Positions 1 through 36,796 of a DNA stretch of 36,796 bases are shown here, piece after piece. A program made the position numbers and the translations under genes. Position 1 is the stretch's first letter, and each line of letters begins with the position of its first letter. The stretch spans positions 1-36,796 of the IMG/VR virus record IMGVR_UViG_2537562172_000001, one strand, 5' to 3'. The DNA is from a virus. Taxonomy: Duplodnaviria; Heunggongvirae; Uroviricota; Caudoviricetes. The notes beneath the pieces were generated by a model, which saw only the letters and a program-made list of their open reading frames with translations, made no database searches and was not told the DNA's origin.

Positions 1-282
1 ATGAAAGCTAAATTTTTTATTGGGATGTGTCTTTGTTTTGTGTCTGTGTTGGGGTACGCAAAGACTAATAAATCTGACAGTCAAATTAAACAAGAAATAA
101 TCAGAGAGTCTATTGAATCTTATCCCGGAAATTGTGCATGCCCTTATAATCATGCAAGAAATGGAAGTCGATGCGGTGGGCGTAGTGCGTACAGCCGTAG
201 CGGAGGATATAACGTGATTTGTTATGCGAGTGATGTTACTGATGAAATGGTTAGGCAATGGAGACAAGAGCATAATAGTTAA
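1..282 (+). CDS. Small secreted cysteine-rich hypothetical protein (93 aa) with N-terminal signal peptide
   Basis: Complete ORF, ATG at base 1 to TAA at 280-282. Hydrophobic N-terminus MKAKFFIGMCLCFVSVLGYA looks like a Sec signal peptide; mature part is Cys/Gly/Arg/Tyr-rich. Followed by a hairpin plus T-run. No family recognised from memory. Confidence 0.5.
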   Translation: MKAKFFIGMCLCFVSVLGYAKTNKSDSQIKQEIIRESIESYPGNCACPYNHARNGSRCGGRSAYSRSGGYNVICYASDVTDEMVRQWRQEHNS

Positions 283-322
283 TTTTAATTAACTATTTTG
301 TTGATAAAGAAATAAAAGAAAA

Positions 323-353
323 CCCGCAGTCTTTACGCTGCGGGTTTGTTGTT
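323..353. terminator. Rho-independent terminator, possibly bidirectional
   Basis: Stem cccgcag / ctgcggg with 7-nt loop, followed by TTTGTTGTT on the plus strand and preceded by an A-rich run (T-run on the minus strand). Sits between the convergent ORF1 and hok-like gene. Confidence 0.6.
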
Positions 354-433
354 CATGTCTGTGAGATAGGGTGCCTTATCGACCTTACCCTGGCAACCGA
401 TTGACGGGGGATTGCTCCCCCGTCGCGGTTTCC

Positions 434-574
434 TTACTGCTTACACTGTAAGAACGCCGCAAACTCCGCTCCCCAGAAGCTCATCCGTATTTCACACAGC
501 GAACCGTGCAGCATCCAGATGATGAGGATTGCCGTCACGCAGAACGTGATGGTCGTAAGCGATTTTTGCGACAT
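434..574 (-). CDS. Hok/Gef-family type I toxin-like small membrane protein (46 aa)
   Basis: Hand translation of the minus strand gives MSQKSLTTITFCVTAILIIWMLHGSLCEIRMSFWGAEFAAFLQCKQ: one hydrophobic helix, then SLCEIR and E-x-AAF with the same spacing as R1 Hok (KSLCEIRYRDGHREVAAF). Under 60 aa, so absent from the ORF track. Confidence 0.6.
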   Translation of the reverse strand: MSQKSLTTITFCVTAILIIWMLHGSLCEIRMSFWGAEFAAFLQCKQ

Positions 575-704
575 AGCACTTGCTCCTTTTTCGGAGAGGT
601 GCTAACCTTTCACTTGTCAAGGTAATGCGGTTAGGGCCTCGGTTAAACAGGGATGTTTTCCGGGGCCTTTCCACATCTGGCCTTCGGGTATTCCCTCCGA
701 CCAT
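492..704 (-). CDS. mok-like overlapping reading frame upstream of and overlapping the hok-like gene
   Basis: 70-aa ORF in a different frame that overlaps the 5' part of the hok-like gene, as mok does in hok/sok loci. Product is basic and low-complexity; assignment is by position only. Confidence 0.3.
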   Translation of the reverse strand: MVGGNTRRPDVERPRKTSLFNRGPNRITLTSERLAPLRKRSKCYVAKIAYDHHVLRDGNPHHLDAARFAV

Positions 705-764
705 CAGCCGAAAGGCACCCGCGCGTAATCTATCGCTTTTTTGTTACTCCGGCAATTCTGCCTG

Positions 765-1025
765 TTAATTCTGAGATAAAGGTAAACTCATCTGATTGTT
801 TCCCCTGTGTGAAGCTGGCAGATCATGCCACGGGATACCTTCTGAAGAGTGAACGCCGGAGGCGTGTTTCGATGTGAATTTATGGAAAGCTTCCAGTGTT
901 GAGAAGCATACGCCGCATTCCAGGTTGTTACACTGGTAATACTTTTGCCGCACGGTGTTTGAATCATTTTCCGGACGACTGGTGCGGATACGGGCAGATG
1001 CGCCACAAAGCGGACAACGGAACAT
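765..1025 (-). CDS. ogr: Ogr-type zinc-finger late transcription activator
   Basis: N-terminus MFRCPLCGASARIRTSR...YYQCNNLECGVCF matches the P2 Ogr C4 zinc-finger pattern (MFHCPLC...HQCQNVNC). Lies directly downstream of D as in P2. Confidence 0.8.
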   Translation of the reverse strand: MFRCPLCGASARIRTSRPENDSNTVRQKYYQCNNLECGVCFSTLEAFHKFTSKHASGVHSSEGIPWHDLPASHRGNNQMSLPLSQN

Positions 1026-1067
1026 AGCGACCTCCCTTAACGTGGTGCTGCCGCTATTCTAAGTTGC

Positions 1068-2177
1068 TCACTCTGTTTCCGCTATCCATTCCGGGATTTT
1101 TGCCTCAAGCTCAAGCTGCGTGGTAAAGCCGCTGTTATCAATGGTGTGCTCGGCTTTTGCAATAATCCAGTCCTGATTATCAATCTCGCTTTTAAATCCT
1201 GTTACCGTGCCATGCATTTCGGGGTAGAGTTCTGCGCGTCCACGTGCCAGCGTGATGGAAAATGATGCGGCTCCGCGTTGTAGCTGCTGCCACTTTGCCG
1301 CCGCTGCGCGTCTTGCTGCCTGCTCGTTCTGATAAGTTTTGCGTAACACAAATACGTTGCCTTCCGCACCTTCCATATAGTCACCTTCGCGGCTGCTGCT
1401 TTTCTCCTTTTTGGGTTTTGGCGGTTTGCGGCGTTTCACGCTGACTTTTTTCTTTTTCCCGTAATTAAGATCAAGCCAGTAGGCGCGTACACCCGTATAC
1501 GCCTCGCGGTCAGCAATGCGGAACTGATGGCGATCTCCGCTGCTGCGTGTGATGGCAAACGATGGCAACGGCTGGCCCTGCGCGTTCACGCCACCGCCGG
1601 GCATGATGAATAACAGATTACCGCTTTTTACCGTGGTGATTGCGCCCAGCATTTCCGCCATGCGCGTAAGGAAGGACATATCACTTTCTTCGGTCTGGTC
1701 GGCGTGGTCGATTTCAATATCCATCAGCATTTCGCTGATTTGCGGTTTCAGGCCGTATCGGTGAGCAATTGCAGACACCACGCGTTCAACGGTCACATCA
1801 TGCCAGGATACTTCGCGCTTGACGTTAAATTCATCCCGAAAATCTGCGCTTCTGGCTGAAATGGTCAGTCTGTCGGGCGGTCCTTCATGAGCAATTTCAT
1901 CAACAATGTAAGTGCCTTTTTCTGTCAGCGGTTCGCCTTTCCAGCCAATGAGAACCGTCAGGCGCGCGCCCCGTGGCGGTAGCTGCAACTGACCATCCGC
2001 ATCATCCAGCGTGATGGTGAGCTGGTCTGCCTCAAATCCCCGGTTGTCGGTCAGTGACAGGCTCATCAGGCGCTCTGCCACGCCTGACAGCGTTTTACCC
2101 TCCGCGAGAATATCAAAATCCGGCATTTTCACGGGGTCTGTGCCCTGACTGAGCAATTGCATGGTGGTATCGGTCAT
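1068..2177 (-). CDS. D: Tail protein D (late control D family)
   Basis: Long ORF 1068..2309. Likely start is the ATG at 2177..2175 (MTDTTMQLL...), preceded by AGGGAGGG at SD spacing. Size and position (next to ogr) fit P2 gpD. Confidence 0.85.
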   Translation of the reverse strand: MTDTTMQLLSQGTDPVKMPDFDILAEGKTLSGVAERLMSLSLTDNRGFEADQLTITLDDADGQLQLPPRGARLTVLIGWKGEPLTEKGTYIVDEIAHEGPPDRLTISARSADFRDEFNVKREVSWHDVTVERVVSAIAHRYGLKPQISEMLMDIEIDHADQTEESDMSFLTRMAEMLGAITTVKSGNLLFIMPGGGVNAQGQPLPSFAITRSSGDRHQFRIADREAYTGVRAYWLDLNYGKKKKVSVKRRKPPKPKKEKSSSREGDYMEGAEGNVFVLRKTYQNEQAARRAAAAKWQQLQRGAASFSITLARGRAELYPEMHGTVTGFKSEIDNQDWIIAKAEHTIDNSGFTTQLELEAKIPEWIAETE

Positions 2178-2334
2178 CTGTTCCCTCCCTGTGCGGCATG
2201 GTCGCATGTGCGTGCGGAAGGGGTTACTGCTTTTTGTTGTCGCCGGGTCGGGAGAACGGCGCAGGGGTGAGATTACGCGCGTGGTGGGTGATGATTGTTG
2301 CCGAATCATTTAACGGATACAAGGGGCTGAAGCT

Positions 2335-3519
2335 ATGAGTGAAACTCGTTTTCATGGTGCCCGTGTTACGGAAAATACCGACCTGGTAACAGCGATTAAC
2401 GATGTTGATTCCAGTGTTATCGGTATCGTGGCAACGGCGGATGATGCGGACGCGGAGCTGTTCCCGCTGAACAAGCCCACACTGCTGACCCGCGTCAATG
2501 ACGTGCTGGGAAAATGCGGAACAACGGGGACGCTTTATCGTGCGCTTAAGGCCATCGCAGACCAGGTGAGCACAAAGGTGATCGTCGTTCGCGTGGCTGA
2601 ACACAAAGAAGAAGACGGAAAAACGCAGGATCAACTGGTTATCGGTGGTTCTGAATCTGACGGCAGCTATACGGGGATGTATGCGCTGCTTGTTGCAGAG
2701 CAGGATGAAAGCATCGGATACCGTCCGCGTATTCTGGCCGCGCCGGAGCTGGACACGGAGGCGGTAACAAAATCCCTGTGCGTGATTGCGGGTAAACTGC
2801 GCGCGTTTGTGTATGCCTCATGTCACGGCTGTAACACGATGGCTGAGGCGATTACCTACCGCCAGAAATTCAACGAACGTGAGGTGATGCTCTTATGGCC
2901 GGACTTCATCGCCTACAACCCGAAAAGTGGCAAAAACGAAACGTTCCCCGCGCCTGCTTATGCGTGCGGCCTTCGTGCGTACATTGACCATGAGCAGGGC
3001 TGGCACAAATCGCTGTCCAACGTTCCGGTTAAAAATGTGCTGGGAATGTCCAGGCATGTGTTCTGGTCGTTGCAGGCCGAAGACAGCGATGCCAACAGCC
3101 TCAATAACAAAGAAATCACGACCATTATTCGTCGCAACGGGTTCCGCTTCTGGGGCAACCGCACACCGGAAACGAACGCCTACATCTTTGAGGTGTATAC
3201 CCGAACCGCACAGGTGCTGGCTGATTCAATTGCGGAAGCGCAGTTTGAAACCATCGACAGTCCACTGACGCCTGCGAACGTGAAGGATGTTATCAGTGCC
3301 ATCAGGGCAAAACTGGATTCGCTGGTTACTGCCGGGAAACTGATTGGTGCGGAGTGCTGGTATGACGTGGTGGATAACGGCACCACGAATTTACGTCAGG
3401 GACGTGTGCGTATTCGCTACAAATATACGCCCGTTCCGCCACTGGAAGACATGGAGCTTTACCAGACGTTTACTGATGAATTCTTTGGTCCCGCATTTGC
3501 GGTGCTGGGAGGTGCCTGA
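2335..3519 (+). CDS. FI: Contractile tail sheath protein
   Basis: 394 aa. Motifs LIRRNGFRFWGNRT and YKYTPVPPLE resemble P2 FI (LIRRDGFRFWGNRT, YDYTPVPPLE). Followed immediately by the tube gene. Confidence 0.9.
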   Translation: MSETRFHGARVTENTDLVTAINDVDSSVIGIVATADDADAELFPLNKPTLLTRVNDVLGKCGTTGTLYRALKAIADQVSTKVIVVRVAEHKEEDGKTQDQLVIGGSESDGSYTGMYALLVAEQDESIGYRPRILAAPELDTEAVTKSLCVIAGKLRAFVYASCHGCNTMAEAITYRQKFNEREVMLLWPDFIAYNPKSGKNETFPAPAYACGLRAYIDHEQGWHKSLSNVPVKNVLGMSRHVFWSLQAEDSDANSLNNKEITTIIRRNGFRFWGNRTPETNAYIFEVYTRTAQVLADSIAEAQFETIDSPLTPANVKDVISAIRAKLDSLVTAGKLIGAECWYDVVDNGTTNLRQGRVRIRYKYTPVPPLEDMELYQTFTDEFFGPAFAVLGGA

Positions 3520-4031
3520 TGGCTGTACCAAAACATCTTCGCTTTTTTACGTTGTTTGTGGATGGTGAAAACGAAGTGGGTAAAGTGACATCCGTCACGC
3601 CGCCCAAACTGACGCGCAAAACCGACAGCTATCGTGGTGGTGGCATGATGGGGGCGGTAAGTATTGATCTCGGTCTGGACGACTCCGCGCTTGATGCGAG
3701 TTTTGTTATGGGGGGAGCTGTTCGTGCGCTGTTCCTTAAATATGGCGGCACGATTGACGGCACGCTGCTGCGTTTTGCGGGTGAATACTACACCGATGCA
3801 GAAAGCGATCTGTATGAAATCGAGATGCGCGGGCGTGTGACGGAAATTGATATGGGGGAAGCCAAACAGGGCGAAGCCACATCACACACTTACGCTGTCA
3901 AAAACACCTACTACAAGCTGAGCGTTAACGATCGCCCGCTGTGGGAAATCGACCTGTTGAACCACATCTACCGGAAGGACGGCAAGGACATTGTTCCTGA
4001 CCGTATCCGTTCCGCGCTTGGGCTTGGCTGA
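3519..4031 (+). CDS. FII: Tail tube protein
   Basis: 170 aa, directly after the sheath gene with overlapping stop/start (TGATG). Size and position match P2 FII. Confidence 0.88.
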   Translation: MAVPKHLRFFTLFVDGENEVGKVTSVTPPKLTRKTDSYRGGGMMGAVSIDLGLDDSALDASFVMGGAVRALFLKYGGTIDGTLLRFAGEYYTDAESDLYEIEMRGRVTEIDMGEAKQGEATSHTYAVKNTYYKLSVNDRPLWEIDLLNHIYRKDGKDIVPDRIRSALGLG

Positions 4032-4086
4032 TAAGTAATATGCAGGCGGCGCAGTGCGTCGCCTCTGACTGAAAAGGAGAAAACTG

Positions 4087-4461
4087 ATGAAAGACATCGA
4101 TACTGAAACCCGGAATAACACCGTGGTGGATGATGTGACGGCAGGTGAGGATATGGCTGTCGAACGTGGCGTAAAACTGACCCGACCAATTGAGCGTGGT
4201 GGCGAAAAAATCACGTATGTGGAGATCACCGGGGCTATTGAACAGGCTGGATCCCTGCGTGGTCTGTCGCTGTCTGATGTGCTGAATCTGAAAGCGGATA
4301 CCATGTTCACGCTGTTGCCTCGCGTGACCTCGCCACGACTGGATGAAGTGATGATTAAAAAAATGTCGTCACGCGATTTTATTCAGTTGTGCGCTGTGGC
4401 TGTAAATTTTATGAGCGAGCCAGACTCTGGCGCGAAGAGCGTGCAGGAGACGGCAGCGTAA
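4087..4461 (+). CDS. E: Tail assembly chaperone E
   Basis: 124-aa acidic ORF between the tube and tape-measure genes, overlapped at its 3' end by a -1 frame ORF, which is the E/E' arrangement. Confidence 0.75.
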   Translation: MKDIDTETRNNTVVDDVTAGEDMAVERGVKLTRPIERGGEKITYVEITGAIEQAGSLRGLSLSDVLNLKADTMFTLLPRVTSPRLDEVMIKKMSSRDFIQLCAVAVNFMSEPDSGAKSVQETAA

Positions 4462-4625
4462 TCACCCTGGTGTGCTTTGAGCACATCGAAGATCTGGTGG
4501 CAGATATCGCCGCCATTTTTAACTGGTCGCCCGCCGAAATCTTCATGATGACGCCCGGCGAAGTGGTTAGCTGGCGTGAGCGGGCGGCACTTCGCAGCGG
4601 GAATGCAGACAATGAAGACTCTTGA
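4389..4625 (+). CDS. E' extension frame, expected to be expressed as an E+E' fusion by -1 programmed frameshift
   Basis: ORF in the -1 frame relative to E, overlapping E 4389..4461. Candidate slippery heptamer A_AAT_TTT at about 4404..4410 in the E frame. Ends with its stop overlapping the T start region. Confidence 0.55.
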   Translation: MRCGCKFYERARLWREERAGDGSVITLVCFEHIEDLVADIAAIFNWSPAEIFMMTPGEVVSWRERAALRSGNADNEDS

Positions 4626-7419
4626 TATCCGGGTCGCTTTCAGCGCCGTTGACAGACTGACCCGGCCTGCCGAAAACGCCCGCCGCCTGATGGGGCAGTT
4701 TGGTGACTCCATCCAGCGAACGCAGGGGGCGATCAAAAATCTCGAGCGTCAGGCGCGATCATTTGAGCGCGCCCGCGACGCTGTCAGTAAAGCGGATGCG
4801 GGCATCGTGAAAGCACGACGCCAGCTTAACGCCCTTAATCAGTTACAACGCACGGGTACAGTGCTCAGCGAAAAACAACAAAAACTGATGCAGCAGTTAA
4901 GCACCCGGCTTGAACGCCTGAATGAATCGCGTACACGGGAAATTCAGAAAATGCGGGAGCTTGGCGGAGAGCTGAAACGCCACGGCATTTCCCTGACAGG
5001 CAGCGATAACACCATCCAGCAGGCCATCAGACGCACCGAACAGTACAACAACCAGCTTGAACGCGAACGGCAGGCGCTTGCGCGTGTAACGCGGGCGCGT
5101 GAGCGGTATTCGCGCGCGCAGGAAACCGCGGGAAAACTGAAAACAGGTGGTGCGCTGGCAATTGGTGCGGCAGCGGCTGGCGGCTATGCTGCCGGGCGTT
5201 TTTTGCAGCCTGCGATCGGGTTCGGGAAAGAGATGTCCCGCGTTCAGGCACTGACGCGAATCGACAAAAACAGCCCGCAGTTTAAGGCGCTGCGTGAGCA
5301 GGCGTTAAAACTTGGCTCTGAAACGCAGTTCACCGCTGGAGATGCCGCCAGTGGACAGGCATTTCTTGCAATGGCGGGCTTCACACCGCAGGCCATTCAG
5401 GCTGCGCTTCCGGGCGTGCTGAGCATGGCAACGGCTGGCGGTATGGATCTCGGCGAGACGGCGGATATTGGCTCAAATATCCTGACGCAGTTCGGCCTTT
5501 CTGCTGACCAGATGGACCGGGTTGGCGACACGCTCACCGCAGCGTTTACCCGTACCAACACTGACCTTCGCGCACTGGGCGAAACCATGAAATATGCAGG
5601 TCCGGTGGCGGGTAAGCTGGGAATATCGCTGGAGCAGGCCGCAGCGATGGCGGGCGTGCTGGCGAATATGGGTATCAGAGGGAGTGATGCCGGGACGGCA
5701 ATGCGTGCCAGCCTGTCCCGCCTGGTAACACAGCCAAAGGCAACCGCTGATGCTCTGAAAGAGCTGGGGGTGGCTGTCTCTGATGCGAACGGCAAAATGC
5801 GCCCGATGGAGGATGTGCTGGCCGACCTTTATAAAGCCACCCGCAAATACGGGGAAGTTGACCGGGTATCCTTCTTTAAGGACATCGCCGGAGAAGAGGC
5901 TTTCACGTCATTTATGGCCCTCGTTGATGCGGCGGGTAACGGCTCCTTACCCAAACTGAGAAAAGAACTTGAGGGCGCACGCGGTGAGGCTGAACGCACG
6001 GCAAAGGTTATGGCCGACAACCTTGATGGCGACCTGAAATCACTCGGCAGTGCATGGGAAGGGTTGCGCATCCGCATTGCAGATCTGATTGACGGTCCGC
6101 TGCGTTCTGTCACGCAGTGGCTCACGCGGGTGGTCTCAAAGGTGACTGCGCTGGCGCAGGCCCATCCGGCACTGACGCGCCAGTTACTGATAGCGGGAGG
6201 CGCACTGCTGGCGACAACAGCAACGGTTGGTTCGTTGTCGCTGGTTATTGGGGTGCTTTACGGGAAGCTTGCCACCCTGCGTCTTGGTTTTGACATTCTT
6301 ACCCGGTCAATGAATGTCGTCAGGGTGTTGCCTGCGCTGTGGGGAATGGTGACGGGTTCCGTTTCTTTGCTGGGAGGCGCTATCGGGGCGCTGTTCAGTC
6401 CGGTTGGTCTTGTCGTGGCTGCGCTTGCCGGAGCTGCTGTTCTTATCTGGAAATACTGGGATCCCATCAGGGCATTTTTTGCCGGGGTGTTCAGCGGGAT
6501 TATGGAAAGGCTGACCCCGTTGCGCGAAACCTTTGAACGGTTTGGTCCTGTTTTTGACGCAATCGGAAGCGGGATCAGCCAGGTGTTTAACTGGTTTAAA
6601 TCGCTGTTGTCACCGATGGAGTCCAGCAAGGAAACGCTGGATAAATGTACCAGTGCTGGCGAGATATTCGGTAACGTTCTTGGTGGTGCGTTACAACTTG
6701 TTCTGACACCTGCAAAAATGCTACTGGATACGCTGGCGTGGATACTTGAAAAACTTGGCGTCCTTCCGGATGAAGCGGAAAGGGCGCGCAAGAAAATCGA
6801 AGACGCACAGCGTGCGGCCATTCTTCAGGACAAGGTTGCCTTACTTCAGGGGGACCTGGCGAAAATCAATCCGCCGAAGCCTGTGGAAAATGGCAATGGC
6901 ACCGGAGGTGATAAACCCAAAGACAACAAACCGCTTACAGACAGCAATACCGGGACGCTACGCAGACTCAGCAAAATTGCTGATAACACAGGTAAGCTGG
7001 TTGATGAGACGAAAAAACGCATTGGCCCCGGCGATATTGTCTTTAAGAACCTGCCCCGCGCACTTGCTGTTCGTGGGGAGTGGCAGGAGCGGAAGATTGC
7101 GCAGGTCAGTAAGCCTGCCCCCGCAATTAATATCACACCCGTGGTCCCGGCTCCGCTGCCTCCGGCGCTGGTCCCTGTTGTTGCGGCCAGCTCCCGCCCG
7201 GTGGCGGAGGCCATACGATCTCCAGTGGCATCAGTTCCTGTAACTTCCCGTAACCGGGAGCCTGTTGCCTCCGGATTTGGTGGTGAAATTCATGTTCATC
7301 TGCATAACGTTGTTACGCAGAATCCCCGCGAACTGGCGAAACTGGTCGGTGAAATGGTCAGGGCAGAAATGGAACGGCGCGCCCGTGCCGGACGTGGCAG
7401 TTTTTACGATAAAGATTGA
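4576..7419 (+). CDS. T: Tail tape measure protein
   Basis: 947-aa ORF with coiled-coil-rich N-terminal half and Gly/Ala-rich hydrophobic central segments; sits between E/E' and U. True start may be the ATG at 4603 or 4612 rather than the GTG at 4576. Confidence 0.9.
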   Translation: MSGRHFAAGMQTMKTLDIRVAFSAVDRLTRPAENARRLMGQFGDSIQRTQGAIKNLERQARSFERARDAVSKADAGIVKARRQLNALNQLQRTGTVLSEKQQKLMQQLSTRLERLNESRTREIQKMRELGGELKRHGISLTGSDNTIQQAIRRTEQYNNQLERERQALARVTRARERYSRAQETAGKLKTGGALAIGAAAAGGYAAGRFLQPAIGFGKEMSRVQALTRIDKNSPQFKALREQALKLGSETQFTAGDAASGQAFLAMAGFTPQAIQAALPGVLSMATAGGMDLGETADIGSNILTQFGLSADQMDRVGDTLTAAFTRTNTDLRALGETMKYAGPVAGKLGISLEQAAAMAGVLANMGIRGSDAGTAMRASLSRLVTQPKATADALKELGVAVSDANGKMRPMEDVLADLYKATRKYGEVDRVSFFKDIAGEEAFTSFMALVDAAGNGSLPKLRKELEGARGEAERTAKVMADNLDGDLKSLGSAWEGLRIRIADLIDGPLRSVTQWLTRVVSKVTALAQAHPALTRQLLIAGGALLATTATVGSLSLVIGVLYGKLATLRLGFDILTRSMNVVRVLPALWGMVTGSVSLLGGAIGALFSPVGLVVAALAGAAVLIWKYWDPIRAFFAGVFSGIMERLTPLRETFERFGPVFDAIGSGISQVFNWFKSLLSPMESSKETLDKCTSAGEIFGNVLGGALQLVLTPAKMLLDTLAWILEKLGVLPDEAERARKKIEDAQRAAILQDKVALLQGDLAKINPPKPVENGNGTGGDKPKDNKPLTDSNTGTLRRLSKIADNTGKLVDETKKRIGPGDIVFKNLPRALAVRGEWQERKIAQVSKPAPAINITPVVPAPLPPALVPVVAASSRPVAEAIRSPVASVPVTSRNREPVASGFGGEIHVHLHNVVTQNPRELAKLVGEMVRAEMERRARAGRGSFYDKD

Positions 7420-7425
7420 GGAGTC

Positions 7426-7920
7426 ATGGCCATGATGATGATCTACGGCATGTTTGTTTTTGAGCTGCGCACATTGCCGCATCAGCAGTTACAGCAAAAC
7501 AAAAGCTGGCGGCATGTGAAAAATGAACGCGTTAACCGCTCAGCAAGCTGGCAGTATATCGGTGCAGGTGATGATCGCATCGTGCTTTCCGGCGTGCTTT
7601 ATCCTGAAATTACAGGTGGCGAAGTGTCGCTTTCGTTGCTGACCACGCAGGCGTATACAGGACGCCCCTGGCCTCTGATTGATGGTGTCGGGCAGATTTA
7701 CGGCATGTATGTACTGACTGAAACGAATACGACCCGCTCCGAGTTTGATCGCTACGGTAAGGCGAAAAAGATAGAATTTTCACTGACCCTTGAACGCTGT
7801 GATGAGGATTTGCGGGAGCGCCTGCAATCCTCATCGTTCAGCGATATGCTGTCCGGCTTCAAAGATAAGGTGACATCATCTCTTAACAGCGCGGCCAGTT
7901 CAGTTAAAGGGCTGTTCTGA
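7426..7920 (+). CDS. U: Tail protein U
   Basis: 164-aa ORF immediately after the tape measure gene; size and position match P2 gpU. Confidence 0.8.
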   Translation: MAMMMIYGMFVFELRTLPHQQLQQNKSWRHVKNERVNRSASWQYIGAGDDRIVLSGVLYPEITGGEVSLSLLTTQAYTGRPWPLIDGVGQIYGMYVLTETNTTRSEFDRYGKAKKIEFSLTLERCDEDLRERLQSSSFSDMLSGFKDKVTSSLNSAASSVKGLF

Positions 7921-7931
7921 TTTAACACAAA

Positions 7932-7967
7932 AACCGCTAATGGTCAGATTAGCGGTTATTTTGTTTT
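7932..7967. terminator. Bidirectional rho-independent terminator between the tail operon and the invertase gene
   Basis: Stem aaccgctaat / attagcggtt with 6-nt loop, then ATTTTGTTTT on the plus strand and an A-rich run upstream (T-run for the minus strand). The invertase stop lies in the hairpin. Confidence 0.6.
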
Positions 7968-8543
7968 CTGACTCTTCTCTATTGTTCCGCTTGATTCTCC
8001 TGCGGGGTGGTAACGATAAATCGTCGATGTACCAATGCCGTAAATTATTGCCAGTTGTTTTCTGTCGTGACCGTTTTTAATCAGCCTTGCTATTTGCTCA
8101 TGCTGTTCTTTTGTCAGCTTCGGGCGACGTCCGCCTGTGCGCCCCCGTGCGCGCGCTGCTGCCAGTCCGGCCAGTGTACGTTCAACAATTAATTCACGTT
8201 CCATTTCAGCCAGGGCACCCATCACGTGGAAGAAAAAACGCCCCATTGGAGAAGATGTATCTATGCTGTCGGTCAGACTGCGAAAATTAATCCCTCGCTC
8301 CCGTAGTTCCCCGACGAGAGAAATCAGATGTTTCATGCTTCGCCCGAGGCGATCCAGTTTCCAGACAACCAGCGTGTCACCTTTTTGAAGGCGCTTTAAA
8401 GCGCGTTTTAATCCCGGTCGGTCTGTCTTTGTCCCGCTTAATTTATCTTCAAATATTTGTTCACATCCTGCACAAACAAGAGCGTTTCGTTGCAGGTCTG
8501 TATTCTGGTCATTTGTTGATACCCTTACATAGCCAATCAGCAC
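7956..8543 (-). CDS. Serine-recombinase DNA invertase (Gin/Pin/Cin/Hin family)
   Basis: Translation contains LIGYVRVSTNDQNTDLQ (catalytic Ser region) and a C-terminal HTH (GIGTSTIYRY) typical of DNA invertases. Probable GTG start at 8543 with GGGAGA at SD spacing. Adjacent to a gix-like site. Confidence 0.9.
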   Translation of the reverse strand: MLIGYVRVSTNDQNTDLQRNALVCAGCEQIFEDKLSGTKTDRPGLKRALKRLQKGDTLVVWKLDRLGRSMKHLISLVGELRERGINFRSLTDSIDTSSPMGRFFFHVMGALAEMERELIVERTLAGLAAARARGRTGGRRPKLTKEQHEQIARLIKNGHDRKQLAIIYGIGTSTIYRYHPAGESSGTIEKSQKTK

Positions 8544-8597
8544 GCTGAATCTCCCGTCCAAAAGCGTAAATCATGCCATGCAGGTCAGAAACGGCCA

Positions 8598-8627
8598 TTA
8601 TCTAAAACCTCGGTTTACAGGAAACGG
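8598..8627. repeat. gix/cix-like inversion crossover site (right inverted repeat)
   Basis: ttatctaaaacctcggtttacaggaaacgg resembles the Gin/Cin recombination-site consensus, and is a near-perfect inverted copy of the site at 11665..11691. Confidence 0.7.
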
Positions 8628-9628
8628 TAAATCAGGCTTCTGGCGCATTACAGAAAAAACAGAACGGCGCAGATATTCCCGATAAAAAACTATTCCTGCG
8701 TAATATCGGCACAACAAATTCAACAACCATGTCTTTTAGTGGTGGTGCTGGATGGTTCAAACTGGCAACTGTAACAATGCCACAAGCCAGTTCCGTGGTT
8801 TACATAAGCCTGATTGGTGGCGCAGGGTATAACGTTGGCTCCTCGCATCAAGCAGGCATCTCTGAGCTGGTTCTGCGTGCCGGAAATGGGAATCCAAAAG
8901 GTATTACTGGTGCATTATGGCGACGGACATCGTTTGGATTTACTAATTTTGCATGGGTGAATACATCCGGTAATACCTATGATGTTTATGTTGAAATAGG
9001 TAATTACGCCACAGGTGTTAATATTCAGTGGGATTATACCAGTAACGCCAGCGTAACGATTCATACATCACCAACTTATACAGCGAATAAACCAACAGGC
9101 CTGACAGATGGAACTGTATATGTAATTTACAGTTCGCACATTAAACCGACTGCTGCTGAGGTTGGGGCGTTGTCATTATCTGGCGGTCAATTGAATGGTG
9201 CACTGGGCATCGGAACATCCAGTGCTCTTGGTGGTAACTCGATTGTTTTGGGTGATAATGACACGGGATTTAAACAAAATGGCGACGGGCATCTGGATGT
9301 TTATGCGAATAACGTCCATGTTATGCGCTTTGTCTCCGGCAGTATTCAAAGTAATAAAACCATAAATATTACGGGGCGTGTTAATCCCACAGATTACGGT
9401 AACTTTGATTCCCGCTATGTCCGGGATATCCGGCTTGGTGGTGCTGCCACATACAAACCTGCGAACAATGGCATGACATGGACACATCAGGCACCGTCCG
9501 GGTGTGTATATTCCGGCATTATTGTTCAGGATACCGGCTCAAACTCTGCCGATAACATTGGTGGCGTATATTACAGGCCGGTTCAGAAATACATTAACGG
9601 GACATGGTATAACGTGGCACAGGTATAA
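8628..9628 (+). CDS. Silent alternative tail-fibre C-terminal cassette (promoterless; fused to H constant region after inversion)
   Basis: Frame is open from the crossover site (ORF track starts at the ATG at 8729). The first residues after the site ([17 protein letters not shown]) parallel H after its crossover site, and the C-terminus ...[12 protein letters not shown] parallels the H end ...[12 protein letters not shown]. Confidence 0.7.
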
Positions 9629-9631
9629 TTT

Positions 9632-10159
9632 ATGCAGCATTTGATAAATATAACAGCGGGTAATCCAAAAACGGTTGAACAATATCAATTGACAAAGGGT
9701 TTTGATGTTGTCTGGTTTTTTTCAGAAGATGGTAAGAACTGGTACGAAGAACAAAAGTATTTTGCTGATGACACGATAAAAATAGCGTACGACAAAGATA
9801 ATATTATCCGCTATGTGGAAAAGGATGTGACAGCTATCAGACCAGATGGATTAAGTGTTGTTGAAGTGCCAGATATTACTGCTAACCGACGGGCGGACAT
9901 TTCAGGGAACTGGATGTTTAAGGACGGCACAGTGATTAAACGAATTTATACGGCGGAGGAATTGCAGCAGCAGGCAGAAAATCGGAAAGCCAGACTTCTT
10001 GCAGATGCTGAATCCGTGATTTTGCCGCTGGAGCGTGCTGTCAGGCTGAATATGGCAACAGATGAGGAGCGTAGCCGACTGGATGCATGGGAACGCTACA
10101 GCGTTCTGGTCAGTCGTGTGGATACGGCAAATCCTGAATGGCCACAAAAGCCTGAATAA
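9632..10159 (+). CDS. Tail fibre assembly protein, alternative copy (G')
   Basis: 175 aa. N-terminus [24 protein letters not shown] is nearly identical to that of the convergent G copy, with a divergent C-terminal half, the usual pattern for paired fibre chaperones in invertible segments. Confidence 0.8.
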
Positions 10160-10164
10160 AAATT

Positions 10165-10190
10165 AAGGCCCGATAGCGGGCCTTGTTTCA
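10165..10190. terminator. Hairpin between the convergent tail-fibre assembly genes
   Basis: Stem aaggcccg / cgggcctt with short loop and flanking T/A-rich runs on both strands. Confidence 0.45.
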
Positions 10191-10721
10191 TTCTGGTTGT
10201 TCTGGAAACGTTACTGGCAGGCTGGAGGTGTCTGTGGATTCGACCTTCTGCGCATAGAGCATCCACTCGGTTAATTTTTGTTTATTCTCGTCGGAAATGA
10301 TGCCCAGCCGTAGCTGTGAGTCCCATAGCTGGGTTTTATCCCTGACAAGTTGCAACAGGCTTTGCTTTTCATTCTCTGCCTGCTGCCTCTGTTCCTCCTC
10401 GGTATAAGTTCGCTTTATCACTACGCCATCTTTGAACATCCATTTCCCCGAAATATCAGCCCGGCGATTTGCTGTAATATCAGGCAACTCAACGACACTT
10501 AAACCTTCTGGATTAATTGCCGATACATCTTTATCCATAGCAACAATTATTCCCTCTACAGTGTAAGCCAGTTTTATTGTATCTTTCTGAAAGTTTTTCA
10601 CTTCCTCATACCAGTTTTTTCCGTCTTCGGACCATAACCAGATAACATTAAAATTCTTTGTTAGCTGATATTGTTCAACGGTTTTTGGATTACCTGCGAC
10701 AATGTTTTTTAAATGCTGCAT
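10188..10721 (-). CDS. G: Tail fibre assembly protein (expressed copy)
   Basis: 177 aa, directly downstream of H in the same orientation. N-terminus [24 protein letters not shown]. Confidence 0.85.
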
Positions 10722-10723
10722 GA

Positions 10724-13075
10724 TTATACCTGCGATACGTTATACCATGTTCCGTTAATTAACTTTTGTATTGGTCTGAATACTGCCGGATCATCGCCAT
10801 CAACTTCACCGACAATGCCAAGCCCCGTAATTGCATGACCTGACTTTTCATACATCACGCCTTTTTGCATAGTCTGAACAACACGTGTGCCCAGTCGAAT
10901 ATCTCGTACATAGCGAGAATCTGATTCGGCTTTGGTATATGCACCAACATCTCCTGCTGATGGCTTGCGTGTTGTGGTATAAAACTCTGACCAGTCAGCC
11001 TCAAATCCATAACCATCACGCGCTGAACGATAAAAAATACCGCCGTTCCTGTAATTCACGCGGAACTGTACAGCAGGGCAGCTCCCCGTATTCATATTGA
11101 AGTGGAGGATTAATGTCGATGCGCCACTAATGTTTGCGTTATAGACCCCGCTATTCCAGTTCCAGCCAACAGCTTTATCATTTCCGACAGTGCTTCCTGT
11201 TCGCCCTAAAGCAAATGCAGGTTGTTGATTTTTCGTGTTGTAGTCTCGTCGCCAGCCAGGAGCGTAAGCATCACCATGATTGATATAAGTGAATTGAGCG
11301 TTAGTAATTCCGTCACCGCTGGACGTGCTCGGCGTGGTAACGCGTATGGTCATTGCGCCGCGAGTGCCAATAACTTCCACCACAGCACCTGCAAGACAAA
11401 TATTTCCGCAACCTGTATCTGTAATGACCTTATTATTTGCATAAGCCCATGAGCCTTTGCACATCCAGTAAGGATGGTTAAATGCCCCCTGACTCTCCAG
11501 CCACGAAATAAATTGCGCGGTTGTCCAGACCTGATTATCGCCACCAATATCCAGCCATGCGCTATATGCGCGGCAGGCCCCAATATTTTTGGTGAAGGTA
11601 TCTTTTCCTGGAATATCTGCGCCGTTCTGGTTTTTCTGTAATGCGCCAGAAGCCTGATTTACCGTTTTCTGTAAACCGAGGTATTCGATAACGGCGGCAA
11701 CGGTAGATTTCGCAAGAATATCCCGCCCGACTTTTGTCAGAGTTGCCAGGCTGGCGACATCATTCCCCGTAAAATACGGAAACCTGTCTGCCGCAGTATC
11801 AAGCCCGGCCAGCGCCGTCAGGGTGGCATCTTTCGGTTGCTTACCCGCAAGCGCGTTAGTCATGGTGGTCGCAAAATTCGGGTCGTTTCCCAGCGCCGCC
11901 GCTAACTCGTTCAGCGTATTCAGTGCGTCAGGTGACGAATCTACAAGGGCGGCAATCGCAGCCATAACGAAAGCCGTGCTTGCGATTTGGGTATTATTCG
12001 TTCCCTGTCGCGCAGTTGGCGTTGTTGGCGTTCCGGTCAGCGCAGGACTGTTTAAGGGCGCTTTCTTGTTCGTTTCATCCATTACCACCTTAACCGCTTT
12101 CGATGTCGCGGCCAGTGTTTCAGACGTGCTGTTGGTGGCACTACTGAGCTGGACTATCCCTTTTTGTGCCGTCGTGGCGTCCTGAGCGGTATATTTTGCG
12201 TTAGCAAGGTCATACGCGGCCTTTACTGCTTTCGGCGTTGCAGCCTGCGTTTCAGACGTGCTGTTGGTGGCACTACTGAGCTGGACAAGACCTTTTCGCG
12301 CTGTAGTGGCGTCCTGTGCGGTATATTTCCCGTTAGCAAGGTCATAGGCTGCCTTGACCGCTTTCGGCGTTGCGGCCAGTGCTTCAGACGTGCTGTTGGT
12401 GGCGCTACTGAGCTGGACAAGACCTTTTCGCGCTGTAGTGGCGTCCTGTGCGGTATATTTCCCGTTAGCAAGGTCATAGGCTGCCTTGACCGCTTTCGGC
12501 GTTGCGGCCAGTGCTTCAGACGTGCTGTTGGTGGCGCTACTGAGTTGAACAAAGCCTTTTGCGGTCAGCGAGGCGTCCGGGTGACGTCGTGACTGTTCGT
12601 GCTCTGAGATTTTGTCATCCACATATTTGCGGGTTGCCAGAACCACAGACGGGTCGATTTTCAGCGTGATGGCTTCGGTGTTCGTGACAACCAGAATCAT
12701 GCGGATAGTCTGGGTGCGTCCACTGCCTTCCTGCAACTGCGGTTTGTACGTTTCCGGGCAGTTCGCCACCGCAATGAGTACGCCTTCATCATCATAAAGC
12801 CCAATCTCACGGATCCAGAATCCTCCCTCGTTTTCAGGGATAATTTGCTCCGCAATAATCTGGCTCTGATTGTTAGGGTCAACGCTCAGAAGATTCAGCG
12901 GTGCAATGCGTTTCTGGTTAATCAGTTTTGTCTGTGCCGGGTCTGGTGTCGGTAATACACCATTCGCATCACCAACGGCCATTTGCGTCAGATTCAGCTT
13001 ACTGCCGAGCATCGTCGCGTTAGCCAGTCGTGCCGCGCCCTGATTAGTCAGAATGGCGTAGTATTTCACTGTCAT
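10724..13075 (-). CDS. H: Tail fibre protein (constant N-terminal part plus currently expressed variable C-terminal part)
   Basis: 783 aa with internal ~45-aa tandem repeats ([42 protein letters not shown]) and a gix-like site inside the gene at about 11665..11691. C-terminus ...[11 protein letters not shown]. Confidence 0.9.
11665..11691. repeat. gix/cix-like inversion crossover site (left inverted repeat, inside H)
   Basis: ttttctgtaaaccgaggtattcgataa; its reverse complement ttatcgaatacctcggtttacagaaaa matches the 8598..8627 site at most positions. Confidence 0.7.
12105..12580. repeat. In-frame tandem repeats (~135 bp unit, about 3.5 copies) within the constant part of H
   Basis: Near-identical 135-bp units are visible directly in the sequence, for example two adjacent copies starting near 12247 and 12382. 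Confidence 0.7.
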
Positions 13076-13680
13076 GCGTTTACTCTCAGGTTATCAATTA
13101 AATGAATGACCGAGGCCGGGAAATAATCCCCTCCGACAATAATGGCCTCCGGGGTGTAGGGATAAACCGTCAGGGCGTCACCGTGATAGCATCCCGTACC
13201 AACGAAAATATTTCCGTTCACACTCAGGCTGATCGCCAGCCCTGTCAGATGGCGACTTACTGGTTTTGCATCCGCAATAAGGCGCTCAAGTTCCTGATAC
13301 ATTTCATCGGTGATGCCCTGATCAAGTACTCCGACAACAATGCGAAATGTTCCCGGCTCCTCGTTGAGTTGCCACCACTCCTTTACTTCAATCAGGTAGC
13401 CGAGAGGCTCTACGGCTCTTCGCAGTGCGCTGATGGTCCCTTTGTGTCGGTGTATCAGCCATGCATCACGAATCACCTGTCGCTTTGTCTCTTCCGGCCA
13501 GTTGCGATCCCAGCGGTCAACGGAAAATGCCCAGGCGAGATAAGGCAGCAGATGCACCGGGCATGTGTCCGGCGACCACAGCGTGTTGAGGTCTACCGGA
13601 ATGTCTGTAATGCGTGTTCCGACGGCTTCGGCACAACGCATGAAACTGCTGGCTGATGGTGGTAACAGTGAATTACTCAT
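13072..13680 (-). CDS. I: Baseplate assembly protein I
   Basis: ORF 13072..13713; more likely start is the internal ATG at 13680, which overlaps the J stop by a few nt. Position between J and H matches P2 gpI. Confidence 0.75.
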   Translation of the reverse strand: MSNSLLPPSASSFMRCAEAVGTRITDIPVDLNTLWSPDTCPVHLLPYLAWAFSVDRWDRNWPEETKRQVIRDAWLIHRHKGTISALRRAVEPLGYLIEVKEWWQLNEEPGTFRIVVGVLDQGITDEMYQELERLIADAKPVSRHLTGLAISLSVNGNIFVGTGCYHGDALTVYPYTPEAIIVGGDYFPASVIHLIDNLRVNA

Positions 13681-14569
13681 TGCGCCCACCTTCGCTGATG
13701 GTGAATGACTCACAGCGCGCCGCCTGTATGTCGCTGATGGCCATATTCTGTGTGGGTTCGATTATCTCCACGCGTTGCACACCGTGCACATGCAGTGCGG
13801 CAGCAATGGCGGACAACGCCACGTCCTGACCGATAAGCCCCTGCTCAGCCAGCCACTTCCTGAACGACGATTCAGCCGCAGCCAGAATAGGTTCGGATTC
13901 CGGGCCGGGGTAAAAGTACAGTTTTGCATTCAGCCGCCATGTCACGATGCTGGCGCTCTGTACGGTCAGGCGGTCGGCCACCGGGCGGGTATCCTCTGCA
14001 TTCAGAACGGCGCGAACGGTATTAAGCAACGCCTCCGTTGCTGTGCCGTCGCCTTCAGTGGACAGGATGGAAACCGTCACATTTGCCGGAGACGGACTGA
14101 TAGCCCGCGCATCACGCACCAGACCGCTGGCGCTGCGTGCAAAATACTCGTATGCACCTGACGGGCCAGCAACACTCAGGCCGTCATACGCCCGCTGCGC
14201 CCGCAGTCTCAGCGAGGTGTCGCTTTCCATCACCGCGTCGGTGGTATCCGTTGCCGGAGTGATAACCAGGCGCTTTGTGTTCATATTGCCCGCGAGGTTG
14301 TCCAGGTCTGCCCCGGCGCTGTGGCTTAGCATGCAGGCGCGTGCACCCTCATTGACCCGCTGGCGTAACAGCATTTCACGAAACGCTGTTGTCTGGGCGA
14401 TAACGTTCAGGGGTTCCGATTCCAGCTCCAGCGCGGCGGAGACGGCTTCACGCTGTTCGGCGGGATAAGCCGCAATCATCATGGCCTTTGTATCAGCCAG
14501 AATTGCCTCAAAGTCAGGCTCCGCGATGATGGCGGGGTCCGGTAACTGTGAAAGGTCAACGGCGGGCAT
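13673..14569 (-). CDS. J: Baseplate protein J
   Basis: 298 aa (P2 gpJ is about 300 aa), sitting between W and I. Confidence 0.85.
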   Translation of the reverse strand: MPAVDLSQLPDPAIIAEPDFEAILADTKAMMIAAYPAEQREAVSAALELESEPLNVIAQTTAFREMLLRQRVNEGARACMLSHSAGADLDNLAGNMNTKRLVITPATDTTDAVMESDTSLRLRAQRAYDGLSVAGPSGAYEYFARSASGLVRDARAISPSPANVTVSILSTEGDGTATEALLNTVRAVLNAEDTRPVADRLTVQSASIVTWRLNAKLYFYPGPESEPILAAAESSFRKWLAEQGLIGQDVALSAIAAALHVHGVQRVEIIEPTQNMAISDIQAARCESFTISEGGRNE

Positions 14570-14572
14570 GAT

Positions 14573-14923
14573 TTACTCCCTCAGCGTGATGGTTAATTCA
14601 ACATTCTGCATGGTCTGCATGACAGTGCCCGACAGCGTCACCCCGGCGCGGCCTCCCGCTTTCCAGACAACGTCGATGGCATCCAGGGCAATGCGGGGTT
14701 CCCATCGTGTCAGCGCAATCACGGCAGCACTCATGCATTGCAGACGCGTGGTGTTATTCATGGGTTCGTCAATCAAATCAGGCACAAGGCTGCCATATTC
14801 CCGTCGCATAACCCGGCTTGCCAGCGGGGTGGTCAGGATGTCCCTGACTGACTGTTTCAGGTGCTCCATATCGTTCAGGTTTCCCGTCCCGTCCGGATTC
14901 ATTCCTGTGTAGCGGGTTGTCAC
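14573..14923 (-). CDS. W: Baseplate wedge protein W (gp25-like)
   Basis: 116 aa, between V and J. Size and synteny match P2 gpW. Confidence 0.85.
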   Translation of the reverse strand: MTTRYTGMNPDGTGNLNDMEHLKQSVRDILTTPLASRVMRREYGSLVPDLIDEPMNNTTRLQCMSAAVIALTRWEPRIALDAIDVVWKAGGRAGVTLSGTVMQTMQNVELTITLRE

Positions 14924-15501
14924 TGCGGGCCTCCTGTCGAATCGCTGCCGCCTTTCACGCCACCGTGTTTATGCGTATGCACGGTAATGCCGTTTGAGGT
15001 GAAGTTGCCGCCGCTGTGCGTGATATTGCCGCTCATCTTTCCTCCTTTTGTGACGTCAAGCGTCGCCGTTCTCAGAAGGTTTGTGCATTCCACGACGGGC
15101 GTATCCAGTTTCACGCTGACGGATGCTTGTAAAGTGGCCGTTTTCATGCCGCTGGCGCTCAGTGCGCCAGCGTCCGCGTCGTAGCGGAACACCGCGCCGT
15201 CCGGCGCGCTGATCACGATTTCTTTCAGGCTTTTGCCGGGTGCCGGATTGGCATCACTCCACAGGCTGCCAATTATCATGGCGGTTTCCGGGTTGCCGCC
15301 AATGCAGGCAATTACCACCTGTTCGCCTGGTGATGGCGGCAGCCACACATTGAAGGCTCCCGCGCGCGTGGTGTTCCAGCGCAACCAGCCTGTTTCCAGT
15401 TTGCCGCTGCGAACGCGCACGCGCCAGGACTTCTCATCAACTTCAGAGATGATCCCGGTGCGGATGATATTGCTCAGCAGTCGCATGAGTTCTGCGCTCA
15501 C
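14920..15501 (-). CDS. V: Baseplate spike/assembly protein V
   Basis: 193 aa with a Gly-rich C-terminus, upstream of W. Synteny with P2 gpV. Confidence 0.8.
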   Translation of the reverse strand: MSAELMRLLSNIIRTGIISEVDEKSWRVRVRSGKLETGWLRWNTTRAGAFNVWLPPSPGEQVVIACIGGNPETAMIIGSLWSDANPAPGKSLKEIVISAPDGAVFRYDADAGALSASGMKTATLQASVSVKLDTPVVECTNLLRTATLDVTKGGKMSGNITHSGGNFTSNGITVHTHKHGGVKGGSDSTGGPQ

Positions 15502-16142
15502 CGTACAGCCTCCGCAATCCGGCCCAGCACCGTGTTATAAATCAGGCGCTCATCTGCCTGGCTGATACCCAGCAGCTCACGTACCGGGTAATCGGTGAAA
15601 ATGCCCGGCGCAACCTGATCGCGCTCACCGAACTGATGAACGCGGGCAATACGTGCGGCCACGCCGCTGTAACCCACCGTCACACCGGAAGCATCTGCAC
15701 GGGCTTTCAGGTAGCGGGCGGTGCGCAGTTTTACGAACATGGGGACGCGCTTTGTGCTGTCCTGGTTGATGCGCCGGGTGCGTATTTCCAGAAAACGGTC
15801 GATGTCATCCCGGTAAAACGTGCGGATATTGTTTTTATCCTCATCCCACCCGGTAATGGTTCGCCCGTATTTCCCCGTGTCGTGATGCCAGTTTTTCAGC
15901 GTGCGTGCTTCGTTATTCCAGATAAAGCGAATGCGTTCCTGTATCCGGGTTACGCGGCGTCTGCGTGGTGTCCACGCGGTCCCGTCCGGCGCTTTCTGTG
16001 ACCGGATACGCGCCTGCTGGGCGCGGCGTAAATCCTGTGCCAGCTTTCTGGCGATGTTATTGATGGCCTGCTGATTCAGGCTGTCGCGGATGGCCTCAAA
16101 GGTTTCATCCACGCGGGTGAATGCCTTATCCATCGCTTTCAC
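15498..16142 (-). CDS. S: Tail completion / virion morphogenesis protein S-like
   Basis: ORF between R and V in the P2 S position. At 214 aa it is longer than P2 S, so the start or domain content is uncertain. Confidence 0.65.
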   Translation of the reverse strand: MKAMDKAFTRVDETFEAIRDSLNQQAINNIARKLAQDLRRAQQARIRSQKAPDGTAWTPRRRRVTRIQERIRFIWNNEARTLKNWHHDTGKYGRTITGWDEDKNNIRTFYRDDIDRFLEIRTRRINQDSTKRVPMFVKLRTARYLKARADASGVTVGYSGVAARIARVHQFGERDQVAPGIFTDYPVRELLGISQADERLIYNTVLGRIAEAVR

Positions 16143-16593
16143 CCCACGTCACATCCTGGAATACATGCGACCAGTCGCCTTCGGGAGATGGCAGGCGGGG
16201 TTTTGGCTCCGGCAGGTGTTCTGCCTGCGGCGCGCCCTGACTGCTGCGCGTGATGCGAACGCGTTCCCGCAGGGGGAGCGTAAACAGGAGATCGGCGCTG
16301 TCATCGTCATTGATAACGGCGGAGAATTTGATGTCCTGATTACGCTCCGGATTGAGCAACAACTGCGGCTGATTTTTGGATAACCACGCCAGCAGCGGCA
16401 GCGTGAGGTCGTCCAGCTCCCCGGCGTAATCCATGACAAACATCACCATCTGATAGCGGTAAACAAACGAGGGCGTTTCTCCGGTCGTTTCAATGTTGCC
16501 GCTCTCCACGAAAATGGTGAATTTTTCCGGGTTGGCCTGACACCATCGGCATGAACGGGTCATGGCTTCACGCAGGGAATCAGTTTTCAGCAT
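16126..16593 (-). CDS. R: Tail completion protein R
   Basis: 155 aa, the same length as P2 gpR, directly after the lysis cassette. Confidence 0.75.
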   Translation of the reverse strand: MLKTDSLREAMTRSCRWCQANPEKFTIFVESGNIETTGETPSFVYRYQMVMFVMDYAGELDDLTLPLLAWLSKNQPQLLLNPERNQDIKFSAVINDDDSADLLFTLPLRERVRITRSSQGAPQAEHLPEPKPRLPSPEGDWSHVFQDVTWGESDG

Positions 16594-16870
16594 GGTTGTT
16601 GTCCTCGTTGTTCAGTCGTTGCAGCCTGCGCTGTTCCAGTAATTCAATGGCCCGTTTATCCGCGTTACAGGTTTCCAGTGCATCCAGAAGGCGGTCGCCC
16701 CATATACCGAGATTTCCCCATGTGGGAGTGTCAGGGAAGGGGGGAGGCGTTACCGGTATGGTCAGCGTCTGCGGTATAAGCCGGACTGACGGCGCTGGCA
16801 GTGGCGCGTTCTGCGTGCCTGCGCAACCTGTCAGTAAAACGAGCGTCAGGCAAAGCGTGGGCGCATTCAT
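16580..16870 (-). CDS. Rz1-like outer-membrane lipoprotein spanin component (LysC-like)
   Basis: From the internal Met: MNAPTLCLTLVLLTGCAG carries a lipobox (LTGC), followed by a Pro-rich segment. Encoded in a different frame overlapping the 3' end of the Rz-like gene and the 5' end of R, as P2 lysC does. Confidence 0.65.
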   Translation of the reverse strand: MNAPTLCLTLVLLTGCAGTQNAPLPAPSVRLIPQTLTIPVTPPPFPDTPTWGNLGIWGDRLLDALETCNADKRAIELLEQRRLQRLNNEDNNHAEN

Positions 16871-17138
16871 CTTTTGCAATATCGTTGCGTAGCTGTTCAC
16901 GTCTGGCCTCTCCGTCCTGATTTCTCTGTTGATTTTCCACGCGGAGTTGCGCCAGCACCTGCTGCATATCCTGTACCCCGGTGCTGATGATATTCAGGGT
17001 GTCGACGGTACTTTTCAGGGCGCTGGCCTGCGCTTCGTTTCTGGCGTTCTCCCGGCCCAGCGACCACGACAGACGCATGGATGTTCCCCATGCGGCAATC
17101 AGAAGGAAAGCGACGCCCAGCGTGGGCCAGAGCTTCAT
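16731..17138 (-). CDS. Rz-like inner-membrane spanin component (LysB-like)
   Basis: From the internal Met at 17138 (MKLWPTLGVAFLLIAAWG...): N-terminal TM helix then coiled-coil-like region. Start overlaps the endolysin stop. Confidence 0.65.
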   Translation of the reverse strand: MKLWPTLGVAFLLIAAWGTSMRLSWSLGRENARNEAQASALKSTVDTLNIISTGVQDMQQVLAQLRVENQQRNQDGEARREQLRNDIAKDECAHALPDARFTDRLRRHAERATASAVSPAYTADADHTGNASPLP

Positions 17139-17527
17139 GCCGGATAGGCTCCGTGTGGTAACTGAAAATGCGGTCCGTCTTTCAGGGTCTTCCAGTCGCC
17201 GCCCCATTCCACCGGAATATTCAGTTCCCGGCTGGCCTGTCTGAATGCTGCTGCGATTTTTTCGTACAGCGGCCATTCCCATGACACCTGGCTGCCGATA
17301 TAAGCCACAACATCCACGGCATGCCCCGTAAGGTGGCGGCTGTTCATGGTCTGGCTCTTACCCGTGGCCACCAGTTGCTTCTGGCGGTAACGGCTGCGCA
17401 CCCCTTCGGTGATACCAAAATCCACTTCCGAGATTTCCAGTGCCCGTCGGGTCACTTTCACCAGATCAGGATTTACGCCCTGCAAATTCTTTTCGCTCCG
17501 GCTGCTGAATTTAAATGTGTTGCTCAT
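17135..17527 (-). CDS. Endolysin, peptidase M15 (L-alanyl-D-glutamate / D-Ala-D-Ala peptidase-like)
   Basis: 130 aa containing SRHLTGHAVDV (His/Asp zinc-binding pattern of M15 peptidases). Lies between the holin and spanin genes. Confidence 0.75.
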   Translation of the reverse strand: MSNTFKFSSRSEKNLQGVNPDLVKVTRRALEISEVDFGITEGVRSRYRQKQLVATGKSQTMNSRHLTGHAVDVVAYIGSQVSWEWPLYEKIAAAFRQASRELNIPVEWGGDWKTLKDGPHFQLPHGAYPA

Positions 17528-17847
17528 TCGTCCTTCTCCTTCACCCTGCGATTAAAGGCCGCAATAACCTTGTCGCGTGCTTTCTCTGCCCCCATAAAAC
17601 CGATTGATGCGCCGATAAACGTCACGGCATCTTCAGGAAAACCGAAGAAGCGCAACGACCCGGCCACGGCCATGGCAAGAACGCCGCACGCCAGCGATCC
17701 CGTTACGGTCTGAACCAGTGTTCGTCCGTCATAAAGACTCATCAGCGCGGAAATGCTGACCGCCGCGCCTACTGCATACACCGTTGGCAGGTGGTCAAAG
17801 AGCCATGCAATAACCTGCTCTGTAATCCCTGTTTGAATGGTGCTCAC
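17524..17847 (-). CDS. Holin
   Basis: 107 aa with hydrophobic TM segments and a charged C-terminus (RRVKEKDE), immediately upstream of the endolysin. Apparent GTG start. Confidence 0.65.
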   Translation of the reverse strand: MSTIQTGITEQVIAWLFDHLPTVYAVGAAVSISALMSLYDGRTLVQTVTGSLACGVLAMAVAGSLRFFGFPEDAVTFIGASIGFMGAEKARDKVIAAFNRRVKEKDE

Positions 17848-18049
17848 TGCTACTCCCCCACAACTGAATCATTTCTCGTTTCTTCTTCTCCGGCTCCGGC
17901 ATCTCCACTTCCTGCCCGGCGTCCAGAAATACCTGCTGACAGAGTCCGGGGTTGGCATCCAGCACCTTTTCGGTGACGCCCTGCGTCGTGCCGTAGTACC
18001 GGAAACAGAGCGAATCCACGGTGTCGCCTTCCAGTGCCTTCACTTTCAT
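17795..18049 (-). CDS. X: Tail protein X (LysM-like)
   Basis: From the internal Met: MKVKALEGDTVDSLCFRYYGTTQGVTEKVLDANPGL resembles P2 gpX (MKTFALQGDTLDAICVRYYGRTEGVVETVLAANPGL). Start overlaps the L stop. Confidence 0.75.
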   Translation of the reverse strand: MKVKALEGDTVDSLCFRYYGTTQGVTEKVLDANPGLCQQVFLDAGQEVEMPEPEKKKREMIQLWGSSSEHHSNRDYRAGYCMAL

Positions 18050-18552
18050 CAGCACAACTCCGCAAAGATTCGCGGGCGGCACAGAATGTCAGAGATGGCC
18101 CAGCTCACATCGCGCCACAAATCCGATGTCTGTATATCCAGTGCGTCCGCCCGGCGGTCGCCCTTGTCCGTTGTGTCCGCATCGCGGTAACGCTCCAGAA
18201 TCAGGGCGCGGGTGGCGGTGTAAACCGCATTGCGCCAGTGCCAGAGATTGACGCTTTCTCCGTTAATTACGGGTGCCGGAACATCGGCCAGCGTCTGATG
18301 GCCAGCCGCCTGCTGTTCCTGCTGCCATGTTTCCAGCTCGCGGGTAACGTGTGCCACAGCTCCGGTGGCGGTATGCAGCAGGCGGGAGGTGGTCACGCGC
18401 CCCGGCAGTCGTACAGCCAGACGCAGCTCGCGCAGCACAATATCCGGCCAGAATGCACCTGCTGAAATGCGAGTGTCGCCATCATCGGTATCGGTGATGT
18501 CGTCCTCTGCGGGTCCTGGTTCAGTTCTGGCAACCATACTCATGGGGTTCAC
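18049..18552 (-). CDS. L: Head completion/stabilisation protein
   Basis: 167 aa (P2 gpL is 169 aa), between M and X. Confidence 0.8.
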   Translation of the reverse strand: MNPMSMVARTEPGPAEDDITDTDDGDTRISAGAFWPDIVLRELRLAVRLPGRVTTSRLLHTATGAVAHVTRELETWQQEQQAAGHQTLADVPAPVINGESVNLWHWRNAVYTATRALILERYRDADTTDKGDRRADALDIQTSDLWRDVSWAISDILCRPRIFAELC

Positions 18553-18645
18553 TCCTGAAAAAAATCGGGCGGTGGGTGCGCGGTGTAAACGGTCACGGAG
18601 TCAAACCGGAACACCGAGCACGCCGCCCGCTGACGGGGTCAGTCG

Positions 18646-19446
18646 TTAACCGCGCTTCGCCTTCTGCGTCGCGGTGGTTTTTCGTGTTGCAGGCTTCCGC
18701 GTTGTCTTTTTACTTTTGCTGCTTTCGTCCTGCGCCTGCTGTGCGCTGGCGTCTTCTGGTGCGGCTGCGGAATCGGCTTTTTTCAGGGCGCGGGAAAGGG
18801 TTGCAATCTCGCGTTTCACACCTGCGTTCGGGTTCAGGTGCATTGCTTCGCGCAGCAGCTTCAGTGACAGGGCCATGCTGTCCGCATCACTCAGGCCACG
18901 GCGGGCAAAGGCGCACGCTTTGCATAATTTGGCGCGCACTTCGTCCGGCATGTCCTGGTCGGTGACAATCTCCCGGAGGGTGTCCAGTGGTTCGATAAAG
19001 GCGGACAAATCCGCGTCGGCATCCGTCCCGGCCTGCGTCAGTACCGGATTACAGATTTCTTCGGTCAGTACCGTGGCAGCAGTACGTCCAAAGTTATCCG
19101 GCATGATGAGGTTGTGACGGACCACATACGCACCAATACGCAGCGCAAGCGGAAGATCGCCGCAGTCAATCGCCCACACCATCAGCGTGGCAATCACTTC
19201 GTCCTGTTGCCCGCCGTCAGCCTCCAGCGTTCCCTCAATCCAGCCGGAAAAGTCCGGCAACAACTCTTTTTTGATGGCGGCTTTCGCGCTTCTGGCCTGT
19301 ACGCCCTTAAGCCGGGCCTGTGCCAGACGCAGACGATACAGCACCTCTTCATGCGCGGTACGCGCGGCGTGGTCCACGCCTTCAGTCGACCGGCCTGCGC
19401 GCTGTGCCATCACGTTCTGCCAGTGTTGCTGTGCAGGAGTAATCAT
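18646..19446 (-). CDS. M: Terminase endonuclease (small) subunit
   Basis: 266 aa with a basic C-terminal tail, between N and L. P2 gpM synteny. Confidence 0.8.
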   Translation of the reverse strand: MITPAQQHWQNVMAQRAGRSTEGVDHAARTAHEEVLYRLRLAQARLKGVQARSAKAAIKKELLPDFSGWIEGTLEADGGQQDEVIATLMVWAIDCGDLPLALRIGAYVVRHNLIMPDNFGRTAATVLTEEICNPVLTQAGTDADADLSAFIEPLDTLREIVTDQDMPDEVRAKLCKACAFARRGLSDADSMALSLKLLREAMHLNPNAGVKREIATLSRALKKADSAAAPEDASAQQAQDESSKSKKTTRKPATRKTTATQKAKRG

Positions 19447-19491
19447 TTGTTCTCTCCGTTACAGGCGGGCATGATGCCCACCGTGAGTTGA

Positions 19492-20544
19492 TTAGCTGTC
19501 GGCGAACTTCAGGCCAGTGACCATCGCGCACTTGCCATAGTCTTCAACGACATAAGCATCGTTGATGGACTGGTAGGTGGCGATGCGGTTGTATTCCGGC
19601 TCGTCTTTCATCAGGCGACGCATTGTTCCTTTCTGCCAGTAAATCGACAGGTTGTTGAACGAGGTGATCAGCATCGTTGAATCCGGGAAGAACGGCGCAA
19701 GGAATACATCCAGCCCGCCAATGGCGCGCGATGACAGGATGAGCTGTCCGGCAAGTAATTCCGCATTGGGATTCTGGCCGCTGATGCTGTTCAGCACGGG
19801 CAGACGCAGCGAGTTAAACAGGTTGCGCCCCATAATCACCACGAGGTCGTCAGCTTCCTTGTGCCATTCATCCAGCAGGGATGAGCGCGCGTCCTGTACC
19901 AGTGCATCAGCGTTCGCATACTTACCCGCGTGCGCCACGGTGTTGTCCATGTTGCGGGAGGTCAGCGTTACATCATTCATAACGCGCTCGCTGGCGTCGG
20001 TTCTGATGTGCTCCAGCCATCCCACGTTAACGTCCTGAAGCAGCTTGTTAGTGCTGAAGTTGGACTCATCTGCGTGAGACGTGCCGTTGAAACCGATCAT
20101 GATGCGGTCAAGCGCCACCTGCCGGGCAATCTGTCTGCTGACGCGGGACTGAAAATCAGGGTGTGCCGCCCAGGCATCAAGCTGCGGATACGAAATAAAC
20201 GTGTCGTAGTTCACCTGTTCGCACTGGTATTTGCGGTTTTTCAGATCAACCACGTTATTCGGGTTACGGCGTTTTGTGCCGTCATAACTGGTATTCGTGC
20301 GCGCAATCGGCCCGGTGGTATCCAGGAGGATTTTTTCGCCTTTCTGGTCGGTCACACCGAATACGTTAATTTTTTTTGTAAATTCAGTGCTCTCCTTTAC
20401 TGCGTTTTCAAAACGCTGCTGCACCGAGGGTTCCACGGTAAATCGCGATACCAGTGCAGATACCGGGATATTGTTAAGCGACGCCTGCTGCGCCATATAG
20501 CAACCCAGTTTGTTGCGGGTAATATCTGACATCACCAGATTCAT
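19492..20544 (-). CDS. N: Major capsid protein
   Basis: 350 aa. RFTVEPSVQQ near the N-terminus parallels P2 gpN KFTVEPSVTQ. Confidence 0.9.
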   Translation of the reverse strand: MNLVMSDITRNKLGCYMAQQASLNNIPVSALVSRFTVEPSVQQRFENAVKESTEFTKKINVFGVTDQKGEKILLDTTGPIARTNTSYDGTKRRNPNNVVDLKNRKYQCEQVNYDTFISYPQLDAWAAHPDFQSRVSRQIARQVALDRIMIGFNGTSHADESNFSTNKLLQDVNVGWLEHIRTDASERVMNDVTLTSRNMDNTVAHAGKYANADALVQDARSSLLDEWHKEADDLVVIMGRNLFNSLRLPVLNSISGQNPNAELLAGQLILSSRAIGGLDVFLAPFFPDSTMLITSFNNLSIYWQKGTMRRLMKDEPEYNRIATYQSINDAYVVEDYGKCAMVTGLKFADS

Positions 20545-20567
20545 AAAAAATTTGCTCCTTTGTCTTG

Positions 20568-21404
20568 TCAGAAGTCAGCCAGTTGGTCGGAGGCTGCGCC
20601 CGTTGCGGTGAACCGGTTCTGCGGATCGCCGTCCTGCGTGCGCAGTTTTTCCTTCAGTGCTGTCAGCTCTGTGGTCAGTGAAATGATTTTCTGACGGTCC
20701 TGCTTATGGCGGGCTTCCAGTGCATTAAAACGGTCGATAATGTCGGCCTGTGACGTTGCGACGCCTTCCACCGCTTCCTGAATGCGGGAAAAACTGGTGT
20801 CATCCGCTTTGCGGCCACGGCTAATAATTCCCATTACGCGGTTAAACCACTGGGTGCCTTCTTCCTGGCGTTGTTCTGCCATTTCGATGATTTCAGACTC
20901 GATGGCTTCGGAGATAAGCGGTGCTTCACCCTGGGCACTGTTAAACGTCATCACCGCCTGACGTTGCTGTGCCGTGAATTTCAGGCGCTCAGTGCCCAGG
21001 CTTGCCGGGGTGTCGGTCATCGCCAGCCCGACCAGATAGGCGCGCCCGTTGACGGAGAACTGCGGGTGCAGTTCGATACTGGAATAGATTTTCTTGCCGT
21101 CAGCGACAAGCTGCTTCATGCGCTCGGTCGGTTCGATTTCTGCATACAGCGCAGTACGCCCGGCCAGCGTACCTTCCGTAATGTCTTCCGTACTCAGTGC
21201 GGTGACATCGCCCATTGCGGAAAATTCGCTTGACGGGCATGGCGAGAGATAGTGCTCAACGTTCACGCGGGCAGCGTAAACATCCGGATCGAAGTTCTCA
21301 GCAGCTTCACGCAGATGCACCGGACTGATTTCGCGGCCATCAACAGTTGATCCGGAGACAGCCACGCGAAACTTTTTGCGGGATGTCTTTTTTTCATTAG
21401 CCAT
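20568..21404 (-). CDS. O: Capsid scaffolding protein
   Basis: ORF 20568..21437. Likely start is the ATG at 21404 (MANEKKTSRKKFRVAVSGSTVDGREI...), preceded by GAGGGG and paralleling the P2 gpO N-terminus. Confidence 0.85.
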   Translation of the reverse strand: MANEKKTSRKKFRVAVSGSTVDGREISPVHLREAAENFDPDVYAARVNVEHYLSPCPSSEFSAMGDVTALSTEDITEGTLAGRTALYAEIEPTERMKQLVADGKKIYSSIELHPQFSVNGRAYLVGLAMTDTPASLGTERLKFTAQQRQAVMTFNSAQGEAPLISEAIESEIIEMAEQRQEEGTQWFNRVMGIISRGRKADDTSFSRIQEAVEGVATSQADIIDRFNALEARHKQDRQKIISLTTELTALKEKLRTQDGDPQNRFTATGAASDQLADF

Positions 21405-21558
21405 AGTTTTTGCCCCTCTGACTGGTTCTTCAGTCATGATGGCAAAGCGTAACAGGCTGATACAAAGGGCTTTTGTTGTAAGAAAACGACCAGAACAGGG
21501 GGTTAAGGAGAACGGTTTCGCGCGCGGGTAATCTTCCTGTAATTACTCAGGGGGAGCA
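21405..21558. promoter_or_regulatory. Divergent late promoter region (O-operon and P/Q-operon promoters expected)
   Basis: Intergenic region between divergent O and P, as in P2 where Ogr-dependent promoters lie. No exact TGT-N12-ACA box found by eye. Confidence 0.4.
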
Positions 21559-23310
21559 ATGATTCAGGACGCTTTTGTGCGCCAGCGTGCGCGGCAACTT
21601 TACTGGCAGGGTTATCCGCCCGCAGAAATATCGCGTCTGATGGGAATAAACCCGAACACGATTTATGCGTGGAAAAAACGCGACCAGTGGGATGAAACGC
21701 CACCCGTGCAGCGTGTCACTCAGTCCATCGATGCGCGCCTCATCCAGCTTACTGAAAAACAGAATAAAACAGGCGGTGACTTTAAGGAAATAGACCTGCT
21801 GACCCGGCAACTTAAAAAGCTGCATGATGGCCAGCCGGATGTGATGGCCGCAGGAAAGAAAGGCCGGGCGAAAAAACTCAAAAATCATTTCACGCCGGAA
21901 CAGATTGCCGCACTGCGGGAAAAAATCATCAGCAGGCTGGAGTGGCATCAGCGGGGCTGGTTTGACTCCCTGACCCTTTGCAGGGAAGCCGGGATACGTA
22001 ACAGGATGATCCTGAAATCCCGACAGATTGGGGCGACCTGGTATTTTGCACAGGAAGCTCTGCTGATGGCGCTGCGTGACGATGTGGCGCAACCTTACCA
22101 GCGTAACCAGATTTTTTTGTCTGCGTCGCGTCGTCAGGCGTTCCAGTTTAAAAGCATTATTCAGAAGGCCGCGGCTGAAGTTGATGTGGAGCTGAAAGGG
22201 GGCGATAAAATCATCCTCTCCAACGGCGCAGAGCTGCATTTTCTCGGCACTTCTGCTGCGTCGGCACAGTCCTATACGGGCAATTTTTATTTTGATGAAT
22301 TTTTCTGGGTCAGTCGCTTTGCTGAACTGCGCAAGGTGGCTGGCGCTATGGCAACCCTCAGCGGACTGCGGCGCACCTACTTCTCTACGCCATCCACCGA
22401 AACGCACGAGGCATACGCCTACTGGAACGGTGACCGCTGGAACGAGAAAAAGGCCTCGCATAAACGCCAGCGTTTTTCTGTGGACTGGAAAACGCTGCAT
22501 AACGGGCTTATCTGCCCTGACCGGACGTGGCGGCAAATTGTCACGCTGGAAGATGTGGTTAATCACGGCTGGAAACACACCGATATTGATGAAATTCGTG
22601 ATGAAAACACCGAAGACGAGTTCCTCAATCTCTATATGTGTGAGTTTGTCCGAGAAGGGGAATCGGCATTTAACCTGAATATCCTGATTGGCTGCGGTGT
22701 TGACGGATACGACGACTGGAAAGACTGGAAACCTTTTGCTCCCCGCCCGATGGGGAATCGTCCGGTATGGATTGGGTATGACGCAAACGGCAGCAGTGGA
22801 AACGGCGACAGCGGCGCTGTGTCCGTGGTGGTTCCTCCGGCTGTTCCTGGTGGCCGTTTTCGAACGGTGGAGACGCGACGCGTTCAGGGGCTGGAGTTTG
22901 AAGAGCAGGCCAGAGTCATTGAAGAGTTCACGTGTCGCTACAACGTGGAACACATCGGCATTGATGTGACGGGCGGGAACGGGGAGGCTGTTTATCAGAT
23001 AGTGAAACGGTTTTTCCCTGCCGCTATTCCGTACACCTTCACGCTGTCATCAAAACGGTCGCTGGTACTGAAAATGCTGCAAATAATGCGTGCCGGGCGG
23101 TGGGAATACGATCGCGCCGAACGCGAGCTGGTCGCGGCCTTTAACGCCGTGCGTAAGGTGAAAACACCGGGCGGCTTTATCACTTACGAAACGGACCGCG
23201 CGAGGGGGATCAGCCACGGCGACCTTGCGTGGGCAACCATGCTTGCTGTCATTAACGAACCAATTGGCGGCGAAGGAGAAAACGAGCGTTTCACGGTTAT
23301 GGAGTTCTGA
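21559..23310 (+). CDS. P: Terminase ATPase (large) subunit
   Basis: 583 aa (P2 gpP is 590 aa), divergent from O and followed by the portal gene. Confidence 0.9.
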   Translation: MIQDAFVRQRARQLYWQGYPPAEISRLMGINPNTIYAWKKRDQWDETPPVQRVTQSIDARLIQLTEKQNKTGGDFKEIDLLTRQLKKLHDGQPDVMAAGKKGRAKKLKNHFTPEQIAALREKIISRLEWHQRGWFDSLTLCREAGIRNRMILKSRQIGATWYFAQEALLMALRDDVAQPYQRNQIFLSASRRQAFQFKSIIQKAAAEVDVELKGGDKIILSNGAELHFLGTSAASAQSYTGNFYFDEFFWVSRFAELRKVAGAMATLSGLRRTYFSTPSTETHEAYAYWNGDRWNEKKASHKRQRFSVDWKTLHNGLICPDRTWRQIVTLEDVVNHGWKHTDIDEIRDENTEDEFLNLYMCEFVREGESAFNLNILIGCGVDGYDDWKDWKPFAPRPMGNRPVWIGYDANGSSGNGDSGAVSVVVPPAVPGGRFRTVETRRVQGLEFEEQARVIEEFTCRYNVEHIGIDVTGGNGEAVYQIVKRFFPAAIPYTFTLSSKRSLVLKMLQIMRAGRWEYDRAERELVAAFNAVRKVKTPGGFITYETDRARGISHGDLAWATMLAVINEPIGGEGENERFTVMEF

Positions 23311-24356
23311 TGAGCAGAAAAAATAAAAAAGTGCGCATGAGTTCACGCATTGATCTCGCTGATGCGCTCAGGAAAGAATCATCGCTCAGTGCATTCACAT
23401 TTGATGGTCCTTATCGCCTGACCGGGCATGACCTGCTGGACAATATGTACTGTGCTGATAACGGGCGGTGGTATGAAACCCCGGTGGACTGGTACGGTCT
23501 GGCAAGAACTGCCCGGCAAACGTCCTGGCATCAGTCTGCGCTTTACTTTAAGCGCAATGTATTACTCGGTTGCTACATCCCGCACCCGTTGCTTTCCCGG
23601 CAGGATTTCTCGGCGCTGGCGCTGGACTGGTTTGTGTTCGGTAACGCATTCCTTGAGCTTCGAAGCAATATGCTCGGCGAACCGCTTAAATTACGGCACG
23701 CCCTGGCGAAATACATGCGACGCGGAAGCGATCTTGAATCATGGTGGTATGTGCAGGATGGCAAGGACGCGTTTCAGTTTCGCCCTGGCAAAGTGTGCCA
23801 CCTGATGAATCCTGACATTAACCAGGAAATCTACGGCATGCCGGAATATCTCGGCGCATTACTCTCGGCCAGCCTGTCTCATTCGGCGGACATGTTCAGA
23901 AAACTGTATTACGACAACGGATCCCACGCCGGGTGCATCATCTACATCGGTGCGGCGCAGGTAAACCGCGAAAGCATGGACTCCCTGAAAGAAACGCTAC
24001 AGGGTGCACGTGGTGGTGGTGCGTTTAAAAACGTGCTCATTCATGCGCCCAACGGTGGCAAAGAGGGGGTGCAAATTTTGCCGTTCCAGCAGATCACCGC
24101 AAAGGATGAGTTCATGAATGTTAAGGTGGCATCCCGTGATGATGTGCTGGCTGCGCACCGCGTTCCGCCGCAACTGATGGGGGCGATGCCAGGCGAAAAA
24201 AGTGCGTTTGGTGATGTGGAGAAGGCCGCGCGGGTTTACGCAATTAACGAGCTGATGCCCGTCATGGAGGCCATGAAGCACATCAATGACTGGCTTGGCG
24301 AAGAGGTGATCCGTTTTAATTCTTATGCTCTTCTTGATGAAAAAACAGCCCCGTGA
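23310..24356 (+). CDS. Q: Portal protein
   Basis: 348 aa (P2 gpQ is 344 aa), start overlapping the P stop (TGATG). Confidence 0.9.
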   Translation: MSRKNKKVRMSSRIDLADALRKESSLSAFTFDGPYRLTGHDLLDNMYCADNGRWYETPVDWYGLARTARQTSWHQSALYFKRNVLLGCYIPHPLLSRQDFSALALDWFVFGNAFLELRSNMLGEPLKLRHALAKYMRRGSDLESWWYVQDGKDAFQFRPGKVCHLMNPDINQEIYGMPEYLGALLSASLSHSADMFRKLYYDNGSHAGCIIYIGAAQVNRESMDSLKETLQGARGGGAFKNVLIHAPNGGKEGVQILPFQQITAKDEFMNVKVASRDDVLAAHRVPPQLMGAMPGEKSAFGDVEKAARVYAINELMPVMEAMKHINDWLGEEVIRFNSYALLDEKTAP

Positions 24357-24374
24357 TGGGGCTGTCCTTTTTTA
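24345..24374. terminator. Bidirectional terminator hairpin between convergent Q and the orphan gene
   Basis: Stem acagcccc / ggggctgt with 5-nt loop; T-run CCTTTTTT downstream on the plus strand and an A6 run upstream (T-run on the minus strand). Confidence 0.55.
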
Positions 24375-24896
24375 CCAGAGTTGAACCATTTTCTGGGTGC
24401 CGTCAGGCTTGAGATTATCAATTTCAGAGAGAACGTAATATTGAATGGCTTCACAAACGGTGGTGTATGGTGAATTACCTTCTTTAAGTGGCACGATATT
24501 ATTATTAACGCGAGCCTGTATTTCATCGTTATACATTGCGATCGAAAGAGGAGTATGCACGAAGGCGACTTCGCCAGGTGTGTCGTCAACCACTGTCTCA
24601 ATGCTGAAAATCAGTTTTCGCTCATCATTGCCGCCCCTTGCTTTGGGGGTAGCGGCAGGAATCTGAGATAAAGGCATTCTGCGAAACCCTTCAGCCGTTT
24701 CCAGTCCGCATGAAACGTAATGCTGGCGATTACCGTCGCTATCCGTCCATGTCTGTGATGGCAGCTCCAGAGAGATTTCATAAGCATCAACAATTCCCTG
24801 GGCAATGCGTACAAGCGGGGTCAGGTCTTCATTGCGGCGAAAACTCTCCTTTACCTGATCTCGTTTTTCTCGTAACTGCTTGTAATTAATGACCAT
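24372..24896 (-). CDS. Orphan hypothetical protein (about 174 aa) between portal gene and the expected cos region
   Basis: ORF 24372..24935. Likely start is the ATG at 24896 (MVINYKQLREK...), preceded by GGAGG at 8 nt. No family recognised. Confidence 0.6.
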   Translation of the reverse strand: MVINYKQLREKRDQVKESFRRNEDLTPLVRIAQGIVDAYEISLELPSQTWTDSDGNRQHYVSCGLETAEGFRRMPLSQIPAATPKARGGNDERKLIFSIETVVDDTPGEVAFVHTPLSIAMYNDEIQARVNNNIVPLKEGNSPYTTVCEAIQYYVLSEIDNLKPDGTQKMVQLW

Positions 24897-25507
24897 AGAA
24901 CAGCCTCCATTGATTTCTTTGCTCGTATTTTGCACTTATGAAGTGTGGTCGGCAAGGTGCCGCATCACTGACGCGCTTCGCTTGTCTGCTGCTTCGCCGG
25001 GGCATAAAAAATTTATGCCCCGACTCTCCAGCTCCTGTATCAATCAGATAATTTCACGACGTCTTCCGACTTATCGCTATCATCGACGGCCAGACTCTTA
25101 CACAATCCCGCCGCGCTGACTGCATGTTCTCGCCGCCTCAGTGCGATTTTGACGGCCTTACCTTTCATCCCATCAAATCAGAACACCTTACGTCTTTTTC
25201 ACGCTCAGCGTGAGCGATACAGCCATTCTGTTGTGTCGCTGCGACATCGTTCAGGGAATGCTATTTACCCCCTGAAACGCGGGCTGTTCCCCCGTCACCT
25301 GCGCGCAGAAAAAACGCGTTTTTTGTGCACGTACGGATCCTTGATGGATCCAGCTGCCATGCGGGCCTGAAGGGTAAAAAGTCGTTCAAAAAAATTGTGC
25401 AAATTTGTGCACAATCTTGCATTAAAATCAACGTTCAGTGGATGTATTTAAGCGAAAAAAAAGATCTTTGTATAATTTCGTTCGGTTACGTTGGTGAGAG
25501 GTTCTGA

Positions 25508-25909
25508 GTGAAAGACATCACATATTGGAATGATAAAATTCAGAAACAAATTGATAGTTATCCTGAAGCTGTTCGAGAAAGGATAAATTTTGAGCTTGTT
25601 GCACTGCAGAGCGATTGTCCTCATTCTTTCGACAGTTTCGATTTTCCAGTGGATGGTGATGATGCCTTGGGGGTTCCACCTGCTCAAAAAAAATCAATGC
25701 GGGAAACGATTGGTCGCTACGCAATGCAATTAACCATCAAGAGTAGTGATTCTTATCGTATGATTTACGTTGCGAAATTTGCGGAGTCTGTTTACATACT
25801 TCATACATTTAAGAAAAAGACAAATGGTGTGTCAAAAAAAGAATATGAGACAGCTGCCGCAAGATACAAACAATTAGTGGAGTATCGTCGTAAAAATGGC
25901 TTAAGATAG
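25508..25909 (+). CDS. RelE/ParE-superfamily toxin, Gp49/HigB-like
   Basis: C-terminal region YRMIYVAKFAESVYILHTFKKKTNGVSKKEYETAAARYKQ fits the Gp49-like (HigB) pattern. GTG start. Immediately followed by an XRE HTH gene. Confidence 0.65.
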   Translation: MKDITYWNDKIQKQIDSYPEAVRERINFELVALQSDCPHSFDSFDFPVDGDDALGVPPAQKKSMRETIGRYAMQLTIKSSDSYRMIYVAKFAESVYILHTFKKKTNGVSKKEYETAAARYKQLVEYRRKNGLR

Positions 25910-25979
25910 CTTGCAGGTATCTCAAATCTGATATAACATAATCAATGTCAGCAACATCGCTGATTAAGGCTGGAGAGTT

Positions 25980-26297
25980 ATGGAATTCGTCGTAGTCAAA
26001 AACCCTTATGCGTCATCAAGTAGCTCTGTAAATGAAGCTAGTGATAAACACATCCGGGCCCAATTAATGGTTATTATCCGAAAAATGATTCAGGAGCGCG
26101 GTCTTACCCAGCGAGAAGCTGCTGAATTGCTGGAAACAACCCAACCAAGAGTAAGCGAAATCATTAATGGTAAGTTAGATAATCATACCATTGATCGACT
26201 GTTTATCATGCTAAACATCCTGGGGTGGGATTTTAAGTTTGGGTATTCCGGTGGGGTTGTTACTGCGACGGCAGAACATTCCTGTCAGGTTGCATAA
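25980..26297 (+). CDS. XRE-family HTH antitoxin (HigA-like)
   Basis: Helix-turn-helix segment LTQREAAELLETTQPRVSEIINGK, 105 aa, directly downstream of the toxin-like gene and followed by a terminator. Confidence 0.65.
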   Translation: MEFVVVKNPYASSSSSVNEASDKHIRAQLMVIIRKMIQERGLTQREAAELLETTQPRVSEIINGKLDNHTIDRLFIMLNILGWDFKFGYSGGVVTATAEHSCQVA

Positions 26298-26304
26298 ATA
26301 TTAA

Positions 26305-26337
26305 GCCCCTGACGGGGCCAACCGTCAGGGGCTTTTC
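26305..26337. terminator. Rho-independent terminator after the toxin-antitoxin pair
   Basis: Stem gcccctgacgg / ccgtcaggggc with 6-nt loop, followed by TTTTC. Confidence 0.65.
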
Positions 26338-26462
26338 AACACAAAGAAATGATAGTCTGAGAAATATCATCACCTTGATGTTTTGCATGTACAACTGTGA
26401 TTCTAGTCAATCCAGGCAGATAATCAAGGTAAAAATCATTCTCAGTAAGGAGGTGATTATGG

Positions 26463-26612
26463 ATGGCTTTGAAATCAATTGTAAAAAAACCGGCTCCGAA
26501 AGGATTTCGTTGGCAGTTTTGCCGATACCGTAAGGTTCGTGGTGATTCTGGTCGAAAGCTGGATGCTCATGAGTATGGCTGGAAAGCTTGGGCGTTTCTA
26601 GTGCGAAGCTGA
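26463..26612 (+). CDS. Small basic hypothetical protein (49 aa), not in ORF track
   Basis: AGGAGG about 8 nt upstream of the ATG at 26463. Translation MALKSIVKKPAPKGFRWQFCRYRKVRGDSGRKLDAHEYGWKAWAFLVRS. Followed by a terminator hairpin. Confidence 0.4.
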   Translation: MALKSIVKKPAPKGFRWQFCRYRKVRGDSGRKLDAHEYGWKAWAFLVRS

Positions 26613-26623
26613 TATTTGATATT

Positions 26624-26652
26624 TAAAAGCATGGCGAAAGCCATGCTTTTTG
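26624..26652. terminator. Bidirectional terminator between the small ORF and parR-like gene
   Basis: Stem aaagcatggc / gccatgcttt with GAAA loop, followed by TTT; A-run upstream. Confidence 0.6.
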
Positions 26653-26655
26653 TGA

Positions 26656-26970
26656 TCATTCAGGAAAAAATTCCTGAATATTCTTTTTTATTTGACTTAT
26701 ATTCTGATTTTTGCAACCAACAGGCTCGCTGTTATGCCAGCCCCATATGTGATTGTTGGCAGGCATATTTTCCCCCTCTGACCATTCAGCCAGCCAGTAA
26801 GCAAAGGCAGGATCGTTTTTAATGAGTGCCAGTCCAGCCAGAAATGCCGCGCGTTGCGCGCGGCTGCGTTCGGAGGCTGGCAGGCTGTCGAGATAATTAC
26901 ACGCTTCCCGTTCACTCTTGACTGCAGCTGGCTTCAGATAGAAACTTATCCGTCTGGTTGGTGTCGTCAT
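26656..26970 (-). CDS. parR: ParR-like centromere-binding adaptor (ribbon-helix-helix)
   Basis: From the Met at 26970: MTTPTRRISFYLKPAAVKSEREACNYLDSLPASERSRAQRAAFLAGLALIKNDP resembles R1 ParR (..FKLNPDVNQTDKIVCDTLDSIPQGERSRLNRAALTAGLALYRQDP, recalled from memory). AAGGAG SD; start lies 4 nt after the parM stop. Confidence 0.7.
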   Translation of the reverse strand: MTTPTRRISFYLKPAAVKSEREACNYLDSLPASERSRAQRAAFLAGLALIKNDPAFAYWLAEWSEGENMPANNHIWGWHNSEPVGCKNQNISQIKKNIQEFFPE

Positions 26971-26974
26971 TGGT

Positions 26975-27934
26975 TTACTCCTTGTCCATTGCGTACAGCC
27001 CATTAACCAGAGCAAACTGTGGCACCCCGTCCGCGATGAAAGTCGCATTAACTCCGCAGGCTTCGCGGATAGCGGGTGCCACAATCTCCGCCCCGCCACC
27101 GACAACCATCACCCGCCCGTAACCCGAAAAACCCGCCAGCGCGCGGATCACGCGTTGTTTCAGTGTTTCTTCCTTTTCACGAATAACCGCCATCAGGCTG
27201 GCGTAATGCGCGTCATTGTGGATGTGCTGGCGCAGCCAGGCTTCATCATGGCGATGTTCGATAATGGTATTGGCGATGTGGTGACTGGTGCGCATACCGT
27301 TAGTGGCCATCACCGACAGTACGGCATCGGCCATCAGAGAAACGCCTACGTGTGGATCGCAAAACACCTGGCTGATACCTGCCAGTTGTCCCTGAACCTT
27401 TGCCACATCCAGCGTGGTTCCGCCTAAATCCACAATCAGCAGGGATTCAAACGGACTCATGTCAGCCAGTGCTTTAAAGCCAGCCGGAATGGATTCAGGC
27501 ATAACCCGTACGTTACGGATAGTGAATGCTTCGCCGTTCTGGTACTCCACCGGGCGCATGACGTTCGCTTTTTTGCGGTTGATGTTGGCCATGTCCGGCT
27601 GTGCGTTTGTGTCGAAATACTCGCTCAGTGGCAGGGTGACAACCACATCCACTTCCTGTGGTGTGATGCCTGATTTGACCAGCGCGTGATGAATGGCGAT
27701 TACATTCACATCGCTGTACTGGTATTGCGTGTCAGTCGTCTGGACAAAGCGATCGCTGACCGGATCAAAGCCATAGCGCACGCCATCAAGCATGTAGTTC
27801 GCGGGATGCGTGCCACCGAACGGCGCAGACCATTCCGACTTGAAGCTGTTCGGGCTGATGGCGTTGCGGCGTTCGCCGTTCTCAGTCCATGCCAGCTTGA
27901 TGTTGGTGGAGCCGTCGTCGATACAAATTTTCAT
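26975..27934 (-). CDS. parM: ParM/StbA-like actin-fold ATPase (type II plasmid partition NTPase)
   Basis: 319 aa. MKICIDDGSTNIKLAW (phosphate-1 motif), SPNSFK, YQYSDVNV..HHAL, TLPLSEY, RKKANV, VMPESIPAG and LIVDLGGTTLDV (phosphate-2 motif) align along the whole length with R1 ParM as recalled. Confidence 0.85.
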   Translation of the reverse strand: MKICIDDGSTNIKLAWTENGERRNAISPNSFKSEWSAPFGGTHPANYMLDGVRYGFDPVSDRFVQTTDTQYQYSDVNVIAIHHALVKSGITPQEVDVVVTLPLSEYFDTNAQPDMANINRKKANVMRPVEYQNGEAFTIRNVRVMPESIPAGFKALADMSPFESLLIVDLGGTTLDVAKVQGQLAGISQVFCDPHVGVSLMADAVLSVMATNGMRTSHHIANTIIEHRHDEAWLRQHIHNDAHYASLMAVIREKEETLKQRVIRALAGFSGYGRVMVVGGGAEIVAPAIREACGVNATFIADGVPQFALVNGLYAMDKE

Positions 27935-27963
27935 GTCGCTTTTCCTTATGTTGATTAATTAAT

Positions 27964-28077
27964 CGTTTACAGGATTCTGAAATCCCGCTCTTGCCTGTTT
28001 TGTGCGCGCTTCATATATCGCGGCACGTTTTTTGCTCATTTACGGGATTTGTGAATCCCGTTTCTGTCTGTTTTTTG
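27964..28077. repeat. parC-like centromere/operator candidate: two ~40-bp direct repeats, each containing an inverted repeat
   Basis: Copy 1 cgtttacaggattctgaaatcccgctcttgcctgttttgtg and copy 2 catttacgggatttgtgaatcccgtttctgtctgttttttg lie upstream of parM. Copy 2 sits within the last codons of gene A. Confidence 0.45.
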
Positions 28078-30833
28078 TTTCCACTGGTCAGGCTACCCCG
28101 CAGCAGGTCTGCTTTGCGGCGGGCGCGTTCAGTTGTTTCACTGATTCTCTGTGCGTGCTCTGCGTCGCGGATGGCGCGTAGCATGTCAGAAAGTACGGTA
28201 ACGGGTGTTTTCATGGTGTTCTGGTCTTGCTGAAGTGTGGATGCCAGGCGTGCGGCGGCTTCAGGGGCTGATGCCCCTAGTTGTTCCAGATAGCTGGCGA
28301 CCGGGTTATGGCGGATCTCCGTGCTGCTTACGCCGTGATTACGACTCAGGCGTTGCCAGAGCTGCGTGATTCGGCTGTCCGGGCGGGTATCCGGTTTGCG
28401 TACAATTTCAAATCCCTGCGGTGCAATGATGCTGCCGTCAACGTACAGGCTGCCGCCCCGTAACAGGTGCTGCATCTGCTGTTCACCGATATGCAGGCCG
28501 AGAGATTCAGCAGACTCCCGCCATTCTTTAGCGAGTAACTCGTGGTTATCAGGCAAAGGCCGTGGCTGTTTGCGGCTCTGTGTCCAGTTCTGCATTTCAT
28601 CACTGCTGTTTTTTGCCTGTTTGTCACGAAGCGAACGCATCAGCGCCCGGCGTTCGTGCCGTTTCAGTGAGCGCATCCATTCGTTCACTTCAACGCCGTC
28701 AGGGAGCTGCGGCCACGGTGCTGGCCGTTCTTTCGGCTGTTCTGTCCCGTTGTTGTCCGTTTCCTGTACACGGGGACAGTTATTGCCACGAGTCCAAGGG
28801 GCGGCAGGGCCGCCCTGAAGGTCAAAACCATTTTCACGGGCGCTGTCTTCCGCTTCCGGTTTACGTCTTACCAGCTTCCAGTTATCCGGGTGCGTGCACA
28901 CGCGGGAAGACTCCCCAATGAGCGGCGACCAGATCCCGTAAATCTGTACGCTCTGTTCGCCGTAATCGTTCAGCTCATCTGCGAGGTCGTAGGCGGTGCG
29001 AATCAGGTAGTCTTTGCGTGGAACAAGTACGCCGCCCTGTTTCTCAATGTAGGTGGCAAAACATCCGGCATCAGCGGCAGCAAGAACCGCGTCCATTGCG
29101 TCATCCTTCAGCCGTTGCGGGCCTTCCGGGTTGCGTGCCATCTGGCTGGCAAGGCGGCGGAGTTCACGCCACACCTGACGGGAGGGGATACCAAAGAACT
29201 GGAACTGGCGGACACGGTGAAGGCGCGCCCAGCCGATGGCGCGTTCCACGCTCTCGGCCATTGATTTTCCGGTTTCGTGGTCAACGCGTGGCTTGCCCGT
29301 TTTCGGGTCGATGCCATCCACGGCGCGGCTGTCCAGGTTTTTTCCGATGTAGGTGGCGATGTAGCTGGTTGGCGTGCCTTTTGAGCCGTCGACGTACTCC
29401 GCCTTAAAACGCGGAGTAATATCATCGCCCAGCTCGTGACGATCTTCCTGAATGGCAATATCGCGGGTGTGGGACACAATGGTGTCGATTTCTTCCGGAT
29501 GTGCAAAGACCATCATATGCCAGTGCACGGTGCCGTCATGGTGAGGCTCCACCGTGCGGATGCCATACCAGCGCAGGCCGTCGCGGTTCAGTTTTTTGCG
29601 GACCGCCGCAAAAAACGTGTTAACCAGGTAATCGCTGGAGTCGCGCATGGTGGCCCCGTTCCATTTGGGATTCGGATGACCGTTCTCTGTTGTGGCGTGG
29701 TATTTTGACGGGCAGGTGACAGTCAGAAACACCGCTTTGTCGCCACGGGCTTCGGCCAGAAGTTCCAGCCCTTTCATGGTAGCCATCATTTCTGCCTTAC
29801 GGTGAACCGGGTTACTTACTCCCGCGTAATACACCGTCTCGAGATCAATCGTGAACCCGTCTTCGTTTTCCAGCATGAAACTTTTCAGGAAATCGCGTGT
29901 TTTCTCGCGCTGTGCGCGAAACTCGCTTAACGCGTCCTGGCTCAGATAGGGCGATGTTTTTCTGGAAACCAGACAGGCGGCGCGGAGTTGTTCTTCTCTC
30001 CACTCGCAACGTAACAGCCACAGTTTGCGTTTCCACCATTCTGCACAGGTCAGGCGAAGGATTGCGCCCGGCAGCAGCTCCGTGTCCGGTTCGTTCCTCC
30101 GGTCTTTGTCTGTTGTCAGTGCGTCATAATGTGGAGGCATGGCGTGCAGGTGTAACGCCATGCGGGCCAGCATCTGATACGCCTTCAGGGTTACATCCAT
30201 GGTCAGCTCGCCATCGGTCGAGCCAAAGCCATCGCAGAGTTTTTCGAAGGTGCTGCTGAACATCGCCGCCGTCATGGTGGCCAGCGTCTGTATCTGGTGT
30301 TTGTTGAGCTGCGGCAGGTAAAGCAAATCGTCCAGGCGTTCGCGTCCGGCAAGGGAGCGATAACCCGGTGTCAGCCAGCGGTGATCGGTGCGCTCCAGAC
30401 GTTCGAATATTTTGCGCAGGGTCCCACGCGCATAGCGTTCTGCCTGCCTGGCGTTTTTTCCTTTCTGACGATCGGCTTCCTGTTTTTTGCGCAGGAAGGA
30501 GAGGTGGCGAATAAGCGGATCTCGCAGATAGGACGGCAGCAGGCGCAGCGAGGCCATGGCTTCATCCACCGCGCCGCGTGCCTGTTTTCTGGCGTCTCCT
30601 GCCAGTGTGATGGTTTTGTCCTGTTTTTCCTGTGCGTCCAGGCTTTTATTAATCAGGTTGCCCAGCGGCGTGGCGGAGAACGCCGCATCAGCCATTTCCT
30701 GGCGGCGCTCGTTCTCTACCCGGTAGGCATCCAGCCAGGAGGAAAGCGCGGATTCAGGAGCGGGGATCCCCGTTCCTTCACGCCCCACTGCGTGGCGCGG
30801 TTGTTGCCAGTCCCTGATGTACTCCGTTGACAT
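28011..30833 (-). CDS. A: Replication gene A protein (rolling-circle replication initiator endonuclease)
   Basis: Contains VFLTVTCPSKYH, RTVEPHHDGTVHWHMMVF and YIATYIGKNLD, paralleling P2 gpA motifs (ITLTAPSKYH, VVEPHHDGTPHWHMMLF, YIAKYISKNIDG). 940 aa from the first Met; start uncertain. Confidence 0.9.
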   Translation of the reverse strand: MSTEYIRDWQQPRHAVGREGTGIPAPESALSSWLDAYRVENERRQEMADAAFSATPLGNLINKSLDAQEKQDKTITLAGDARKQARGAVDEAMASLRLLPSYLRDPLIRHLSFLRKKQEADRQKGKNARQAERYARGTLRKIFERLERTDHRWLTPGYRSLAGRERLDDLLYLPQLNKHQIQTLATMTAAMFSSTFEKLCDGFGSTDGELTMDVTLKAYQMLARMALHLHAMPPHYDALTTDKDRRNEPDTELLPGAILRLTCAEWWKRKLWLLRCEWREEQLRAACLVSRKTSPYLSQDALSEFRAQREKTRDFLKSFMLENEDGFTIDLETVYYAGVSNPVHRKAEMMATMKGLELLAEARGDKAVFLTVTCPSKYHATTENGHPNPKWNGATMRDSSDYLVNTFFAAVRKKLNRDGLRWYGIRTVEPHHDGTVHWHMMVFAHPEEIDTIVSHTRDIAIQEDRHELGDDITPRFKAEYVDGSKGTPTSYIATYIGKNLDSRAVDGIDPKTGKPRVDHETGKSMAESVERAIGWARLHRVRQFQFFGIPSRQVWRELRRLASQMARNPEGPQRLKDDAMDAVLAAADAGCFATYIEKQGGVLVPRKDYLIRTAYDLADELNDYGEQSVQIYGIWSPLIGESSRVCTHPDNWKLVRRKPEAEDSARENGFDLQGGPAAPWTRGNNCPRVQETDNNGTEQPKERPAPWPQLPDGVEVNEWMRSLKRHERRALMRSLRDKQAKNSSDEMQNWTQSRKQPRPLPDNHELLAKEWRESAESLGLHIGEQQMQHLLRGGSLYVDGSIIAPQGFEIVRKPDTRPDSRITQLWQRLSRNHGVSSTEIRHNPVASYLEQLGASAPEAAARLASTLQQDQNTMKTPVTVLSDMLRAIRDAEHAQRISETTERARRKADLLRGSLTSGNKKQTETGFTNPVNEQKTCRDI

Positions 30834-30839
30834 GCTGAC

Positions 30840-31205
30840 TTACTCCGCTTTGCCGCTCAGTGCGGCGTGGCAGACGGCAGCCAGCCGCTGAATTTCCAGC
30901 ACGGTGTCTTCTGTGTCGGCATGGCGATGTGTGATGCGGATGCTGTCGGCAATCACATCGACGATTGCAGAAGATGGGCGCTGGTAAATGCCAATAACGG
31001 ACGGGGTGCCACCTTCAATGCGGTAAAGCCTGTAATTTCCCTCGTGGCTGTCAATCATGTAGCGGCCATCAATAACAATCTTTCCGTCAGCGAGCTGCGG
31101 TACAGGCAGGGATTTCAGGTACATGTCATAACGATCACGCACGCGAGCGGCAAGATCACGCTCTGTGTTGAGCAGGTATTCAAGAAAGTCGTTGGCGAGA
31201 ATCAT
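30840..31205 (-). CDS. Hypothetical early-operon protein (121 aa) upstream of A
   Basis: Compact ORF ending 6 nt before the A start, in the position of P2 orf82/orf83. Confidence 0.55.
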   Translation of the reverse strand: MILANDFLEYLLNTERDLAARVRDRYDMYLKSLPVPQLADGKIVIDGRYMIDSHEGNYRLYRIEGGTPSVIGIYQRPSSAIVDVIADSIRITHRHADTEDTVLEIQRLAAVCHAALSGKAE

Positions 31206-31277
31206 TGCGGCAATCCTCTTGTTACAGATGTGCGAAGGCCTCCCGCCGCAAGGTGCAGGAAAGGCCCGGAACAGGAA

Positions 31278-31505
31278 TTAATGGAGTTTGTTTTGCTGCT
31301 GGATGAGATCCTGAAGAGACAGGAGGTCTTCCGCCAGATAGCTGAATACAGCGGCGCAGTAGTCGGCTGAAATAGTGCTGTTGAGTCTGTGCAATGTGTT
31401 GGATTGCATGATAAAGGCGATGTGTGCAGCGCGGGTGAGTCTGCGATCGATTTCAGTCTGGATGTGACGACGTGCAGCGTATGCGCGCTGTTTGCGGTTT
31501 GCCAT
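31278..31505 (-). CDS. Hypothetical early-operon protein (75 aa)
   Basis: ORF MANRKQRAYAARRHIQTEIDRRL... in the early-operon orientation. No family recognised. Confidence 0.5.
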   Translation of the reverse strand: MANRKQRAYAARRHIQTEIDRRLTRAAHIAFIMQSNTLHRLNSTISADYCAAVFSYLAEDLLSLQDLIQQQNKLH

Positions 31506-31684
31506 GGTGTGGCCTCTCTGTTAGTTAGTTTTGAAAACTCACCATCCAGAGGTTCCAAGCTCGGGGTGGTGAGACGTACAGGGTTGGAACTACCGGCTAA
31601 CAGAGGACCCGGCCCAGCTGATGCTGGCCCTGTACGCCCCACCATAATTCTGACGCGAAAAAGACGTGGCGATACGGTACGCAC

Positions 31685-31704
31685 AAAAAAACCGCTGGCG
31701 CGGT
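31685..31704 (-). terminator. Intrinsic terminator (minus strand) downstream of the SPFH module, inside the early operon
   Basis: On the minus strand: AACCGC-gcca-GCGGTT followed by a run of about 6-8 T. Confidence 0.5.
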
Positions 31705-31872
31705 TGTGCGCTCTGTTAGTCTGCGGGGTTCCAATCCCGGCACCCGTTTTATGAGGTGCAGCGGGAATGTAACCTGACTGATTGCGGCATGGCAAGCGGT
31801 TTTTTTGTGAGAACGGCATACTAAAAAATCCTGATACTGCTCCGGCCAGCGGTTTTCACTGGCCGGATTTAA

Positions 31873-32703
31873 TTACTTCACGGGAACGAACGGAACAGCG
31901 GTGTTACTGGTCATGTATTGCGGCAGCGTGCCGTTCCATTTGTTGATCGCTTCCAGCTCCATAACGCCGGGATTCTGGCGCAGAGCTTCACCGCGTAAAC
32001 GAATGGCGTCGGCTTCAGCCTGGGCTTTTGTGCGAATGGCATCAGCCTGTCCGGCAGCTTCTGCGCGCAACATGTTGGCTTCTGCTTCGCGTTGCTTGAC
32101 TTCCTGTTCGCGTTGCAGGGTTTTCTGGTTTGCCGTGACTTTGGCGTTAATGCTGTCGATAACGGTTGGCGGATATTCCGGTTTACCGACATAAGAGAGG
32201 CTCATGACCTGAATGCCGATGGGGGTCATCTCTTCCTGAATATCTTTAAGTGCTGAATCCAGCAGTTCAGACTTACCACCGTCGATAAACTTATCGGTGG
32301 TCATTTTGCTGGCCAGTCGGTTGAGTGCATCGGCAATCTTCTGGCGCAGGTCAGTGTCGGTAATGTCATCCACGCCTTTGCGGTAGGTCTGAAACACTGT
32401 GGTAACTTTGGATGGATCAACCTTGTAAGCCACGCCGATGTGATAGCCGATGGTTGTGCCGTCACTCATCTGAAAGCTGAACGGCTCATCGTAGGTCTTC
32501 ATTTGTTTGAAGGTCGGGAAGATGTAAACCTCGGTATTCCAGCCAGTCCAGTAGCGGCCAACGCCAACCACTTCGCCAACGCCTTTGTCGTCGCCCAGCT
32601 TGTTGACTTTGATGCCCACATTACCTGGCTCAACGCGATCGCAACCAACCAGCAGGATGGCGGCAAAAAGCGGGATAATCTGAAAGAGTCTGAATTTCTT
32701 CAT
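31873..32703 (-). CDS. SPFH/band-7 (stomatin/prohibitin/flotillin-like) domain lipoprotein
   Basis: 276 aa. N-terminus MKKFRLFQIIPLFAAILLVGC has a lipobox (LVGC). Followed by a band-7-like core and a C-terminal Ala/Glu/Arg/Gln-rich coiled-coil segment (REQEVKQREAEANMLRAEAAGQADAIRTKAQAEADAIRLRGEA). Confidence 0.8.
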   Translation of the reverse strand: MKKFRLFQIIPLFAAILLVGCDRVEPGNVGIKVNKLGDDKGVGEVVGVGRYWTGWNTEVYIFPTFKQMKTYDEPFSFQMSDGTTIGYHIGVAYKVDPSKVTTVFQTYRKGVDDITDTDLRQKIADALNRLASKMTTDKFIDGGKSELLDSALKDIQEEMTPIGIQVMSLSYVGKPEYPPTVIDSINAKVTANQKTLQREQEVKQREAEANMLRAEAAGQADAIRTKAQAEADAIRLRGEALRQNPGVMELEAINKWNGTLPQYMTSNTAVPFVPVK

Positions 32704-32903
32704 TGTTTGATTTCCTTGATGTACTTACTGAAAAGGCGAACAACGCCTGCCGGGTACAGCATGGCAATGAAAATGCCCAGCAATACCAGGAAGGAGCTGT
32801 CTGATGAAATCATTCGGGGGAGTAGTCCTGCATACAGAATGATAGAAATGAGGACGCATACCAGCGCCCACATGTATGCGCGAAACCAAGTCTTTTTGTT
32901 CAT
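32700..32903 (-). CDS. Small membrane protein with two predicted TM helices (67 aa), translationally coupled to the SPFH gene
   Basis: MNKKTWFRAYMWALVCVLISIILYAGLLP...FLVLLGIFIAMLYPAGVV; its stop overlaps the SPFH start (ATGA-type overlap). Confidence 0.6.
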   Translation of the reverse strand: MNKKTWFRAYMWALVCVLISIILYAGLLPRMISSDSSFLVLLGIFIAMLYPAGVVRLFSKYIKEIKQ

Positions 32904-33076
32904 GTTGATTGCTCTCTTTTGTTATTCAGGAAAAAGTCAAAAACGTTATCGATGCGCATCATGAGTTCGCGCTGCATCGCTTCGGGTGTTTCCGGTTCGC
33001 CAGGCGACCCCAGCGTTGCGCAGAAATCAGCGATCTCGTGTTGAATGAGTTCTTTCAGCGTCGGTAAGGAATTCAT
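32900..33076 (-). CDS. Hypothetical small acidic protein (about 58 aa)
   Basis: ORF 32900..33118; likely start is the internal Met (MNSLPTLKELIQHEIADF...). Confidence 0.45.
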   Translation of the reverse strand: MNSLPTLKELIQHEIADFCATLGSPGEPETPEAMQRELMMRIDNVFDFFLNNKREQST

Positions 33077-33114
33077 GTGTGTGCGGCGATGCCTGCGTGT
33101 GATTCGCCTTCTGC

Positions 33115-33318
33115 TCATTTACGCTGCTCCTGTACCTGTCGGATAAGATTTACTCGCGCCACGTTGGTGGCGCAGAAGTAAGTGCCGTCAGTGAGGTAGA
33201 TGTGGTGTGCATCCTTTTCCGAACGATGTTTGTCGATAGTGGTAATCAGGCGTTCGTCGACTTCGTATTCACGTCCTCTGGAGGTAAAGCGAACGACGGG
33301 AAAATGCTTAATTGCCAT
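33115..33318 (-). CDS. Hypothetical protein (67 aa)
   Basis: Compact ORF in early-operon orientation, overlapping its neighbours by a few nt. Confidence 0.5.
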   Translation of the reverse strand: MAIKHFPVVRFTSRGREYEVDERLITTIDKHRSEKDAHHIYLTDGTYFCATNVARVNLIRQVQEQRK

Positions 33319-33347
33319 TGCCCCCCCTCTTTTTTTGTCCAGTAACC

Positions 33348-33758
33348 CTATGCGTTAAATACGGTGTGTTGGGCGTCATCAATGAATGCGACTTGAGAGC
33401 GCTCTATCAGGTGGAGATTTGTCAGAAGCGCTGATTCCCTTATGGGGTAAGGAGTGATCAGGTATTTGTCCTGTAATCCGGCGATAATGGTGTATCGCTG
33501 TGGCTCCGAGCCAATTGTGTAAATAAGGCGCCCGGTGTTAGATAAATCCAGTCCGGTGACTGGTTGAGTTTTGAAAAGCGTAAGTTCCGCACCCTGTTCT
33601 TCGATGATTTTGGCGGCTTCTGCCGTGACTTTTGCAACTATCATTGTGTGGGTAGCGACGTCTATATGATTATTTGCTACGGCTTTTTTCGCCACTTCGC
33701 TTTTCATCTTTGAAATTTCTTTCAGTGCTCTGATAATACCTTCTTCTTTTGCGTTCAT
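33348..33758 (-). CDS. Hypothetical early protein (136 aa)
   Basis: ORF with GGAG-type SD upstream. Could correspond to a P2 B-region gene; not recognised. Confidence 0.55.
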   Translation of the reverse strand: MNAKEEGIIRALKEISKMKSEVAKKAVANNHIDVATHTMIVAKVTAEAAKIIEEQGAELTLFKTQPVTGLDLSNTGRLIYTIGSEPQRYTIIAGLQDKYLITPYPIRESALLTNLHLIERSQVAFIDDAQHTVFNA

Positions 33759-33850
33759 TTTATATCTCCGTTATTTACGTGTGCGAATACCTCCGCGCAT
33801 GCGGATTGTTTTCACGTTTTCTTATTTAACCTGATGTTTTATTTGTATGG

Positions 33851-33964
33851 TTATTCACCAGTGAAAAAACGTTCGATCTTTTTTACTGAATGAATAATTC
33901 GCATAATCCCAATGGCGCAGGCCACCGAAATAATCATAACAAGCCATGAGATAAATATACTCAT
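33851..33964 (-). CDS. Candidate 37-aa hydrophobic peptide
   Basis: ATG overlaps the stop of the upstream 80-aa ORF (ATGA). Translation MSIFISWLVMIISVACAIGIMRIIHSVKKIERFFTGE has a single TM helix and a basic tail. Not in ORF track. Confidence 0.3.
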   Translation of the reverse strand: MSIFISWLVMIISVACAIGIMRIIHSVKKIERFFTGE

Positions 33965-34203
33965 GCGATATTCCCCAGCTTATACGGTTCAATATGTTCC
34001 CCGCATTCTGCGGCGCAGATAAGCTCAGAAAGTTCGTTAAGTGCATCCAGATCATCAGCGTAAAAAGCCACGTCATACAGACTCCGGATTGCCCTGGTCA
34101 ATGAGTCACGGGCTGCACGTTCAGCATGAGTGCCTGATGCGCTTAAGCGAAAATAAAAACGCTCAAGTGCTTTGTTAATGAGGGTTTTATATTCTTTGCC
34201 CAT
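33961..34203 (-). CDS. Hypothetical protein (80 aa)
   Basis: Compact helical-looking ORF in the early operon. Confidence 0.5.
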   Translation of the reverse strand: MGKEYKTLINKALERFYFRLSASGTHAERAARDSLTRAIRSLYDVAFYADDLDALNELSELICAAECGEHIEPYKLGNIA

Positions 34204-34214
34204 CGCAACACCCT

Positions 34215-34502
34215 TTAATCTGCTTTCTGGATTTCAGCTTCTGAATCCATGCAAATAATTTCGATATAGGGTTCATCGCCATTAACCTGACGTGCCTTTT
34301 CAGCTTCACTGGTGATTTCTCGTACGGTCTGGTACGGAAGTTCCACAAGCAGTCGCGTACCGTTCAGATAAACGTAAGTGGCTTCGTCGGCTCCGTTTTT
34401 ACCTGCCGGAGCCACTCCATCAATAGCGGATGCGCGTAACAACAACTCACCGCGAAAATCAATAAAACGGATAAATACACCTTGTGCATGCTCTTTGGTC
34501 AT
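34215..34502 (-). CDS. Hypothetical protein (about 95 aa)
   Basis: ORF 34215..34562; likely start is the internal ATG at 34502 (MTKEHAQGVF...), preceded by AGGTG. Confidence 0.5.
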   Translation of the reverse strand: MTKEHAQGVFIRFIDFRGELLLRASAIDGVAPAGKNGADEATYVYLNGTRLLVELPYQTVREITSEAEKARQVNGDEPYIEIICMDSEAEIQKAD

Positions 34503-34512
34503 AAAGCACCTG

Positions 34513-34863
34513 TTATAAATCAGCCTGTTTAATAAAACTTTGCCCGCGAAGCAGACGATCAACCGTGCGAAGTGCTTCGTATAATGTGAAATCCTGCCCG
34601 AAGTGATTGTCGCCGCAGCTCAATGCAAAAATGCGGTTTCCGGTAAACGGATTGCGTGGGCATTTGTGGACCACAATTCCAGCTTTCTCAATCAGCCAGG
34701 CGTGTTCGCCGATTTGTTTTACTGGGTAGCCATCCGGCGTTGCGTGTGTTTCGCTCAGGCTGTAGCGAGAGCTGCTACGTGATGCGCTGGTAGCGAAACG
34801 GTTGGCATGGCGTTCCGCCCCGTTGCGGAAGCGCTGTTGTAAAGAATTGCGCTGTTCCTTCAT
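34513..34863 (-). CDS. Hypothetical protein (116 aa), first gene after cox
   Basis: ORF in early-operon orientation; contains HKCP....SCGDNH, a possible Cys/His metal-binding pattern. Not recognised. Confidence 0.5.
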   Translation of the reverse strand: MKEQRNSLQQRFRNGAERHANRFATSASRSSSRYSLSETHATPDGYPVKQIGEHAWLIEKAGIVVHKCPRNPFTGNRIFALSCGDNHFGQDFTLYEALRTVDRLLRGQSFIKQADL

Positions 34864-34900
34864 ATCAAAATACTCCGCCTAAAATGAATTATGGTTTGAG

Positions 34901-35326
34901 TTATGCTGCTTTACCGCTGATGTTTCTGTTTCGTCTGCCACTTGTTGGCTTAAACAAAAACAGACGGTTTTCCCAGTCGTGCCATTCCTGAGGTGCGTTT
35001 TCGGTGAGGCGATCGCATGCTTCATCCCACGCTTTTCTGTTGATGTAGAGTTCAGCGTTTCCGCCTGGTTTGAGAGGGTCCGCCATATACACCGCAGGTA
35101 GCTTTCCTGCTTTGGCCATGCTTACGATGGCGTCAACGGTCTTTCCGATATACATCGCAAATCCTTCTTTTGACAGGAGATGCGAGGGATTTTCTGAAAG
35201 TCGAATTTCTTCACGTTCACGTGCTTTGCGTCCTGTTTTTTGATGCTCACCTTCTGGCATTTCTGACAGGTGATCGCATCGTGTTCCGCAAAGTGACTCA
35301 GGCGCGTTTTGAGTGCTTTCTTGCAT
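34901..35326 (-). CDS. cox: Cox-like excisionase / early repressor (with N-terminal extension)
   Basis: C-terminal 85 aa YIGKTVDAIVSMAKAGKLPAVYMADPLKPGGNAELYINRKAWD parallels P2 Cox (LIGKSTGAVRRMIDKGKLPVIDMTDP...). GGAGGA SD before the ATG at 35326. Divergent from C. Confidence 0.7.
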   Translation of the reverse strand: MQESTQNAPESLCGTRCDHLSEMPEGEHQKTGRKAREREEIRLSENPSHLLSKEGFAMYIGKTVDAIVSMAKAGKLPAVYMADPLKPGGNAELYINRKAWDEACDRLTENAPQEWHDWENRLFLFKPTSGRRNRNISGKAA

Positions 35327-35434
35327 CTGATATCCTCCGCTATTGGTGCTCTCTTCTAACTAGCACCATTTAGAACTAGTTAGCGCAATTCGTTGTGTGT
35401 TAATTGATGTATAAACTAAGTGAGTTAACTTACT
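35327..35434. promoter_or_regulatory. Immunity switch region (divergent Pe/Pc promoters and candidate C operators)
   Basis: 108-bp intergenic region between divergent cox and C. Direct repeats TAACTAG (about 35357) and GAACTAG (about 35373), plus palindrome AACTAGTT. Confidence 0.45.
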
Positions 35435-35734
35435 ATGTCAACTACCGTAGCTATGAAAATTCGCATCATGCGGAAGTCAGAAATGCTTACACAAGAAAAA
35501 ATGGCAGAGATTACTGGGCTTACTCTTGCTGCATTAAGGCAATATGAGCAAGGACGAAATGAACCCAACCTTGAGTCAACAAAAAAGCTTCTGAAAGCCC
35601 CCATGTTCCGTAAGTACCGCGACTGGTTTTTGTTTGATGAAGTTGAACCCAAGGCCGGGCAGGTTGTACCGGCTCTCGCACACATTGGGCAAGGCGAAGT
35701 GGAATCATCCCGCTCCGGCAAGAAAACTGGTTAA
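35435..35734 (+). CDS. C: Immunity repressor C
   Basis: 99 aa, the same length as P2 C. HTH region QEKMAEITGLTLAALRQYEQG and motif PALAHIGQGE resemble P2 C. Confidence 0.85.
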   Translation: MSTTVAMKIRIMRKSEMLTQEKMAEITGLTLAALRQYEQGRNEPNLESTKKLLKAPMFRKYRDWFLFDEVEPKAGQVVPALAHIGQGEVESSRSGKKTG

Positions 35735-35800
35735 CGGTTCACCAGGCATTTATTTCCCAGAGCTGTGATCAAGATGATGTTTTCATTGGAGGGCTTCCTT

Positions 35801-36796
35801 ATGTCGATTAAGAAGCTCGCTAATGGCAAATTTTGTGTGGACGTGCGGCCTGCTGGATCAGAAGGAAAGAGATTCAGGCGGCGATTTGATACTCGTGGTG
35901 AGGCTGTTTTGTATGAGCGTCATGTATTGCAGCATTACCACGACAAAGACTGGGTTGATAAGCCAACAGAACGGCGGTCGCTGAAGGAGCTGCTGGATTG
36001 TTGGTGGTTGTATCACGGTAAAAATCATCCTTACGGTGCGATGGAGCGAGTGCGTATTGCTGCGGTCATTAGTGATCTTGAAAGTATTAATGTTACACGC
36101 AGTGATCAACTTACTCGTAAAAACATAATTAATTATCGGTTATTGTTGCTTAACCGCGGAATAAAACAATCCACGGTTAATCGTTATTGCGCAATGATGA
36201 GTGGTTTTTTCACAAAACTAATTGACGCAGAGGAATATTCTGGGGCTAATCCGTTTCATGATGTAAAAAAACTTAATATCAAACAGCCTGAAATGGCTTA
36301 TTTGTATCATGAAGATATTCCACGATTACTGGAGTTGTTATCTGGTGATGAATTAAAAGCCGTCTTGTTGTGTCTGGCAACAGGTGGAAGATGGAGTGAA
36401 GTTGCAAATATCAAGGGGGAGCATGTTATTAGCGGCAAAGTCATTTTTATGGAAACAAAAAATGGGAAGCGTCGCGTTATACCTATATCGTCAGAACTGG
36501 AGTGCATGATTAAGACTAAGGCTACTGGTCGTTTAATTTATCCGAGTTATGCCGCTGTCAGAACGGCTATCAGAAAGGTGAGGCCCGATCTTCCTGAAGG
36601 GCAGTCGATACATGTTTTACGGCATACCTTTGCCACTCACTTCATGATTAATGGCGGGAATATCATCACTTTGCAGAGAATACTTGGGCATAGCACTATT
36701 CAGCAGACGATGACTTATGCCCATTTTGCACCGGATTATCTGCAGGATGCTGTGCGCTTTAATCCTGTGGCTGAGTTGTCCAGATATTGCCCATAA
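35801..36796 (+). CDS. int: Tyrosine integrase
   Basis: ORF 35765..36796; likely start is the ATG at 35801 after GGAGGG. Catalytic-domain motifs HVLRHTFATH and LGHSTIQQTMTYAH. Directly downstream of C as in P2. Confidence 0.9.
   Translation: MSIKKLANGKFCVDVRPAGSEGKRFRRRFDTRGEAVLYERHVLQHYHDKDWVDKPTERRSLKELLDCWWLYHGKNHPYGAMERVRIAAVISDLESINVTRSDQLTRKNIINYRLLLLNRGIKQSTVNRYCAMMSGFFTKLIDAEEYSGANPFHDVKKLNIKQPEMAYLYHEDIPRLLELLSGDELKAVLLCLATGGRWSEVANIKGEHVISGKVIFMETKNGKRRVIPISSELECMIKTKATGRLIYPSYAAVRTAIRKVRPDLPEGQSIHVLRHTFATHFMINGGNIITLQRILGHSTIQQTMTYAHFAPDYLQDAVRFNPVAELSRYCP

What the first reader, a model, noticed from the sequence alone, without database searches (positions are those of the whole stretch)
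27964..28077. parC-like repeats overlap the 3' end of replication gene A
The second 40-bp repeat copy lies inside the last ~20 codons of A (encoding ...ETGFTNPVNEQKTCRDI), so a centromere/operator-like element is superimposed on the replication initiator C-terminus. This may mark the insertion junction of the partition cassette and may have altered the A C-terminus relative to relatives.
Basis: seen in the sequence. Interest (0 to 1): 0.45.

Follow-up and report, generated by a model that had tools for sequence, protein, structure and literature searches.

The report
Partition-site repeats run into phage gene A
Two 42-base repeats just upstream of a plasmid-type segregation operon (parM-parR) in a common P2-like E. 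coli prophage are most likely its centromere/operator; the outer repeat is read as the last ~20 codons of the replication gene A because the segregation cassette was joined directly onto that gene, an ordinary but neatly resolved piece of phage mosaicism.

Summary
Two 42-nt repeats (27963-28004 and 28036-28077, 31/42 identical, 73 nt apart) each carry a dyad, CGGGATT-N4-AATCCCG. They flank the stop codon of gene A (28011-28013) and lie directly upstream of R1-type parM/parR. The window is a P88-like (Xuanwuvirus) P2-family prophage, present in about 25% of complete E. coli genomes.

- Relatives with the same A gene but other cargo lose strong similarity at 28111. They keep only a weak ...LL(R/Q)..G..(E/N)KK tail up to an A-run (~28066-28076), then differ. 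One stops at the A-run.
- Relatives with a different upstream ORF but the same par cassette become homologous exactly at 28075, the outer edge of the repeat.
- Frameshift variants and the lack of third-codon-position bias show the tail peptide is unconstrained, while the dyad DNA is conserved.
- Hafnia and Plesiomonas P2-like phages (ParM 62-63% identical) keep two GGG-N10-CCC dyads at the same positions and spacing. These again overlap unrelated upstream ORFs.

The repeats are not the P2-type ori (about 700 nt upstream), not a known RNA, and are absent from true plasmids. The cassette is already noted in the literature; the parC anatomy and the in-gene junction are new detail. ParR binding is untested.

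The parts
28036..28077 (-). Upstream parC arm (repeat copy 2), read in frame as gene A codons 919-933 (…NKKQTETGFTNPVNE…). Its core dyad is CGGGATT-TGTG-AATCCCG at 28043-28060.
   Evidence: It has the lowest variability of the region, 5/42 variable sites among 77 haplotypes. The equivalent GGG-N10-CCC dyad lies at -125 to -131 from the parM ATG in the P88-type, Hafnia and Plesiomonas phages.
27963..28004 (-). Downstream parC arm (repeat copy 1), intergenic. Its dyad is at 27970-27987 (here CAGGATT-CTGA-AATCCCG on the + strand). One arm base is mutated in this window; the dyad is perfect in most relatives.
   Evidence: The equivalent dyad lies at -52 to -59 in relatives.
28005..28035 (-). 31-nt spacer between the two arms. 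It contains the last 7 sense codons and the TGA stop of gene A (28011-28013). No consensus sigma-70 promoter was detected in it.
   Evidence: It is the most variable segment, 9/22 coding sites.
28066..28076 (-). A-run (AAAAAACAGAC on the sense strand) at the outer edge of copy 2. It is the mosaic boundary between gene A and the cargo, and the only sequence shared by all junction types.
   Evidence: Homology to L041/L083 starts at 28075/28076. L213's A stops at this A-run.
28078..28110 (-). Weakly conserved linker of the A tail (DLLRGSLTSGN), lying between the strongly conserved A C-terminal domain and the cargo boundary.
   Evidence: Megablast homology to non-par relatives ends at 28111. A residual ...LL(R/Q)..G..(E/N)KK pattern remains. 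Variable sites number 11/33 with no third-position bias.
28011..30833 (-). Replication initiator gene A (940 aa, P2 gpA family).
   Evidence: Pfam PF05840, E=2.2e-131. It is 31% identical to P2 gpA over residues 77-744.
26975..27934 (-). parM, the actin-like segregation ATPase.
   Evidence: Pfam StbA_N, E=3e-82, and the ParM C-terminal domain, E=1e-68. PDB 1MWK (R1 ParM), E=1.6e-92.
26659..26970 (-). parR, a ribbon-helix-helix adaptor of 103 aa. It has an N-terminal strand TRRISFYLKP and a C-terminal KKNIQEFFPE that aligns with the R1 ParR C-terminus.
   Evidence: Pfam Plasmid_stab_B, E=9.5e-26. PDB 2JD3 (pB171 ParR/StbB), E=0.0035. Alignment.
27951..27962 (.). Perfect 12-bp palindrome GATTAATTAATC between copy 1 and the parM ribosome-binding site. 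The core ATTAATCAA is conserved in the Hafnia and Plesiomonas relatives. It is a candidate -10 region or a further operator.
   Evidence: I2; best ad hoc promoter TTCAGA-16-ATTAAT, only 8/12.
28775..28805 (-). Context: homologue of the P2 ori nick-site sequence, inside gene A (residues ~676-686) and about 700 nt upstream of the repeats.
   Evidence: The P2 record annotates the nick at 29892.

Best explanation
The two 42-nt repeats are the cis-acting site (parC: centromere and probably operator) of an R1-type ParMR actin-like partition cassette. The cassette sits in the gpA-gpQ cargo hotspot of a P88-like P2-family prophage.

Each arm carries a dyad, CGGGATT-N4-AATCCCG (minimal conserved core GGG-N10-CCC). 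The two dyads are 73 bp apart, about seven helical turns and so on the same face of the DNA, at -125 and -52 from the parM start.

Inferred mechanism:
- Ribbon-helix-helix ParR dimers bind the two dyads through the N-terminal strand TRRISFYLKP.
- The C-terminal KKN-x3-FPE peptide of bound ParR captures growing ParM filaments, as in R1.
- The same binding may autoregulate parMR.

Shown here: the cassette's left boundary is the outer edge of the upstream arm. It abuts gene A with no stop codon of A's own in between. Translation of A therefore runs ~19-21 codons into parC and ends at a TGA in the inter-arm spacer. The resulting tail (QTETGFTNPVNEQKTCRDI) is a by-product of the junction, not a conserved part of the initiator. 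Selection acts on the DNA dyads, not on the peptide.

There is no terminator and no clear promoter between A and parM, so parMR is probably at least partly co-transcribed with A (inferred).
For: Identity of the genes.

Bipartite layout like plasmid parC:
- the R1-type has two blocks of 11-nt iterons 94 nt apart; pOXA-48 blocks are 73 nt apart; IncFIA blocks are 61 nt apart.
- PMC2241845: R1 parC is two sets of five 11-bp iterons flanking the promoter, bound by ParR.

Co-inheritance with the cassette:
- L041/L083 have a different A C-terminal domain plus an unrelated 155-aa ORF, yet are homologous to the window from 28075 onward. Their ORF ends in the same tail...KKQTKTGFTNPVNEQKTRRDI*.
- L082/L084/L212 (Dam methylase + AAA ATPase cargo) and L213 (AAA + S8 peptidase cargo) have the same A up to 28111, no dyads, and different or shorter tails.

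DNA-level rather than protein-level constraint:
- About 7 of 84 relatives carry frameshifts that move the A stop to -133, -105, -101, -65 or -24 from parM while keeping the repeats.
- Variable sites by codon position are 20/14/102 in parM and 17/19/48 in the A C-terminal domain, but 10/6/9 in the tail.
- Copy 2 is the least variable segment, and variation within the dyads falls mostly in the N4 spacer.

Deep conservation:
- Hafnia (ParM 62% identical) has GGGATTGAGGAAACCC at -128 and GGGTTCATTAAATCCC at -55.
- Plesiomonas (63%) has GGGACAACAAAAACCC at -131 and GGGACAACACTAACCC at -59.
- In both cases the flanks are otherwise diverged, the ParR N-terminal strands are near-identical, and the upstream dyad(s) lie inside unrelated ORF ends.
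- The background density of GGG-N10-CCC is about 1-2 per 11 kb.
Against: - No binding, stabilisation or incompatibility data exist; ParR-dyad recognition is inferred.
- The site lacks the defining R1 feature of tandem 11-bp direct iterons: TRF finds no array and autocorrelation shows only the 73-nt lag.
- Two dyads may be too few for an R1-like ParR ring.
- No consensus promoter lies between or near the arms, so the operator role is uncertain.
- In 5,426 complete E. coli genomes, 1,521 of 1,523 copies are chromosomal, so there is no obvious need for a centromere. The cassette could serve another purpose.
- In this window the downstream dyad has one arm mismatch.
- The Serratia/Enterobacter members of the clade use a different arrangement, so the comparative support rests on three lineages.
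Confidence: 0.75

Rival explanations
1. The dyads are ParR operators only. The cassette in these integrated prophages no longer works as a centromere. It has been retained for another role, such as incompatibility or exclusion of plasmids or phages with related par sites, or positioning of replicating phage DNA during lytic growth.
For: 1,521 of 1,523 copies in complete E. coli genomes are chromosomal. The cassette sits in a hotspot otherwise filled with defence cargo (PMC9122126). There are only two dyads rather than ten iterons.
Against: parM shows strong purifying selection (20/14/102). ParR keeps the C-terminal ParM-contact motif. The dyad spacing and position are conserved to 62% ParM identity. 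All of this is as expected for a working ParMRC machine. One complete P88-like genome is deposited as a 34.5-kb circular plasmid record.
Confidence: 0.15
2. The repeats act at the RNA level. Their 8-bp hairpins would serve as terminators, attenuators or processing sites between gene A and parM, or as terminators for antisense transcription.
For: Each copy folds into an 8-bp hairpin of -9.5 to -11 kcal/mol (z = -3.6 for the copy 2 sense strand). On the + (antisense) strand, the copy 2 hairpin is followed by a T-rich run and is flagged as terminator-like.
Against: On the sense strand neither hairpin is followed by a U-tract. Copy 1 is no more stable than shuffles (z = -1.15 sense, +0.49 antisense). 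In Plesiomonas the dyads keep only GGG/CCC ends with an A-rich 10-nt interior, and cannot form a comparable stem. There is no Rfam match. Nothing on the + strand needs terminating here.
Confidence: 0.05
3. The repeats belong to the phage replication or recombination apparatus. They would be accessory ori elements or A-protein binding sites at the 3' end of A, or signals that promote cargo exchange at the hotspot.
For: In P2 the ori lies inside gene A, so cis elements inside A have precedent. The outer edge of copy 2 coincides with a recurrent recombination boundary.
Against: The homologue of the P2 nick site lies at ~28775-28805, 700 nt upstream. Phages with the same A but other cargo lack the dyads entirely, so A does not need them. 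The repeats accompany parMR behind unrelated upstream ORFs.
Confidence: 0.03

Closest known systems
parC of plasmid R1 (ParMRC, type II partition; Dam & Gerdes 1994; PMC2241845)
   Same: It lies directly upstream of parM-parR. It has two repeat blocks separated by a spacer (115 bp here, 159 bp in R1). The sense strand is A/C-rich, with an AAACCC-like half-site (AAATCCC here). The ParM is 47% identical. ParR has a homologous RHH domain and C-terminal motif. Both share a CATAAGGA ribosome-binding context.
   Different: There are no tandem 11-bp direct iterons. Each block instead has one 16-18-bp dyad plus conserved flanks. No recognisable promoter lies in the spacer; the spacer instead holds the stop codon of the upstream gene. 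The upstream block is inside a coding sequence. The element is chromosomally integrated in a prophage.
parC regions of IncL/M (pOXA-48), IncFIA and IncI plasmids, the closest plasmid ParMs (~52% identity)
   Same: All are bipartite repeat blocks upstream of parM. The pOXA-48 blocks are 73 nt apart, as here.
   Different: Their blocks are made of 10-nt T-rich direct sub-repeats with no GGG-N10-CCC dyads. blastn finds no sequence similarity between the P88 parC and any true plasmid.
gpA-gpQ cargo hotspot of P2-like phages (tin/old locus; Rousset et al. 2022, PMC9122126)
   Same: It is the same locus. That paper already reports that about a quarter of E. coli P2-like phages carry a putative plasmid-partition system there. 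Here 1,364 of 5,426 genomes match.
   Different: That work treats the hotspot as lying between the genes. Here the left breakpoint is mapped inside the A ORF (28066-28111), so cargo exchange rewrites the last 14-35 codons of A. The cis site of the partition system is also identified.
P2 ori inside gene A
   Same: It is a cis-acting DNA element embedded in the coding sequence of the same replication gene.
   Different: It is a different element at a different place (~28790 against 28036-28077). The ori is part of the conserved A core. The parC arm is cargo DNA that A reads into.
Partition systems of prophage-plasmids P1, P7 and N15 (ParABS type I)
   Same: These are temperate phages carrying a plasmid-style segregation module with an adjacent centromere (from general knowledge, not tested here).
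   Different: They use a Walker-type ParA/ParB with parS rather than actin-like ParM/ParR. Those phages are obligate plasmids in lysogeny. P88-like phages carry an integrase and are found integrated.

Membership tests
Type II (ParMRC, R1-like) partition locus | An actin-like ParM ATPase gene | tested here: met
   Pfam StbA_N, E=3.4e-82, and the ParM C-terminal domain, E=1.3e-68. R1 ParM structure 1MWK, E=1.6e-92 over residues 2-316.
Type II (ParMRC, R1-like) partition locus | A small ribbon-helix-helix ParR gene immediately downstream of parM | tested here: met
   Pfam Plasmid_stab_B, E=9.5e-26. pB171 ParR 2JD3, E=0.0035. 44% identical to R1-type ParR over residues 6-67. The gene starts 4 nt after the parM stop.
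Type II (ParMRC, R1-like) partition locus | A repeat-containing cis site (parC) directly upstream of parM | tested here: met
   Two 42-nt repeats lie at -30 to -143 from the parM ATG. They are conserved in position in relatives with 62-63% ParM identity.
Type II (ParMRC, R1-like) partition locus | ParR binds parC, and the locus stabilises a plasmid | not testable with these tools
   This needs EMSA or footprinting and a plasmid-loss assay.
R1-type parC architecture specifically | Two sets of five tandem 11-bp direct iterons | tested here: not met
   TRF finds no tandem array. Autocorrelation of the region peaks only at lag 73 and not at 10-11, unlike the R1-type and IncFIA regions. Each block holds one inverted dyad instead.
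R1-type parC architecture specifically | The par promoter lies in the spacer between the two repeat sets | tested here: inconclusive
   The consensus scan finds no sigma-70-like site in 27700-28400. The best ad hoc candidate, TTCAGA-16-ATTAAT (8/12), overlaps the downstream dyad rather than the spacer. No transcript data are available.
P2 gpA family replication initiator (for the overlapped gene) | A Phage_GPA catalytic domain and an internal ori nick-site homologue | tested here: met
   PF05840, E=2.2e-131, residues 179-503. 31% identity to P2 gpA over residues 77-744. The nick-site sequence is conserved at ~28775-28805.
Intrinsic terminator | A GC-rich stem followed by a U-tract on the transcribed (minus) strand | tested here: not met
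   No minus-strand terminator-like site was found. The sense-strand hairpins are followed by GUAAAUGA and GUAAACGA.

The most novel reading that the evidence does not exclude
P88-like P2-family phages use a minimal two-dyad centromere, two GGG-N10-CCC sites seven helical turns apart rather than ten iterons. This drives ParM-dependent segregation of an extrachromosomal phage genome, giving these integrase-bearing phages a facultative plasmid (carrier or pre-integration) state. Because parC begins inside gene A and no promoter or terminator separates them, ParR loading on the upstream dyad could also feed back on completion of A transcription or translation. That would couple replication-initiator supply to partition-complex assembly.
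Probability: 0.15. Interest if true: 0.6.

Novelty: new member of a known kind. Interest (0 to 1): 0.35.

Why it matters
About a quarter of complete E. coli genomes, including O157:H7 Sakai prophage Sp13, carry this cassette, yet its cis site was unannotated. Pinning parC to two conserved dyads gives a defined target for asking whether these integrating P2-like phages can also live as plasmids, as Rousset et al. suggested. It also offers a compact centromere to compare with the ten-iteron R1 paradigm.

The junction mapping shows that cargo exchange at the P2 gpA-gpQ hotspot happens inside the A reading frame. Each cargo therefore gives the essential replication initiator a different, evidently dispensable, C-terminal tail. 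This is a caution for annotation and for clustering gpA proteins, and a concrete example of a cis element overprinted by read-through translation.

Tried and rejected
- P2 gpA as a comparator for the A C-terminus: similarity ends at residue ~744 of 940, so it says nothing about the last 20 codons. tblastn of the last 297 aa against 50,697 phage records found full-length matches only in Xuanwuvirus phages that all carry parM.
- The same repeats in plasmid parC regions: blastn (word 11) of the 146-nt parC against 72,556 plasmids hit only P88-like prophage sequence. The four plasmid parC regions inspected share layout but not sequence.
- The search for related loci with ParM in IMG/VR and GTDB genomes returned only relatives at or above 98% identity, too close for footprinting. 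Deeper relatives came from the protein search.
- Ori hypothesis: rejected, because the nick-site homologue is 700 nt away.
- Terminator or RNA-element hypothesis: no sense-strand U-tract, no Rfam hit.
- 11-bp iteron sub-structure inside the 42-nt blocks: not supported.
- Promoter between the arms: none found.
- The 155-aa ORF of L041 and the 167-aa ORF of Hafnia, both reading into parC, are unrelated to each other and have no Pfam domain.
- One motif search used a 17-nt pattern by mistake and is disregarded.
- L083 turned out to be a duplicated or chimeric contig, so L041 was used as the clean example.

Full report
**What the window is**

The 36.8-kb window is a P88-like (genus Xuanwuvirus, Peduoviridae) P2-family prophage. 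The region 26000-31000 is 94-97% identical to phages P88, P884B11, 520873 and Citrobacter phiSM. The P88 record annotates the same gene order: replication endonuclease, ParM, partition protein.

On the minus strand the window encodes:
- Gene A (28011-30833, 940 aa; Pfam Phage_GPA, E=2e-131).
- parM (26975-27934; StbA_N plus the ParM C-terminal domain; R1 ParM structure 1MWK, E=1.6e-92).
- parR (26659-26970; Plasmid_stab_B, E=9.5e-26; pB171 ParR 2JD3, E=0.0035).

**The observation**

The repeat finder gives one direct-repeat family: 27963-28004 and 28036-28077, 42 nt, 31/42 identical, 73 nt apart. In 1000 dinucleotide shuffles of the 206-nt region, the best 42-mer pair averaged 22.2 matches and never exceeded 27.

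Each copy holds a dyad GGGATT-N4-AATCCC, at 28044-28059 and 27971-27986 (one mismatch). These are the only two hits in the window, against 0.13 expected.

The A stop codon (28011-28013) lies in the 31-nt spacer. Copy 2 is read as codons 919-933 (NKKQTETGFTNPVNE).

**What it is not**

- It is not the ori. P2's annotated nick site lies in the sequence GCCGCGCCT/CGGAGTCCTGTCAATAACTGT. That sequence aligns with window ~28775-28805 (A residues ~676-686), 700 nt upstream of the repeats.
- It is not a sense-strand terminator. The 8-bp hairpins are not followed by U-tracts, copy 1 is no more stable than shuffles, and only the antisense strand of copy 2 looks terminator-like.
- It matches no Rfam family.
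- It is not a tandem iteron array.

**The junction test**

P2 itself cannot answer this, because similarity to P2 gpA ends at residue ~744. Close relatives can.

A protein search with the A C-terminus found variants with other tails. Their contigs resolve three further junction types.

1. L082, L084 and L212 have the same A followed by a Dam-type methylase and an AAA_15/21 ATPase, with no parMR. Homology to the window runs to 28111 and resumes only at 25421, next to the portal gene. The tail is ...RRKATLLQKRGKQHFSNQNDDEKKQLQSWICLFHHEG*.
2. L213 has the same A followed by an AAA ATPase and an S8 peptidase. The break is again at 28111, and the tail is ...RHKAGLLQDKGNSEKKK*.
3. L041 (clean) and L083 (duplicated contig) have a different A C-terminal domain (A is 871 aa) plus an unrelated 155-aa ORF, followed by the same parC-parM-parR. 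Homology to the window resumes at 28075/28076, one or two bases inside the outer edge of copy 2. The 155-aa ORF ends ...EKKQTKTGFTNPVNEQKTRRDI*.

A four-way alignment shows that the only element common to all junctions is an A-run (GA[A/G]AAAAA[C/T]A) at ~28066-28076. It is preceded in the three A-type tails by a weak ...LL(R/Q)..G..(E/N)KK pattern.

So the cargo boundary is the A-run. A's own tail ends about there (L213 stops at it). In par-type phages the ORF simply continues 19-21 codons into parC until a TGA.

In an IMG/VR sample anchored on the conserved A sequence just upstream, about 100 loci were par-type and 9 were methylase/ATPase-type. All broke at the same nucleotide.

**DNA constraint versus peptide constraint**

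Among 84 relatives, about 7 carry frameshifts in the tail, often in the homopolymer runs. These move the stop to -133, -105, -101, -65 or -24 from parM while the repeats persist.

Among 77 distinct haplotypes, the variable sites by codon position are:

| Segment | Position 1 | Position 2 | Position 3 |
|---|---|---|---|
| parM | 20 | 14 | 102 |
| A C-terminal domain | 17 | 19 | 48 |
| Last 32 codons of A | 10 | 6 | 9 |

Copy 2 is the least variable segment (5/42), compared with 11/33 and 9/22 for its neighbours. Within the dyads the variable positions are mainly the N4 spacer and the innermost arm bases. The outer GGG/CCC triplets are nearly invariant; the mismatch at 27971 in this window is shared by only 10 of 77 haplotypes.

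**Deeper comparison**

The nearest true plasmid ParMs are only ~52% identical (pOXA-48 IncL/M, IncFIA, IncI; R1-type 47%). ParMs at 54-63% identity are all in P2-like prophages, at the same locus after gpA.

| Lineage | ParM identity | Upstream dyad | Downstream dyad | Spacing | Upstream ORF and its stop |
|---|---|---|---|---|---|
| P88-type | – | -125 | -52 | 73 | gpA, stop at -76 |
| Hafnia | 62% | GGGATTGAGGAAACCC at -128 | GGGTTCATTAAATCCC at -55 | 73 | unrelated 167-aa ORF, stop at -44, so both dyads lie inside or overlap it |
| Plesiomonas | 63% | GGGACAACAAAAACCC at -131 | GGGACAACACTAACCC at -59 | 72 | gpA (55% identical over 1-696, unrelated C-terminus), stop at -103, so the upstream dyad is in its last 10 codons |

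GGG-N10-CCC occurs only 1-2 times per 11 kb by chance.

The three ParRs share the N-terminal strand TRR(I/V)SFYL(K/N)P. The Serratia/Enterobacter subclade (NRKISFYLKP) instead has one long inverted repeat ending in GGGAAC...GTTCCC, with no overlap with gpA.

All these ParRs end in KKN-x3-LFP(E/D), which aligns with the C-terminus of R1 ParR. From memory of the R1 literature, not tested here, that C-terminus is the ParM-binding peptide.

**Comparison with known parC**

R1 parC is 159 bp: two sets of five 11-bp direct iterons around a 39-bp promoter spacer, bound by one ParR dimer per iteron (PMC2241845). Plasmid regions inspected here confirm a bipartite layout, with block spacing of 94 nt in the R1-type, 73 nt in pOXA-48 and 61 nt in IncFIA.

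The phage element shares the position, the bipartite layout and an AAA(T/C)CCC-like half-site. It has dyads instead of iteron arrays and no detectable promoter in the spacer. It has no sequence match in any true plasmid.

It therefore works like parC and belongs to a ParMRC locus, but it is not an R1-architecture parC.

**Prior knowledge and novelty**

Rousset et al. 2022 already noted that about a quarter of E. coli P2-like phages carry a putative partition system in the gpA-gpQ hotspot, and suggested plasmid-like maintenance. Here, 1,364 of 5,426 complete genomes match, and 1,521 of 1,523 copies are chromosomal.

New here are the identification and anatomy of the cis site, its conservation across genera, and the mapping of the hotspot's left breakpoint inside the A reading frame.

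**Mechanism: what is shown and what is inferred**

- Shown: the repeats, their dyads, and their conservation and co-inheritance with parMR. Also shown are the mosaic boundary, the read-through origin of the A tail, and its lack of protein-level constraint.
- Inferred: ParR binds the dyads, the complex captures ParM filaments, it may autoregulate, and parMR is co-transcribed with A.
- Unknown: why an integrating prophage keeps a centromere.

**Verdict**

The element is a new member of a known kind, of moderate interest.

Noticed in passing
window 25508-25909 (+) and 25980-26297 (+): This is a convergent two-gene pair in the same cargo hotspot: a Gp49/DUF891 (HigB-like toxin) protein (E=3e-13) followed by an HTH_37/XRE protein (E=8e-19). 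It looks like a toxin-antitoxin or addiction module next to the partition cassette. The segment (25434-26781) is not shared with phage P88.
   Followed up: partly
window 26659-26970 (parR), breakpoint near 26782: DNA homology to P88 and several relatives stops inside parR at 26782 (codon ~63). The window's ParR is only 54% identical to P88 ParR although ParM is ~99% identical. The first 18 residues (the DNA-reading strand) and the C-terminal NIxxxFPE motif are kept, while the helices and linker differ. The right edge of the conserved par segment therefore also lies inside a gene.
   Followed up: partly
window 28076-28597 (A residues ~746-919): The C-terminal domain of A is itself a swappable module. 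In L041 it is replaced by a different 125-aa C-terminus plus a 155-aa cysteine-rich ORF. The left breakpoint, at 28597, coincides with the point where similarity to P2 gpA (residue 744) and to Plesiomonas gpA (residue 696) ends, just after the ori.
   Followed up: partly
window 28066-28076 and 28026-28031 (homopolymer A-runs in the A tail): Several natural relatives differ by plus or minus one A in these runs. This shifts the A stop codon to five other positions between -133 and -24 from parM. The runs may be slippage-prone and generate alternative A C-termini.
   Followed up: partly
window 27951-27962: A perfect 12-bp palindrome, GATTAATTAATC, lies between the downstream dyad and the parM ribosome-binding site. 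The core ATTAATCAA is conserved in the Hafnia and Plesiomonas relatives. It may be the -10 region of a weak parM promoter or another protein site.
   Followed up: partly
L093 (NZ_CP148288.1, whole record): A complete P88-like genome of 34,461 bp, with integrase, cox, A, parM, parR and all the structural genes, is deposited as a circular 'plasmid' of an E. coli isolate from a cat. It could be a genuine episomal form or an excised or induced circle captured by assembly.
   Followed up: no
L083 (JZQA01000170.1) 5694-7943: This contig carries two copies of the A-3'-end/parC/parM-5' segment, one behind the 155-aa ORF and one behind a P88-type A end, with parM interrupted. It is either a tandem or recombinant prophage or an assembly chimera.
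   Followed up: no
L217 4870-4945 and L220 3875-3950: The Serratia and Enterobacter P2-like phages have related ParMR (54-58% ParM identity) with a differently built upstream site. It is a ~65-nt inverted repeat, GGGAAC..ATAGAAAAAT-N27-ATTTTTCT..GTTCCC, plus short direct repeats. In Enterobacter the cassette is separated from gpA by a methylase gene.
   Followed up: partly
window 26621-26646 (-): A hairpin, GCATGGC-TTTC-GCCATGC, followed by TTTTAAAT lies 13 nt after the parR stop. It looks like the operon's intrinsic terminator, although the consensus scan did not flag it.
   Followed up: no

Follow-up and report, generated by a model that had tools for sequence, protein, structure and literature searches.

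Cages built from SPFH (Band 7) proteins, such as HflK/C, prohibitin, stomatin, flotillin and erlin, have recently become a structurally well-understood means of fencing membrane patches. The E. coli HflK/HflC-FtsH cage (7vhp, 7vhq, 7wi3, 9cz2) contains two paralogous SPFH subunits with their own N-terminal helix, with the SPFH domain on the periplasmic side and followed by a long coiled-coil helix. Prohibitin and erlin (8rrh, 9o9z, 9vvj) are eukaryotic organellar hetero-oligomers with N-terminal helices, which form exoplasm-facing domes linked to membrane-protein quality control. In SPFH-NfeD operons (E. coli QmcA-YbbJ, 8z5g; archaeal PH1511 stomatin with PH1510), the SPFH gene is co-transcribed with that of a small membrane partner. 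Closest to the locus described here are the gene pairs gp19/gp20 of phage N4 and gp11/gp12 of phage P88, which belong to a family noticed for about twenty years as 'lipoprotein' or 'serine protease'; a full-text literature search returned passing mentions of it, with no phenotype, and one speculation on adsorption or DNA entry (PMC13239085).

The window, which is the whole 36,796-nt stretch of virus record IMGVR_UViG_2537562172_000001, is a P88-like (Xuanwuvirus) prophage, and its pair of small membrane protein and SPFH lipoprotein is P88 gp11/gp12 (98% DNA identity). E. coli strain ETEC4090 carries this prophage at 100% identity. The SPFH lipoprotein is 61.5% identical to N4 gp20 over its full length, and N4 gp19 is a 68-aa protein with two transmembrane (2-TM) helices and an LLPSMVS loop, encoded by a gene overlapping gp20, which matches the arrangement in the window. 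The N4 and P88 pairs are true homologues of the same architecture, with essentially no difference from the window pair, and phrog_1130 and phrog_200, which together define the N4-type module, lie on adjacent, co-oriented genes. The features of the locus are as follows.

32700..32903, minus strand: gene of the 67-aa partner, two transmembrane helices, predicted N-in/C-in (ORF list)
31873..32703, minus strand: gene of the 276-aa SPFH/Band-7 lipoprotein (ORF list, Pfam, PHROG, AlphaFold2, Foldseek)
32641..32703, minus strand: signal peptide with lipobox LVGC, the Cys21 codon at 32643..32641 being followed by Asp22 (read from the sequence)
31942..32169, minus strand: long helix (residues 179-243) and short second helix (245-254) of the SPFH protein (AlphaFold2, composition)
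31841..31867, minus strand: 11-bp G+C-rich hairpin just 3' of the SPFH stop codon (RNA folding)
31810..32924, minus strand: accessory cassette insert of 1,115 bp (blastn against relatives, junction sequences)
32900..33118, minus strand: upstream ead/Ea22-like early gene (ORF list, phrog_4144, junction comparison)
31766..31795, minus strand: promoter-like site of the downstream isrK-like / C4 RNA unit (promoter scan, Rfam)

The SPFH start codon overlaps the stop codon of the partner gene as ATGA (4-nt overlap; 32903..32700 and 32703..31873 on the minus strand), which bears out the translational coupling proposed in a previous sequence-only reading of this locus. The stop codon of the ead/Ea22-like gene overlaps the start of the 67-aa gene in the same way, and the pair is linked by ATGA overlaps to the three early genes before it, in a chain that lies downstream of the Cox/C switch.

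That reading had also described the larger protein as a lipoprotein with lipobox LVGC, a band-7-like core and a long Ala/Glu/Arg-rich coiled coil, and all three elements were recovered. The HMM search matched the 276-aa protein to Pfam Band_7/SPFH (PF01145) with E=5.7e-31 and 108.4 bits against a cut-off of 23.6, spanning protein residues 23-209 and profile positions 2-176 of 176, and to phrog_200 'lipoprotein' with E=4.1e-112. The N-terminus, MKKFRLFQIIPLFAAILLVG-C-D, contains a charged n-region, a hydrophobic core, the lipobox L-V-G-C and Asp at +2, and MKKFR-LFQIIPLFAAILLVG-C satisfies the lipobox rule [LVI][ASTVI][GAS]C. A lipobox was detected in 103/120 close and 112/117 distant SPFH homologues, and among the 103 close enterobacterial homologues with a detected lipobox the +2 residue was Asp in 98 and Glu in the remaining 5. 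In E. coli and other Enterobacteriaceae, Asp at +2 is a signal for retention in the inner membrane (Lol avoidance).

The AlphaFold2 monomer model (pLDDT 79) consists of strands at residues 21-95, helices at 97-159 and a 65-residue helix at 179-243, in which Ala accounts for 22% of the residues and Glu, Arg and Gln for 11% each, and which aligns with the HflK coiled coil; as modelled, residues 179-254 are the predicted coiled-coil wall region of SPFH cages. A Foldseek search with this model gave 65 PDB matches at E<=0.001, of which the best 50 were all SPFH proteins or the SPFH-like shoulder of the vault, headed by HflC/HflK (7vhq, E=5e-14), prohibitin (8rrh, 9o9z) and erlin, and these exoplasm-facing cages all outranked stomatin, flotillin and QmcA. 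The best PDB match by sequence was also HflK (E=1e-4). The protein is not an HflK or HflC orthologue, with 25.7 bits for hflC (TIGR01932) and 23.5 bits for hflK (TIGR01933) against NCBIfam equivalog cut-offs of 134.4 and 159.4. Between unrelated enterobacterial phage families, signal peptide and partner are exchanged while the mature SPFH protein is retained at an identity of at least 75%, and this conservation does not resemble what would be expected of an arms-race protein.

The 67-aa partner shows hydrophobic peaks at about residues 9-27 and 36-54, and with positively charged termini on either side of a neutral loop, the positive-inside rule predicts an N-in/C-in topology. Hydropathy and charge distribution thus agree with the two hydrophobic helices read earlier from the sequence. 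It matches phrog_1130 'membrane protein' (E=1.8e-22), which PHROGs places in the category 'moron, auxiliary metabolic gene and host takeover'. Its short, predicted periplasmic loop carries the family motif LLP-R-M-I-S-S-D-S, and loops of the form P-x-[LM]-[IV]-S were found in the partners of phiP27, Fraca, Cyrano, Pastis, N4 gp19, PVP-SE1 gp116 and a Cohaesibacter prophage. The HMM check for an NfeD-like partner, proposed in the earlier reading, was negative: no NfeD domain (PF01957, Pfam, E<=0.1) was found in this 67-aa protein, which is almost wholly made up of its two hydrophobic helices. The partner also gave weak Pfam matches to PigN and RseC_MucC (E=0.01-0.06), which were put down to noise from its transmembrane composition.

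The locus shares features with each of the described cellular systems and differs from all of them. As in the HflK/HflC cage, the SPFH domain is predicted to lie on the periplasmic side and is followed by a long helix, but there is one SPFH gene instead of two, and a lipid together with a separate 2-TM protein is predicted to serve as anchor in place of an N-terminal helix. Prohibitin and erlin reach Foldseek scores comparable to those of HflK/C at 14-18% identity to the window SPFH protein, but have neither lipobox nor 2-TM partner. The SPFH-NfeD operons likewise combine an SPFH gene with a small membrane partner, but the partner in the window has no NfeD OB-fold and no protease domain, and QmcA is a weaker structural match (Foldseek rank 34). 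QmcA faces the cytoplasm, whereas the window SPFH protein is expected to face the periplasm.

The association of the two genes is maintained well beyond the P88-like phages. A small ORF bearing the motif P-x-[LMF]-[IVL]-S abuts the SPFH gene in 87 of 89 viral or annotated loci, the two exceptions being one fusion and one contig end, and the partner is present in about 28 of 31 diverse phage clusters. In species-representative genomes it was found beside the SPFH gene at 59/80 loci, a figure which comes from a crude partner detector. In many distant homologues the two proteins are fused in the order TM1-loop-TM2-linker-TM3/lipobox-SPFH, with a basic linker and then a third helix ending at an invariant Cys; in two sets of 12 natural fusions, the P and S of the loop and the lipobox Cys are invariant in all 24. 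An AlphaFold model of one natural fusion placed three N-terminal helices ahead of the SPFH core, with no contacts given. Among the 164 neighbour proteins of 31 diverse phage loci there was no recurrent third gene, and the genes found next to the pair were those of replication, recombination and nucleotide metabolism. Together with its optional cargo slot in a common E. coli prophage, the near-constant 2-TM partner and the fusions define a two-component system.

The sequence-only reading had regarded the pair as an inserted module, and comparison with relatives at this exact position substantiated the insertion. The blastn alignments of the window with 705R2, P88_4B11 and Shae_phiSM end at 31809 and restart at 32925, and relatives with an empty site have 25 bp where the window has its 1,115-bp insert. 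The pair is absent at precisely this position from the Xuanwuvirus relatives 705R2, P88_4B11 and 520873, and Shae_phiSM has a different gene in the slot. Besides the 2-TM and SPFH genes and the hairpin, the insert contains a new 3' end for the upstream gene; that gene ends in ...FFLNQ* in the empty-site phages versus ...FFLNNKREQST* in the window, the insert having supplied the last codons and the stop. An empty slot was found in 929 complete E. coli genomes, and one filled with the full cassette in 145. With the slot empty in close Xuanwuvirus relatives, the pair is not a core early gene of all relatives; it is optional accessory cargo for which the P88-type early operon has a fixed slot, at a position that we take to differ from those of the P2/P4 hotspot papers. 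The distal edge of the slot is marked by the downstream promoter-like site (TTGCCA-18-TACATT in the promoter scan), where the sequence CACAAAAAAACCGCTTGCCATGCC is common to filled, empty and alternatively filled slots, and the unit downstream of it has Rfam matches to isrK and C4.

As a transcription unit, the insert is not self-contained in the way that had been proposed, since it is ATGA-chained to the upstream gene and lacks a promoter of its own, the promoter scan having found no sigma-70-like site from 34150 to 31795 on the minus strand. That no sigma-70 promoter is predicted argues only weakly against the pair being expressed in lysogens. An intrinsic terminator had likewise been proposed to follow the pair. 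A strong hairpin is indeed present at 31867..31841 (-22 to -23 kcal/mol, z=-3.2). The U6 run at 31828..31823, however, begins 12 nt past the stem, and a strict consensus scan of the minus strand reported no terminator for this hairpin; the hairpin inside the insert is terminator-like, and not a canonical intrinsic terminator.

At least 385 phage records out of 50,697 contain the family, as do about 600 non-mobilizable plasmids whose size is that of P1/SSU5 phage-plasmids. The pair occurs in early or replication clusters of N4, lambdoid/Stx, P1-like (P1 variants), SSU5-like, rV5-like and crAss-like phages, with the lambdoid copies lying within the leftward early (int-xis side) gene cluster, and its virulent carriers include N4 (gp19/gp20), PVP-SE1, LUZ24-like phages, phiCbK, crAss-like phages and Lak. 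Orthologous pairs were also present in conserved chromosomal synteny, next to housekeeping genes, in about 22 Dyella/Rhodanobacteraceae and 5 Leptospira genomes, which argues for an intrinsic function in cell physiology that phages have borrowed. In Dyella, the chromosomal pair adjoins a BlaR1/BlaI-type sensor.

The reading that we prefer, as a tentative one, is that the pair forms a split, phage-borne, periplasm-facing SPFH cage of the HflK/C-prohibitin type, which is used in lytic growth and acts on the host inner membrane. The two genes would encode a single membrane machine, in which the lipidated SPFH protein is kept on the periplasmic face of the inner membrane and may oligomerise to give a dome, like every SPFH protein of solved structure. 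Hairpins of the partner, at roughly 1:1, would make a transmembrane fence that replaces the N-terminal helices of HflK/C and prohibitin. Given its place in the early operon, the pair would be produced once that operon fires, upon infection or induction, and not in a repressed lysogen, and the dome could then enclose a patch of membrane and thereby act on the host inner membrane. By analogy with HflK/HflC and prohibitin, the FtsH protease is the leading guess for the enclosed client, although taken by itself it is a doubtful one, and the scores far below the HflK/HflC equivalog cut-offs count against it. Enclosing FtsH would alter how membrane and regulatory proteins, of the phage or of the host, are turned over. 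Within the same frame, a close alternative is that the pair stabilises the inner membrane in general while the phage develops, which is also unlikely taken singly.

A pair that controlled FtsH, the integrity of the membrane or the entry of phage DNA would bear on lysis-lysogeny decisions and phage-phage competition, and on the factors behind N4 exclusion and lysis inhibition, whereas a dispensable pair would be an ordinary accessory gene. In a broader version, to which we give little probability, the pair is a pan-phage early device that builds closed periplasmic domes, either as the inner-membrane system for superinfection exclusion or infection sensing in N4-like and many further phages or, more generally, as a phage-made membrane compartment capturing a host machine such as FtsH. 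If true, the split, lipid-anchored architecture with its dedicated 2-TM fence would represent a new structural class of SPFH assembly.

Several phages make small membrane proteins or lipoproteins that act at the cell envelope, namely T4 Imm and Sp, P22 SieA, TP-J34 Ltp and T5 Llp, which are comparable to the pair by a possible functional analogy only. A related role in superinfection exclusion during the lytic cycle, with the periplasmic dome and the 2-TM partner acting at the inner membrane to keep the genome of a second phage out, for instance by masking or sequestering an inner-membrane channel or the periplasmic ejection apparatus, is somewhat unlikely but deserves to be weighed. Such a role would resemble that of T4 Imm/Sp, P22 SieA and TP-J34 Ltp. 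The predicted placement, with an inner-membrane-anchored periplasmic face and a small 2-TM protein, fits it, and so does the expected early or middle expression in virulent as well as temperate phages, as lytic-cycle exclusion equally needs early expression (cf. T4 imm/sp). Swaps of signal peptide and partner around a retained mature SPFH protein could reflect changes in specificity, but the high conservation of the mature protein over phage families is untypical of exclusion proteins, and the Dyella and Leptospira orthologues, found genus-wide on chromosomes beside housekeeping genes, are hard to explain by exclusion. The two proteins of the pair have no sequence or domain similarity to any of the known exclusion proteins, with Pfam giving Band_7 only, and no match to a PADLOC model. 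Two neighbourhoods hint at exclusion: in N4, gp19/gp20 directly follow gp18, a match to the Pfam family GP17 ('superinfection exclusion gene product 17'), and in the Vi01-like phage PhiSH19 a more distant SPFH gene adjoins an annotated exclusion gene, but a GP17 neighbour was present at just 1 of the 31 diverse loci. The exclusion system of N4 is still unidentified according to a 2025 preprint (PMC12642591).

Lysogen-expressed defence, in which the pair would be a lysogenic-conversion 'moron' protecting the lysogen via exclusion or via abortive infection by membrane damage, takes up the effector roles considered plausible in the sequence-only reading and is very unlikely. Membrane proteins often serve as defence effectors, cargo genes typically vary between presence and absence at a fixed slot, as the pair does, and the hairpin 3' of the pair and the PHROGs category of the partner also agree with such a role. 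No promoter-like site precedes the pair, however, and its chaining to three upstream early genes places it in an operon that a lysogen should keep repressed; the lambdoid pair is also part of an early cluster, and other carriers are obligately lytic. Searches of PADLOC-DB 2.0 gave no match for the SPFH protein and a single 21-residue, chance-level match for the partner (E=0.008), and the P2/P4 hotspot papers contain no mention of the cassette, nor of SPFH, Band 7, lipoprotein or P88, so that assignment to a known defence system was rejected. The missing PADLOC match, the expected repression, the virulent carriers and the Dyella and Leptospira chromosomal pairs make the evidence lean against lysogen-expressed defence.

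The least probable reading is control of lysis timing, with a cage that restrains a holin or pinholin or keeps the membrane energised, and so delays lysis (lysis inhibition) and raises the burst size: SPFH cages elsewhere enclose membrane proteins (PDB titles), but we know of no lysis inhibition in P2-like or lambdoid carriers, and holin, endolysin, spanin or structural genes never adjoin the pair at the 31 diverse phage loci. The carrier N4 does show strong lysis inhibition, the factors of which are not yet identified, but none of its spontaneous rapid-lysis mutant classes maps to gp19/gp20 (Table 1 in PMC12642591).

The existing annotations of the family are heterogeneous. For the N4 and P88 homologues they go no further than 'membrane protein' and 'lipoprotein', or give the wrong label 'serine protease'. 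The 'serine protease' label in phiP27, Stx phages and Pastis and the 'transposase' label in Pseudomonas phages are inherited misannotations, with Pfam giving Band_7 only, and some homologues are named 'prohibitin family protein' by NCBI.

The window is a P88-like prophage of the P2 family (genus Xuanwuvirus), and the region of the gene pair considered here, encoding a small partner with two transmembrane helices (2-TM partner) and an SPFH (Band-7) lipoprotein, shows 98% identity with phage P88 gp11/gp12 and 100% identity with E. coli ETEC4090. The C/Cox switch lies upstream of the pair, which is part of the leftward early operon; the region has the following features:

32924 to 31810, minus strand: accessory insert of 1,115 bp (comparison with relatives)
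32903 to 32700, minus strand: 2-TM partner gene, 67 aa (ORF)
32703 to 31873, minus strand: SPFH lipoprotein gene, 276 aa (ORF)
31867 to 31841, minus strand: 11-bp hairpin 3′ of the SPFH gene (RNA fold, z = -3.2)
31795 to 31766, minus strand: promoter-like site directly downstream of the cassette (promoter scan)
31759 to 31685, minus strand: isrK-like RNA (72 bits)
31649 to 31562, minus strand: C4 antisense RNA (78.5 bits)
31505 to 31278, minus strand: 75-aa 'Derepression'-family ORF (ORF and domain match)

Of 5,426 complete E. coli genomes, 929 have the empty junction and 145 the full cassette, so the pair is optional cargo at a fixed position rather than a core early gene. The insert alters the final codons of the upstream ead/Ea22-like gene, and ends directly before the conserved CACAAAAAAACCGCTTGCCATGCC, the promoter-like site of the downstream isrK-like/C4 RNA unit. 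The earlier sequence-only reading had proposed comparing relatives at this exact position, and the alternative it named, a core early gene, fails with the empty slots of phages 705R2 and P88_4B11. Its description of a self-contained inserted module holds for the insertion but not for the autonomy, since four genes (33318-33115, 33118-32900, 32903-32700 and 32703-31873, minus strand) are linked by 4-nt overlaps and a promoter scan of the window minus strand detected no sigma-70-like site before the pair, which together indicate that it is integrated into early transcription rather than being an independent unit. Likewise, the intrinsic terminator reported to follow the pair is represented by a strong hairpin, but the U-run starts 12 nt past the stem and a consensus terminator scan made no call. 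Between 32925 and 31809 (ead/Ea22-like gene to isrK promoter) the slot occurs in at least three states: 25 bp in place of the insert (705R2 and P88_4B11), the 2-TM and SPFH genes, or another gene, encoding a 183-aa DNA-binding protein, in Citrobacter phage Shae_phiSM.

The 276-aa protein is a member of the SPFH family (Pfam Band_7/SPFH, E=5.7e-31, 108 bits with a cut-off of 23.6), has Band_7 as the sole domain found, and also matches PHROG 200 ('lipoprotein'). At its N-terminus, a basic n-region precedes a hydrophobic core and the lipobox LVG-C; position +2 is Asp, as in 98/103 of the close enterobacterial homologues whose lipobox could be detected, the other 5/103 having Glu. Under the E. coli lipoprotein sorting rules a +2 Asp confers inner-membrane retention, and the mature protein is thus predicted to hang on the periplasmic face of the inner membrane. 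Residues 179–243 form a single long helix in the AlphaFold2 model, in which Ala, Glu, Arg and Gln are abundant, so that both the Band-7 lipoprotein and the long Ala/Glu/Arg-rich coiled coil recognised previously are borne out. HflK was the closest sequence of solved structure (E=1e-4), and the top structural matches in Foldseek were HflC/HflK (E=5e-14), prohibitin and erlin, all SPFH domes facing away from the cytoplasm, with stomatin, flotillin and QmcA ranking behind. Prohibitin and erlin are, like HflK/C, tied to membrane-protein quality control. HflK/C has been solved with FtsH enclosed (PDB titles). Identity with HflC or HflK was rejected (25.7 bits versus a cut-off of 134.4, and 23.5 versus 159.4, respectively), and the pair differs from HflK/C in having one SPFH gene instead of two and a lipid anchor instead of a helix anchor. 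GenBank already contains the genes, labelled 'lipoprotein', 'membrane protein', 'SPFH domain protein' or, in error, 'serine protease'; this last label, 'SPFH serine protease' and 'putative transposase (fusion protein)', all carried by homologues, were rejected for the window protein, as the domain search gives Band_7 only. Other public labels for homologues are 'high frequency of lysogenization C protein' and 'HflK-like protein'.

The partner stop and SPFH start share an ATGA overlap, confirming the coupling to a two-helix protein noted before. The partner matches PHROG 1130 ('membrane protein'), and its two hydrophobic helices have basic outer ends and a neutral loop, which predicts an N-in/C-in topology. 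An NfeD-like partner had been suggested for the HMM search, but the Pfam search found no NfeD domain, and an SPFH-NfeD operon was therefore rejected. Small partners are mutually just 23–32% identical, sharing the two helices and a loop motif, P-x-[LMF]-[IVL]-S. An ORF bearing this motif abuts or overlaps the SPFH start at 87/89 viral or annotated loci (the exceptions being one fusion and one contig end), and the partner was found in approximately 28 of the 31 clusters into which diverse phages were grouped and, using a crude detector, at 59/80 loci of species-representative genomes. At 31 diverse phage loci the pair was flanked by genes for replication, recombination and nucleotide metabolism, with no lysis or structural gene at any of them, and no recurrent third gene was detected among the neighbour proteins. 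In some virulent phages, one or two small unrelated ORFs stand between the motif-bearing 2-TM gene and the SPFH gene, namely gp117 in PVP-SE1 (locus 2133-3367) and ORF15-16 in Pseudomonas phage Ab22 (locus 1783-3274); strict gene overlap is thus common, not universal.

By exhaustive HMMER search, 2,907 cluster representatives were identified, 222 of them with E<=1e-30, and lengths of 330–390 aa were frequent. These longer forms are natural fusions, comprising the first helix, the P..S loop, the second helix, a basic linker, a third helix ending at the lipobox Cys, and the SPFH domain, with the Pro, Ser and Cys all invariant in the alignments (two sets of 12 sequences, three sequences being common to both). 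In the AlphaFold2 model of one fusion, helices 2–27, 32–55 and 57–73 precede the SPFH core. The fusions provide strong evidence that partner and SPFH lipoprotein, a conserved system, act jointly at a ratio of about 1:1. Window positions 31906-32643 are 91–92% identical in DNA to lambdoid Stx2/phiP27 phages, from the lipobox Cys codon (32643) to 10 codons before the stop. As the identity begins at the Cys codon, the mature SPFH part is common to both, with signal peptide and 2-TM partner swapped as a block, and as the three helices are contiguous in fused homologues, this suggests that signal helix and partner evolve together. We class the pair with known systems in which an SPFH membrane scaffold has a partner encoded in its operon. 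The literature that could be searched gave only passing mentions of it and one speculation, and we found no description there of the 2-TM partner that accompanies nearly every SPFH gene and carries the loop motif, of the fusions between the two proteins, of the split architecture with its lipid anchor, or of the fixed cargo slot in P88-type prophages.

Searches found the SPFH gene in 385 phage records out of 50,697, in no fewer than 486 IMG/VR contigs and on 625 plasmids; 601 of these plasmids are non-mobilizable, P1-like or SSU5/pMT1-like in size, and are phage-plasmids. Among the carriers are lambdoid phiP27 and Stx2 phages, Hendrixvirinae, a P1 variant, SSU5-like phages, Burkholderia phiE125, N4 (gp19, 'membrane protein', and gp20, 'lipoprotein') and N4-like Schitoviridae, rV5-like PVP-SE1, LUZ24-like Pseudomonas phages, phiCbK, one crAss-like phage and Lak megaphages. 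Relatives occur in just 107 of 185,579 species-representative genomes, with conserved chromosomal synteny of the pair in about 22 Dyella/Rhodanobacteraceae and 5 Leptospira genomes, which argues for a cellular function borrowed by phages. The Leptospira pair adjoins succinate dehydrogenase, while that of Dyella lies between a divergent BlaR1-type M56 sensor (peptidase) with BlaI repressor and, after a hemerythrin-domain gene, ribonucleotide reductase genes; this arrangement hints at envelope-stress regulation.

We tentatively favour a host-directed membrane scaffold of the lytic phase. The lipoprotein would build a periplasmic dome on the inner membrane, since every solved SPFH protein known to us forms a ring or dome, and the partner hairpins would supply the transmembrane fence for which HflK/C and prohibitin use their own N-terminal helices. 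Produced upon firing of the early operon, the complex would enclose a patch of host inner membrane. Prohibitin works with the m-AAA protease, a relative of FtsH, and phage lambda interferes with FtsH via CIII; together with FtsH inside HflK/C, these analogies make capture or modulation of FtsH the leading specific guess for such a scaffold, albeit a speculative one, and general membrane stabilisation is a similarly doubtful alternative. Superinfection exclusion during the lytic cycle is possible but rather unlikely: the predicted location fits, N4 gp18 (Pfam GP17, 'superinfection exclusion gene product 17') is encoded directly upstream of gp19/gp20 (N4 locus 2913-4337), and the N4 exclusion system is still unidentified according to a 2025 preprint (PMC12642591). 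A lysogen-expressed form of the defence role considered plausible in the sequence-only reading is improbable for a pair embedded in the early operon without a promoter and also carried by virulent phages; PADLOC gave no defence-model match for the pair, and it goes unmentioned in the P2/P4 defence-hotspot papers. Control of lysis timing is similarly improbable, with no linkage to lysis genes at the 31 loci and none of the N4 rapid-lysis mutants in gp19/gp20 (PMC12642591).

Downstream of the slot, window positions 31278-31795 resemble an RNA-controlled antirepressor unit, of the P1/P7 immI type or the Gifsy IsrK type, within a P2-like early operon. A weak match to the c4-a1b1 target family overlaps the isrK-like RNA, which finishes with a stem (31705-31690) and a U-run after it, and no fewer than 871 complete E. 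coli genomes carry the isrK-like/C4 unit. A 205-aa ORF (31202-31819, minus strand), annotated as 'hypothetical protein' or 'transcriptional regulator' in relatives (705R2, P88_4B11), spans the isrK and C4 RNAs and is probably a false ORF call over these two structured RNAs. After the 75-aa ORF come an ORF of 121 aa and replication gene A (940 aa). A 319-aa ORF (26975-27934, minus strand) that closely follows gene A corresponds to P88 gp17 by position and length only; in P88, gp17 is annotated 'plasmid segregation protein ParM' and the gene after it 'partition protein'. An actin-like segregation module, for which the window copy is a candidate on these grounds, would be unusual in a P2-like integrating prophage.
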